A stretch of 64,000 nt of DNA from contig CATNEN010000039.1 in the NCBI GenBank assembly GCA_950097015.1, positions 7,254,001 to 7,318,000 on the forward strand, given 5' to 3'. Position 1 is the first letter of the stretch; the number at the start of each line of letters is the position of its first letter. This document shows positions 1 through 64,000 of this stretch, piece after piece. The DNA comes from Macrostomum hystrix. Its lineage: Eukaryota > Animalia > Platyhelminthes. The position numbers were made by a program, and so were the translations under genes. The notes beneath the pieces were generated by a model. That model did no database searches. It was given only the letters and a program-made list of their open reading frames with translations, and was not told the origin of the DNA.

Positions 1-132
1 AAGGGAGACTCATGGATATGGAGAGAAGAGATAGAAGCAATCTCGCAAGTAAACGGCGGGAGTAGCTGTTACTGAGAATAACACTATCCGACGCCTCGTC
101 ATCTAAGCAGTAGCTAACCCCTATGAGCTTAC

Positions 133-2056
133 TTCGGTGGGTAGGAATTGTCCGAGGCGCTGCTGGCGGTAGCCTCAGCCAGCTTTTTGTCGGCCTTGGC
201 CAGGACAGACTCGTAGCGGGCGAGCTCGGCTGACACCACAGACAGGTCCAGCAGGCGGCGGAGGCCGGCGTCGGCGCCGGCGTCGTTCAAATCGGAGCGC
301 AGAGCCGCGGCATGACGGCGCAGAGTGGCCAGGTGGGAGTTGCTGAGGTGCGCCGATAGGCGATCGGCCCGGTTGGCCAGGCGGACAATCTGGGGTGGTC
401 ATAGGTACACGCTTGACACAACTTGGCGACAATTTTGAGGAAACAGTCCAACCGTTACAGCAGTGGTTGTAGCCTAGTGGTTAGACTTCAGCGTCGGGTT
501 CATGACTAGAAGGCCCGGGGTTCGATTCCCGACTTTACTGGAACAGGTTATAATCTTCAGCAAGACACTTAACTTTGCTTTGCTTCAGTTCACCCGCTGT
601 TAAGTGGGTACCAGAATCAGTTAGGGTAATAAAGGGTGGGTGTGGCGTCCCCCCAGTCCATGGACTGAACAGCGGTATGCAGCCTTCAGATGTACTCCAT
701 TATTATTATTAATAATTAGTAGCCCAGAGACTTCCTAGGAGAGATCTAATCTCGAAGCCCAAAAAATATTTGCAGGAGGCTGCGGGCAATGGCACATCAT
801 CACAGCAATGGCACTTCCCGCAGCCAGCGAGGAAGTGATTTTGCCCATTTCGCTGACTCCTGAGCACACACGCACACAGATACTGCACGCAGGCACACAA
901 ACACACAGGTGTGTACATCTGCCCTGACTTTCTCATCGTCAGGCAGTGTACACTCTCACTGTGCCTTGGAGGTTGGCCCTCATAGGCGTAGATTCTACAA
1001 CAAGCCCCCAAGCCTTCTCTCAGCGGCTGCGCGCCACATGAATATTGTCCTCTCCGCGGAATCGAGCTCAGGGACCTTGGCGCGAGAGGTAAACGCGTTG
1101 CAAGCGCTCTGCCACTGACCCCCAACCTTAGCCCAAAGAAAACCGTTTGTGTCCTTTGGCAAGATTGTTTCAGTACACCTAGCATCAGCTGGGCTAGAAA
1201 TTTCGTTGAGTGTGGCGGCCACAGTCACCAGTCCACGGACTGGAGGCCCCTCGAATAGGTGTGCCTCTGCCACTGGCTTGCTGTAATTCCTACCGATCAA
1301 TTCCATTCCCTAGATTTTTCCACGCACCTCTCGCGTGATCAGGCTGGCCAGCCTTGAAAAGTATTTCTTGGCGGCCTTGGCGTTGCCCTCGGCGATGGAA
1401 TCAGCAAATAGGCGCTTGACCTGGTTCAGCTTGCCAACCAGCAGCAGGTTGATGCGCTGCTGGTGCACGGAGTCCAGCTGGTCGTGCTCGGCCTCTTCCT
1501 CGCGCTGGACGGACAGGAAAGAGCGATTGAACTGTTTTTCAACCTCGGCTAGGAGACGCTGGGCGCTGTCTGGGTCGCGCGAAGACAGGCCGAGAATGCG
1601 CGACTCGGCCTCCTGCAGCTCCTTCACCATGGCGCCTTCGCGAACAGCCTGCGGGATTGGTGGGCGGCTGAGGTTGTGGGTCTGGGAATGCTTTGAATAG
1701 TTTAGGGATAAATATGAGGGTCTGGGATTTTTAGGGGATAAAAATGAGGACCTGCAAAAATTAGTGGAAATATTTGAGGAGCTTGTGTTCTTAGGATAAA
1801 TCTTTGATTTTAGACTAAAGAAAATTATATTAAGGGTGGGAAAATATTTATATTGAAAGCCCGAGCCCCTACCTGATGATGCCGCAGGCCCCGCTTGGCG
1901 TCCAAGAAGCGCTCGTGTTCTGAGTGACCAGGCTCGGTGGGGACCGCCAGGTAGCGCTGGTAGCGGGCCTCGTCAGCGTCTTTGCCAAGGCCGAGCAGAT
2001 CGGAGGGAGACTCCAGTTCGAATGCGCGACGCTCGAATTCAGCGGCGGCGGCGTGG

Positions 2057-2088
<32 letters not shown>

Positions 2089-3364
2089 CTGGGCGGCGGC
2101 AGCTGCGGAAGCAGCAGCGTCAGCTCTCTTAGAAACTGAACGCGGCGGATCCACCTTCGGCGGGCTGGCTTCAATTTTTATCTGCAGGTTATGAAGGGCA
2201 AATATCATGCAGATTGTATGCACCTCTAGGGTTGGTAGGTGAGTGAGGCACATGGCCTGGCCCAGTGTACATCTGGGGTTGGCGGGTGAGTGAGGCACAT
2301 GGCCTGGCCCAGTGTACATCTGGGGTTGGCGGGTGAGTGAGGCATATGGCCTGGCCCAGTGTACATCTGGGGTTGGCGGGTGAGTGAGGCACATGGCCTG
2401 GCCCAGTGTACATCTGGGGTTGGCGGGTGAGTGAGGCACATGGCCTGGCCCAGTGTACATCTGGGGTTGGCGGGTGAGTGAGGCATATGGCCTGGCCCAG
2501 TGTACATCTGGGGTTGGCGGGTGAGTGAGGCACATGGCCTGGCCCAGTGTACATCTGGGGTTGGCGGGTGAGTGAGGCACATGGCCTGGCCCAGTGTACA
2601 TCTGGGGTTGGCGGGTGAGTGAGGCACATGGCGTGGCCCAGTGTACATCTGGGGTTGGCGGGTGAGTGAGGCACATGGCCTGGCCCAGTGTACATCTGGG
2701 GTAGAGAGTTTCTCACATCCGGGCAGCAGACGAATTCCACGGCAGCAAAATAGCCGGCACTCAGATAGTCGTTGCACGGCTGCAGAGGTGCGTAGCGATA
2801 CAGACGGGTCTTGCCAGCCACCTGTAAGCAGGCGGTCGTAGCGAACTTAAGCCAATAGTCGTACAGCTGGCAGGTGCCAGGTTCGCTGGCGTTGTGCTTG
2901 AACTGGCAGCCGCGGGGCACCAGCAGAGATGGACTCTGGAATGGGCCGGACAGGCATTCGAATGGGCGAACATTCATAATCGGACAGTCGGCGCCTGTGC
3001 GCCCATGCGCTCTGGTCAGGGGGCACCAGTTTTCGAAGGACTCGATTTCAACAGCCGGCTCAACATTGACAATCTGCCTGCCCGGATAGGCGCGTCGGCA
3101 AAGATCGCGGTAGGTGTCGGCGTCTTCCTCGGACGCGGGGCAGGCAGTGTCGAAGGCCGCCAGCTCATGCCAGCCGGCCTCCTCCGACCAAGCCTTTGCG
3201 GCGCGTCGGCGACCGTCGGAGCAGGCTACGGCGACGCGGCCGCGAAATTCGGCGGTTGACTTCGACCGGGGCGGCGCTGTTGGAGGCGACGGTGAGTCTG
3301 GGACGAGAGAGACAGCAGTGGAGGCTACCAGGGCCAGTAGCAATGCGCTGAGCATTGACCGCAT
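133..3364 (-). CDS. Amyloid precursor protein (APP/APL-1)-like gene, 5' part; exons 3364-2717, 2181-1873, 1648-1328, 389-133; continues beyond the left edge
   Basis: Signal peptide, then an E1 domain (..DLCRRAYPGRQIVNVE..ENWC..VRPFECLSGPFQSPSLLVPRGCQFKH..LQPC..AVEFVCCP). Exons 2-4 give an Ala-rich linker and helical E2 sequence (EHERFLDAKRGLRHHQ..MVKELQEAE..LDSVHQQRI). The first three introns are phase-0 GT-AG. TM and YENPTY tail are not in the window. Confidence 0.88.
463..712 (+). mobile_element. tRNA-derived SINE, family A (CORE-like central domain)
   Basis: A-box (TAGCCTAGTGG), B-box (GGTTCGATTCCC), central GCAAGACACTTAAC..CAGTTCACCC..GGGTACC, tail CAGTCCATGGACTGAACAGC..GCCTTCAGATG and (TTA)n. 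Several other copies in the window. Confidence 0.8.
772..1123 (-). mobile_element. tRNA-derived SINE, family B
   Basis: Minus-strand tRNA-like head GGGGGTCAGTGGCAGAGCG..GAGCTCGATTCCGCGG. The ~350 bp body recurs about ten times in the window. Confidence 0.8.
2229..2701. repeat. 47-bp minisatellite (~10 copies) in APP-like intron 1
   Basis: Unit CCCAGTGTACATCTGGGGTTGGCGGGTGAGTGAGGCACATGGCCTGG; period 47 (2261, 2308, ...). Confidence 0.95.
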
Positions 3365-3474
3365 GTTTTAAGTCTTTGTTTTGCGGTTAGGAAAAATTTC
3401 AATAGCAGAAATTCTAGTCACGAGAACTTCGCACTGAAACTTTGAAAAAAAATACTTTTCTTCAAAAATAAAGT

Positions 3475-4565
3475 GCTGAAAGAGTTGCTGGGGTGCTAGA
3501 ATACTTGCTGGGGTGCTAGAAGAGTTGCTGGGGTGCTAGAATAGTTGCTGGGGTGCTAGAATAGTTGCTGGGGTGCTAGAATAGTTGCTGGGGTGCTAGA
3601 ATAGTTGCTGGTGTGCTAGAAGAGAAGCTGGGGTTCAAGAAGAGTTGCTGGGGTGCTGAAAGAGTTGCTGGGGTGCTAGAATACTTGCTGGGGTGCAAGA
3701 AGAGTTGCTGGGGTGCTAGAATAGTTGCTTGGGTGCTAGAAGAGTTGCTGGGGTGCTAGAAGAGTTGCTGGGGTGCTAGAATAGTTGCTTGGGTGCTAGA
3801 AGAGTTGCTGGGGTGCTAGAAGAGTTGCTTGGGTGCTAGAAGAGTTGCTTGGGTGCTAGAAGAGTTGCTGGGGTGCTAGAAGAGTTGCTGGGGTGCTAGA
3901 AGAGTTGCTGGGGTGCTAGAATAGTTGCTGGGGTGCTAGAAGAGTTGCTGGGGTGCTAGAATAGTTGCTGGGGTGCTAGAATAGTTGCTGGGGTGCTAGA
4001 ATAGTTGCTGGTGTGCTAGAAGAGAAGCTGGGGTTCAAGAAGAGTTGCTGGGGTGCTGAAAGAGTTGCTGGGGTGCTAGAATACTTGCTGGGGTGCAAGA
4101 AGAGTTGCTGGGGTGCTAGAATAGTTGCTTGGGTGCTAGAAGAGTTGCTGGGGTGCTAGAAGAGTTGCTGGGGTGCTAGAATAGTTGCTTGGGTGCTAGA
4201 AGAGTTGCTGGGGTGCTAGAAGAGTTGCTTGGGTGCTAGAAGAGTTGCTTGGGTGCTAGAAGAGTTGCTGGGGTGCTAGAAGAGTTGCTGGGGTGCTAGA
4301 AGAGTTGCTGGGGTGCTAGAATAGTTGCTGGGGTGCTAGAAGAGTTGCTGGGGTGCTAGAATACTTGCTTGGGTGCTAGAAGAGTTGCTGGGGTGCTAGA
4401 ATAGTTGCTGGGGTGCTAGAATAGTTGCTGGGGTGCTAGAATAGTTGCTGGTGTGCTAGAAGAGAAGCTGGGGTTCAAGAAGAGTAGCTGGGGTTCAAGA
4501 TGAGTTGCTGGGATTCTGGAGAAGAGTTCTGGAGAAGTTGCTGGGATTCTGGAGAAGTTGCTGTG
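3475..4565. repeat. 20-bp minisatellite upstream of the APP-like start
   Basis: Unit AGAGTTGCTGGGGTGCTAGA, ~50 copies, degenerating at the right end. Confidence 0.95.
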
Positions 4566-5132
4566 GTGCTTGAACATTTGCTAGGCTGCTAGAAGCATTG
4601 TCGGTTGCCAACAAGGATTGCTACACTACTAACAGGTTTTTTATAGTTAATTTTATGCTGACTTTTGAGTATCTACCTGTTATTTCTGGTTACAAGAAAA
4701 TGAAGTAGAGTAAGTTAAATAAAATATTTTTCTCGTTTATTTGTTATTTCAATTCAGTTAAAGAACATCAGTTAAAGAATCATTAAAATAATGACTTCAT
4801 TTCTGGCAGAAGGAAGCAGAGAAAGCATCTATCGCATACTAACACGCACCAGTAATATCAATCATCAACCATTAAAAGGTGAAACTAAAACAATTGACAC
4901 AAAAAACTACTGAAGCTATATGAAATCTAAAATGTGTACATCATTTAATTAAAATATGTATAAAAAACACACTAAAAATCACGAATAGGTACTAACAGTA
5001 GTATTTAGTAGATACAAGACAAAATGTTTTCTATCATTTGAAATCAAAAGTGTCAAAATGATTAATGTGTTCAAGTGATGAATAGAAGGAATGTTGACAA
5101 ATTTTCAAAGGATTGTTTGGGTCATTAAATTA

Positions 5133-5374
5133 GGGGTGAGTGGCAGAGCGGTTAACGCGTCTGCCTCTCGCACCAAGGTCCCTGAGCTCGATTCCGCGGC
5201 TAGGCCACATTCATTTGGGGCGCAGCCGCGGAGAGAAGGCTTGGGGGCTTGTCGATGGGAAATTCAGGGCAGATGTACACCTGTGTGAGTGTGCTAAACG
5301 GAATGGGCAGAATCACCTCTTCGCTGGCTGCGGGTCCAGTGTCACCAACTGATGCGCGAGCAGCCCTCCTGCCA
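5133..5374 (+). mobile_element. SINE family B copy (internally deleted)
   Basis: Head GGGGTGAGTGGCAGAGCGGTTAACGCG..GAGCTCGATTCCGCGG and end GCAGCCCTCCTGC. Confidence 0.75.
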
Positions 5375-5393
5375 ATATAATGCATAGAACTAA

Positions 5394-8300
5394 CTAATGC
5401 CACAGCAACGCCAAAACGCCAGCAACAATGCCAATCACAATTAGGTAGAACAAGACGCCGCTATTGCTTTTTGAAGTAGATGCAACTGGCAATGGCCTGG
5501 TGGCTAGCGGGATTCGAACCCGGTCCCACACCGTGAGTATAGCCTCCCTGGCGCCCGGCCAAGCGTGCGGGCCCTGCAGTCTGTAGTGGTAGGGCAGGCA
5601 GGGCCCGAGCCACACAGCTTTGGCCAGGCGGGGGTCGCTTAGCAACAGGCGCAGCAGCTCAGGACGGGCGCCGAACTGCTCGTGAATCTCGTCCATGTAC
5701 GGGATCCAGTCAACCTGGGAGGCGCGGAGGTTGGGGGCTCTGATTTGCCATGGCAACCGTTTGATTAAATGATAGCAACCAATCAACAAAAGGGTAGCAA
5801 CCAATGTACAAAAGGGTAGCAACCAATGTACAAAAGGGTAGTGACCAGTGTACTACAGTGTACTAAAGGGCGGATAGCTCAGTCAGTAAGGTGTCGGACT
5901 CTGGATCAGATGGTCCTGGGTTCGACTCTAGAACTATTCGTGCAGCCTTTGGCAAGCTGCTTTGCCCTGATGTGCACAGTCTACTCAGCTGCAAATGAGT
6001 ACCGATATTTCGTCGGGTAATAATAATTCCGGCTGGCGTGGAATAAAGCAGTTCTGTGCGGCAATTAGGTGGTGTTTGAATGCTGCCGATATGTTTGGAA
6101 AAAAATAAATTCCATTGCTTACACGCGGCTGTCAACCGGTGTCCGAGAGAGCCGGGGAGTACATTAGGTGTGCAGTCCCCACCTGCTAGTGTGCTTGACA
6201 CAACTCCTGCACTGGCCCTTGGGTCTAGTGTCAATTATTATTATCATTACTATAGGGTTGCTACCAGATGCGCCGGACAAGTGGCCGCAAAAAATGAGTT
6301 TTTTCCTATACGTCTGGTCTATTTAGTTGCTAGGTTATTACCGTGTGATCCATTGGCTGCGACCCTGTGGTGCATTGTACACTGGTTGCAACCCTTTTGT
6401 ACACATAAAAAAAATTTTGTTTGGCTCGGCGCCAAGCCTTTTTCCCTACAGGGATGCACAGTCCAAACCTGTTATTAGCTTCCCACGGCGCTCTTGAGCC
6501 AAACTTTTACAGTTTCCGGCGCGTGTCAAGGAGCGTTGTGCGAAAAATTCAATAGGGTAGACCAGGTTACTGGTTACCAGACCAGGTTACTGGTTACCAG
6601 ACCAGTAATGCAGGTGGGTCAATGCAGACCAGGTTACTGGTTACCAGACCAGTAATGCAGGTGGGTCAATGCAGACCAGGTTACTGGTTACCAGACAAGG
6701 TTACTGGTTACCAGACCAGGTTACTGGTTACCAGACCAGGTTACTGGTTACCAACAAGGTTACTGGTTACCAGACCAGGTTACTGGTTACCAGACCAGGT
6801 TACTGGTTACCAGACAAGGTTACTGGTTACCAGACAAGGTTACTGGTTACCAGACCAGGTTACTGGTTACCAGACCAGGTTACTGGTTACCAGACCAGGT
6901 TACTGGCTACCAGACCAGGTTACTGGTTACCAGACAAGGTTAATGGTTACCAGACCAGGTTACTGGTTACCAGACTAAGTTACTGGTTACCAGACCAGGT
7001 TACTGGTTACTACACCAGGTTACTGGTTACCACACCAGGTTACTGGTTTCTACACTAGGTGGTTTCTACACCAGATACAGGTTTCCACACCAGGTTACTG
7101 GTTAGCAGACCAGGTTACTGGCTAGCAGACCAGGTTACTGGTTAGCAGACCAGGTTACTGGTTAGCAGACCAGGTTACTGGTTAGCAGACCAGGTTACTG
7201 GTTATCAGACCAGGTTACTGGTTTCCAGACCAGGTTACATAAAGAGCGAAAGAGCTCGAAGTACTCGAGAAAGCAACCGACCTGAATTGTGTGCCTCGGA
7301 CTCTTCACATATCTCTTAGCCATTGCTGTTCGCTTTGCATCAATATCGGCCTGCATAGCCGATGGTGACGCCAGTTTAACCTGGCCTTTGAACACCTGCA
7401 CCGCCCATCGAGACTGGCCTTCAGATATTGGATGCAGAGCGCCCAGTGGCTGCACATAGCCAATGAAGGCCAGGGTTGACGGCTGCAGCTGCGGCGGAAA
7501 CACGTACTTGAACAAATCCAGGCGGTTGTCAATCACCGAGATCACGTCCTGCGGCAGGAATGGGAACGAGAACTTGTAGCCCGTGGCAACGATAACAACG
7601 TCGACATTGTCTTCGAAAGTTCCGTCAACAAACTCACAGCCAGTGGCTGAAATGGCAGTTTAGTATTTTTTAATTAGCATGGGGGAATCGGTAGCAGGGT
7701 AGGTCGGTGGGTCAATGCAGGGTAGGTCGGTGGGTCAATGCAGGGTAGGTCGGTGGGTCAATGCAGGGTAGGCAGGTGGGTCAATGCAGGGTAGGCAGGT
7801 GGGTCAATGCAGGGTAGGTCGGTGGGTCAATGTAGGTATGTGGGTCAATGCAGCTTGGTGGGTCAATACAGGTCGGTGGGTCAATGTAGGTCAGTGGGTC
7901 AATGCAGGGTAGGTAGGTGGGTCAATGCAGGGTAGGCAGGTGGGTCAATGTAGGCAGGTGGGTCAATGTAGGCAGGTGGGTCAATGCAGGGTGGGCTGGC
8001 GGGTCAATGCAGGGTAGGCAGGTGGGTCAATGTAGGTAGGTGGGTCAATGCAGGTCGGTGGGTCAATGCAGGGTGGGTAGGTGGGTCAATGCAGGGTAGG
8101 CATGACCGGATAGCAACCAACCAGTGAACTGCTTCACGTCGGTTTTGATTTTCACGGAGCCGCAAATGATGCGGTTGGGCAGGTCGTCATTCACGGTCGG
8201 ATGGGCCGCCGTTGGTTCGTGTTCCGGCTCCAGCGAGTACAGCCTGTGATCTATCACTCGGTTCATCTCGCGGCGCATTGATGAGTTGAGCATAGACTCA

Positions 8301-8749
8301 GGCATGGAATAGGCCAGCTTCATTAGCCAGCGCTTGGTGATGGTTAGATCGAATGGCAGACCATTGTCCATGATGCGCTTGAATATCCAAGTGCCTCTGC
8401 GAGTGCTCAGAAACACCTGGCCAGGTGGGACAGAGACATTACAATTATTATATAAAGACATGTAAACAGACAGACAAACAATAATAATAATAATTCTTAC
8501 TAACGGGCACATTATGGCACATTATTTAATGTAATGATGCAGTGGCAATGCTGCTCACAACATAAAGACAGACAAACAAACAAAAAGAACAAACAGACAA
8601 AAAGATAGATACAAAGAGACAAAAAGACATAACTGAAAGACAGACAGACAGGCAGACAGACAGACAGACAGGCAGGCAGACAGACAGACAGGCAGACAGA
8701 CAGACAGACAGACAGACAGGAAGACAGACAGGAAGACAGACAGGCAGGC

Positions 8750-8806
<57 letters not shown>

Positions 8807-9698
8807 GGCAGACAGACAGACAGGCAGACAGACAGACAGACAGACAGACAGACAGGCAGACAGACAGGCAGACAGACAGGCAGACAGACAGACAGACAGA
8901 CAGGCAGACAGACAGGCAGACAGACAGGCAGACAGACAGGCAGACAGACAGACAGACAGACAGACAGGCAGACAGACAGACAGGCAGACAGACAGACAGA
9001 CAGACAGACAGGCAGACAGACAGACAGACAGGCAGACAGACAGACAGGCAGACAGACAGGGGTCAGCCTACCTGGGACGCCACTCTGCTGAGCTCCACAG
9101 CCAGGTCGCCGCCAGAGTTGCCCACGCCGATGATGAGCACTCGCTTGCCCTTGAAATTGTCGCCAGTGCAGTCCCGGTAGCTGTGGGGATGAAATATCTG
9201 GCCGCGAAAGCTGACATCCAGACCAGGGAAGCTGGCCATGTGCGGATTGGCGTGGTGGCCGACGCACACGAGAACAGCGCTGAAAGTCTCAGTGCGGACA
9301 ACTTCGGATCGATCGTCTCGCACTGTGACGCTCCATTGGCCAGTGGCGGTGAAGTCCGGAGTTCGTTCGACCCGTTCCACACTGTGACGAAACTGTACGA
9401 AGCGGTGCAGGTCGAATTGTTCGGCATAGTCCCTGAGGTACTGCTGTACGTGGCTATTGTGCATGAAATTCGGATAGGAGGCCTTGGGCGGGAAATCGCT
9501 AATAGCCATCATCTCCTTGCTGGTGTTGATCACGGTCGATCGCATCACGCAGGCCTGACCGTCGTCCTCTTCGCGGAAGCGCCACAGGCCGCCAATGTCG
9601 TCCGTCCGTTCAAAGCAGACAGGGTTCAAGCCCTCCTCTAAGCAGGCCTTTATACTGACCAAGCCGCTAACACCGGCGCCGATGATGCAAACACGCAT
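5394..9698 (-). CDS. Flavin-containing monooxygenase (FMO5-like), ~535 aa; exons 9698-9072, 8416-8122, 7646-7282, 5714-5394
   Basis: FAD-binding GAGVSG, FMO signature [16 protein letters not shown]-binding GVGNSG, VATGY motif, C-terminal membrane anchor. Splice phases 0, 1, 0 join into one open frame. Confidence 0.95.
5868..6250 (+). mobile_element. tRNA-derived SINE, family C, in FMO intron 3
   Basis: GGGCGGATAGCTCAGTCAGTAAG..GGGTTCGACTC head, CORE-like GGCAAG..CAGTCTACTCAGCTGCAAATGAGTACC, (TTA)n tail. Confidence 0.7.
6559..7238. repeat. 20-bp minisatellite in FMO intron 3
   Basis: Unit ACCAGGTTACTGGTTACCAG with variants. Confidence 0.95.
7694..8101. repeat. 19-23-bp minisatellite in FMO intron 2
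   Basis: Unit GCAGGGTAGG(TC/CA)GGTGGGTCAAT and shorter variants. Confidence 0.92.
8565..9060. repeat. (GACA/GGCA)n microsatellite in FMO intron 1
   Basis: Tetranucleotide array seen directly. Confidence 0.95.
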
Positions 9699-10823
9699 TA
9701 TGTGTTTCTAAACTACTAGCGACAGATTCAAATGGAGCCAGACATGCGAAGCATAAGACTGCTGCGGAGTTTTGTGAAGAGAAATGTGTAGGCTGATGTA
9801 CTTTTTAATTAACAGTAAAAATGCAAAAATGCAAGACAAGTTTTAAATACATTTCATGTATGTTGCCGACTTTTTATATAGATATTTTATTATAGTTTTG
9901 CGCAGAAACTGGAAAACTTTCTGCGTCATAACTTTGGCTTTCTAAAGAAACTGAAACTTCTTAAGTTGGCTGCATGAAAAAGAAATTATTTGTACTTTTT
10001 TTAAGTGAACTAGTGAATTATTTTTTTGCCTAGTGTATGAGGGACAACAGTGACAACCAGCCTGCGTTGATTAATAATTATTTTAAGTGCTCCAGACAAG
10101 TTCAAATCATAACTTGACGAGAGTTGCTGAAAGCAAAAAGACGGCTTGCCTTGAATTCTATAAAAAACCTAGTTAAAATGTTTTGCTATATTGTTATGCG
10201 ACTTCAAGAACGACAGTTTCGGACAGGAAGTAAAAGAAATAACTTTGCATAATACAATAAATATTTTTAATGAAACGATGAATACAGTTTATGGAGTGGG
10301 GAAGCGGTGCAGAAATGAACACACAGCTAGGCTCTGTTGTCTGCTTGGCGCATATATTAACATGGTCGTCGCGTTTTGCTTATTCTCTACAGCTTATGTT
10401 TTCCACATCAGGTCTGGGTATAGAACCACAGAAGATGAATAAATTTGAACAGAGAACTAGACTACTAAACATAGTACAGGGCGACACGAGCAATGTCGCG
10501 AGCCAACATACAGCCCTGAGCCAACCAATTGGAAAGAGAATCCTGAGTTTGTACCAGTTTTGTCACTATATATAAGTGCATCTGCTAGCTCGGAAAAGTT
10601 AATTAAGTCGACAAATTCGATGAATACGCAATGATTACAGGCCTGCTATAGAACAAAGCAGCTCTGAACAGGGCAATATTCAGCTAATGAAAATATATGC
10701 TTTATAACGAGTTGAAGGCTAGCTCATAGAGTGGAAACTTTCAAAGTACGAGTACATTGATGTCGATCTACATCCATTTTTAGACGAGTTTAGTGATTAT
10801 TCTAATAGGATTTGCTGTGTTTT

Positions 10824-12592
10824 TATATCAGTGGGTTTGCAGAGTGCTTATATCAGTGGGTTTGCAGAGTGATTATATCAGTGGGTTTGCAGAGTGATTA
10901 TATCAGTGGGTTTGCAGAGTGCTTATATCAGTGAGTTTGCAGAGTGCTTATATCAGTGGGTTTGCAGAGTGCTTATATCAGTGAGTTTGCAGAGTGCTTA
11001 TATCAGTGGGTTTGCAGTGTGCTTATATCAGTGGGTTTGCAGAGAGTGTATATATATGTGTGTTTGCAGAGTGCTTATATCAGTGGGTTTGCAGTGTGCT
11101 TATATCAGTGGGTTTGCAGTGTGCTTATATCAGTGGGTTTGCAGTGTGCTTATATCAGTGGGTTTGCAGAGAGTGTATATATATGTGTGTTTGCAGAGTG
11201 CTTATATCAGTGGGTTTGCAGTGTGCTTATATCAGTGGGTTTGCAGAGAGTGTATATATATGTGTGTTTGCAGAGTGCTTATATCAGTGGGTTTGCAGTG
11301 TGCTTATATCAGTGGGTTTGCAGAGTGCTTATATCAGTGAGTTTGCAGAGTGCTTATATCAGTGGGTTTGCAGAGTGCTTATATCAGTGGGTTTGCAGAG
11401 TGCTTATATCAGTGGGTTTGCAGAGTGCTTATATCAGTGGGTTTGCAGAGTGCTTATATCAATGGGTTTGCAGAGTGCTTATATCAGTGAGTTTGCAGTG
11501 TGCTTATATCAGTGGGTTTGCAGAGTGCTTATATCAGTGGGTTTGCAGAGTGCTTATATCAGTGGGTTTGCAGTGTGCTTATATCAGTGGGTTTGCAGAG
11601 AGTGTATATATATGTGTGTTTGCAGAGTGCTTATATCAGTGGGTTTGCAGTGTGCTTATATCAGTGGGTTTGCAGAGAGTGTATATATATGTGTGTTTGC
11701 AGAGTGCTTATATCAGTGGGTTTGCAGTGTGCTTATATCAGTGGGTTTGCAGAGTGCTTATATCAGTGGGTTTGCAGAGTGCTTATATCAGTGGGTTTGC
11801 AGAGTGCTTATATCAGTGGGTTTGCAGAGTGCTTATATCAATGGGTTTGCAGAGTGCTTATATCAGTGAGTTTGCAGTGTGCTTATATCAGTGGGTTTGC
11901 AGAGTGCTTATATCAGTGGGTTTGCAGAGTGCTTATATCAGTGGGTTTGCAGAGTGCTTGTATCAGTGGGTTTGCAGAGTGCTTATATCAGTGGGTTTGC
12001 AGAGTGCTTATATCAGTGAGTTTGCAGTGTGCTTATATCAGTGAGTTTGCAGTGTGCTTATATCAGTGGGTTTGCAGAGTGCTTATATCAGTGGGTTTGC
12101 AGAGTGCTTATATCAGTAGGTTTGCAGAGTGCTTATATCAGTGGGTTTGCAGAGTGCTTATATCAGTAGGTTTGCAGAGTGCTTATATCAGTGGGTTTGC
12201 AGTGTGCTTATATCAGTGGGTTTGCAGAGTGCTTATATCAGTAGGTTTGCAGAGTGCTTATATCAGTGGGTTTGCAGAGTGCTTATATCAGTGGGTTTGC
12301 AGTGTGCTTATATCAGTGGGTTTGCAGAGTGCTTATATCAGTGAGTTTGCAGAGTGCTTATATCAGTGGGTTTGCAGAGTGCTTATATCAGTGAGTTTGC
12401 AGAGTGCTTTTATCAGTGGGTTTGCAGTGTGCTTATATCAGTGGGTTTGCAGAGTGCTTATATCAGTGAGTTTGCAGAGTGCTTATATCAGTGAGTTTGC
12501 AGAGTGCTTATATCAGTGGGTTTGCAGAGTGCTTATATCAGTGAGTTTGCAGAGTGCTTATATCAGTGGGTTTGCAGAGTGCTTATATCAGT
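10824..12592. repeat. 25-bp minisatellite (~70 copies)
   Basis: Unit TATATCAGTGGGTTTGCAGAGTGCT, with an interspersed variant GAGAGTGTATATATATGTGTGTTTGCA in the left half. Confidence 0.95.
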
Positions 12593-15527
12593 ATAATATT
12601 ATTACATAGAAGTATAATATTATATTTTGTATACTGATTCTGATTTCGAAGTATTCTTGTTTAACTTATGCACTTCCCAATTTCTTAAACTGAAAAAATT
12701 GTTTATTTTATACAAATCAAAATAAATTAAGTAGTATCTATGTAATCTAGCATCTTGGTGTCTGACCAGCAAGCAAGCAGTAGGCAGTAAAAATTTAGCT
12801 TTCAAGACAAGGGCTTATCATAGTATTTGCATAGTATAGTATATAGTATAATATAATATAGTATAGTATAATATATAGTATAGGCCCCTGAGCTGAGCCT
12901 TTGTTGTAGCCCTTCAATCCATGGTCATGTATTTAAGTAATATTAGCACACAATTTTGCATATTACATGCTGTGATGAGGTAAAACAAACAATCAGGTCA
13001 CTTGAATATGCTAAAATTAAAAATTCACTCAGATTTTGTATTTTCAGACAGATTAAATGCAAAAAAATCAGTTTTTGGGAAAAAGGTCATTTGTTAAATA
13101 TACTATATAAAAGCCCACAACACACCTTGCTAGCTACATTACCTACCAACAAAAATTGGGCTTTTAGAGCATTAAAAAGTTTTTTAATATAAAAAAAGAA
13201 TATTTTTAGAATAGATAATAAAAACTTGATCATTAGAAAAGTAGTTTTTTACAATAAATAAAAAAGTAGCCTATACCATTTTAATACTCATCACTAGTAT
13301 TTGATACTTTGATACTTAGCCTAAACCTAACTACCAGAAGGTAATTTATACACAAATTCAACCCATGAGTAGGCCTACAGAAGTGAAATATGGTTTAGCC
13401 TACACAACTAAAGATGCATTTTACTTAAGTCTACAGACAATAAAATTAAGATTTGAATTATGACTAAGCTAAGCTAGGCCACAAGTCTAGCAATCTAAAT
13501 TTCTTGCCTATACATATACTAAGTATATCTCTAAATAGCTAGCGTATAAATTAGATTTTGCTTTGTTATATATATGGATGTTTGTCTGAAAAATCTAATC
13601 AAACGAAATCTATTTAGTTCAAACGAACTAAAAACTTAAACGTCTACAAAAATTTTGTAACTGACTACAATTATGTAATATATCAAGCTTAAAATCATCA
13701 GATGATTCAGATGAGCGACCAAATATCAATTTACATACAAAAACTCATGGCTCAAGTCTCAAGAGAAGAGTAATGTTATGCAAAAATCCACGAAGTTGTA
13801 GACCTACGAAAATTGTGCTGACAGAAGAATGCTTGTTTGTACTTTTATTGAGGTCAACAAAACATTTTATTAAGAAAATCTGTCAAATTCTTCAGCACAG
13901 TGAAAATTGGCCACTTAATCTTGTATGGCTAAATTAGCGAAAATTAAACGATTTTATTCAACAAAAATTTACAAAATCGGAAATCGTTAAAAAAGCTTTT
14001 TCTGACTAAATGTATATTATTTTAAATAGCTAGAAAAAAAACATTGTGTAAATTTTGTTCCTACTAAGCCGTAAAACTCTATTGATTTGCTTCATATATT
14101 TACTGTGTGTTTTATTTGTTTTATTTTGAAAAACTACGACAAATAAACCTGGAGAAACATAATTATGTTTTTTTCTAGTTGGTGTCCGTCCCCTCTATTG
14201 ACAACGTAGTACGATTCATTTATTCTTTGTGACGATTATTTAGTTGCGATGTGGTAAGTCTGGCTTTATGTTTGTGGTTGTGCTATTCCTAAATCCGTGC
14301 TTGAAGAATTGATACACAAATTCGATGAGCTTAATAAACTGTATAAACCTTCGTGGACTTTCGACATCGTACTGCGTAATGGTTCTAGAAATATCCGCGT
14401 AAAAAATATCTTAATGTGTTAAAGTTTTGTTCTTTTGACAGCGATACCAAGAATGCTTTTTGTTTCAGAATATTAGCAATTACCAATATTTTATTATTGA
14501 ATATTATATTCAAACAGTTATAAATATAAGCAGTATAATTGCACAATCCGAACCTCCCTGATACTTCTTGTAAGAAGTTCATCATATAAACACAAAGGAA
14601 CGAATGCTTAACTCTTATTTTCTTTAAACGTATACAAAAGTTTTTACTCATTTTTAATGTCAAAACAAATAATTGCAATAACATTTTCTTCACAAGCATG
14701 GATGATTTTTTTATCTCCTGTCTCCAATAGGCTGCGAATTGGGCCTCAATGTTGGTTTTGTGGGTTACCGTTTAGTCGCCCTTGTCAAATTGCTGCCTGG
14801 CCAGTTAAGCATCAATTCACTGTTGATCTTTGCAGCTATTCCAACATCACTGAATGCCGGGTCGGCTGCAATCTGCAGTTATAACAGAGTTCGGATGTTT
14901 TTGTAAGGAGGCCCAGTACAAGAGGCTCCGCTTTTGTATGTTGTAGAGCAGGGGAAGGTGTCATGTTTCTGACCGCGAGCCTTTGTTGTCTGTGTTGGAG
15001 ACCACCTAAAGCATTGCTTAGAAGCATCGAAAGTGCACTACGGTCCCAGGGCCCTAGTTTAACAAAATGCTGTCAATCATGTTGCTGAGCAAACCTTACC
15101 TGCTTGCAGTTTCCTTAGTGGAGTTTAAATAATTTATTGATTATAAATATTACTCGTATAACATCGCTGGGATCAACGATGTGGGAGCCAGCTCACGGTT
15201 ATCTAGGAACGAGCAAACCTTATAAACTAACAAGCTACGCTCGCATACCAGCCAATAAAAAATTCTGGTCTGCAAACAGATCAGGTCAGCAAGACACGGT
15301 TTGCTAAGCTCAATTTATTTTCGATAAAAACATTGCCAAAAAATGATACTCGTAGTTGAAACCCATTTTTTTACTAATATTGCACGCAATTTGATGCTTG
15401 GCTAGGGCAAACATTTACTTAATTGCACTCCCTTTCAACGGAACCGTCGCACTTATCATAGTTTTTGATTATTGGTTTGGTTGATCAGACCAAATTGGAT
15501 CTACGCTCGTAATTTAGAAGCAGTTAA

Positions 15528-15760
15528 GGAGGCTGTAGCCTAGTAGTTAGGGCGTCGGACTCACGACTTGAAAGTTGAGGGTTCGATTCCCGACTCACTG
15601 GAACAATTTATGTCCCTTATTAGCAAGACACTTAACTGTGCGTAGCTCCAGTTCACCAATTTGTTAAATGGGTACTAGAACTATCTAGGGGTAATTGAGG
15701 GTGGGTTTGGCGTGGCCTCTGCAGTCCAATGATAGAAAAGTCGTACGCAGCCTTCAGATC
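15528..15760 (+). mobile_element. SINE family A copy
   Basis: GGCTGTAGCCTAGTAGTTAGGGCGTCGGAC..GGGTTCGATTCCCGAC..GCAAGACACTTAAC..GCAGCCTTCAGAT. Confidence 0.8.
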
Positions 15761-16017
15761 TCAGAGTGGAATTTGACAACAGTCTTGAAATATATCGAAA
15801 AAACCTTGAGAGGACGACGTCTGACGGTTTTAATGCATGCCAATCGATAGCCAATGGGAATGCGTCACGGCTTAGGCAAGTGTCTTACAACTGGTAATCC
15901 ATCTTATAAATTGGATTTTTAAATTTGAAAATGAATTTGATGGCGAGAGCTGTATCCGCATTTTATATTCGGCTAGATTTCCAACCTCGATTTAACCCCA
16001 TACAATTAAAAAAGTCA

Positions 16018-16785
16018 ATGCAAGCTCTGAAGCGCGTCACCACTGGACATTGGTGTGTGAGCTCTGCCATCGTGGCCGCATTCGTGTGCAGCCAGCTACT
16101 ACCAGTGCAGGCTCAGTGCCCAGTCCCGTTCAGCCTGCAGGCCGGCAGGTGCGTGTTCGTCAACACCTCGCAGAGCTTCAGCTGGTGCTCGGCCAACCAG
16201 CAGTGCGCATCGATGGGAGGCGAGCTCGTCAACACGTACGACACCCTGGCGCTGCTGAACAACCTGTCCGAGCTGAGTTTCAACAGCTCAGTTTGGGTCG
16301 GGGTGTCCGACCTGGCGGATGAGAGAAACACCAGTCGGATGGGTTGGCAGAGGATTCTCGACCGAGGACTCCTGCCTCTGGACAGCTCGCTGTGGGATCC
16401 AAGTGATCCAAATAACAAAGAGGCAAATCAGGACTGCCTTGGCAAGACGATTGATGGATTCCATTTGGCAGACCTATTCTGCACCTCTCTGCGCGGATTG
16501 GTATGCGAGTTCACGAGGGATGCGCCCTCCACGGCAGCCCCGTGGCAGCGGACTGAGTTCAAGCGTACCAGCTACAATTACCCCAGCACTGGCTACTGCT
16601 ACACCGACTTGCCGCAGGTGAGAAATGCGATGCATTGCGTGGCTGCTGCCAAGCGAATCGGCAGCAGCCAACAACTGCTGTACAACCGCAGGCTGGAACT
16701 GTGCCGCCTGCTGCAGTTCACAGACGCTCAGGTCGAGGAGGCGATTGAGAACAGCGCCGACTGGGTGAAGTACTCCATGAGCTGA
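16018..16785 (+). CDS. Secreted C-type lectin + C-terminal PAN/apple-like protein, copy 1 (255 aa, intronless)
   Basis: First plausible ATG at 16018. Signal peptide; CTLD (CP..F....GRCVF, W..A...C..MGGELV, WVGVSD, W...DPNN..NQDC, LADLFC..LVCE); then CYTD..HCVAAA..LLYN...LCRLL. Confidence 0.9.
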   Translation: MQALKRVTTGHWCVSSAIVAAFVCSQLLPVQAQCPVPFSLQAGRCVFVNTSQSFSWCSANQQCASMGGELVNTYDTLALLNNLSELSFNSSVWVGVSDLADERNTSRMGWQRILDRGLLPLDSSLWDPSDPNNKEANQDCLGKTIDGFHLADLFCTSLRGLVCEFTRDAPSTAAPWQRTEFKRTSYNYPSTGYCYTDLPQVRNAMHCVAAAKRIGSSQQLLYNRRLELCRLLQFTDAQVEEAIENSADWVKYSMS

Positions 16786-17607
16786 AGCAGCTCACATGAG
16801 CATTGTTGCTATTGGCAACCTGGACCCTGATGCTGTGAACATTGTCTCTGGGAAGCTGGGTTTTAAATTGTCAGTTAGTAAAAGCAAAGCCATTCCTATT
16901 GCACTTTTAAAGCTCTTTCTAAAGCTTTGTATTATTAATTGCATCAGACAAGGTCCTCTACTTGATGGTTCAAGACATGGAGAATGCACAGAGTTACTGG
17001 AAAGGTATGATTTAGCTAACTTTCGCTTCTTTAGCAAAACGAGCTTGCTTTTATAACCTCAATAATTGAATTTCTCTTGCTCATGCACCTTCAGAATATA
17101 TGCTATCGTTTTTGCACTATTTATTGCATGTGGATTTTGAAGCAAATAGTTAAATATCAGCACCTTCTATTGCTTAGCTCCTAACAAGTTGAGAATTTCA
17201 TTTTGTCTGTCGCTTTCTGATTTCAAGAAATCTCAAGATGAAATTTATACGTTCTGAATTTTAACTTCTCCAGTTCTTTTTTTGCATGTTCAATCAAAAA
17301 GAATTATTAGTCTGTCGATTAACGTTGTCATTAATTTTCATTATTTACTTAGATTGTTGCCAAATTGCCAAAATGAAAACTGTATGAAAACTGGTTTGTT
17401 TGGCTTGGACGACTTGGAAAACAGATCCTTTGTCGCAGGTTTCACTAATGCACTCAACGTGTCAATCCAAGCGCGAGTTGTTCAAGATTTAGGCATGCGA
17501 GTAGATTCAGGTGCCAAATCTAAATTAATGTTTGCCTAAACGATTCGATGCAGAAGACTTTAGTCTGCTCAGAGCTGCACAAAGCATATTACGCCAATCA
17601 AAGAACG

Positions 17608-17795
17608 TCAGTCCATGGACTGGGACTGGGGGACACCACACCTACCCTCAATTGCCCCAGCAAATGCTGGAACCCATTTAGCAACTGCAGGTGAACTGAA
17701 GCAATGCAGGGTTAATTGTATTGCCACAGGGCACAATTTGTTCCAGTGGAGTCGGGAATCGAACCCCCGACCTTTGAGTCGTAAGTCCGACGCGC
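17608..17795 (-). mobile_element. SINE family A copy
   Basis: Reverse complement reads GCGTCGGACTTACGACTCAAAGGTCGGGGGTTCGATTCCCGACTCCACTGGAAC..CAGTCCATGGACTG. Confidence 0.78.
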
Positions 17796-18481
17796 TCGAG
17801 CTGTCATGGCTCTCGGCAACAACCCCCCCTGAATACAACCTGGGAGCGGGCATACTATAGCTTTATGTTTCATGCGAATATGTTTCTATAAATATTTTAT
17901 TACATTTCTAAATAGCACACAAAACATTTTCATAAGCTGTGAGCGAAATTTACATAATTTCCCGGCATAACTGTTGTAAGTAGCAAAAAACGTGAATGTT
18001 CAAGGCTATTGAGCCACTTCTGAAACATTTACCATTGGGACAACTGACAGCAGACACACGTGTTTATAAAGAATTTAATATTTTCAGGATGGCTGTGAGC
18101 ACTGGATCATCATTTTGATAACACACGTGCAGCCAGCGAGAGAGGCAAATCTGAATATTCAGCTGACTCCTTAGCCCACACAGATACCGCACTTTGTAAT
18201 CGTCAGTTAGTGTACACTGTCATTGTGCCTTGGGGGTTTGCCCTCATCTGCAAAAAATACACGACGAGCCCCCAAGCCATTATCTCACTGGCTGCGACAC
18301 AGAAGAATGCGACCTCGCCGCGAAATCAGCGTCGTTGGTTAACACTCTAAGCATTCTATTGGTTACGCGCCGGGATCCAATCAAAAATCTTCACAAATCC
18401 AAAACATAATCGCATCAGTTTCTCTTGCCCTTTAATTGCTTTGAAACTTGTCTGGACACGGGGCTCATTTGAAACCCAACG

Positions 18482-19219
18482 ATGCAGATTTGGCTGTGCA
18501 TCGCCCTGCATCTAAGCGTGCAGCTGCTGGGAGCAGAGTCCCAATGCCCCGCTCCGTACTGGGTCGAGGCAGGAAAGTGCATCTTCGTGAGCACGCCGCA
18601 GAGCCACAGCTGGTGCTCGGCCAACCGGCTCTGCTCATCGATGGGCGGTGAGTTGATCAACGTGTACAGCTCGCTGCAGCAGCTCGCGAACATGCCGAGT
18701 GTGTACTGCAACTGCAAGCTGTGGCTCGGACTGACGGACTTGTCCGATGAGAGAGAGAACGACAGATCCGGCTGGTTTATGCTCAACGGCAATGGCATTC
18801 TGCGGCTGAACAATAGCATGTGGTTCAGCGGCATGCCGAACAACAATGGCAATCAGGACTGCCTGACTCAATCATCGATTGACTTCAAATTCATCGATCT
18901 GTCGTGTTCGAGCAAGCGCGGTTTCCTCTGCGAGTTTTCAGAAATGGCAGCCAACCCTCAGCAGACGACCAGCTCTCAATGGCAGCTGACACAGTTCAAG
19001 CGCTCCAGCTACAACCCCAGCACTGAGTACTGCTACACCGATGTGAAGGCCCGGACTGCCATGAAGTGTGTTGCGGCTGCAATGCGTGCTGGCTCCACCA
19101 GCAAGCACGTGCTGTTCAACCGCAAGCTGAAACTGTGTCGCCTGCTGGAGTTCACCGATGCTCAGGTCGAGGAGGAGATCGAGACCAGCGCCGACTGGGT
19201 CAAGTACAAACTTGTCTGA
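18482..19219 (+). CDS. Secreted C-type lectin + PAN/apple-like protein, copy 2 (245 aa, intronless)
   Basis: Paralog of copy 1: signal peptide, WLGLTD, MPNN..NQDC, FIDLSC..FLCE, and the same C-terminal module. Confidence 0.9.
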   Translation: MQIWLCIALHLSVQLLGAESQCPAPYWVEAGKCIFVSTPQSHSWCSANRLCSSMGGELINVYSSLQQLANMPSVYCNCKLWLGLTDLSDERENDRSGWFMLNGNGILRLNNSMWFSGMPNNNGNQDCLTQSSIDFKFIDLSCSSKRGFLCEFSEMAANPQQTTSSQWQLTQFKRSSYNPSTEYCYTDVKARTAMKCVAAAMRAGSTSKHVLFNRKLKLCRLLEFTDAQVEEEIETSADWVKYKLV

Positions 19220-19881
19220 ACCAATATCGTCTGGAGTGCATGAGATGCCAGGCCTGATGCAGATGTTTTTTAATGCTTTATTAACATCAGTTTGATTGAT
19301 AAAACTGTGTTAAAAATGATAAAATGAATAATTAATTACACCTGTCCTGATTGGGTTAGATGTGCAGCCGACAGCACAGCCGCTGTATTGCACGGTCGCA
19401 TCTGAAGGCTGCGTACAGCTGTTCAGTCCTCATTCTTGTCTGAGTATGGTGTCTCACGGCTATGCCCAAAATTTCAACTGTGCAATTTCAATTGCAGATG
19501 AGATCTATAGAAAACAGAGCAGACGCTGAGTCTATTCTATGAACAGATTTCAATTACTCGCTGCAGCTATCGGCAAAAAATTCCAAGCGGGCGCTTTGTC
19601 TGAACCAAAAAATAATAGGTCCAGAAGCAGGCCGACGATAAGTAGGAGAAATTTTAGCTGTCGAATGAAGCGTGACAGAAAAGCAAGCATTTTTTCTGGA
19701 AAATTTTACCCGGTATCGGCTTTTTGAAGTATTAAAAAATGCCTAGTAAACTTCAGCTCAACAGATCAACAATCTTCAGGACATTATCAGCCCACGTTTT
19801 GTTGAATCGACGCGCTATTATTAATTTCCTATTTAAAAATCAATGGGCACTATTAATTATTAAAAGCTTACGATCAATTTA

Positions 19882-20166
19882 GGGGGTGAGTTGCAGTGCG
19901 GTTAATGCGTTTGCCTCTCGCACCAAGGTCCCTGAGTTTGATTCCGCAGCGAAGACACATCCATTTGGAGGCTTGTCGTACAATTTGCGCCCTTGAGGGC
20001 CAACCTCCAAGGCACAGTGGAATGTACACTGCCTGACGATGAAAAAGTACGGCCAGATGTACACACCTGTGTGAGCGTATGCCTGCGTATTAGTATACTG
20101 TGTGCGTGAGTGCTCAGGGGGTCTAGCGTCACCTAATGATGTGCCACTACCCGCAGCCCTCCTGCA
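19882..20166 (+). mobile_element. SINE family B copy
   Basis: Same head and body as 772-1123, opposite orientation. Confidence 0.78.
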
Positions 20167-21301
20167 TGAAGGCTCATTTACATTAGCTCCTATTTTGGGA
20201 GTGTAAATCCGGACATAATGACCTATACTAGAGATTTAGTTTAAGTGTAGTGTGAGATAGTATCCATGCTCAATATCTAAGCTAAAACACATTTATGCCA
20301 CTAGTTAAGCTCACAAATCACTCTATCACGAATCACTCTTACATGAAGAATGACATCAAAGGAGCTAACCGCAAAGTTCGCTCATAGCTCATCTAGGAAA
20401 GCACTAATGTTGCCGATGTACTTATAATGATTACAACCCCAATAAATAATGCATTTTTTAAGTATTCAAATTGAGAGATGTGCAATTAGTTAGTTTCTTA
20501 TCAGACAGCAAAGTCTAGCTGCTGTCAAGAAAAAGAAAATATTACTAGACGCTATTTTTTGTTATACCAAAGCTTCCATAATTATTCGATTTTTCAAACA
20601 TTCGTGAGTTGTGGCTCGTCGTGAGCGAATAACTTAAAATGGCCAACAGAATATGGACTAATGGATATTGACTCAAGCGTTAAAGGTAATGCATCTAAAG
20701 GGTAGGGTAGGAGACAATCCATGGGTACTGGTCCATTAAAGTGGGGTACAACGAGTACTTTTAAGTCTGATACCCTATTTAGGTAATAATTTAGGTTTTA
20801 ATTTTCTATGAATAAAAACTCTGACACAAATAGCCCCTGTGCAGTCGAACCCCGGTCAAAGGACATGATGGAACATTGGGCTATTTGGAAATTTGTACAA
20901 ATTTAGCAGCATAAAAAAGGAAAACTTGCAAATTTAGCGCGCAATTAGAGACAATTTCATTTCAGTTTTTTAGCATTTCCGAACGTTAAAACGCTGAAAC
21001 ATTGACACGCGTGTTAGTCAATTTAGAGGAAACACAAAGTGTCAATCATTTTGTCTCTGGTATCCATTTGACGTATACTTGTAATTATCAGCGAATGACA
21101 TACTGGCAAGCAATATGACCAGGACACTTTACTCACGAACAAAGAGCGAAAACTAACTCTCTTCGATTTCAAAATCTTATAATCTCCTAGCCTCTTCAGC
21201 GCCACGAAAGTTAAGCCGATTATAATCTACGAAAATGGGCCTATGAGCAACACTAGACTGAAGGGAAAAAAGCAACATTGAAATGTTAAGCGTTAATGAT
21301 A

Positions 21302-21872
21302 AGCGCTAGTGAATTTTATTCGACACTATACAAAAAATTGCACTGCGCCTCAGTGCGGCCTTGCCAGGCCTTCAAACTTTATCAGCATGTCACCCGAATG
21401 TGCCTGCAGCATCTCTGACTTCGGTGGTCACCGACCTTTATCGAGACGGAACTGCTAGAACTTCAACAAGTAATAGTTGAAGTTGACGCCAACATCGAGG
21501 CTTCACCAGCGAAAGTGGAGAAATTCGCTTTAGGGACTTCATGGCCAGCAGCACTCTGCTCATAGTCACCAGAGGTGGTGACTGATTGGTTGAAAGACTA
21601 GGCGAGGGTCCTGTGGTTTAGCTTTGTCCCATATTGAGGCTTGATAAGCGAAATAGGAGAAATATGCATCAGGGTGTCCATCAGGGTGTCCGGCTGGTGC
21701 CACTTGCTGAAGGTCCAGCAGCTCCGTCTAGTTAAAGGTGCGCGACCACCGAAGTCGGACATGATGCAGGCACATTCGACTAAAGTGCTGATAAAGTTTG
21801 AAGGCCTGGAAAGGCGGCACTAAGGCGCAGTCCGAATTCGTGTATTGAGTTATAAAATTCACTAGCTCTTAC
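21302..21872. mobile_element. Foldback/MITE-like element with ~170-bp imperfect inverted arms
   Basis: 21302-21471 (CTAGTGAATTTTAT..GCACTGCGCCTCAGTGCGGCCTTGCCAGGCCTTCAAACTTTATCAGCA..) is the reverse complement of ~21702-21870. One arm recurs at 41890-41990. Confidence 0.7.
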
Positions 21873-22397
21873 GGGAAAATCTGACTGTAGGACAATGTTC
21901 ATGTACCATATGCACTGACCTACACACACTCCTTCTCTTATTCTCTCCAATGTGCCGTTCTAACCTGACCCCCAAAATAATGTACAATTTGGCCCTCCAA
22001 TACAATAAATATCGATGCTAAAGCCTCGATCTGACTGGGCAAGTTATTATTTTTCATTGAGCTTGCAAATACCGCGGCCTTGACTTTACTACACTGACCT
22101 TCGGCCAGAACCGATAAAATCTATACGGTCTGAAAGGCTGGCGACTCGATTCTTGTTTCAGAAGATGCGCAATAAAAAGTTTGCCCGTGTTCTTGAGTTT
22201 TGTGTGTGCAGCAAAAATAATTGTCATTGAGGATTCTTGGAATAAAATGGCGAAAAATGGCTTCATTTCAAGGACGTCTAGACTAACGTATTGCTACTAG
22301 TTTTCCTGGAATCATTTGCTTAGCATTCTGCGAACGTACCAATATTTTCAGCTATTTCAATATTCTTAGTACTCTAATATAATAATAATTATAATAA

Positions 22398-22755
22398 CTG
22401 CAGGAGGGCTGCGGGCAGTCATTATTTAGTGACACTAGACCCGCAGCCAGCGAGGAGGCAATTCTGCCCATTTCGCTGATTCCTGAGCACACACGCACAC
22501 AGATACTGTACGCAGGCATACGCTCACACAGTTGTGTACCTCTGCCCTGACTTTCTCATCGTCAGGCAGTGTACACTCTCACTGTGCCTTGGAGGTTGGC
22601 CCTCAAGGGCGTAAATTGCACGTAAATTCGGGGACAAGTCCTCAAGCCTTCTCTCCGCGGCTGCGCCCCAAATAAATGTGGCCTTGCCGTGGAATCGAAC
22701 TTAGGGACCGTGGTGCGAGAGGCAAACGCGATAACCGCTCTGCCACCGACCCCCG
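22398..22755 (-). mobile_element. SINE family B, near full-length copy
   Basis: Matches 772-1123 along its length; (AAT)n at the tail side. Confidence 0.82.
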
Positions 22756-23323
22756 TACTCTAATATTAGTAGTATAATTTGATTTGAACGGCTTCGTAGC
22801 ATAGAAAATAGTAGAAAAACGTTACAGCGACTAATAATAGAAATTTTGTGTGTTTTCTATGTCTAGAAATATTGAAAGAAAATTTATTAGGTACAATAAA
22901 GTCCTCCTTCGTGAGATGCTTTCAATTAGAATTTTGAGTTTGTGTTCACCTACTTGAGACAGTTCAGTCCACTAGCACAGAGTCTCTATTCGAAATCACG
23001 ATTAAAACCAATCGCTGGTCGATAAAATAAATAAGGTATTTTGTAAAAAATGCAGTTTCTTCAGGCCGACTCGAACTCCCGACCACTCAGTCAGATCCCG
23101 AAGCTCTAACCAATAGGCTTTAATCTCCCCGTATTTTCGAAGCGAGTGCAGAGTGCAGTTGATGGAAGCACTGCTGATTGGTCAAACAAAAGCGAAATTC
23201 AAAAGTTTCACGCCAATAACTAGGCAGCACGCAAAAAATATAAATAATAATAGGACATGGTTAAAGGCCAGAAATCTAAAATATTCCGGTTAGTATTCTG
23301 CTTCAAATTCTTAGTCAAATCAA

Positions 23324-24091
23324 ATGCAAGCTCTGAAGCGCGTCACCACTGGACATTGGTGTGTGAGCTCTGCCATCGTGGCCGCATTCGTGTGCAGCCA
23401 GCTACTACCAGTGCAGGCTCAGTGCCCAGTCCCGTTCAGCCTGCAGGCCGGCAGGTGCGTGTTCGTCAACACCTCGCAGAGCTTCAGCTGGTGCTCGGCC
23501 AACCAGCAGTGCGCATCGATGGGAGGCGAGCTCGTCAACACGTACGACACCCTGGCGCTGCTGAACAACCTGTCCGAGCTGAGTTTCAACAGCTCAGTTT
23601 GGATCGGGGTGTCCGACCTGGCGGATGAGAGAAACACCAGTCGGATGGGTTGGCAGAGGATTCTCGACCGAGGACTCCTGCCTCTGGACAGCTCGCTGTG
23701 GGATCCAAGTGATCCAAATAACAAAGAGTCAAATCAGGACTGCCTTGGCAAGACGATTGATGGATTCCATTTGGCAGACCTATTCTGCACCTCTCTGCGC
23801 GGATTGGTATGCGAGTTCACGAGGGATGCGCCCTCCACGGCAGCCCCGTGGCAGCGGACTGAGTTCAAGCGTACCAGCTACAATTACCCCAGCACTGGCT
23901 ACTGCTACACCGACTTGCCGCAGGTGAGAAATGCGATGCATTGCGTGGCTGCTGCCAAGCGAATCGGCAGCAGCCAACAACTGCTGTACAACCGCAAGCT
24001 GGAACTGTGCCGCCTGCTGCAGTTCACAGACGCTCAGGTCGAGGAGGCGATCGAGAACAGCGCCGACTGGGTGAAGTACTCCATGAGCTGA
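23324..24091 (+). CDS. Secreted C-type lectin + PAN/apple-like protein, copy 3 (255 aa), near-identical to copy 1
   Basis: I see only four nucleotide differences from 16018-16785. Confidence 0.9.
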   Translation: MQALKRVTTGHWCVSSAIVAAFVCSQLLPVQAQCPVPFSLQAGRCVFVNTSQSFSWCSANQQCASMGGELVNTYDTLALLNNLSELSFNSSVWIGVSDLADERNTSRMGWQRILDRGLLPLDSSLWDPSDPNNKESNQDCLGKTIDGFHLADLFCTSLRGLVCEFTRDAPSTAAPWQRTEFKRTSYNYPSTGYCYTDLPQVRNAMHCVAAAKRIGSSQQLLYNRKLELCRLLQFTDAQVEEAIENSADWVKYSMS

Positions 24092-24314
24092 AGCAGCTCG
24101 CATGAACATTGTTGCTATTGGCAATAGCACGAATAGAATCGAGTGGAAAAGCATTGTATCGCCTGGAGTCTAGCCTGCTTTTCAAGAACTGCGTGGATGC
24201 GTTTTTTCGCGTGAAACGAACAATATTTTCTCTCTTTTTGTACATGTCACTCGTAGGGCTTTGTGACTTTGAAACCTCGCCGGACCACTTTCAGGGGGGT
24301 TCAGAAATGAGGAC

Positions 24315-27300
24315 GATAGCTGGTGCTTATGATAGCTGATGCTTATGATAGCTGATGCTTATGATAGCTGATACTTATGATAGCTGAAGCTTATGATAGC
24401 TGATGCTTATGATAGCTGATGCTTATGATAGCTGATGCTTATGATAGCTGATGCTTATGATAGCTGATGCTTATGATAGCTGATGCTTATGATATAAGCT
24501 GAAGCTTATGATAGCTGATGCTTATGATAGCTGATGCTTATGACAGCTGATGCTTATGATATAAGCTGAAGCTTATGATAGCTGATGCTTATGATAGCTG
24601 ATGCTTATGATAGCTGATGCTTATGATAGCTGATGCTTATGATAGCTGATGCTTATGATAGCTGATGCTTATGATAGCTGATGCTTATGATAGCTGATGC
24701 TTATGATAGCTGATGCTTATGACAGCTGATGCTTATGATATAAGCTGAAGCTTATGATAGCTGATGCTTATGACAGCTGAAGCTTATGATAGCTGATGCT
24801 TATGATAGCTGATGCTTATGATAGCTGATGCTTATGATAGCTGATGCTTATGATAGCTGATGCTTATGATAGCTGATGCTTATGACAGCTGATGCTTATG
24901 ATATAAGCTGAAGCTTATGATAGCTGATGCTTATGATAGCTGATGCTTATGATAGCTGATGCTTATGATAGCTGATGCTTATGATAGCTGATGCTTATGA
25001 TAGCTGATGCTTATGATAGCTGATGCTTATGATAGCTGAAGCTTATGATAGCTGATGCTTATGACAGCTGATGCTTATGATATAAGCTGAAGCTTATGAT
25101 AGCTGATGCTTATGATAGCTCATGCTTATGATATAAGCTGAAGCTTATGATAGCTGATGCTTATGATAGCTGATGCTTATGATAACTGATGCTTATGATA
25201 GCTGATGCTTATGATAGCTGATGCTTATGATAGCTGATGCTTATGATAGCTGAAGCTTATGAGAGCTGATGCTTATGACAGCTGATGCTTATGATATAAG
25301 CTGAAGCTTATGATAGCTGATGCTTATGATAGCTGATGCTTATGATAGCTGATGCTTATGATAGCTGATGCTTATGATAGCTGATGCTTATGATAGCTGA
25401 TGCTTATGATAGCTGATGCTTATGACAGCTGATGCTTATGATATAAGCTGAAGCTTATGATAGCTGATGCTTAAGACAGCTGAAGCTTATGATAGCTGAT
25501 GCTTATGATAGCTGATGCTTATGATAGCTGATGCTTATGATAGCTGATGCTTATGATAGCTGATGCTTATGATAGCTGATGCTTATGACAGCTGATGCTT
25601 TTGATATAAGCTGAAGCTTATGATAGCTGATGCTTATGATAGCTGATGCTTATGATAGCTGATGCTTATGATAGCTGATGCTTATGATAGCTGATGCTTA
25701 TGATAGCTGATGCTTATGATAGCTGATGCTTATGATAGCTGAAGCTTATGATAGCTGATGCTTATGACAGCTGATGCTTATGATATAAGCTGAAGCTTAT
25801 GATAGCTGATGCTTATGATAGCTCACGCTTATGATATAAGCTGAAGCTTATGATAGCTGATGCTTATGATAGCTGAAGCTTATGATAGCTGATGCTTATG
25901 ATAGCTGATGCTTATGATAGCTGAAGCTTATGATAGCTGATGCTTATGACAGCTGATGCTTATGATATAAGCTGAAGCTTATGATAGCTGATGCTTATGA
26001 TAGCTGATGCTTATGATAGCTGATGCTTATGATAGCTGATGCTTATGATAGCTGATGCTTATGATAGCTGATGCTTATGATAGCTGATGCTTATGATAGC
26101 TGATGCTTATGATAGCTGAAGCTTATGATAGCTGATGCTTATGACAGCTGAAGCTTATGATATAAGCTGAAGCTTATGATAGCTGATGCTTATGATAGCT
26201 GATGCTTATGATATAAGCTGAAGCTTATGATAGCTGATGCTTATGATAGCTGATGCTTATGACAGCTGATGCTTATGATATAAGCTGAAGCTTATGATAG
26301 CTGATGCTTATGATAGCTGATGCTTATGATAGCTGATGCTTATGATAGCTGATGCTTATGATAGCTGATGCTTATGATAGCTGAAGCTTATGATAGCTGA
26401 TGCTTATGACAGCTGAAGCTTATGATATAAGCTGAAGCTTATGATAGCTGATGCTTATGATAGCTGATGCTTATGATATAAGCTGAAGCTTATGATAGCT
26501 GATGCTTATGATAGCTGAGGCTTATGACAGCTGATGCTTATGATATAAGCTGAAGCTTATGATAGCTGATGCTTATGATAGCTGATGCTTATGATAGCTG
26601 ATGCTTATGATAGCTGATGCTTATGATAGCTGATGCTTATGATATAAGCTGAAGCTTATGATAGCTGATGCTTATGATAGCTGATGCTTATGATAGCTGA
26701 TGCTTATGATAGCTGATGCTTATGATAGCTGATGCTTATGATAGCTGATGCTTATGATAGCTGATGCTTATGATATAAGCTGAAGCTTATGATAGCTGAT
26801 GCTTATGATAGCTGATGCTTATGATAGCTGATGCTTATGATAGCTGATGCTTATGATAGCTGATGCTTATGATAGCTGATGCTTATGATAGCTGATGCTT
26901 ATGATAGCTGAAGCTTATGATAGCTGATGCTTATGACAGCTGAAGCTTATGATATAAGCTGAAGCTTATGATAGCCGATGCTTATGATAGCTGATGCTTA
27001 TGACAGCTGATGCTTATGATATAAGCTGAAGCTTATGATAGCTGATGCTTATGACAGCTGAAGCTTATGATATAAGCTGAAGCTTATGATAGCTGATGCT
27101 TATGATAGCTGATGCTTATGATATAAGCTGAAGCTTATGATAGCTGATGCTTATGATAGCTGATGCTTATGATAGCTGATGCTTATGATAGCTGAAGCTT
27201 ATGATAGCTGATGCTTATGATAGCTGATGCTTATAATAGCTGATGCTTATGATAGCTGAAGCTTATGATAGCTGATGCTTATGATAGCTGATGCTTATGA

Positions 27301-30300
27301 TAGCTGATGCTTATGATAGCTGATGCTTATGATAGCTGATGTTTATGATAGCTGATGTTTATGACAGCTGATGCTTATGATAGCTGAAGCTTATGATAGC
27401 TGATGTTTATGATATAAGCTGAAGCTTATGATAGCTGATGCTTATGATAGCTGATGCTTATGATAGCTGAAGCTTATGATAGCTGATGCTTATGATAGCT
27501 GATGTTTATGATAGCTGATGCTTATGATAGCTGATGCTTATGATAGCTGAAGCTTATGATAGCTGATGCTTATGATAGCTGAAGCTTATGATAGCTGATG
27601 CTTATGATAGCTGATGCTTATGATAGCTGATGCTTATGATAGCTGATGCTTATGATAGCTGAAGCTTATGATAGCTGAAGCTTATGATAGCTGATGCTTA
27701 TGATAGCTCATGCTTATGATATAAGCTGAAGCTTATGATAGCTGAAGCTTATGATAGCTGAAGCTTATGATAGCTGAAGCTTATGATAGCTGATGCTTAT
27801 GATAGCTGAAGCTTATGATAGCTGAAGCTTATGATAGCTGATGCTTATGATAGCTGATGCTTATGATAGCTGATGCTTATGATAGCTGATGCTTATGATA
27901 GCTGAAGCTTATGATAGCTGATGCTTATGATAGCTGATGCTTATGATAGCTGATGCTTATGATAGCTGAAGCTTATGATAGCTGATGCTTATGATAGCTG
28001 AAGCTTATGATAGCTGATGCTTATGATAGCTGATGCTTATGATAGCTGATGCTTATGATAGCTGATGCTTATGATAGCTGATGCTTATGATAGCTGATGC
28101 TTATGATAGCTGATGCTTATGATAGCTGAAGCTTATGATAGCTGATGCTTATGATAGCTGATGCTTATGATAGCTCATGCTTATGATATAAGCTGAAGCT
28201 TATGATAGCTGAAGCTTATGATAGCTGAAGCTTATGATAGCTGAAGCTTATGATAGCTGATGCTTATGATAGCTGAAGCTTATGATAGCTGAAGCTTATG
28301 ATAGCTGATGCTTATGATAGCTGATGCTTATGATAGCTGATGCTTATGATAGCTGATGCTTATGATAGCTGAAGCTTATGATAGCTGATGCTTATGATAG
28401 CTGATGCTTATGATAGCTGATGCTTATGATAGCTGAAGCTTATGATAGCTGATGCTTATGATAGCTGAAGCTTATGATAGCTGATGCTTATGATAGCTGA
28501 TGCTTATGATAGCTGATGCTTATGATAGCTCATGCTTATGATAGCTGAAGCTTATGATAGCTGATGCTTATGATAGCTGATGCTTATGATATAAGCTGAA
28601 GCTTATGATAGCTGATGCTTATGATAGCTGAAGCTTATGATAGCTGATGCTTATGATAGCTGATGCTTATGATATAAGCTGAAGCTTATGATAGCTGATG
28701 CTTATGATAGCTGAAGCTTATGATAGCTGATGCTTATGATAGCTGATGCTTATGATAGCTGAAGCTTATGATAGCTGATGCTTATGATAGCTGAAGCTTA
28801 TGATAGCTGATGCTTATGATAGCTGATGCTTATGATAGCTGATGCTTATGATAGCTGATGCTTATGATAGCTCATGCTTATGATAGCTGAAGCTTATGAT
28901 AGCTGATGCTTATGATAGCTGATGCTTATGATATAAGCTGAAGCTTATGATAGCTGATGCTTATGATAGCTGAAGCTTATGATAGCTGATGCTTATGATA
29001 GCTGATGCTTATGATATAAGCTGAAGCTTATGATAGCTGATGCTTATGATAGCTGAAGCTTATGATAGCTGATGTTTATGATAGCTGATGCTTATGATAG
29101 CTGATGCTTATGATAGCTGATGCTTATGATAGCTGATGCTTATGATAGCTGAAGCTTATGATAGCTGATGCTTATGATAGCTGATGCTTATGATAGCTGA
29201 TGCTTATGATAGCTGATGTTTATGATAGCTGATGCTTATGATAGCTGATGCTTATGATAGCTGAAGCTTATGATAGCTGATGTTTATGATAGCTGATGCT
29301 TATGATAGCTGATGCTTATGATAGCTGATGCTTATGATAGCTGATGCTTATGATAGCTGAAGCTTATGATAGCTGATGCTTATGATAGCTGATGCTTATG
29401 ATAGCTGATGCTTATGATAGCTGATGCTTATGATAGCTGATGCTTATGATATAAGCTGATGCTTATGATAGCTGATGCTTATGATAGCTGAAGCTTATGA
29501 TAGCTGATGCTTATGATAGCTGATGCTTATGATAGCTGATGCTTATGATAGCTGAAGCTTATGATAGCTGATGCTTATGATAGCTGAAGCTTATGATAGC
29601 TGAAGCTTATGATAGCTGAAGCTTATGATAGCTGATGCTTATGATAGCTCATGCTTATGATATAAGCTGAAGCTTATGATAGCTGAAGCTTATGATAGCT
29701 GAAGCTTATGATAGCTGATGCTTATGATAGCTCATGCTTATGATATAAGCTGAAGCTTATGATAGCTGAAGCTTATGATAGCTGAAGCTTATGATAGCTG
29801 AAGCTTATGATAGCTGATGCTTATGATAGCTGAAGCTTATGATAGCTGAAGCTTATGATAGCTGATGCTTATGATAGCTGATGCTTATGATAGCTGATGC
29901 TTATGATAGCTGATGCTTATGATAGCTGAAGCTTATGATAGCTGATGCTTATGATAGCTGATGCTTATGATAGCTGATGCTTATGATAGCTGAAGCTTAT
30001 GATAGCTGATGCTTATGATAGCTGAAGCTTATGATAGCTGATGCTTATGATAGCTGATGCTTATGATAGCTGATGCTTATGATAGCTCATGCTTATGATA
30101 GCTCATGCTTATGATAGCTGAAGCTTATGATAGCTGATGCTTATGATAGCTGATGCTTATGATATAAGCTGAAGCTTATGATAGCTGATGCTTATGATAG
30201 CTGAAGCTTATGATAGCTGATGCTTATGATAGCTGATGCTTATGATATAAGCTGAAGCTTATGATAGCTGATGCTTATGATAGCTGAAGCTTATGATAGC

Positions 30301-31963
30301 TGATGCTTATGATAGCTGATGCTTATGATAGCTGAAGCTTATGATAGCTGATGCTTATGATAGCTGAAGCTTATGATAGCTGATGCTTATGATAGCTGAT
30401 GCTTATGATAGCTGATGCTTATGATAGCTGATGCTTATGATAGCTCATGCTTATGATAGCTGAAGCTTATGATAGCTGATGCTTATGATAGCTGATGCTT
30501 ATGATATAAGCTGAAGCTTATGATAGCTGATGCTTATGATAGCTGAAGCTTATGATAGCTGATGCTTATGATAGCTGATGCTTATGATATAAGCTGAAGC
30601 TTATGATAGCTGATGCTTATGATAGCTGAAGCTTATGATAGCTGATGTTTATGATAGCTGATGCTTATGATAGCTGATGCTTATGATAGCTGATGCTTAT
30701 GATAGCTGATGCTTATGATAGCTGAAGCTTATGATAGCTGATGCTTATGATAGCTGATGCTTATGATAGCTGATGCTTATGATAGCTGATGTTTATGATA
30801 GCTGATGCTTATGATAGCTGATGCTTATGATAGCTGAAGCTTATGATAGCTGATGTTTATGATAGCTGATGCTTATGATAGCTGATGCTTATGATAGCTG
30901 ATGCTTATGATAGCTGATGCTTATGATAGCTGAAGCTTATGATAGCTGATGCTTATGATAGCTGATGCTTATGATAGCTGATGCTTATGATAGCTGATGC
31001 TTATGATAGCTGATGCTTATGATATAAGCTGATGCTTATGATAGCTGATGCTTATGATAGCTGAAGCTTATGATAGCTGATGCTTATGATAGCTGATGCT
31101 TATGATAGCTGATGCTTATGATAGCTGAAGCTTATGATAGCTGATGCTTATGATAGCTGATGCTTATGATAGCTGATGCTTATGATAGCTGATGCTTATG
31201 ATAGCTGATGCTTATGATATAAGCTGATGCTTATGATAGCTGATGCTTATGATAGCTGAAGCTTATGATAGCTGATGCTTATGATAGCTGATGCTTATGA
31301 TAGCTGATGCTTATGATAGCTGAAGCTTATGATAGCTGATGCTTATGATAGCTGAAGCTTATGATAGCTGATGCTTATGATAGCTGATGCTTATGATAGC
31401 TGATGCTTATGACAGCTGAAGCTTATGATAGCTGATGCTTATGATAGCTGATGCTTATGATAGCTGATGCTTATGATATAAGCTGATGCTTATGATAGCT
31501 GATGCTTATGATAGCTGAAGCTTATGATAGCTGAAGCTTATGATAGCTGATGCTTATGATAGCTGATGCTTATGATAGCTGAAGCTTATGATAGCTGATG
31601 CTTATGATAGCTGATGCTTATGATAGCTGATGCTTATGATAGCTGAAGCTTATGATAGCTGATGCTTATGATAGCTGAAGCTTATGATAGCTGATGCTTA
31701 TGATAGCTGATGCTTATGATAGCTGATGCTTATGACAGCTGAAGCTTATGATAGCTGATGCTTATGATAGCTGATGCTTATGATAGCTGATGCTTATGAC
31801 AGCTGAAGCTTATGATAGCTGATGCTTATGATAGCTGAAGCTTATGATAGCTGAAGCTTATGATAGCTGATGCTTATGATAGCTGATGCTTATGATAGCT
31901 GAAGCTTATGATAGCTGATGCTTATGATAGCTGATGCTTATGATAGCTGAAGCTTATGATAGC
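24315..31963. repeat. 7.6-kb satellite of a 16-bp unit
   Basis: Unit GATAGCTGATGCTTAT with variants GAAGCTT, GACAGCT, GCTCATG, GATGTTT and a 19-bp GATATAAGCTGAAGCTTAT. Confidence 0.98.
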
Positions 31964-33009
31964 GAGGCGAAGGAAGCGAGAAAAACGACGGGATTTTCTT
32001 TTACTCGTATAATACGAGCAATAAACGAAATATAACACAGTATTTTGCCATGAAAAATGGAATTTTTTTTCTGAGCATGTTTCTGTGTCTGATACGAAAC
32101 GAGTAACTAGCGAGGCAACAAGTGTCAGCCTTCAAATTTACGAGACCTACGAGACTGGCTCGTAAACCAGCCAGTTTCCATACACCCACACGCATGGGTA
32201 ATGAGTCTAAGAAGTCCATCTGAAGGACTGCAATTATCTGTGAATTTGCAGCTTTTAAACCTGGAAAGGCGAGACCTGAAAATTTATCTTCTTAAGGCAC
32301 ATAAGCTGGACTTAACGTGGGGCTTTTAAACTAACAACTAAAACTTTTTAATTCGGATTAAAAGGCCAGGCTCAAAAGCCCATTAATTGCTTTCCTGTAT
32401 TTTTTATCTAATGCGTTTCTGCTACATATGGTAAAAGTAAAAGGAAGGTCTAATTGTCCTCAGGTTGTCATATTACATTTTTGCCACCCGAAATGACAAC
32501 CGCATTTACGTTAAACGCAACACTCCCAAATATGTCCTACGTCAGGGCAGTGTGTACACTTTCACCTTGCACCTTGGAGGTTGGCACTCAATGGCGTAAA
32601 TTGCATGACAAACCTCTAATATAAGACTCCTATTTGGCTGCGCCACAAATTAAAGCAAAACGCGTTATTTACTACTCAAACCGTATTAGCGTTTTATTGA
32701 AAAAATAGTAGAGTCAATAGAGCGAGTAATAATTGGACAGGTTCACAACAAATCGGCATGATGTGAGTTCGGATCGATAGTTCCTTGCTTTCCATCGTTG
32801 TCTGTCTGCGTCCTTATCAGAGAGTGCACCAACTCCATATTGCGAGCATCAAAGTGCAGTAGCTCGTAGTGTCAGCAGGAAAATGTTGTATGCCGTGAGG
32901 CCATTCCACTGGGAATTGGACGGCTACAAAGAGAGTGATAAATTTAGAGTAGGATAAATTAATGATTTTGTCGATTCTTTCGTATGTTTCTAGGTTAACA
33001 AAGTTTGTG

Positions 33010-33380
33010 TCATGGCCTTTCTATTATTGGTGAAGAAGAAGGCTCTCGACCGCAGAGGAAACCCAGAGACAGCCGATCGAATCGAATCGATCAGGTGGAC
33101 GCTCGTGGTCGTACTCGAGCTTCTCGGACCAGGTGTCTACCTGCAGTGGGTGCCGCCTGCCGCCGCCGACGACGAGAGACCTCACTCTCATCGGGTAACT
33201 TGTCGGGCTACCCGGACCTGCGAGCCTTCCAGGCCGCCATCGGCTCCAAACGTTGCGCCCGCTTGCCGTTTCTGTGTCGAGGGCGAGAAGATTGCCTCCC
33301 ACCTGGCCCGGAGCCCGCGGTGGTTTTCGTGAGCTTCCATGCAGTGCTAGACTTCTTCTAGAAGGCGGTCGTCCTCTGAT
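33010..33380 (+). mobile_element. Decayed 3' fragment of a LINE (RNase H-type LQWVP motif and C-terminal Cys/His knuckle)
   Basis: VYLQWVP, PACRFC..GEK..SHL and AVLDFF in shifting frames. Confidence 0.5.
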
Positions 33381-34372
33381 GGCTGGTGCCTTTAGCGTAG
33401 CTGGTCGGTGTGGCAACGAGCGTCGGCCTGGTGGCCAGCACGAGAAAGACCATTGGGCTCTGCATGACTGAGATCGAGACCGCAAATTTCCGACGATGCA
33501 CTGACTGGCAATGGAGCTTTCTCGCTGTCAGCAGTTTGTCTGAGGCGACGCTGCAGGCTTTTGGCCATCCTGCAGTCCTAGGCCCTGTCCTAGGGCGACG
33601 CTGCTCCATACGGTGGTCGAGTTGGTCTTGATTTTCAGAGCTGAGTTCGATCAGCGACGAACGCGTCACTAACCGAACGGGTACTTTATAGCGGGCTGCC
33701 TTGACAACTGGTCATCAACTTCAGCTTTTAGGCCATCATCCTCTCTGTCACCTTCTAACAGCAGCCGTTGCTGTGGATGCTGATGTGTTTCGTCCGACGT
33801 CACACAAAACAGTTAATTTTGTGCGAGACAAACCGATCGCGAAATTCTCATTGACTGTGTAGTCAGCCTAAAAAGCGATGAAAAAATCCGCCTGATTCCA
33901 TTAAGCAGTCTCTACGCATTCCCTTGAGAGTCGTGAGCTGTGATCGCGGTGGTGGAATCAAATGAATAGAATCAGCGCGTAAAAGTATGCGCAGTTATAA
34001 CAGGCTCAGACGCAGGGCTCACTAATGCACTTCGCCGTGCGATTAGCATCGGTAATGCATGGTGCATGGCCTCTACGGACCGCCCGACTGAAATCAACGA
34101 GTTTAGATCCAGCTTCAATTATCAATGAGACTGGAATATACTGACTAAGATTATGAAGAAAATGGTGAACGAAAAAAAGCCTTGTGCGAAGTAAAGACTG
34201 CTCAGTAAGGAGTCCCAGCCAATCAGAAGGCTCGCAGCAATCAATCCCTGTCTGTATTTATAGCGGTCACATAACAGGGTCAATTACAAATCACAAAAGC
34301 AGATTAAAAAACTGGGATATAAGGACAAAAAGTGCAGCAACCTAAAACCTCCGAAAGTTATATAAGCAGAGG

Positions 34373-37300
34373 ATGAAGCACGTCAGACCGCAGACGGGCC
34401 AGCAGCCAACAGCTCCGAGCCAGTCTCTGAAGCAATTCTGCCAGTACACAACGGCACACGGCTTGGGCCGGTTTCAGTCGCAGAGCAGCCTCTACGGTCG
34501 ACTCATCTGGCTGACCTTTCTCATTGGGACTTACAGCGGATTCGCGTATCACATGTACACGCTGTTCGATCGGTTCTTTAGCCTGCCACTGCTCACAAGC
34601 TTTACTACTACGCTGGCTTATCGATTTCCAGACGTTTACCTGTGTCCGAACGATGCTCTGTCAATCAGTAAGCTCACTGACCAGTCCCAAGCTGTAGAGT
34701 TGAACTCGCTGCTGAACTGCGACACCAAGTGCAAACTGGACTTCTTGGCCTTCGATATCATTGGGGCCAAGCCCAATCCGCTGACCAGACCACCGAGGCT
34801 CAATCAGCCGGCTTTGGCTCTGTCCGACACGCTGGCCGCCGTTGAGACCGGACTCACGCACGAGTTTCGCTTCATCATGCAGCGAGGTGAGACAGCTAGG
34901 CTTGGTTGAGTTTTTGCGATGTCCACGATTGTCCACGACAGCGACATGAGTGCGATTGCACATCATTTGGTGTTTGTAGGACCACAGTCAGCGAAGAGGC
35001 AATTCTGCCTATTTCGCCGACACCTGACGCAGGTATCAGGCATACACTAACACAGGGATGTGTACACCTGGCTTTCTCATCGTCGGGCAGTGCACACCTT
35101 CACTGTGCCTTGAAGGTTGGCCCTTATGCGAGACAATCGCCAAACCTTCACTCTGCTGCTGTCCCCCCAAATGAATGTGGCCTCGCCGCGGATTGGAACT
35201 CAGGGACCTTGGAACCTTATGCATACAAACTGTTTTTAAATAGTCATGCTTATGCTCTCGTTTAGACCAAATGGTTTTATTGTCTAATAGCATTAAGTCA
35301 TGGCCTCCAGCGTGGTACGTAAGCTGGGTGTTCAAACAAAGTGAGATTTCTTATTGTGCAACGCTTCAAGAACCATAGCACAGCTAGTCATTTTAGAGCT
35401 TGAGTAGCCTTGGCGATCAATACAGCTTTATACTAGTACTCAATCGACCAGCTCTTAGCACACTGATCGCAGATAATCATAAATATGCTCTAAGCCTGAG
35501 CATTTTAGCCGGTGTTTCCTGCTCAACAGATCAACACTCCGATCAACGGAGCATTTTATTGAGATTAAAAGAACGCATCGGGTGCGAGGAACAGACCCCT
35601 TCAGAGACTTCAGCTAGCTCATATAGACTCTCGTGTTTGTCAGCACAACGAAGGAGATTCTTACGGGGTCCTCAACTGCTTTCTAGATTCTATAAGTTGC
35701 ACAGATAGAAGGCCGATAAATTGAAGCGAACAATTGAAGGGAATTTAAAGCTTGAGTTACTGAGTAGTTTCCAAAGTACACTTGCCTTTCTCAGTGAAAA
35801 AACTCTTAAAATTAGAACGACCCGGGGCAGTGTTTCAAATACCCTAATCTTTATTTTTTCTTTATCTCTCAAAATATTTAAAATCTCCCAAAATCTCCCA
35901 AAATCCAGAGCACAGGCAAAACTTGCTCCGCTGTATAAGATGAAACAGCTTTCAGAATCACAAAACATCGGCATCGTCGAGATATTCAACGATTCTAGTG
36001 TAGACCAGTGCAGACTCACCATAGAGTTTATACAGACCAATGTTTGTTGTCCTTGTTACCAGGTCTCTGACAAGTATGACTGATGATCTCGACGATGCTA
36101 ACTCGGGCGGCTTGGAAAATTAGTTCATTGTAAAGAGCGGAAAATTTTGATACAGACGGTGGACTTTTAGGTAAATCGGTCATTCGGTTAGGGAGCAATC
36201 GTGAAGTAGTCAGCGGGTATTTGAAATACCTCCGTAGTCTTTCCCCAGGGGGGAAATATCCTGCTCTTTCTGCTGTTAATAATAAATAAAGTAGAATAGA
36301 AATTACATGACAGCCGATGCAGGCCAGATATGCAGACAAGTGGCTTCCAAAGACTGCATACAGCTGTTCAGTCCGTGGACTGTTTTTACAGAATTAATAA
36401 CACACATTTTCTCCCTTTAGCTGAGAACGCTTTGGTGTCCGTTAGACCAGTGGCTGCTGTGATGCCAGCATTTTCGGGTATTACTGCTCTGTTCAGCTTC
36501 GATTTCATTGCAAGTCGTCGGCCCCCACCCTGAGTGCAGTGTGAACTGAGGATTCAACTCGCCACAGTTTCTCATCTTAGGGTTTACAGACCGAGAAAAG
36601 GACAAAAATTTTGAAAAAAAACATTTCAGTGGCGTCGTATGAAATTAGCATTTTTTAGGACATTCGTTGGTGCAGTCCCTTGTGTCTGTGCGGTTGTTAA
36701 TTCTGGACTACAGAAATGCCTGCAGTCTACGACTGGAGTGGTCAGCTGGATATGTTATGTTTGCGCTCGTATTAATTCTGATGATCATTATTCCGCCTAC
36801 TCATGCCGCTGATCCCAAAGTCTAGAAGCACTTTTATTAATTAAGGATAATTTAATTCGTTGCAATTTGCATAGCTAACCATTGTGAGTACAGAAGTGTG
36901 GCTTTTGTTCCCCAGAGTGGTCCCTAATTATCTTGGCATTGTTCTCAACCTGAAATTTTCTAGACCGTTGACTCATTCCACAGTGACTCGTCTAGTTAGA
37001 GTGCCGCTAGCAAATCTGCATGCAATGCTCCCTCAAACTCCTCCTCCAAGCTGCATCGAAGTCAAACCGTCTGGAGTGCCGCTACACAGCCAGTGGCGAG
37101 GAGTATGGCGGGCAGACCAGCAGAGCCGCCATCTACTCGGTCAGCACACTCTACCAATCACTTCAGCCCGCCGAGTTGGACAATCGATCAGCGTCGAGCA
37201 TCGCAGTGCCGCTCCTGACCAGTGCGAGCTGTCTGGCCTGGAACGAGGCTGCCAGAAGGTTGGGCAGAATCGAGGGCCGATTCAGTACTAATGCTGGACA

Positions 37301-40300
37301 TCTGGCGAAACTTATTCTCGCTGCGAATTTCTCGGACGAGGAGACTCGGTGCCGGCATCCACGAGGACTGCCTCTGACGACCGTTCAAGACCTGGGACTC
37401 GCGACTTGTGAGTAGAAGTGAAAATTACACTTCGCTTTTTTCACTTTTTAGGTTGCTGCCAATTGATAATGTAGCATAATTATGAAAGTAGCTTTAAAAT
37501 TAAAATACTAAATAGCTCCCAAGCTGAATGACCGATTTCGTGAAATTACACGATCTGAATCAAATTTTCCGCCCTTTACAGTTTCCGCCCGCAACAATAG
37601 TCAACAATGATGGCCTCTACATGACGAAATTTTGTGAGCAGAGAAACTGCCTTTATTGGTGGTTTCTGCCACCAGACACCCCGACGAGAATCGTTGAATA
37701 TCTCGACGATGCAAATGTTTTGTGATTCTGGAAGTCTTTTCATCTGATAGAGCAAAAAAATTTAGCCCAGGCTCTTGGTTTTCATGACGAGTGGCTAAAT
37801 ATTTTGGGACATACAGAAACAAGGAAAATGTGGCTGTTTTAAAATACTGCTCGTGTTTTTTCTACTGTTAATAGTCTCTAAAATTAGAAGTTTTTTCATT
37901 GTTCCGAAAATTAAATTTTTCGGAATCGAAAACAAAACAAGTGAAAAAAACGAAGGAAAAGAATGAAATAGACTTCAAATTAAGAAATGGATCTGGTTTT
38001 CAACTTCTATTTGGCACCTAAAATGGTCTACATCTACAATAATCTAAACGAGAATATACGAGCCGCCGTACGTGGATATAGAATCGCGTCTAGAAGCGCA
38101 TAAGTAGACATAAAAATGGTGTCGAGATATTAGTTCGACAGCTCGCCTATTTAATCTGGAACATGAGGCGTTTAATTGCAGATCAAATTTAGTTGAGGCA
38201 AAATAAGCCGAATCGCTTCGTTACATGTCTTATGGATTTAGGTATCTTGTGAAACAAGTCATTATCTTCCTTTTCCTTAATGTCTTCCTTTCTTGGGCTC
38301 TAGGGCGAATAGCTTTGACCAGTAAAATCTGCGATATCTCCCGAGCCTTGGCTCATGGATGAGGAAGTCACGTCAAACTTCGTCACGGTGAAGATTTCGA
38401 TGAGTTTTTTTCACAAAAAACTTATTTGACTAATGTCGCTATCCAAGTAGTCAGTTCTTGAGTTATTTATGCAATCAGTTAATGACACAAAAATGTAGCA
38501 GTGCACTTCCAGAACTAATTGGCAAATGGATCTATAGAGTCGTATTAGTAAACCTATTTTTGATTACATGGAAAGGGTTGTCTATATTTAGAACCACTTT
38601 GCAATCAAATCAATCGATCGCTTACCGATATCGATTTGCTGCTGATTTTCCTGAGTACATAATATCCCAATTATGCAGTCCCAACATCGAAATTTAGTCC
38701 CAAAAAGTCCCGATTTTTCAGCAGCGAATGGGCACTAGCACATCACTTGGCGACAATACCATACTGTCCATTCCTGACCGCACATGCTCAGGCGCACTGG
38801 ATGTAGGCACATACTGCCCTGACTCTCTCGTTACCAGGCTGCAGTGTACACCCTCACCCTTGAGCTAGACGCAGTAACCGCTCTGACACTTAAAAAAGTA
38901 AAAAAACTTTTGCCCTCGATTTCGACTTTCACTCGAACAGACCCGATGCGAAAGTTGATCGGCTGTTTTCAACGCAGCTACGTCCTCGACCGCCTTAGTC
39001 AAACTGTTGAATGCTTCGGTCAGCAAGCTCGCTTTCTGACTGCCGAGTCGTGCCAGGAGTGCTGCTACACTCGAAACTTCACCCACATGGTGCTGGTTCA
39101 GAGCAGCTGCCTCTGCGGCTTCGCGACTGCGGGCCAGAGTGACGCAACTGTTCAGGATGATGTCAGCGATCAGGCTCTGTTCAGGCCGATGCAGAAATCC
39201 GAGCCAGAACTTTGCTGGGACGTTCGAACTGAAAACTCCACTAGCCTGTACCGAATTCGCGAATCAGGTCAGAGTTCATTTAGAGATGAAAGTGACATGC
39301 CCTGAGCAGCCATCATCAATCATTAATTTATGAGCAGAGCGCGACCGATGCCGAATTGCCAGCAGGAAATTGGGACTCTGTCAATTGCGACCCCCGCACG
39401 AACTATGGCCGCACTGAGTGTACCTGTAAAATAACAGATTCGATAACTGATAGTAGAATAGATAAAGTGCTTTTGATAGTGAGAAGTACACAGACGTTTA
39501 TTTCTTAGCGATCAATTCCTTTGAATGAAGCTACTTCAAGTAATTACTTGAAGTAATCGCCTTTCCGAGGGGGTTGTAGCCTAGTGGTTATCACGTCAAA
39601 CTCGGACTTCAAGGTCGGGGATTCGATTCCTATCATTACTGGAACAATTCCCGTCGTTTAGCAAGACACTTGCCTTACCTACTCCAGTCTATGGACTGGA
39701 AATTCGTACGCAACCTTCGGATGTACCGTGCATTAGCTGCGACTCTTTTTCCCGAAAAATGAGGCTGACTATCGCTACTCAATTATTTCCAAGTTGAACG
39801 ACGCAGATAGGTAAACTGAGTCCAGTAGCTTCTCACGAGCATTGATACTTTTATGAAGGCATTCGCTTCACTTACTCTGTGCAGTCGAATGGTTCAGGCC
39901 GCTGTTTCACGTGTTACTCGACCTCCACTGAATCTCCCACAGCTTGGAAGCCGGTGTTTGTGCCATTCCGTCCAGAAGCCGTGAGCTTTTTCGATGGGCC
40001 CTACTGCTTCTACGACAGCGGAGATGGGCAGATTTCGGCAGCCTTCTGCAACATACCTTACTGCGGTGAGTGGGTGTGTGTGGCAGCAACATGCCTTACT
40101 GCGGTGAGTGGGTGTGTGTGGCAGCAACATGCCTTACTGCGGTGAGTGGGTGTGTGTGGCAGCAACATACCTTACTGCGGTGTGTGGGTGTGTGTGGTAG
40201 CTGTGTACCTGTGAATAGTATCGGTGTTAGTGTGTGTTCAGGAGTCAGCGAAATGGGCAGAATTGCCTCCTCGCTGGGTCTAGTTTCACCACATGATGTG

Positions 40301-43300
40301 CCAGTGCCCACCTAGCCCTCCTGCACAGTCGCCTGATAAAAATTCATTCAAAGAAGGCCTACTTTTTCAATGTAAAGTTTGCTTCTTTCAACATGGTTTG
40401 CTTAAAAGGCCCAGGGACATTGTGTGATGACATAGGTCATCGGAGCAAAACCAAAAAGGTTGCACAGTTTCATGGTTAATTAGAATAATTATCAGATTAG
40501 CTCGTGCTTTGCAAATTCACATAGCCGTAAAATGCCTCTTGGCTTTGCAGCCATTCCTTCGAAGTACGACTGCAGCATCAGTAGCAGCGGCGACTCACCC
40601 AGCGCGGACAAGCCAGGCACAATGGAAACACCGCAGGCGGACCATTTCAGCCACTACACCGGTGCCACAAACCGGACCGTTAATGCGAGACATTGTCAGG
40701 CGTGGACCGATGTAAAGCGAAATCTGCAGTCGGGCGCTTGGAAAATCTATGCCCTGTTCGATGGCAAAAAAACTGCGCCCTGGCTCACTCGAGGCCTGCC
40801 GTTCACCCGTGAGTGCAAAAAGCATTCACATTGTTTGGCCACTATTTGGTACACTTGAAAATATTCTGTGAAGCTTTGAATTAGGCTGTGTACGGCTATT
40901 CAGTCCATAGACTCAGGCCCAGTCAATCCAACGTTAGTAACCATTTAACAGCTGGGGGACTGGAGCAATGCAGAGTTTTGTTATAAGTGTCGTGCTTTAA
41001 AATACACAAGTTGTCCTTGTGGAGTAGGGAATCGAACCTCCGACCTTCAAGTCGTAAGTCCGAAGCTCTAACCATGAGGCCTCAAACCCTATTGCGGATA
41101 TGGACTGAAATGTGTCCATAAGCATGGGTCTCTGAAAATAATAAACAGCTTCATATATTTTTCAACTCACAAAGATGATGAAAATATCCGCGATTTAAAC
41201 GTCTTGCCTTATAAAGCTACGGTCTTTTTTAGTTCCAGAAAAACTATTCCTATCGATCTTCAAAGTGAGTTTCATACAGCTTGAAACTTTTACATCGCAG
41301 TCCTCTTTGCAGCCTGATTATCACAGCTATCGCACACTGTTTATGAGGCCATCTGTCAAATAAAAAAACGGCAGACGGTTGCCGTAATTCAGTTCAAATG
41401 TTTGTTTTACTTTATTTATCTTGCTGAAGCTGGTTTTGACAGTATTTAGCGAAGCTGCTCAGTGACAGGAAGAGCGCCAACTCCAGTGAGAGATTTTTTA
41501 GGCAAACACTCGGAACGTATTAGCTTTCAAATGATCATTAATCATGCGAATTTCAGACCAAAGCTACCAGGTGCTGAATGTGCACATGGACACGCCGGAC
41601 TTTGAAGCGAGCGGCACTGACGGCCTCTGTCGCTCCGTGCTGATTGTGATTGACACGCTTTACACTCTGAGCAACGGTAGCCGAGTATTTCGGTGAGTGT
41701 CCTCTATTCACTCATTACTTGTCACTCCCTCACACTTCTGTCCTGTTCGTTTTGACTAGCTGAGTCATATGCTCTCACTTTTTTTCGCGCTATCTGATTG
41801 GTAGCCAGCCCTTCAGACCGTCGAGATATTCACCGGTTCTGGCCGAAAGTCAGTTTTTTTCCCGTAAGAGCTAGTCTATTTCATGCACCCCAGTACACAA
41901 AGTTGCACTGCGCCTCAGTGCGGCCTTGCCAGGCCTTCAAACTTTATGAGCACGTCACCAGAATGTGCCTGCATCATCTCCGACTTGCAGGAACATTCGG
42001 GTAACTTGATTATTGTTTCAGAAGATGCGCAACAAAAAGTTGGCCCGTGTTCTTGAGTTTTCGTATGCTTGCGTTGCTCCGTTCGGGTGCAGCAAAAATT
42101 AACGTCCCCTCCCCTGGGTATAAAAACGGGCAGCGAAGTCCATGTATCCCTGGGATTTGACCTAGTTTGTTTCCAATCAAATCCCGCAGTCGAGAGCCCT
42201 ACCTGAGTTCCGGTACGCCAGGTTGCTTCACACTCAAGTTTTCCTACCTCGCTTTTGAGAAGTGCTCAATCGAGAGCTGCTGTGAGTCGAATGAATTTTT
42301 ATTCGTAATGTGAAAGCATTAGTGCCTACTAACAGTAGTTTTATCTTACATTTAGTATCGGATCTAAGATTGAACTGTACAAGAAATAAACTACTTTTAG
42401 ACGAAATTGTCCCCAGCGTGACTGCAGTTCTGCGTGACTCGCTGGGTACTGGCCTGCTGGCCAGGCAGTTCAGCAGCGAACTCGGCACCTCAATGTCCAA
42501 GTGCACCTTCGGTGATCGAAGCTGCGACAGCAGCCACTTTGTCACTGTGCTACATCCGGAGCTGGGCATCTGCCACAAATTCAAGAAGGAATTGTTTGTG
42601 ACCAACGGCACTGGCGCCTTGGCTAAGCTAACTATAAAGTACTTCTCAGACAAAATGGACTCGTTTGGTCATGCGTACGAGAACTACAGCAAGTTGGCGT
42701 ATGCTATTCGCGATACAAGACACATATCTGAATCGCAGAGTGCTTTGAAGGTAATATAAACATAAGGCAGCATTTAAAAGGCGATTATATTTATCAACAA
42801 ATAACTTCCATATCGAATTGGAACGCATGGCTGTGGACAATGGCACATCATTTTGTGATAGTAGAGCCACAGCCAGCGAGACACATTTTTGCCCATTCTG
42901 CTGACTCCTGAACACACACGCGCACACAAACACAGGCGCACAGGTGTGTACATCTGTCCTGACTTTCTCATCGTCAGCCAGTGTACACTCTCACTTTGCC
43001 ACGACGCTTGGACACTTTGCCACGAAGCGTGAATTGAAAGAAAAACCAATTCAAGGCTTCTGAACTCGAACTCTTCTGAAGTCTTCTAAACTCTTCCGAA
43101 GTCTTCTAAACTCTTCCGAAGTCTTCTAAACTCTTCTGAAGTCTTCTAAACTCTTCTGAAGTCTTCTAAACTCTTCTGAAGTCTTCTAAACTCTTCTGAA
43201 GTCTTCTAAACTCTTCAGAAGTCTTCTAAACTCTTCAGAAGTCTTCTAAACTCTTCCGAAGTCTTCTAAACTCTTCCGAAGTCTTCTAAACTCTTCAGAA

Positions 43301-45721
43301 GTCTTCTAAACTCTTCCGAAGTCTTCTAAACTCTTCCGAAGTCTTCTAAACTCTTCTGAAGTCTTCTAAACTCTTCTGAAGTCTTCTAAACTCTTCTGAA
43401 GTCTTCTAAACTCTTCTGAAGTCTTCTAAACTCTTCAGAAGTCTTCTAAACTCTTCAGAAGTCTTCTAAACTCTTCTGAAGTCTGCTGCGCCCAAAATAA
43501 ATGAGGCTTCGCCGCGGATTCGAGTTCAGGGACGTCGGTGTTGGAAGGCAAACGCGTTAAGCGCTCTGCGAACCACCCCCCGTGACCGCCGCTACCCCGC
43601 CCGAAAAAAATGAATCGTCAGTATTCTCTTGGGGATTTCTCCCAAGTGGATTTCTCAGCAGTATCTGGTCGCTGAATGTATATTTTTATGAAATCCTTGA
43701 ACTTTTTAGATAATTTGAGAAGCAACTTCATGGTAGGCTTGAAAACGAGGTGCTCAGAAAATTCGAATTGAAATATGCGAAGACTAAAATTCGATACGAG
43801 TTTGTGGTAACATCTGGACTTTGACCTCTATGAACCAACCGCAGGTGATTGTTGTTCCCCATGGCGCCTATCCGTGGACCAAGGAGGCCGTTGCGGTGTA
43901 TCCTGGTCAGCACGTTGAGCTAAAGCTGCGGTTCGATAAGAGTACACGCTACTCAAGGTCGCCCCAGCAGCCCTGCTCTACAGAGAAAAGCAGTGTCACG
44001 TATCGATTGTCTTCGTGGAATGCTAACAGCACCATAGAATTATTTAAGTGAGTTGTAGAAAGCCTAATAAGGGTACAGTCTGTGTGACAGTCATTGTCGT
44101 TTATAATGACTTCATTGCAGAAAGTTCGTTCAGTAAATTATAATATTTTTACAGACTTTACCAGCAGCTGCCTATTACTTTCGGCGAGAACGGCTGGAGA
44201 AAGAAGATTAAAATGCTTCGCGATGCCCTGACGACGATCAGCAATGCCAAGTGAGCTGGGGGTTTGAAAATGCCACCTAAATTAGATGTCATGTCTGACA
44301 GCACTGTCAAAACGCCTTTGCAGGGGTCCCATGCTGACAACGATTCACTTCCCGCTGGCAACTCGCACCGACTGCATGAACAACTTTATCGTGCAGAAAT
44401 TTATCAGCCTCTGCAAATGCCTGCCATCCGGCTTGCCAGTTCAGGAGATGCATTTTGCCAACTACACGCACTGCTTCAACCACACTGACGCTGACAAGCT
44501 CTTGTCGGATGAAGCTTGCTACCAGCAGCAGCTGGCGAACATGGCGCGCTTCGACTCCGAGGCGCACGACTCCTGCCTGCCAGAGTGCGAGACGCAGCGC
44601 TACTCTATCCGACAGTCTTCCCATCCTTGGCCGAACCTTCGCCGCGAGACTGCCGTCAAGTTTCTCAAGCTCCTGGCCGAGCTGCACGGCTACCCGGAGA
44701 AGATGCGCTCCAGTCGAGGCGAGTCAGCGATCTACTTTATGTACGAGCGTGCCGCCCAACTCGTTGACCAGCCAGACTCGGAAAGAACATTAGAAGACTG
44801 GATCGACTTCGCTCGCCAATTGGAGGCACTTCAGGATCAGCTGGCGATGGTCAGCGTACAGGGCAGACAGGCGTTTGGCGAAGAGACCTTCGAAGAGGAA
44901 GCCTATCCAACCAAGAACTTGCTGGCAGACATGGGAGGTTTGTCAACATCATTTAGTGTCTGCTTCGTACTGTTATTCCCATATAAAAATGCTTTTGACG
45001 CGATAGAGGAAAGTTCTGAAAATTTCTAATTGACCACGCAGTTCCAGTCGGAAACCTGATGTGGAGTCAATTAAAGCTGGAACACTTGGTAACGTTGGTT
45101 ACCAAGATAGATAAGATCCCAGAGAGCAGGATGTTATTGCTAAAAATAGAAACTGACGTCATCTAAAGGGCCACCTGACAAAGTGGTCCCTTAAACAGCA
45201 GGATGCCGTTGCTAAAAATAGAAACTGACGTCATCCAATGGGGCACCTGATATTGGGGGTCGCTTAAAGAGTGGGTACCGTAGCTAAAAATAGAATCCGG
45301 TGTATGCATCTAAGAACTAGCAGGAAAAGAAATGCTAGAACCGAAAGTGACGCATTTTTTATAAGGAATCTAAAAACTATTTATAGCTTTAAAGTAGTCG
45401 TGATTGGAAAGTCCTAAAGAAAAATATTTATGCTGACATCTTCAACTCCGATCCCTAAATGACACTACGCCTATTCCAGGAGCTCTCGGCTTGTGGTCTG
45501 GCGTATCAGTGCTGACCGTCTGCGAGCTGGTCGAGCTTTGCATCTACCTGGTGGCAGCGGTGAGATACCGCATAACGCAGGCGCCGTCAACGCAAGCTAG
45601 AAACAGCTCAACCGACGGCGCGGACTCACCGCTCAGAGTGACGGGATCTTCAATGGGCGGCGTGCACGCTAGGGTGGTCGCCACTGACGAAGAGGTCTGG
45701 CAGGCGGAGACCAACGCGTGA
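34373..45721 (+). CDS. DEG/ENaC family channel subunit with kringle- and WSC-like inserts, ~1,120 aa; exons 34373-34886, 37051-37407, 38941-39267, 39943-40065, 40551-40808, 41175-41264, 41557-41692, 42190-42281, 42428-42750, 43845-44047, 44155-44250, 44324-44937, 45480-45721
   Basis: N-terminal TTAHG, TM1, FPDVYLCP; KCTFGDRSC..ELGICHKF; VIVVPHGAYP..VYPG; Cys-rich thumb (CMNN..CKCLP..C..CLPECE); TM2 LLADMGGALGLWSGVSVLTVCE. Splice phases are consistent throughout. The channel core is high confidence; internal exon choices are moderate, and extra small exons such as 37601-37633 are possible. Confidence 0.82.
34955..35212 (-). mobile_element. SINE family B partial copy in ENaC intron 1
   Basis: CAGCGAAGAGGCAATTCTGCC..CACTGTGCCTTGAAGGTTGGCCC..CAGGGACCTTGG. 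Confidence 0.7.
39569..39725 (+). mobile_element. SINE family A copy (internally deleted) in an ENaC intron
   Basis: GGGGTTGTAGCCTAGTGGTTA..TTCGATTCC..GCAAGACACTT..CAGTCTATGGACTG. Confidence 0.72.
40049..40198 (+). repeat. 38-bp tandem repeat spanning an exon end and its splice donor, running into a SINE B tail (to ~40325)
   Basis: Unit GCAACAT(A/G)CCTTACTGCG-GTGAGTGGGTGTGTGTGGCA, about 4 copies. Confidence 0.85.
40883..41089 (-). mobile_element. SINE family A copy
   Basis: Reverse complement has GGTTAGAGCTTCGGACTTACGACTTGAAGGTCGGAGGTTCGATTCCC. Confidence 0.7.
42826..43581 (-). mobile_element. SINE family B copy split by a minisatellite
   Basis: Body at 42826-43000 and head at 43485-43581, same orientation, on either side of the 20-bp array. 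Confidence 0.72.
43066..43483. repeat. 20-bp minisatellite (~21 copies)
   Basis: Unit CTCTTC(T/C/A)GAAGTCTTCTAAA. Confidence 0.95.
45125..45300. repeat. Degenerate ~72-bp tandem repeat (2-3 copies) in the last ENaC intron
   Basis: AGCAGGATG..TTGCTAAAAATAGAAACTGACGTCATC at ~45126 and ~45198; GCTAAAAATAGAA again at ~45283. Confidence 0.75.
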
Positions 45722-46505
45722 AGCATTTGCAGTGCCTATTGATCAATATCTAATATCTAAGAATTTATTCTGATATCTATCTAAGACCTATTAATTTGCA
45801 CCTTTCTTAATTTAAACCAATTCCTCTTAGTTGGCACAGCTCTCAACAATTTTTAACAATCGAATTGTTTCTCAAAATTTAAATATGTTAGCAAAATGCA
45901 AATCAAATTAGTTTCTAAAACAGACACTCTCGGTTTTCCATAAAACGGACAGAATTGGTATCCAGTTCCGTTGATTTTCTGATGGAATATTTCGATAAAA
46001 CTGGCAACTTAACTATCTGTCTCATTTTTATGACAACTTTCCTACTTTTTGAATAAAATAATACCCAGCAACATTGAAAATCAGTTCGGCAGAGTGAGAG
46101 TTGAAAAAACATTGTAAATGACAAATTGTCACTCAACTATCGATAACACGATATCTGTCTGCTGTGAGAATCATTCATGTCCAGGCCGTCTGTGTTTAAA
46201 TAAAGTTATAATAATATTTGATTACACCTGTCCCAGTTGGACAAGATGAGCAGCCACAACAAATAATCAGGGACTTACCGATCACTTAGCAGAGCTCTAG
46301 GTGTGATTCCCTGCCGAATCTGCTATCCTATTGATTTTTAACCGGAGATTTCAATAGCGGAACTTACTTCGCAAAACAATTCGCTACAGACTACTTATAA
46401 AGATTGATTCGTTACCAGCGTGTGATGCGGTTGTTAATATTTTTTCATTTACAAAGTTTAAATGTACACTGTTTCAAAAGTCCAAAAATTAAAATTCTCA
46501 GAATT

Positions 46506-47534
46506 TCACAGCTGACTGGCGGCACCGTCGACCTGTTCGAGCTGCATGACAGCAGGTCGCACTGGCACAGTTGGCAGCGGGACTTCACCGGGCCCAACCT
46601 CAGCGCCACGGCGCAGGCCGCAGATTGCGCAGCGCAAAACGCGCGCATAGCTGCGACGAAACTTTGGATTTAAGAGGCCGTAGACTAGTGGGTTTAGCGT
46701 AGAGTGGAACACTGCTAGCCAGGTCATGGCTTTGTGCGAGAATTGGCTCATTGAGCCCCCTAAATCAACGACGTACACGTGGATGCTGTAACACAGCCAG
46801 CAAACATTGAATACGATAAAGGTGACGATGATGTGTATAAAGGCCCTCCACTCTTTGCTGATAGATGTACTCGCGAGACAACCTGACCGCAGGTGGCTGG
46901 CAGTGGCTCTTTTGATTTGAAAGAGCCTCACAAGCAAGCTGGTGTAGCAGACAGCAGCAGTCAGTGAGGGAATGGCCACGGCCATCAGTGTCAGCACAAT
47001 GCTGAGCGTTATCGCCGACTTCTCGTCTGAGTAGAAGCAGAGAAAGGCCTCTCTGTTGTAGACGAAGCTGCCATTCCACCAGACGAATGCGCAGCAGGTG
47101 CACCAGGCCACCCAGCCGGCGATGCAGTGGGCGAGCACGCGAGAGCGGCTGAACCAGAGCTTGTAGGCCGACTGGTGGAGCACACTCACGTTTCTGACTG
47201 CGGCGATCAGCGCGAAACTGAAATTTGAAACGCCAGTAACGACCATCAGTGCGAAGCCACTGAGCTCGCAGAGGAGTTTTGGTAGAGCATTTCCATGGGC
47301 CAGGCGGTTCGCGAGCATTGTGGGCATGAAACAGGCGCACACGAGCAGGTCTGCAGCGCCCACGTTTGCCACCGCCAAGTTTATAGGCGAGCGCATCTGG
47401 CGGAAACAGGCCACTGACAGGAGCGTCAGCATGTTGCCAGCGGTGCCAGCTGTGATGCCGATTAGCAGGCAAGTGACGTCAGTGATAGTTTCCGCAAAGC
47501 TCTCCGGGTAAACTTCGAAGCTGCTATTTGTCAT
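46506..47534 (-). CDS. Class A (rhodopsin-like) GPCR, single coding exon, ~342 aa
   Basis: Seven hydrophobic segments; GN in TM1, ADLL in TM2, extracellular Cys pair, CW in TM6, NPLVYGLLNPKFR. First ATG is at 47534; the ORF track start at 47612 is TTG. Confidence 0.9.
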   Translation of the reverse strand: MTNSSFEVYPESFAETITDVTCLLIGITAGTAGNMLTLLSVACFRQMRSPINLAVANVGAADLLVCACFMPTMLANRLAHGNALPKLLCELSGFALMVVTGVSNFSFALIAAVRNVSVLHQSAYKLWFSRSRVLAHCIAGWVAWCTCCAFVWWNGSFVYNREAFLCFYSDEKSAITLSIVLTLMAVAIPSLTAAVCYTSLLVRLFQIKRATASHLRSGCLASTSISKEWRAFIHIIVTFIVFNVCWLCYSIHVYVVDLGGSMSQFSHKAMTWLAVFHSTLNPLVYGLLNPKFRRSYARVLRCAICGLRRGAEVGPGEVPLPTVPVRPAVMQLEQVDGAASQL

Positions 47535-47611
47535 GGCAGCTGCTGATCTGCGGTGACTTAAATCTGTGGGTGGCGGTCCGAAGACGCAGCGAGGTGGCGT
47601 CCATATAGCCA

Positions 47612-47623
47612 ATCAATCAATCA

Positions 47624-47656
<33 letters not shown>

Positions 47657-47657
47657 C

Positions 47658-47720
<63 letters not shown>

Positions 47721-47721
47721 C

Positions 47722-47782
<61 letters not shown>

Positions 47783-47795
47783 CATTATCTATCTA
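47612..47795. repeat. (ATCT)n microsatellite
   Basis: Seen directly. Probably lies in a 5' UTR intron of the GPCR (minus-strand donor CAG|GTAAGT at ~47886). Confidence 0.95.
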
Positions 47796-48761
47796 TTATA
47801 TTTGACGTTTACATTTTTTTGCTTCAATCGGGTATTTTTAAATAATACTTTGTAAAACATAATGATAGACTGCCTGTCATACTTACCTGGAATCGCTATT
47901 TTGTTAAATCGCTGCTTCTGTTGGTACAGACAATGATTTTGTGCGCAAGACTCGAACCGCTGAAGTCAGGGGCTCAGACAGACTTTTTTAGGCAGAAGCA
48001 GAAAGCCAGAAAAGAACTGAAATGCCTTGGGAAAATTACTATTTTATCGCCCGATTTCGATCCGATCAGCGCTCGAGCAAGTTTTTACTTATTCCAAGAA
48101 ATGCAGCCTTTATTTATTACAGATTTCCAATATTCTACTTACGGAGTTTATTCAAACTATGAAACACATTCATACCTGCCTGGGCTGAGTATCCTGCTGG
48201 TCTGTGTGGGTGTTGAGTCTATAAGAAATTCTATTGAAATTTTTCTTTTACTTTGACGTAAAATGAAAGCGTAAAGAGAAATTGTCAACCCGATTGCTTT
48301 CAGTTGCTTTCAACGAAAACAGCGGTGCCAACTCGGAGCTGCAGGTAATCAACTAGATTAATTCCTTGAAAATCTGACAATCAGTTGTTCACAATAGATT
48401 GGCTACTTGTCAATTACACAAATTGACAGAAGAGGGATTTCGGGATTTCGGGAAAGTCACCAAAGTTAGGACTGAAAAACAGCCACACATTTTTACAAAA
48501 AATGATCCCAACCCATCCAAAACATAACACGTTCACAAGTCAAAGAGAGCTTTTAGCCAAGTGATTAGAGGTTTAGACAGTAAACTGATAGGTCGCGAGT
48601 TCGAATCGCAGCAACAATGAAATCTCGTATCATTTAGCGAGACAATTACTTCCCTAGCGCTTCAGTTCACTCAGTGGTAAGACTGAGTCAAGTACGGATT
48701 TAATTGGCTGGTTTATCGATTTGCAACTGAGTTTTGAGTGTCAAAGTTGGGGCTACAATCC

Positions 48762-48980
48762 AGGTTGTAGCCTAGGGCGCTGGACGATCCCAACTTAAAG
48801 GTCGGGTGTTCGATTCCCGACTCCACTGGAGCTATTTGTGTCATTTAGAAGGAAACTTAACTCAGCATTGCTTCAGTTCCCCCAGCTGTTAAAAGGGTAC
48901 CAGCAGTAGCTGTGGTAATTGAGGGTGGGTGTGACGCCCCCAGTCCATGGACTGAACAGCCGTTCGCAGCCTTCAGATGC
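48762..48980 (+). mobile_element. SINE family A copy (a more diverged tRNA-like SINE head lies at ~48550-48680)
   Basis: GGTTGTAGCCTAG..GTTCGATTCCCGACTCCACTGGA..CAGTCCATGGACTGAACAGC..GCCTTCAGATG. Confidence 0.78.
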
Positions 48981-49563
48981 GCAATGGATGCTTCTGTGCT
49001 TTTTTAATTTATTTTTTATTTAAACATTTTTCATAATGCTCGAAGTACCAATATGTACATTCGGCAAACATAATTAATAATAGCTCAGATAGTCCAACGA
49101 TAGCGACGTGGGAGAGCTACATTACTTGTTTCCTGCCCTATAGGATAACTGAAGAGATTGAATATAATTGGAACTCAATATTTTCCGAATAAAATGTTCA
49201 GCCTGTGGCGCTTACTCAGCTGCTGGTCCAGTGGGTCATACTTACGGTGTGCCAGTAGAAATTGTAGCATAATATGAAGGTTGCACTAAAGTGTGCACCA
49301 GCGGTTGAATCTCTGTGTTTATTCAAGGCTTCAATGCGAAGAGTACATTCGCATTTGGAGCTATACCAACTGAGTAGTTTGAGTTGTTACTGGCTTGTCC
49401 CATGCGACTGATTTGTAGTGTCAATAGAAGCTCACTCTTGGTCCATAAGGTTCGTATGTTTAACTTCTCTATATACCAACATTGGACCAGTCAATAAATG
49501 TCAGGTAAAAATTCTCTCTACTCGACAGAAAAATCTGAGACAGTTTAAACCAAAAAGATAGGA

Positions 49564-51669
49564 ATGAAGATAGGAACTGTTTCTGCGTGTACACCCGAGC
49601 CAATGAGCTGTCTGTTTGACCTGCGGACCTCCGAGCTGCTCACTGCTCGGATGCTTGAAGACGATGTCAGCGGTGTCGTTGGTCTAGTTGAGACAGCAGC
49701 AGGACCTGGATACAGTCTGGACGATTGTCTCAGCTGGCGATTGACTAATGTGGCTTTGTCCGATGACTCAGCTACACCTGAATGCGCTTGCCGGATTCCG
49801 CATCTGAGCATTCTCCTGGGATGCAGGCGAGTTCTGCGGTACCTGGCTCAGATGCACCCGTGTCTTTTGCTGCTGCCTGACGGAAGTGCAGCTGGGTCTA
49901 GTCTGCTGCACTGCATGGCTGCTGCGAGTTGTTCAGGATCTGCCAGCTATCAGGCCTTTCAAAAGGAGGCGTTTGAAATCCTCCGAGAAGCTGTTTTAAA
50001 AGAGATCGATGATCAAGACTCATCAAACAGGTGTGTAGCTCTCATTTTAACCTCTTTGTTCATTTTAGAATCTGTTTTTCACACTGTTTCACTCGTCTGG
50101 AACCCCAGTCCGCAGAGAAGCTTGCTGCACAGACTATGCCTGATGGAAAATGTTCAAGGCCTGAGACCACTCGAGTTCGCCATTCTAATTGGTGCCTATT
50201 CTACTTTCAAATTCATTTTAAACGTTGAGGACTACCTGCTGATCAGCCGAGCCGAATTCGGCATTCGGGTGCGCTCCACATACAATCTGGAGGAGTACCA
50301 CCTTTTCTATGGCCAGCGACGAGACAAGAGTCCACTGGTGATGCTAACGCTGATGTCTTCGGACCAGTCGGAGAGCTATTCAGAGTCTGGCGTGTACGAC
50401 TTGCCTGTCATGAAAAAGTGGATCAAATTGACGAACAAGGACATGCAGGCTACTGTGCTGCTGCGCTTAGTAGCTCTATCGGCGATGGCTTCCTCTTTCA
50501 CGCCCTTCAGCAACCGATTCGACCTAATGGTGGCTATTGTTGCCATCGGGTACCAACTCGAGACTGGGTTTCAGCGCTACGTCAGCCTTTTTCCGAATGC
50601 TACCGCAATTAATCGCATGGACAATGTGACTAGTAGCTCGTTAAATATGACTGATTTAGAAAATTCTGTCCGGACATACTGCTCTCCAGCCTCGCTTATT
50701 AACTACCTGTCCAACAAATCAATTCCGAGCAACACAGCCACTCTGTACATTTCACCGATTTGGAACGAGCCCATCTCTCGAAAGAGTATTGTCGACAACT
50801 GGTCGATCACGCTGTTCATCTTGACCCCAGTGCTAGGCATACAGCTAGCTGTGCTGCTGTTCAATCTAATTCGAGAAGTTCAGTTTAGAAAGCGAGTCAC
50901 CGGCTGGATACCATGGGAACGAACCAGAGAATACCTGGTGCGTACTCGCTATTACCTAGTTGCGTACGCCTTAAGTTTGTGCAGCGGAATCGTTGTCATG
51001 GCCGCTTCGGCGTCGCTTTCGCAGTGCATCGACTGCACGGAGTACGTGCTCGGCCGAAAAGGTCCTAAAAATTTTCAGCTGTCAGCTGTGGCAAATATGT
51101 CAGAGTGCTTTGGCGTGCTCTACATCTTCTTTACTTTATTTAGCATGTTTGAAACCTACGAGTCTGCAAGTCGAAGCATGGCATTCCTGTGCATCTGCTT
51201 TCGCAGATCGGCGTCAAACTTCGTGACCGTTCTGCCGCTTTTCATCCTGTGGACTTACATTGTATTTGGCAGCCTGTTATACATGGCAGATTTTCGTGGA
51301 CAGGAGTTTAGTAGTCCATCCAGCGTGTTTTATTCGCCACTGAGACTGTTACTGAACATGGCTAACCCGTCACAGGACTCGACGACCATGATGCTTCATA
51401 CGCTGTTTATCTTTGTGGTCGTTATCAACATAGAAAACTTCCTAATTGCTATAATATCAAATTCATTCAGCGAGTCGGTGGGCAAGTTTGAAACCATTCA
51501 CAATTTATCGCAGTTGAACTATTCACTGGATACCTGGCGCTTGTACGGCTGGCTAACGCGGTTGTGGAGACATCGACGCGGTACCAGGACTGCACTGAGT
51601 TACCGCTTTGAGATCAGAATCTGGAGCTTAAAGCAGAACGTTTTCCATGAGAGGGGACAGTTTCTTTAA
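49564..51669 (+). CDS. Divergent TRPV-like cation channel (~700 aa)
   Basis: Ankyrin-like SLLHCMA and NVQGLRPLEFAILIG..FKFIL, linker TYNLEEY..SPLVML..PVMKKW, several TM segments, pore helix and S6 NFLIAIISNSF. Possible 78-nt in-frame intron at 50031-50108. Confidence 0.65.
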   Translation: MKIGTVSACTPEPMSCLFDLRTSELLTARMLEDDVSGVVGLVETAAGPGYSLDDCLSWRLTNVALSDDSATPECACRIPHLSILLGCRRVLRYLAQMHPCLLLLPDGSAAGSSLLHCMAAASCSGSASYQAFQKEAFEILREAVLKEIDDQDSSNRCVALILTSLFILESVFHTVSLVWNPSPQRSLLHRLCLMENVQGLRPLEFAILIGAYSTFKFILNVEDYLLISRAEFGIRVRSTYNLEEYHLFYGQRRDKSPLVMLTLMSSDQSESYSESGVYDLPVMKKWIKLTNKDMQATVLLRLVALSAMASSFTPFSNRFDLMVAIVAIGYQLETGFQRYVSLFPNATAINRMDNVTSSSLNMTDLENSVRTYCSPASLINYLSNKSIPSNTATLYISPIWNEPISRKSIVDNWSITLFILTPVLGIQLAVLLFNLIREVQFRKRVTGWIPWERTREYLVRTRYYLVAYALSLCSGIVVMAASASLSQCIDCTEYVLGRKGPKNFQLSAVANMSECFGVLYIFFTLFSMFETYESASRSMAFLCICFRRSASNFVTVLPLFILWTYIVFGSLLYMADFRGQEFSSPSSVFYSPLRLLLNMANPSQDSTTMMLHTLFIFVVVINIENFLIAIISNSFSESVGKFETIHNLSQLNYSLDTWRLYGWLTRLWRHRRGTRTALSYRFEIRIWSLKQNVFHERGQFL

Positions 51670-52049
51670 TAAGAATTAGTCCCTAACATTATAGTGGCTT
51701 ATGTAATGTCGATATTCAAGCAGACGTTATTTCTATATCTGTTATCACTCATGATAAAAACGATTTCACGGTACATAAACAACTCACAAATCATATCGAA
51801 AAGAATTATTTAACACTGTATTAGATTCTGCGAGCCATTGGCCAAAAACTTTGGCTAAGAAAATCAAAGAGCCTACTTGCAACAGAGTAGCGCGAATTTT
51901 CACTCCTAATAATTGTGGAAATGAAATAATTTTCGGCCTATTGTTTTGTTGTGTCTCCCATTATTAATTTAAGCAGTGGTAAGCGTTAAGCCGAAATAAA
52001 GGGCGGCCGATGTTAAGTGTGAGAATTTGGTCAAGTTGCGTCTAAAAGG

Positions 52050-53200
52050 CAAGCCTTGCCGCTTCGAGATCCACTCGAGGTTGACAATCGTTGACTATCA
52101 CTCCGAGAAAGGATAACGACAAGGTCCTCGTTGATAATTGACGCACAGAAGTACTTCGTCAAACGCCAACTTGCGTGGTGCATTGGACCTACACCAGCGA
52201 GAGATTCTGACCTGTCGGACAGACGGAAGTTGCTATCCAGCTCGAAGGCCAGGATCTGCCGCTGCTGGTGGTCGAGCATGACGACGTTGCGCTGCTCTGT
52301 CCCGACTGGCTGACGAAGCTGAAACCGGACTGATCGAAGATCTTTGAGCAAGTCAACGCGGTGACTGGAGAGGCGCACGGCATGTTGGCGCAGTTCCCCG
52401 AGGTCTTCCAAGGCGGCCTGAGCACATATCAGCATGGCGAGGTGAAGCTGCACATGACTTCAGAGGCCAAGCACCGCATTTTCAAGGCCAGGCCGGTTCC
52501 CTACGCGCGCTTGGGGACCGCGTGGACGAGGGGCTGGGGAGAATGAAGGCGGACGGCATCACCACGCCTGTCAAATACTCGGACTGGGCTGCGCCGATCG
52601 TGCCGATGAAGAACAACACGGTACGTGTATGCGGCGACTAAAAACTGACGTACAACAGCAAAGCCAGGGCTGAGCTGTACCCGATGCCGTGCATCGAGGA
52701 CCTGTTCGCCAAGCTGGGCGGCGGCTGCAAGTGGTCCTAGATGAGCATGCTAACTGCCTTCCTGCAGCTGCCGTTTTTGTCTCGGCGCATAAGACCTTCT
52801 GAACCATCAACAAGCAGCGAGGCTTGTACCTGCCACATGCCATTCGGCATCGATTGCGCCGTGTTCAAGCGCACGCTCGACTCGCTGCTCGGAGACCTGG
52901 AATCGGTACAAGTATTCGTCGACGACATTCTGGTGTCAGGCAAGATCGGGAGAATTTGGTCGAGGCCCTGCAACGCCTTCAGAAGGCTGGTCTGCGGCTA
53001 CGACGTCAAGCTCGCGATTGCGACTCAAGTACGATGCCAGTCCCTTCAGTCTCGGTGTGGTGCTGATGCATCGATTCGACGCAGCAGCACGGAGTTATCG
53101 CCTTCGCCAGCCTGCCGAAGCCTGACCACGGCTCAAAACTCGCAGCTGGACTAGAAGTCCACAAGCCGCTCTTGGGACTTCAAGGCGAGTGCAAAGGCAT
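52050..53200 (+). pseudogene. Decayed Gypsy-type LTR retrotransposon pol (RT region)
   Basis: QFPEVF..FKARPVPYA, SDWAAPIVP, VRVCGD*, YPMPCIEDLFAKLGGG, MPFGI and FVDDILVSG, broken by stops and frameshifts. Confidence 0.85.
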
Positions 53201-54064
53201 CCGGTAGTTGCATGGCAGGCAGCCCACATGCAGTCCTGGGGCAATCCGCTTCTGTCTGCAGACCGGCTGTTGGCATAGCGAGCTGTGTGCAGAACTTACC
53301 AAACTGAGGGTAGCTAATACTAATGTGAGCTATCCGGTGTAATTTGCATTTTTGATTTCTCATTTATTGTCAAAATTGGTTCAATCGTAAGCTAAGACAA
53401 AAAATAGCTAATTTCTTAGATGCTCTATTCAATGTTGCTGCGAAATACGAGTTAAAATATGATTTTGTGTCATATGATTCCCTATAATTTCATTAATAAT
53501 AATATTAGGACGCACACAAGCTTAAAGTTTCGACTTCAGAAATGAAAAAAACAAGCCGATTCAATGTGAAGAAGTGCACGCTTGATTCACCTGCTTGATA
53601 GAGCGTCAGGTCATAATTATCATAACCATTCATAATTACAGATGCATACTTCATTGGACAGCAATCCTAAAGAGTTACTTAGTCATACGGTTGCTTGCGC
53701 GTATGAAATTTAATGTCATCTAAGACCTTGACTATATTCAGCATGTGGCTGATAATGCTAAAGAAAAGGACTATAAGGCTCTGTGCGTCAAGCCACAAAA
53801 CAAGTTAAATCTTACTTTGCAGCTTATCAGTAACTTCAGAGACCGAACTCCAGAAGGCATTTGGGTCTTGCGGACTCATTTCTTGTGAGCTTAAGAACAA
53901 TATTTATCTAATCGAAAGCGCATGATAATACCAATGACGTCTTGGCGAAACGACCAACAATATCAACTGTACGCTCGTTGTAAGTTTTATAAGGCTACAA
54001 GACTATGCTACCAAATATTGCAAGAGTACTCAACAAGTGAAAATCCAAGTCCTCAGATTGCAGC

Positions 54065-55361
54065 ATGCAAAAACTGGTCCTGCTGGCCTGTCTCGTGGTC
54101 GCCGCTGCGGCCGAGCATCGCTTCTACTGCAGCCCCGACTCGCCGACCACAGTCAGCTCGTCTCTCACGGACTTCTACCTGACAACCAGACGCCCGAACG
54201 AGGCCGCCTACTCGTCCGGTCTCAGCTGTGAGTTCAACGCCGAGTCGCCGAACCGCGCATTCTTTGTCGAGGTGCAGTCGTTCAAGGTGAGCTCGGCAGT
54301 GTTCACCATCAGCTCAGGAGATCAGGTGCTGTTCTCGGGCTCGAGCATTCGAGACTTCCAGAGCAGCATCATGACGCCGTCGAAGTTCTTGAAAGTTCGC
54401 TTCGACGCCACTGGCGATCAATCGAACAGCGAGGGGGTCACTATTCGAGTCCGAGCATTGGATCTGAATGGCTGTCCGCCAGGTTGGACGTACCTGTACC
54501 AGTTTAACACCTGCTACGGAACAGGCAGTGTAACGTATTACAACTATTTCGATGCTCAGAACGCATGCAACAGCATGCGGTCAAATCTGCTGCATGTACC
54601 TCTTTCGTATTCCAATGATATCAAATCGTTCATGCGGATGCTGCCGAGTAGTCTGAGGTCGTACTACACGTGGATCGGACTGACAGATCGATCAAGTAGA
54701 TTCCAACACTACTGGCTGGATGGCACTCGTCAGTTCTGGTGAGTTATTTGCTGTAAAGTCGCCAGTGAGTTTTTGTGACGACACATTGTTTCGACTTTCT
54801 TATTAAGTTAAACAGTGGTTTCCTGAATCTTTATTCTTCAGGACCTCTGAGATAAGTTGCAACTCTGACGGCGCATCAAGCACTTGCTACTCGTACGAAC
54901 GCTGTGCAACATTCAACGATAGGAAAAATTTGTATGCTATTTACATGGACGATTGCGACGACAGGAACAAGTACGCCTGCTCTGCGCCCCCAGGTGGCAC
55001 CAGCAACTTCTACCGCGTGCCTAACACACCCTACGGGCCTAGCGTGACGACCAGTTCCAGTATCTGGACTTCGGTCATCGTCGGCGTCTCTCTGTTCGTA
55101 TTCGGTCTCATGATTGTCGGGATTTACACGGCTATTAATCATCGACGCGTCCAGGCTAGGCGCATGAATCAGGGCCCCGCGTCCGTCGTGGTGTCCAGCG
55201 CCCAAGTGACCATCGCGCCACCCGGCAGTTACCCAGCCCAGCCGAGGTACCCGGCGCCGCAGCTGTACCCCACGGGAGCGCCGAGCTCACAGTTCTCAGC
55301 CGCGCCGCCCTCCTACAGCGCAGTGATGGCTGGGCAGGCGAACCCTGGTTTCGACAAGTGA
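54065..55361 (+). CDS. Type I membrane protein: signal, CUB-like, C-type lectin, TM, Pro/Tyr-rich tail; exons 54065-54738 and 54842-55361
   Basis: CUB-like YSSGLSCEF..FLKVRF..EGVTI; CTLD CPPGW..TCY..DAQNAC..WIGLTD..C..MDDC..YAC; TM IWTSVIVGVSLFVFGLMIVGIY; tail APPSY. Phase-2 GT-AG intron joins in frame. Confidence 0.85.
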
Positions 55362-55887
55362 ATGACACTTGAAAATCCTTAACATGAAGACTTCGATGAT
55401 TCAGAATAACGATTAAGAGTATATGAATGTAAATTATTATGAATGTAAATAACAATGGACGCTCGGAAAATAAATAAGATAAAGTAATTTCAAGTTAACC
55501 GATGAAACGGTGTTAGTGCCTAGCGTGCTTTATGTGATACGAGTACATTAATTTGCTCCCTCCCCCTGGTTGGCGGGAACTGTTTTAAGTTCCGTCGTGG
55601 TCTTACTTAGTCCGACCTGCTGTGTGACTGTTAAAACTTCTTTTTTAAATGTTTGATTTGCTCGTTTTTTACGTTCTAATTCCATTAAATTGCTGAGCAT
55701 CGACCTTTGTCGAATGGTAGGAGGTTGTCGTTGCTGTGCAAATTGTTGTCTGAAGACTGAGAACTGATAATTAACTTTCTCTTTCAGATAGTTTGAGGAT
55801 ATCAATAAATCTTCCAAACATATATATATACTCGTATATGTATGTATTCATGAGCTCTCTATTGAACTTATCATGTAAAGATGCTAG

Positions 55888-56348
55888 TTGCCGTCATATA
55901 AGTTCGATACCCATTGGAGACAAAGGACACAGAACTCAAGCAAGCTAAGTCACTTCTTTTACTCTTTTAAGCAATATTATTCAGCCGAAAAATATTTACA
56001 ACAAATATGCAAACCGGGTTTGAGACGTACCAAATCTTCGTTTAGACTAGGAAACCATAAGCTAGCTTGCGAAACATTGGGAACTGCGAGACCAAAAATT
56101 CCGTATGAGAATAGATTATGCAGTAAGTGCAAAACGAGGTCCACTTCCTACTTAAGTGCAGTTGGAATATGTATAGCGCCGCACGTTCGAATTTCGAAAA
56201 GAACATTTCTGGGAAAACTCCTAATTTCGCATCCTTAACAGCAGAAGAGAAATCTAACTACATGATGGCACAAGACGATAGGGAAACCACTGAAGCTTTA
56301 GCAAAGTACATCATAGATATCTCTAAAATAAGGGAACAGCTGCCCTGA
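55888..56348 (+). mobile_element. LINE ORF2 3'-end fragment
   Basis: EKYL..FRLGNHKLACET..ENRLCSKC../NEVHFLLKC, a C-terminal Cys/His motif typical of LINE ORF2, frameshifted. Confidence 0.7.
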
Positions 56349-56570
56349 AGCTATTAACATTTACCGATATACATTTATTTTTTATTCCTGGCGTCACTTG
56401 TGTTTTTTGCTGCTCCTATTTTTAACACCTTTTGCTCTTTCCTTCCCAGCTCAATAGTTAATTCTTACAAAACTTCGCCTTTTATGTTCTTTTTTGTCGA
56501 GTAAAATATTGTCAAAAATAAAAAAATTATAATCAGCACTGATTGATCGCGTTCGCGTTTGATTAATAAT

Positions 56571-56604
<34 letters not shown>

Positions 56605-56985
56605 CGTATATTTATAGGTTTATTGTGCGGATTTTTAGTTATAATTAAGTGAAACGAATTTCGTTTGTCATTTGGATAATGCGAAGCTAACTGATCTGAT
56701 TCGTCAAAAGCTACTCAGTTCGAATAATTGTAAGACTAAACTTACTGTCCATGTACTCGCAGCTTTATGCATGTTCGCCAGCTAAGCATTTAGAAACCAT
56801 ATACGAAGTATAGCTAGGTTGAACTCCCAAAATAACGGTTGCTTACATTTGCAGCTGTGAATCAACACTAAAGTAGGATTTGTATGTGTCTATCAATCGA
56901 TATCGAAATATGAAGACAGAGGTCAGTTATATTGGCGCAGAGCAGAGAGGAACGTCGTCATTGGTTCCGCCCAGGTTGCGCACTG

Positions 56986-59281
56986 CTACCAGAAGACGCA
57001 TTTCTTGTTCGGGTTCATGCTCTGCTTCGGCTTGCACTGAAACACTCTAGAAAAGTCCTCGCTATTCTCAATCATGCCTCTAATCCGAATATGTGGAGGG
57101 CTGTGCCTGGACCACAAAAACTTATCCATCAAAACCTCAGGCTCCACTTTGGAGCAGTAAGCCTGTACGGCGTGAATGAAAAACAGTCGATCCGTTGTAA
57201 GGCTGTCTGGCAGGTTGGGAAGTCGCACGGCTTTGCGGCTGCGATCTGATGACTGTTTCTGAAGCTGCAGCGCTCTGAACGCAGCCTGGATGCCCATCAG
57301 GTCGGAGATGTCGTTTCCGCGGGTCATTCTTGATTTATGCAGTCGGCCAGGTAAGAATTCATACTTGCCGTATCGAGTTGTCACGCACTCCATTCGCTCG
57401 AGGTAGCCAGCCTCCGTAATGTTATCCCAGAAGTGGCCACGAACGCCCTGCTTGTTCAGCTCGTGGCCAACATCGTCAAAGCCGTGTCCAATTTCGTGAC
57501 CAATTACAATGCCGATGCCGGCGAGATTCACATAGTCAGGAAAGCTCCTGTGGTAGAGGAAGGGCGTGAGAATTCCCATCGGAAATATTATCTGGTTTTT
57601 GCGGTTCTCGCTGAATGCGTTCACAAGTAGCCCACTAAACCGAGGAAAAAACGACGCTGATGTTTCGCCAGACAGCAGATTGTTCTGGTGTCCGGCGGAG
57701 GCACACAAAGCGAGAGAGAAGAGTGTACCAAATTTTGCTTTTGATTTTCCTCTCGCTTCCAGCGAGCGAATGGTCGACGCGTAGAATGCTTTCAATTGCT
57801 CAGCCGACACGATGTCGAATCCGATTTGTTGTTTCATTGTCATTATCTTCTCAGAGATGGCGCCCTTAGCACTCTGTGTGATCCAATCCTGTCTCAGCAC
57901 ATTCTGGATTGTCGCATCCTGAATAAGTTCAACTAGTCGGCGTACGTTACCAAAGTACTCAGCGTGATAGGCTTTCTGGTACATTTGCTCAACAACTGGC
58001 GGTAGTAACGCTTTTGTCAATAAAATACAAGAATCGATGGGGTCATTTTCCAGCTCAGGCACTCTGGTAAGCTCCCTGTGGTGACGCAGCCACTGAATAC
58101 GCAAGTCGGCCGGAAGATATTTATAAAAAACTAAGCATCCAGTTTACCAAGAGGAAAGAGTAATGCGCCGCAGAAAATCGAACATCAGATCCCATTCTGT
58201 GCGCACGACGCTTGAAGAAGGATGCAAAGCGGATAACAGCGTCTGCGTAGGTAAGAGTCTTCATCCGACCCGACCGGATTTGAATAGGCGTGTCCTGACT
58301 GACCTTTCCGTCGAGAACACCGCCAAAGAACAATGTCCACGAGAATGGATCCTGTGGATCCGCGCACCTGCTGAAAGCATCCAACTGGCGGATAGTCAGG
58401 TCCATACTGTTGGATCCCAGAAGCTCGACAACAACGCTGCAGTTTGGCCTCTGTCGCAGCTCTGCCTCGGATAGGTTATCTTCTATTGTCATATTGGTCT
58501 TTAGCTCCTGAACGATGACAGCAAACAGCGTAGAGTTGGAAAGGTCAAGTCTTGATGCAGCCGGTAGCGTCAAGAAGAAGTTTGTAAAGGCCGAGTAATT
58601 CGTCGCATTTGAATAATAATCCGGACTAAGGCTCAGACGAACTCTACTGGAGTTTGTATTAGACGAACTGAAATTGGCTTTCTGGGACCTAGGGCGCAGA
58701 ATAAACGTATGATCGATCACCGGCCCAACTTCAACAAGAGGCCAAACAGCAAGCCGGACCATTCTAGAAAGTGCCGATTCGAATGTACCGTTGCCATCCG
58801 TGTTGATGTTATTGGTGCGGATATCATCTAACAGGTGCTCAAGAACTGCTGTCCGCGCTGCCAAACCCAGCTGCTACAGCTGCGGAACAGGTCCCTGGCG
58901 AGGCGGTACATCCTGTTAACGCCAGGTTCCGAGTTGTTGACGCTTCGCTGAGCATACATGAGCAGCTCAAACACACGCTTGTACAGGTGTCTGCGGACCG
59001 TATTCACGCCGGACTCCATCACGGATGGCTCGTAGGAATATTTTGACCACGTCACGGAGCCAGGGTCGTACAAAGTGCTGGGCTCATAATTTCCACAGGC
59101 GTAGGCGCTGAAGTCTTCGCATGGATCAGCCGAGAGGTTCATGTTTTGCGTGATCTGCGCAGACAGAGCCAGGCACTCCGGTGTGCGGCAGATGTCCGCG
59201 CTGGTCACTGAGGTGTCTTCGGCTACAGTGGTCGCCACAGACAATCAGAATGAACAGTAGGGCCTTCAGCAGCGTAGCCAT
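56986..59281 (-). pseudogene. Neprilysin-like (M13) peptidase, intronless, with three apparent frameshifts
   Basis: CRTPECL..MNLSADPCEDFSAYACG, VNAF, NQIIFPMGIL, GHEIGHGFD, HSP and CVFW. Frame breaks at ~59245, ~58865 and ~58125. Confidence 0.75.
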
Positions 59282-59489
59282 CTGAGTGCACACGTCAAAA
59301 TAAGAATGTTACGCTTAAAATATATAATATTTTTACAACGGCCTCTTGACGCATGAACTACGACAGTGAAGACGCTGACCACTGCGCACACACAAGCACA
59401 CGGATTCAATAGTGGAAAAATTCTCACAAACGTTCTTAATAACTTGTGCATTGACCATAGTAAGAATATAATTAATATTTGCAAGACGG

Positions 59490-59710
59490 ATGTGAACGCT
59501 CACATGGACACTGACACACACACGGGGTGCATATTACTTTTTGATCGTCAGGCAGTGTGCACTCTCACAGAAACTTAAGGATTGGCCCTCATTGTTGTTA
59601 ATTACACGACAAACCATCAAGCCTTGTCTACGCGTCTGCACCCCAAATGAATGTGGAAGGGACCTTGGTGCGAGAGGCAGACGCGTTAGACCACTGTGCC
59701 AGTCACCCCT
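59490..59710 (-). mobile_element. SINE family B degraded copy
   Basis: ATCGTCAGGCAGTGTGCACTCTCAC..GGGACCTTGGTGCGAGAGGCAGACGCGTTA..TGCCAGTCACCCCT. Confidence 0.7.
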
Positions 59711-60289
59711 AGAAACGTATGCACAAATCCCCGGAATTTTTCCTCTTCAGCAGAGTACACGATATGTATATGTAATGAGACCAACCTTCGCAGCCGTCTT
59801 CTGCGGATTCGAACTCAAGGACATTTTTTGCGACAGACGGACCATACAGCACCCACCCCCCACCTTGAGAACCCATTGACTTTAAGAACAGCAGTTTGAT
59901 GACAAAATAGTGGTGTACTTACTGTTTTTTCAAGCTGAAGTCAAAGCGCTTAAAATATTTCCTCACAATCGTCGCTTTGAAGTGAAATATATTTGCTAGC
60001 ATGAGAAGAGACCGTGTTTAAAAGCAATCCAGGCCCCTTGGATTCAAGATGCGATCGCTTGGCAGCATCGAATTAAAAGTCATTAAAACACGACGAAGCG
60101 TGTTTTTAACGAAAAATTCGATATAACGTCTATGTTCAATGGCAATGCATTCATCGTGCATCTAACGCCAGTAGCGTGTGATTAATGCAATAAACGCACG
60201 CTGAAACAGGAACTGAAACAGATATATTTAATTACGAACTCAACAGGGATATTAGTATCAAGCAGTAAACATGCAGTCTATTAATATTG

Positions 60290-61500
60290 TCAGCTCACGC
60301 GTAGTTCGATCTGGTTTAGTGATTGAAAACGCAGTTGTGCAATGTACCGTGTATGTTTGTCGATCACTGTAGGCCTGCCATTGCCGGTAGTGTTGGTTAG
60401 CATCGTTGCGGTGGCGGTATCAGTTGTTCCACGAGTGTTCAGAGTCTGGCTCATCACTGTCGATGAATCGACCATCACAACCCGTTGATCTTGCTTGGGC
60501 AGTTCAACAGTTGTGTCAACAAGCTCTTGGTATATAGGAGTCGAGTCACTACCACGATGCAGTGCACGTGCCAGGCTATCGGACATGCCCCGCATATCCG
60601 CATCCCGTAGCGAACCAAATCTCAAATACCGTTCAAATACCGTCCGCGTCTGTTTGTGTCCAGTCACCTTACAGATATCGGAGACGCTATAGCCGGCATC
60701 AACCAACTCTTTCACAACAGTAGAGCGAATGCAGTGATTGGTATACTATTTTGTCAAAGTCGCCTTCGTTGAAATGATCGCCATCATTTGTCCTAGCGTG
60801 TTGACGCCCTCAGGCTTGTTGGGATAGTACCACGCTCCATTCTTCCAGCCGGTCAGTTAAGGTTATAGCCAGAATGCATGCTTTCGCGTATTACCAGAGC
60901 TGTCACCAGGAATGGACTCACGACGCTCCGTAAGATAAAGATAAAGATAAGATAAAGCTTGAGTGCTTCGACGGGGCGACGACTCTTATCTAGCAACGAA
61001 TTCATTACAGCTTCCTTGACGTCCTCACAAGACATTCGCGACAAATCGTTTCCAACATTCTTAGTCTTTCAAATTATAAAGGCGACAACTTCTCATCCAT
61101 CAGAGTCTGTCTTCTGTCTTGTGTTCTGTCAGAACACAAGTGAGTCCGCGTCCATTGAACAGAACCATTCCCGCCCTCGGTTGCCGAAGTAATAGACAAT
61201 GCTATAGAACACCTCATGCTATAAGGCAGTCGGGGACTTCCGATCGAAATATTCCGATAGGCGTTGGAAATCCTCGGTTTCCATCGCTTGGTAGTGCTGG
61301 ACTTTACCGCCTCTAGCAATGAAGATGCGACCCAATAACTTCAGCGTTTCATTTGAGTGGTGGAATTCGCCGCCATTTAGGATGTTCAGTTTTCTGGTTT
61401 TGATGAAATGGCGTGATAGTGCAGCGCGAATGCACACTAGAGTAGCCGGAGCATAGTATTCTCCGTCCCTTCCGACGCAGCGTACCGTAAAAGTACCGTA
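60290..61500 (-). mobile_element. Decayed Crypton-like tyrosine-recombinase element (DUF3504/KCTD1-ZMYM-related)
   Basis: RDGEYYAPATLVCIRAALSRH..GEFHHSN; WYY..P.GVNTLGQM; YTNHCIRST (HxxR); ICKVTGHK..FERY. Contains frameshifts and stops. Confidence 0.75.
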
Positions 61501-61502
61501 GC

Positions 61503-61875
61503 GTAAGAAACTGGCGTGTCGAGACGGAAGTGTGCGCAGTAGCACCATCTTGCACAAAACAAACGTTTCGGATGCCTGCCGCAGGAAGATCCGGAATCAG
61601 AAAAAGCTCCCATGCATCCTGATAAGCCCCAGAGTTGACAGTTCCATGGAAAAAATAGGGCCCCACAAGCCAGTCTCGTGACACTGCAGCCAATACTGTT
61701 GCTCTTTGCGCATTTCGTGAGATTGACCGTGCCGTCTGTTCGAAATGTGGCTTCGTCACGTCAAAATGTGGCTTCGTCACATCTGACTCATGTGTGACGC
61801 TCTCTCCATTTCGGTAAGAGTTCAGGATATACAGGATAGCACTGGAGTTTCTTCTTCAAACTTGCAGGCCATTGA
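61503..61875 (-). mobile_element. Tc1/mariner-family transposase fragment
   Basis: AAVS...LVGPYFFHGTVNSGAY..FLIP..FVQDGATAHTS..TRQFL. Confidence 0.75.
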
Positions 61876-61930
61876 CGGTTTCTGAACTATGCAGCTGCTA
61901 TGATCCATGGGAAATTTTAACGTTTGATCA

Positions 61931-62190
61931 GTCTCAGAGTCTATGCATGTTGTCATTTTTTTACGCAAAAGATTGTCTATGGCCTCCGTCTATGGCAAAG
62001 CTTAGCAGAGAAGCTAGCGTACACTTATAAGCTCAAAAAATCCATTGCGATTTTTCAAATAAACTGGCATTTGACCACACACCGTCTCAGAGTCTATGCT
62101 CCTTAAGATTATTCAGAGCAAAAGATTGTCTATGGCAGCTGTGTAGGCAAAGCTTGGCAGAAAAGCTAGCGTACACTTCTGTGCTCAATT
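61931..62190. repeat. Imperfect ~153-bp tandem duplication
   Basis: GTCTCAGAGTCTATGC..AAAAGATTGTCTATGGC..GGCAAAGCTT..AAGCTAGCGTACACTT at ~61931 and ~62084. Confidence 0.75.
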
Positions 62191-63266
62191 ATTATTATTA
62201 TTATTATTATTATTAAAACGCGCACGCCATCTATGGGTGCTGATTTTTTTTTAATATATATTTTTTAACAACACATTTAAATGAACAACGAAAAGCAACA
62301 TAAAAAGCGAAAAGCATCAATAACTCGCCTCTGGAGCAATTTTTCGAAACCAAATTTTTGTGGGAAAAACTTACATATGTTTACTGTAGACCTGTTAAAT
62401 TACTGGGCTATAGGCCAAACTGCTCACTCACAGTTTGTTTTTTGGGACACCCGTTTAAAAAAATCCTGGTCGTAGACATTCAAGGCGAGCAACAGAGGGC
62501 CTTCATTGGTGGACTCAAAAACAGCCGTCCAATATGATGCAATGAGCGGTCCAATAGTCGGTTTTGAGTACGCGTAGCACAGGTTTTTAAGCAAGAAAAC
62601 CTATTTTTTTGTAAGTCAAGGTTGAGCAGACACTTACTCTTACCTATAGTGGTGATATAGTGGTCATCTGACTCATGCAAAATGTTTGCTCAGGCACTAC
62701 AGAGTATTAAATAAATTAATTCGTCATCTAAAACATTGAATTGGTTAAAACAAATAACCGCTTTAATGGATTCTAATGCTGGAATACAAAACTATTTCAG
62801 TGGTTAAAAAAAGAATATTTGCACAATTTTTTCTGAAAACACAGTTTGCAAGCTAAGATGGATACTTGGCTACTCATACTGACACTGTTTTAGATAGTGA
62901 GCTGTGCTTAAAAATAGATAAATAGGAAAATTAATTCGCATTAAATTTATTTATCTTCTTAACTATGCAAATGCGAGTGCTCCAGAATGTTTGCTGAATA
63001 CCTCCTCGATGATCTACTACGAGCTACGAGTACAATTTCGTATGAGTTGCTTCGCATGAATATTGAATTGAAATGTAAATATTCTGAGAAAACGAATCAG
63101 CTACTTCTAGGCAGCGCTCTAATTCATTTAAATTGCAATTAACAGAAACAGAACAGGATAAAACCAATAAAACTATTTAGAATTTGTATTTGCTCTTTGC
63201 TGGCATCAAGGAATATTGTTGAATGAGCAGGCCTTAAGAGTAGCTGTTCTGCAGTTGCTTTATTCA

Positions 63267-63998
63267 ATGAAACAGATCGCTATAGTGCTTGTGCTGAGCT
63301 ACCAGCTGTTGCTGGCGGTGCGGGCTCAGTGTCCGTCTCCGTTCAGCTTAGAAGCCGGCAGGTGCGTGTTCGTGAACACCTCGCAGAGGTTCAGCTGGTG
63401 CTCGGCCAACCGGCAGTGCGCATCGATGGGAGGCGAGCTCGTCAACTCGTACGAAACCCTGAAACTGCTGGCTAACATGTCCGTCCTGAACTGCAACTGC
63501 AGTCTGTACTTTGGCGTCACTGACTTGGCTGAAGAGCGCAACAATAACAGGAGCGGCTGGCAGTTGATCAACGGACACGGACTTCTGCCCCTGGACAATG
63601 ACCTCTGGCACAGCTCCGACCCGAACAACATGGGCAACAGGCAGAGCTGCGTCGGCCAGTTCAACAGAGACGACCGGAAGCTGGTGGATCTGGCCTGCTC
63701 CGATCCGCACGGATTCGCCTGCGAGTTCGGCGACGCCGAGATCACCGGAAACACCGTTTGGCAGCGGACCGCTTTCAAGCGCTCAAACTACCATCCCAGC
63801 TCTGAGTACTGCCACACTGACCTGAACGGCGCGCACAGTGAGATAGCTTGCGTTTTCTCGGCCCTGCAGCTGGGAAGCAGCAGACACGTGTTGTACAACA
63901 GCAAACTAAAACGGTGTCGCCTGCTGCAGTTTACTGACTCTCAGGTTGAGGAGGAGATCGAGACCAGTGCTGACTGGGTGAAGTTCAGCACTAATTGA
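63267..63998 (+). CDS. Secreted C-type lectin + PAN/apple-like protein, copy 4 (243 aa, intronless)
   Basis: ATG at 63267 (MKQIAIVLVLSYQLLLAVRA); same architecture as copies 1-3, with DPNN..QSC, LVDLAC..FACE and tail EEEIETSADWVKF. Confidence 0.9.
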   Translation: MKQIAIVLVLSYQLLLAVRAQCPSPFSLEAGRCVFVNTSQRFSWCSANRQCASMGGELVNSYETLKLLANMSVLNCNCSLYFGVTDLAEERNNNRSGWQLINGHGLLPLDNDLWHSSDPNNMGNRQSCVGQFNRDDRKLVDLACSDPHGFACEFGDAEITGNTVWQRTAFKRSNYHPSSEYCHTDLNGAHSEIACVFSALQLGSSRHVLYNSKLKRCRLLQFTDSQVEEEIETSADWVKFSTN

Positions 63999-64000
63999 CG

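Follow-up and report, generated by a model that had tools for sequence, protein, structure and literature searches.

Ion channels of the DEG/ENaC superfamily differ most from one another in the finger, the peripheral part of the ectodomain, which controls gating in ENaC, ASIC and FaNaC and is the site at which peptides, protons, proteases and toxins act. In FaNaC, the FMRFamide-gated sodium channels, the peptide binds in the finger, and in ENaC the finger carries inhibitory tracts that are released by proteases. For mechanosensory members of the superfamily, the route by which external matter or force acts on the gate is still an open question. EGAS channels carry EGF repeats before the ASC domain, not interrupting the finger. 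The pairing of a kringle with a WSC, a domain of the sugar-binding type, is that of Kremen1 and Kremen2 (PDB 5fws, 5fww), single-pass Wnt co-receptors in which kringle, WSC and CUB domains follow one another in series.

We analysed a window of 64,000 nucleotides from the genome of Macrostomum hystrix, in which positions 34373-45721 of the forward strand hold, with good confidence, one intact protein-coding gene for a DEG/ENaC subunit that carries a kringle/WSC/kringle block, or arm, in its finger. That confidence applies to the gene structure and the domain architecture, with the mechanism discussed below standing outside it. A sequence-only reading had proposed a single gene with such a block in the ectodomain finger, and this is borne out, the block replacing positions ~90-149 of the Pfam ASC profile. 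The channel and kringle motifs that it quoted were all found in their places, as were six cysteines in each of the two kringles.

Splice sites and frames read from the sequence give a gene of 12 exons (Table 1) with a summed length of 3312 nt and 1103 codons, in which all 11 exon junctions keep the reading frame and none of the junction codons is a stop. The channel is encoded by exon 1 and exons 8-12, and the exons between them, 2-7 (37051-42281), encode the disulphide-rich arm in 1293 nt and 431 aa, where about seven exons and some 460 aa had been proposed. The window sequence was searched exon by exon with junction codons derived by hand, and the predicted splicing of this copy rests on homology and splice-site reading. 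Exon 1 ends in phase 1 at the donor GTGAGA and shares with exon 2 the junction codon G+CT (Ala). The least certain borders are the 3' end of exon 5, which has a shorter alternative ending at 40711, and the 5' end of exon 6, an exon with acceptor TTTCAG and donor GTGAGT that matches P0002 (tblastn E 5.5e-4). Exon 8, formerly taken to start at 42428, most likely starts at 42401 by homology (..ESC/Y/EIVPSVTAV, compared with ..C-Y-AAVPSVTGAV in Macrostomum lignano). The list of downstream channel exons had also missed the small exon 10, which is similar to a separate exon at L001:6565-6675 and to residues 739-775 of P0148.

Table 1. Predicted exons of the gene, in positions of the window, with their phases and the parts of the protein they encode.
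Exon	Phase	Position	Strand	Content
1		34373..34886	+	Start codon, HG motif TAHGLGRF, TM1, FPDVYLC, first finger segment
2	1-1	37051..37407	+	Kringle 1, N-terminal two thirds, Cys1-Cys3
3	1-1	38941..39267	+	WSC domain, 8 Cys, nested in kringle 1
4	1-1	39943..40065	+	Kringle 1, C-terminal third, Cys4-Cys6
5	1-1	40551..40808	+	Kringle 2 start (YDC..HYTGATNRT..CQAW); 3' border uncertain
6	1-2	41557..41692	+	Kringle 2 middle (TPDF..GLCRS = Cys3)
7	2-1	42190..42281	+	Kringle 2 end (PGCF..EKCSIESC = Cys4-Cys6); tblastn match to P0003
8	1-0	42401..42750	+	Channel resumes: last finger helix and beta-ball (CTFGDRSC..HPELGICHKF)
9	0-2	43845..44047	+	Palm segment (VIVVPHGAYPW..); tblastn E 9e-17
10	2-2	44155..44250	+	Short exon (..NGWRKKIKMLRDALTTISNA); splice sites and phases fit
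11	2-1	44324..44937	+	Thumb, knuckle, palm to ..NLLADMG
12		45480..45721	+	TM2 with GALGLWSGVSVLTVCELVEL (G-x-S filter position), C-terminus, stop codon

The Pfam ASC profile (PF00858, curated cut-off 23.6 bits) matches exon 1 with 53.8 bits (E 2.1e-14, profile positions 1-90) and exon 11 with 44.9 bits (E 1.1e-11, positions 295-437), while exon 8 falls on positions 149-201 with E 0.013; full-length homologues score 131-147 bits. Exon 1 holds TAHGLGRF and TM1, exon 12 holds LGLWSGVSVLTVCELVEL, and the filter has the G/S-x-S form. Both TM1 and TM2 align to the TM regions of FaNaC, which among solved structures is matched best by the family profile (E 4.9e-19, 2.2e-16; PDB 7yvb, 8on7), and exon 8 aligns to residues 196-239 of 7yvb. 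Shared with FaNaC are the HG motif, TM1, FP-x-V-x-C, the beta-ball C-x-F..C and the TM2 pattern GG-x-LGLW-x-G-x-S-x-LT; FaNaC 7yvb has about 22 residues where the gene family has about 440 profile positions. The predicted channel is complete in its parts, with HG, TM1, FPDVYLC, beta-ball, palm, thumb and a TM2 carrying a G-V-S filter. A full-length AlphaFold model of the M. lignano protein P0001 was discarded (pLDDT 38).

The cysteines of kringle 1 lie in ECR, SCLAW and RCRHP of exon 2 and in GPYCFY, AAFC and IPYC of exon 4, and the first loop is long (exon 2 motifs ECR..GEEYGG..SCLAW..RCRHPRG). Exon 2 matches M. lignano proteins with tblastn E values of 4e-13 to 8e-17 and exon 4 is 38-54% identical to them (tblastn). 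Using hhalign and a canonical kringle profile made from 15 canonical kringles of the same genome, we found that the N-terminal part (exon 2 region, 8 paralogues) aligns to kringle columns 3-66 (Prob 83%, E 9.1e-6) and the C-terminal part (exon 4 region) to columns 66-92 (Prob 81.5%, E 1.2e-5). In this profile comparison the two halves are complementary and meet at column 66, which is exactly the position of the WSC. The WSC is predicted to sit in the kringle 1 hairpin between Cys3 (CRxPxG) and Cys4 (GPYCF), in place of the serial order of kringle 1, WSC and kringle 2 that had been suggested, and the nesting has three levels, a WSC in kringle 1 in the channel finger. The window WSC exon scores 20.5 bits (E 5.6e-4) with Pfam WSC (PF01822), under the curated cut-off of 27.8 bits and lowest in the family; the same profile gives 45, 30.7 and 24.4 bits for the homologous exon of paralogues and 39-41 bits for the M. 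lignano homologues. The WSC domain of Kremen1 in the PDB is matched by the family profile with E 1.2e-5.

Kringle 2 has its cysteines in YDC and HCQAW (exon 5), GLCRS (exon 6) and PGCF, EKC and ESC (exon 7), together with two long loops. The family kringle 2 aligns to the canonical kringle profile over columns 10-91 (hhalign Prob 88%, E 3.1e-6). The kringle landmarks Y-x-G, C-x-x-W, x-C-R and P-[WY]-C were found with six ordered, invariant cysteines, and T-x-D, N-x-C-R and the six kringle 2 cysteines are invariant across the family. With Pfam Kringle (PF00051, curated cut-off 34.3 bits) the window pieces, searched singly, gave no match, and the homologues scored 8.8-18.9 bits, with sub-threshold matches at the exon 5 segment in six out of seven. 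The top score in the wider family (31.2 bits, E 2.8e-7) belongs to the single-exon kringle 2 of a WSC-less sister subfamily. A six-frame scan of the genome with Pfam Kringle did not pick up the window locus because the domain is split there into short exons. Of the three Pfam profiles that the sequence-only reading put forward as a check, searched here exon by exon, ASC is above its cut-off in exons 1 and 11, Kringle is unmatched and WSC reaches 20.5 against 27.8 bits in exon 3.

An AlphaFold model was made for the kringle 2 of the sister subfamily, not that of the window, from an input alignment without canonical kringles (pLDDT 63). The top 21 of 48,161 chains compared with this model were all kringles (Z 7.3-5.0, the next chain having Z 3.0), with an rmsd of about 3 Å over 72-83 residues; the Z value for the Kremen1 kringle was 5.5. 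Foldseek gave E values of 0.02-0.1, with kringles only among the matches listed. The model suggests that this related kringle 2 folds as a kringle. In the window gene the WSC of kringle 1 and the long loops of kringle 2 interrupt the region of the lysine-binding pocket, and we claim no lysine binding. A query of the ESM Atlas with the arm returned no usable match.

Five M. lignano proteins match every part of the gene in order (tblastn), and phmmer with exon 1 retrieved the M. lignano proteins P0001, P0148 and P0149 (1033-1052 aa). Exon 1 is 38-52% identical to P0001 and its relatives and exon 12 is 53-69% identical to M. lignano proteins, while exons 8 and 11 match them with E values of 1e-19 to 1e-27 and 4e-39 to 1e-42 respectively (all tblastn). 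The same architecture, with all exons colinear and 33-55% identity, is found in the M. lignano PAA proteins BOX15_Mlig007204g1, Mlig006056g1-3, Mlig006398g1 and Mlig034226g1 and in UniProt A0A1I8 entries of that species. The M. lignano models derive from RNA-seq-assembled transcripts cut at trans-splice and poly(A) sites, and the full-length ones all include the whole arm block. Judged at the level of sequence, this colinear match together with the hhalign kringle E values of 3e-6 to 1e-5 is far beyond chance.

A homologue search with P0001 and the family alignment returned M. lignano proteins only, which says little on other taxa; with exon 1 as query it gave no match within its length range. 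The PAA proteins and UniProt A0A1I8 entries of M. lignano carry automatic names only, which in UniProt are "WSC domain-containing" or "Kringle domain-containing", and our literature search found neither publications on these proteins nor a paper describing a kringle-WSC-kringle design in a DEG/ENaC channel. The earlier statement that no characterised DEG/ENaC of such a design was known is borne out, but uncharacterised M. lignano proteins in the databases have it, and the design, though unstudied, recurs in many sister genes. One further M. lignano protein, P0006, annotated with fibrinogen and ASC domains, is probably a chimeric prediction because its two halves map to unrelated loci, and it has no counterpart in the M. 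hystrix genome.

Within M. hystrix the kringle 1 exon has 10 further genome matches, each preceded at a short distance by an exon 1 match. The same exon order was found in all seven paralogue loci fetched, some of whose introns are about 100 nt long. Long tblastn matches that appeared to place channel and kringle in one open frame were rejected, as they read through short stop-containing introns. The family counts at least 11 genes with the WSC and 3 without it, some of them arranged in tandem; the genes without it are the sister subfamily, in which the kringles are present. These WSC-less genes have an intron at the place of the WSC, and we make no claim that it is the same intron. Among the pairs with the least saturation, dN/dS lies at 0.28-0.30 for the kringle 1 exon and at 0.26-0.38 for the channel exons, values that point to purifying selection on the arm much as on the channel core.

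Since exons 2-5 share phase 1-1 and a WSC-less sister subfamily exists as well, the most likely origin of the arm is stepwise exon shuffling, with the kringles arriving before the WSC. The kringles would have entered a finger intron, the WSC exon would then have entered an intron within kringle 1, and the gene would have expanded, partly as tandem rows. On this reading the family is a clean example of a domain-in-domain-in-domain insertion by phase 1-1 exon shuffling, in which a WSC-less intermediate form persists in the same genome.

We propose that three arms would crown the channel trimer and dock onto an extracellular partner that bears glycans, whether matrix or a secreted glycoprotein, and that binding or pull by this partner would pass to the finger and from there to gating. 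The sequence-only reading had suggested that an extracellular protein or glycan might gate the channel, or that a tether to matrix might serve mechanosensing. That a docking arm couples the binding of an outside partner to gating we rate a little below an even chance. Within this proposal, the size of the family and its tandem expansion incline us slightly towards gating that depends on a partner or ligand, rather than a purely mechanical tether. A self-contained receptor-channel, in which a captured protein or glycan directly gates or mechanically loads the DEG/ENaC pore, is a more tentative reading that we think possible but on the unlikely side. If true, it would be a gating mode undescribed for the DEG/ENaC superfamily, and the three-level insertion would have diversified into a macrostomid-specific sensory receptor family.

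The arm might instead serve folding, trafficking, clustering or cell adhesion, or be shed by proteolysis, with no role in gating. Both domain types are binding modules of a general kind, and yeast Wsc1 is reported to cluster via its WSC (PMC9024836). Such a role is somewhat doubtful, since the arm occupies the ectodomain region known for gating control in ENaC, ASIC and FaNaC and no furin-type R-x-x-R site was seen at either arm border in the window sequence.

The arm could also be optional, with alternative splicing giving full-arm, WSC-less or arm-less channels. Forms without the WSC or the arm could arise by in-frame skipping, which the exon phases permit (1-1 throughout exons 2-5); the loss of exon 3 would restore a plain kringle 1, and the natural WSC-less subfamily indicates that a kringle 1 lacking the WSC is viable. 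Against this, the full-length M. lignano database models all hold the whole block, and the shorter models P0005 and P0007 resemble fragments rather than isoforms, making optional inclusion of the arm unlikely.

It is less probable still that the window copy is a silent or decaying member of an otherwise functional family. The copy stands alone, has introns that are much longer and filled with repeats compared with its relatives, and carries the weakest WSC in the family, one member of which has an in-frame TAG. Yet all 1103 codons are open between consensus splice sites; 12 of 12 kringle cysteines, 8 of 8 WSC cysteines and the HG, FPDVY and TM2 motifs are kept; and the window exons have dN/dS < 1 relative to paralogues, with dS mostly saturated.

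A separate nested gene, in which exons 2-7 encode a secreted kringle-WSC-kringle protein in a long intron of an ordinary DEG/ENaC gene and exon 1 joins exon 8, had been named as the outcome that would undo the single-gene claim and is very unlikely. In its favour, exon 1 could be joined to exon 8 in frame (phase 1 on both sides), an ATG with a short hydrophobic run behind it stands close before exon 2 (37020), and translation past the donor of exon 7 runs into a stop at 42311. Against it, neither a Met nor a leader is conserved ahead of the kringle exon in the paralogues, and in some of them the channel and kringle exons are about 100 nt apart, which leaves no room for a promoter. All seven paralogue loci fetched preserve the exon order, as do three full-length transcript-derived M. 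lignano ORFs, and removal of the block would leave little finger between ASC positions 90 and 149.

In the single-gene reading, a DEG/ENaC subunit with the arm in its finger, ready-made binding modules sit on the finger lever, and selection maintains them in over a dozen genes. Such a built-in arm may offer an outside protein or glycan a direct way to dock to an ion channel or to gate it, and the family is a natural test case of whether the binding or pulling of a partner opens the pore. An external WSC domain on a membrane sensor of force or matrix is also found in polycystin-1. Yeast Wsc1 is another such sensor with an external WSC (PMC9024836). Neither protein is a DEG/ENaC-type pore subunit, and the likeness is a lead only.

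Among DEG/ENaC channels, EGAS is a precedent for a subunit fused to extracellular adhesion-type modules (PMC10424705), although these modules are EGF domains, neither kringle nor WSC. EGAS channels gave no currents in oocytes (PMC10424705), and DEG/ENaC clones from non-model animals are often without current in this system (PMC9234716, PMC10424705). Other DEG/ENaC genes of M. lignano that fall close to the FaNaC branch showed no peptide response in oocytes (PMC9234716), but their identifiers differ from those of the homologues found here. The pairing with Kremen that the sequence-only reading drew holds for the two domain types, but not for their arrangement, as the WSC is nested in a kringle and CUB is absent, no CUB match being found in any homologue with Pfam. 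The window family differs from Kremen in its nested WSC, in its second kringle and in having an ion channel as host.

The predicted DEG/ENaC channel gene is made up of 12 open exon-sized frames (E1-E12) on the forward strand between window positions 34373 and 45721, all with consensus splice sites. The exons total 3312 nt, corresponding to 1103 codons and a stop. Codons across the junctions, which we derived by hand, are from E1 to E12 GCT, TAC, GCT, GCC, CAC, CGT, TAC, a phase-0 join, AAA, AAG and GGA, with no stops; searches were run exon by exon. E2, E3, E4 and E5 are each of phase 1-1. A shorter in-phase pair of borders for E5 and E6 (40711 and 41571) is less likely, as the loop would be far shorter than in all homologues.

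Exons of the channel gene (window positions; each based on an open frame and splice sites) and related loci elsewhere in the assembly (G000, contig:positions)
Feature	Location	Strand	Remark
E1	34373-34886	+	
E2	37051-37407	+	
E3	38941-39267	+	
E4	39943-40065	+	
E5	40551-40808	+	3' end among the least certain borders
E6	41557-41692	+	5' start among the least certain borders
E7	42190-42281	+	
E8	42401-42750	+	
E9	43845-44047	+	
E10	44155-44250	+	
E11	44324-44937	+	
E12	45480-45721	+	
WSC-less locus L023	G000:C39:10381800-10391799		two genes at C39:10.38 Mb
WSC-less locus L024	G000:C3:6106500-6116499		C3:6.11 Mb
WSC-bearing tandem row	G000:C25:5157000-5202000		five copies; one with TAG in the kringle 1 exon
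WSC-bearing tandem row	G000:C39:12009000-12036000		two or three copies; C39:12.0 Mb loci are L001 and L006
WSC-bearing tandem row	G000:C8:3892000-3911000		two or three copies

Pfam ASC is matched by E1 over profile positions 1-90 (E 2.1e-14), by E8 over positions 149-201 and by E11 over positions 295-437 (E 1.1e-11). The sequence also contains the N-terminal landmarks of the channel, namely the HG motif (TAHGLGRF), TM1 and FPDVYLC, a beta-ball (CTFGDRSC..GICHKF) and TM2 (GALGLWSGVSVLTVCELVEL), whose filter position reads G-V-S. These features bear out the DEG/ENaC ends that the sequence-only reading had placed on both sides of an insert. With intact pore and gate motifs, the gene is expected to encode a Na+ channel. 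The best solved relatives of the family profile are FMRFamide-gated channels (7yvb, E 4.9e-19; 8on7, E 2.2e-16), followed by ASIC5 and ENaC gamma. Residues 64-174 of 7yvb align with profile positions 17-126, and residues 196-239 with positions 566-609, so that the extra block of the flatworm family replaces approximately 22 residues of FaNaC. These coordinates and those of the ASC profile put the block in the finger, as originally proposed, at a predicted position after the first finger helices and before the beta-ball.

The block, encoded by E2-E7, forms an arm of kringle 1, WSC and kringle 2. Pfam alone gave only partial, sub-threshold matches on the kringle regions. We therefore turned 15 canonical kringles of the same genome into a profile; by hhalign this covered the whole kringle on kringle 2 of the family alignment (Prob 88%, E 3.1e-6), kringle columns 3-66 on the E2-type exons (83%, E 9.1e-6) and columns 66-92 on the E4-type exons (81.5%, E 1.2e-5). 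The kringle 1 halves join precisely at the site of the WSC exon, in the hairpin flanked by CRxPxG and GPYCF, so that the WSC is nested within kringle 1. The domains of the kringle-WSC-kringle block first described thus stand, but the WSC lies inside kringle 1 and not between the kringles. E3 itself scores 20.5 bits against Pfam WSC, below the cut-off; the matching exon reaches 45 bits in one paralogue and 30.7 bits in another, and 39-41 bits in Macrostomum lignano. PDB matches of the family profile include a WSC structure from a fungus and the Kremen1 WSC. Across the assembly a first look gave 436 WSC candidates, 150 of them scoring above the cut-off. WSC domains are hugely expanded in this genome, and many of them stand in long tandem arrays of near-identical copies, such as those at C7:5.91-5.94 Mb and C1:8.45-8.50 Mb.

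Channel and arm exons read as one gene. In a phmmer search of 1.84 billion representatives with E1, the top matches were the long M. lignano proteins P0001 (1052 aa), P0002, P0003 and P0004, and cluster look-ups added P0148 (1049 aa) and P0149 (1033 aa). The Pfam order in these proteins is the N-terminal part of ASC, WSC and the remaining ASC, and tblastn matches them to the window strictly in sequence, at E1, E2, E3, E4, E8, E9, E11 and E12, and more weakly at E5-E7. The M. lignano PAA annotation used transcripts assembled from RNA-seq and split at sites of trans-splicing and polyadenylation, with ORFs from TransDecoder (PMC5730564), and such splitting would probably have removed a nested gene. 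Ten further copies of the E2-type exon are found in the genome, each preceded at a short distance by an E1-type exon in the same orientation. All seven fetched paralogue loci hold the full channel-arm-channel order, from the N-terminal part to TM2, and in several the channel-kringle or kringle-WSC introns are only about 100 nt. That the arm exons form a separate nested gene, the case named earlier as refuting, is consequently very unlikely: the only feature able to serve a separate transcript is an in-frame ATG with a short hydrophobic run (MQCSLKLLLQAA) at 37020-37050, directly upstream of the E2 acceptor, but the paralogues do not conserve it and have no common start codon or leader ahead of the kringle exon, and we read it as a chance feature. 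For the least saturated pairs dN/dS is similar in the kringle 1 exon (0.28-0.30) and the channel exons (0.26-0.38). A continuous single ORF across channel and kringle in paralogues was discarded, the apparent frames reading through stops.

Several repeats lie in and around the gene. At 40048-40201 a 38-bp unit (4.1 copies, 96% identity) consists of the last 18 nt of E4 (..CAACATACCTTACTGCG), the GTGAGT donor and 14 nt of intron, and therefore represents a tandemly amplified exon-intron junction; the frame stays open only if the first donor is used, since reading further runs into a stop at 40143. The E8-E9 intron carries a 20-bp satellite (AACTCTTCTGAAGTCTTCTA) at 43069-43484 (20.8 copies, 97% identity) and the last intron a 72-bp tandem repeat at 45125-45295 (2.4 copies, 82% identity). 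Dispersed repeats in several of the gene's introns, at 35900-36000 (+), 37580-37750 (-), 34950-35200, 40100-40310 and 42870-43030, surface as the pseudo-peptides ..SESQNIGIVEIFNDS.. and ..ILPISLTPEHT.., which recur in opposite orientations. They are probably small mobile elements, which would have made the introns of this copy longer than those of its compact paralogues. Outside the gene, approximately 8 kb at 24001-32000 differs from the remaining window (low G+C of 0.37, with both GC skew, +0.32, and AT skew, -0.12, strong and constant) and resembles a long satellite with strand bias.

Most of the WSC-bearing family is arranged in tandem rows on three contigs, with one head-to-head pair among them. 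A more distant DEG/ENaC subfamily has the channel, a kringle 1 without WSC, whose two exons are parted by a short intron alone, and a single-exon kringle 2 that matches Pfam Kringle (E 2.8e-7 and 6e-5) and has its six Cys in register with those found throughout the family. Folded from an alignment of family members only, with canonical kringles excluded, this kringle 2 gave a model of pLDDT 63. All listed Foldseek matches were kringles, at weak E-values of 0.02-0.1, and in a structure search against 48,161 entries the top 21 were all kringles (Z 7.3-5.0, approximately 3 A over 72-83 residues), the next match dropping to Z 3.0. Stepwise exon shuffling is consistent with the 1-1 phase of E2-E5, with a WSC confined to a single 1-1 exon within kringle 1 and with the existence of sister genes that lack it; kringles would first have been inserted in a finger intron and the WSC then in an intron of the kringle. 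The WSC-less subfamily is likely an intermediate in this history or, alternatively, a sister group that lost the WSC exon secondarily. A fibrinogen-ASC model from M. lignano was unsupported in this genome.

Lying at the periphery, the finger governs gating in ASIC, in ENaC (by way of protease-released tracts) and in FaNaC (by way of a peptide pocket). On the trimer, three arms of approximately 430 residues each, all composed of binding modules, would form a crown. Our favoured though tentative reading is that each would dock a glycan-bearing partner and relay binding or pull to the finger. As the family is large, tandemly expanded and diverged, we lean towards partner- or ligand-dependent sensing over a pure mechanical tether, which is less favoured; the arm may instead serve clustering, trafficking or adhesion.

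Database proteins of the same design exist in M. lignano under automatic names only. Our literature search found no papers joining kringle or WSC with ENaC-type channels, in line with the sequence-only reading, to which no characterised DEG/ENaC of such an architecture was known, and the Atlas and remaining homology searches gained nothing further. A FaNaC study tried three other M. lignano DEG/ENaC genes with no result and leaves extra domains unmentioned (PMC9234716). The nearest precedent for modules added to such a channel is the EGAS channels of C. elegans, which are described as "EGF plus ASC" (PMC10424705).
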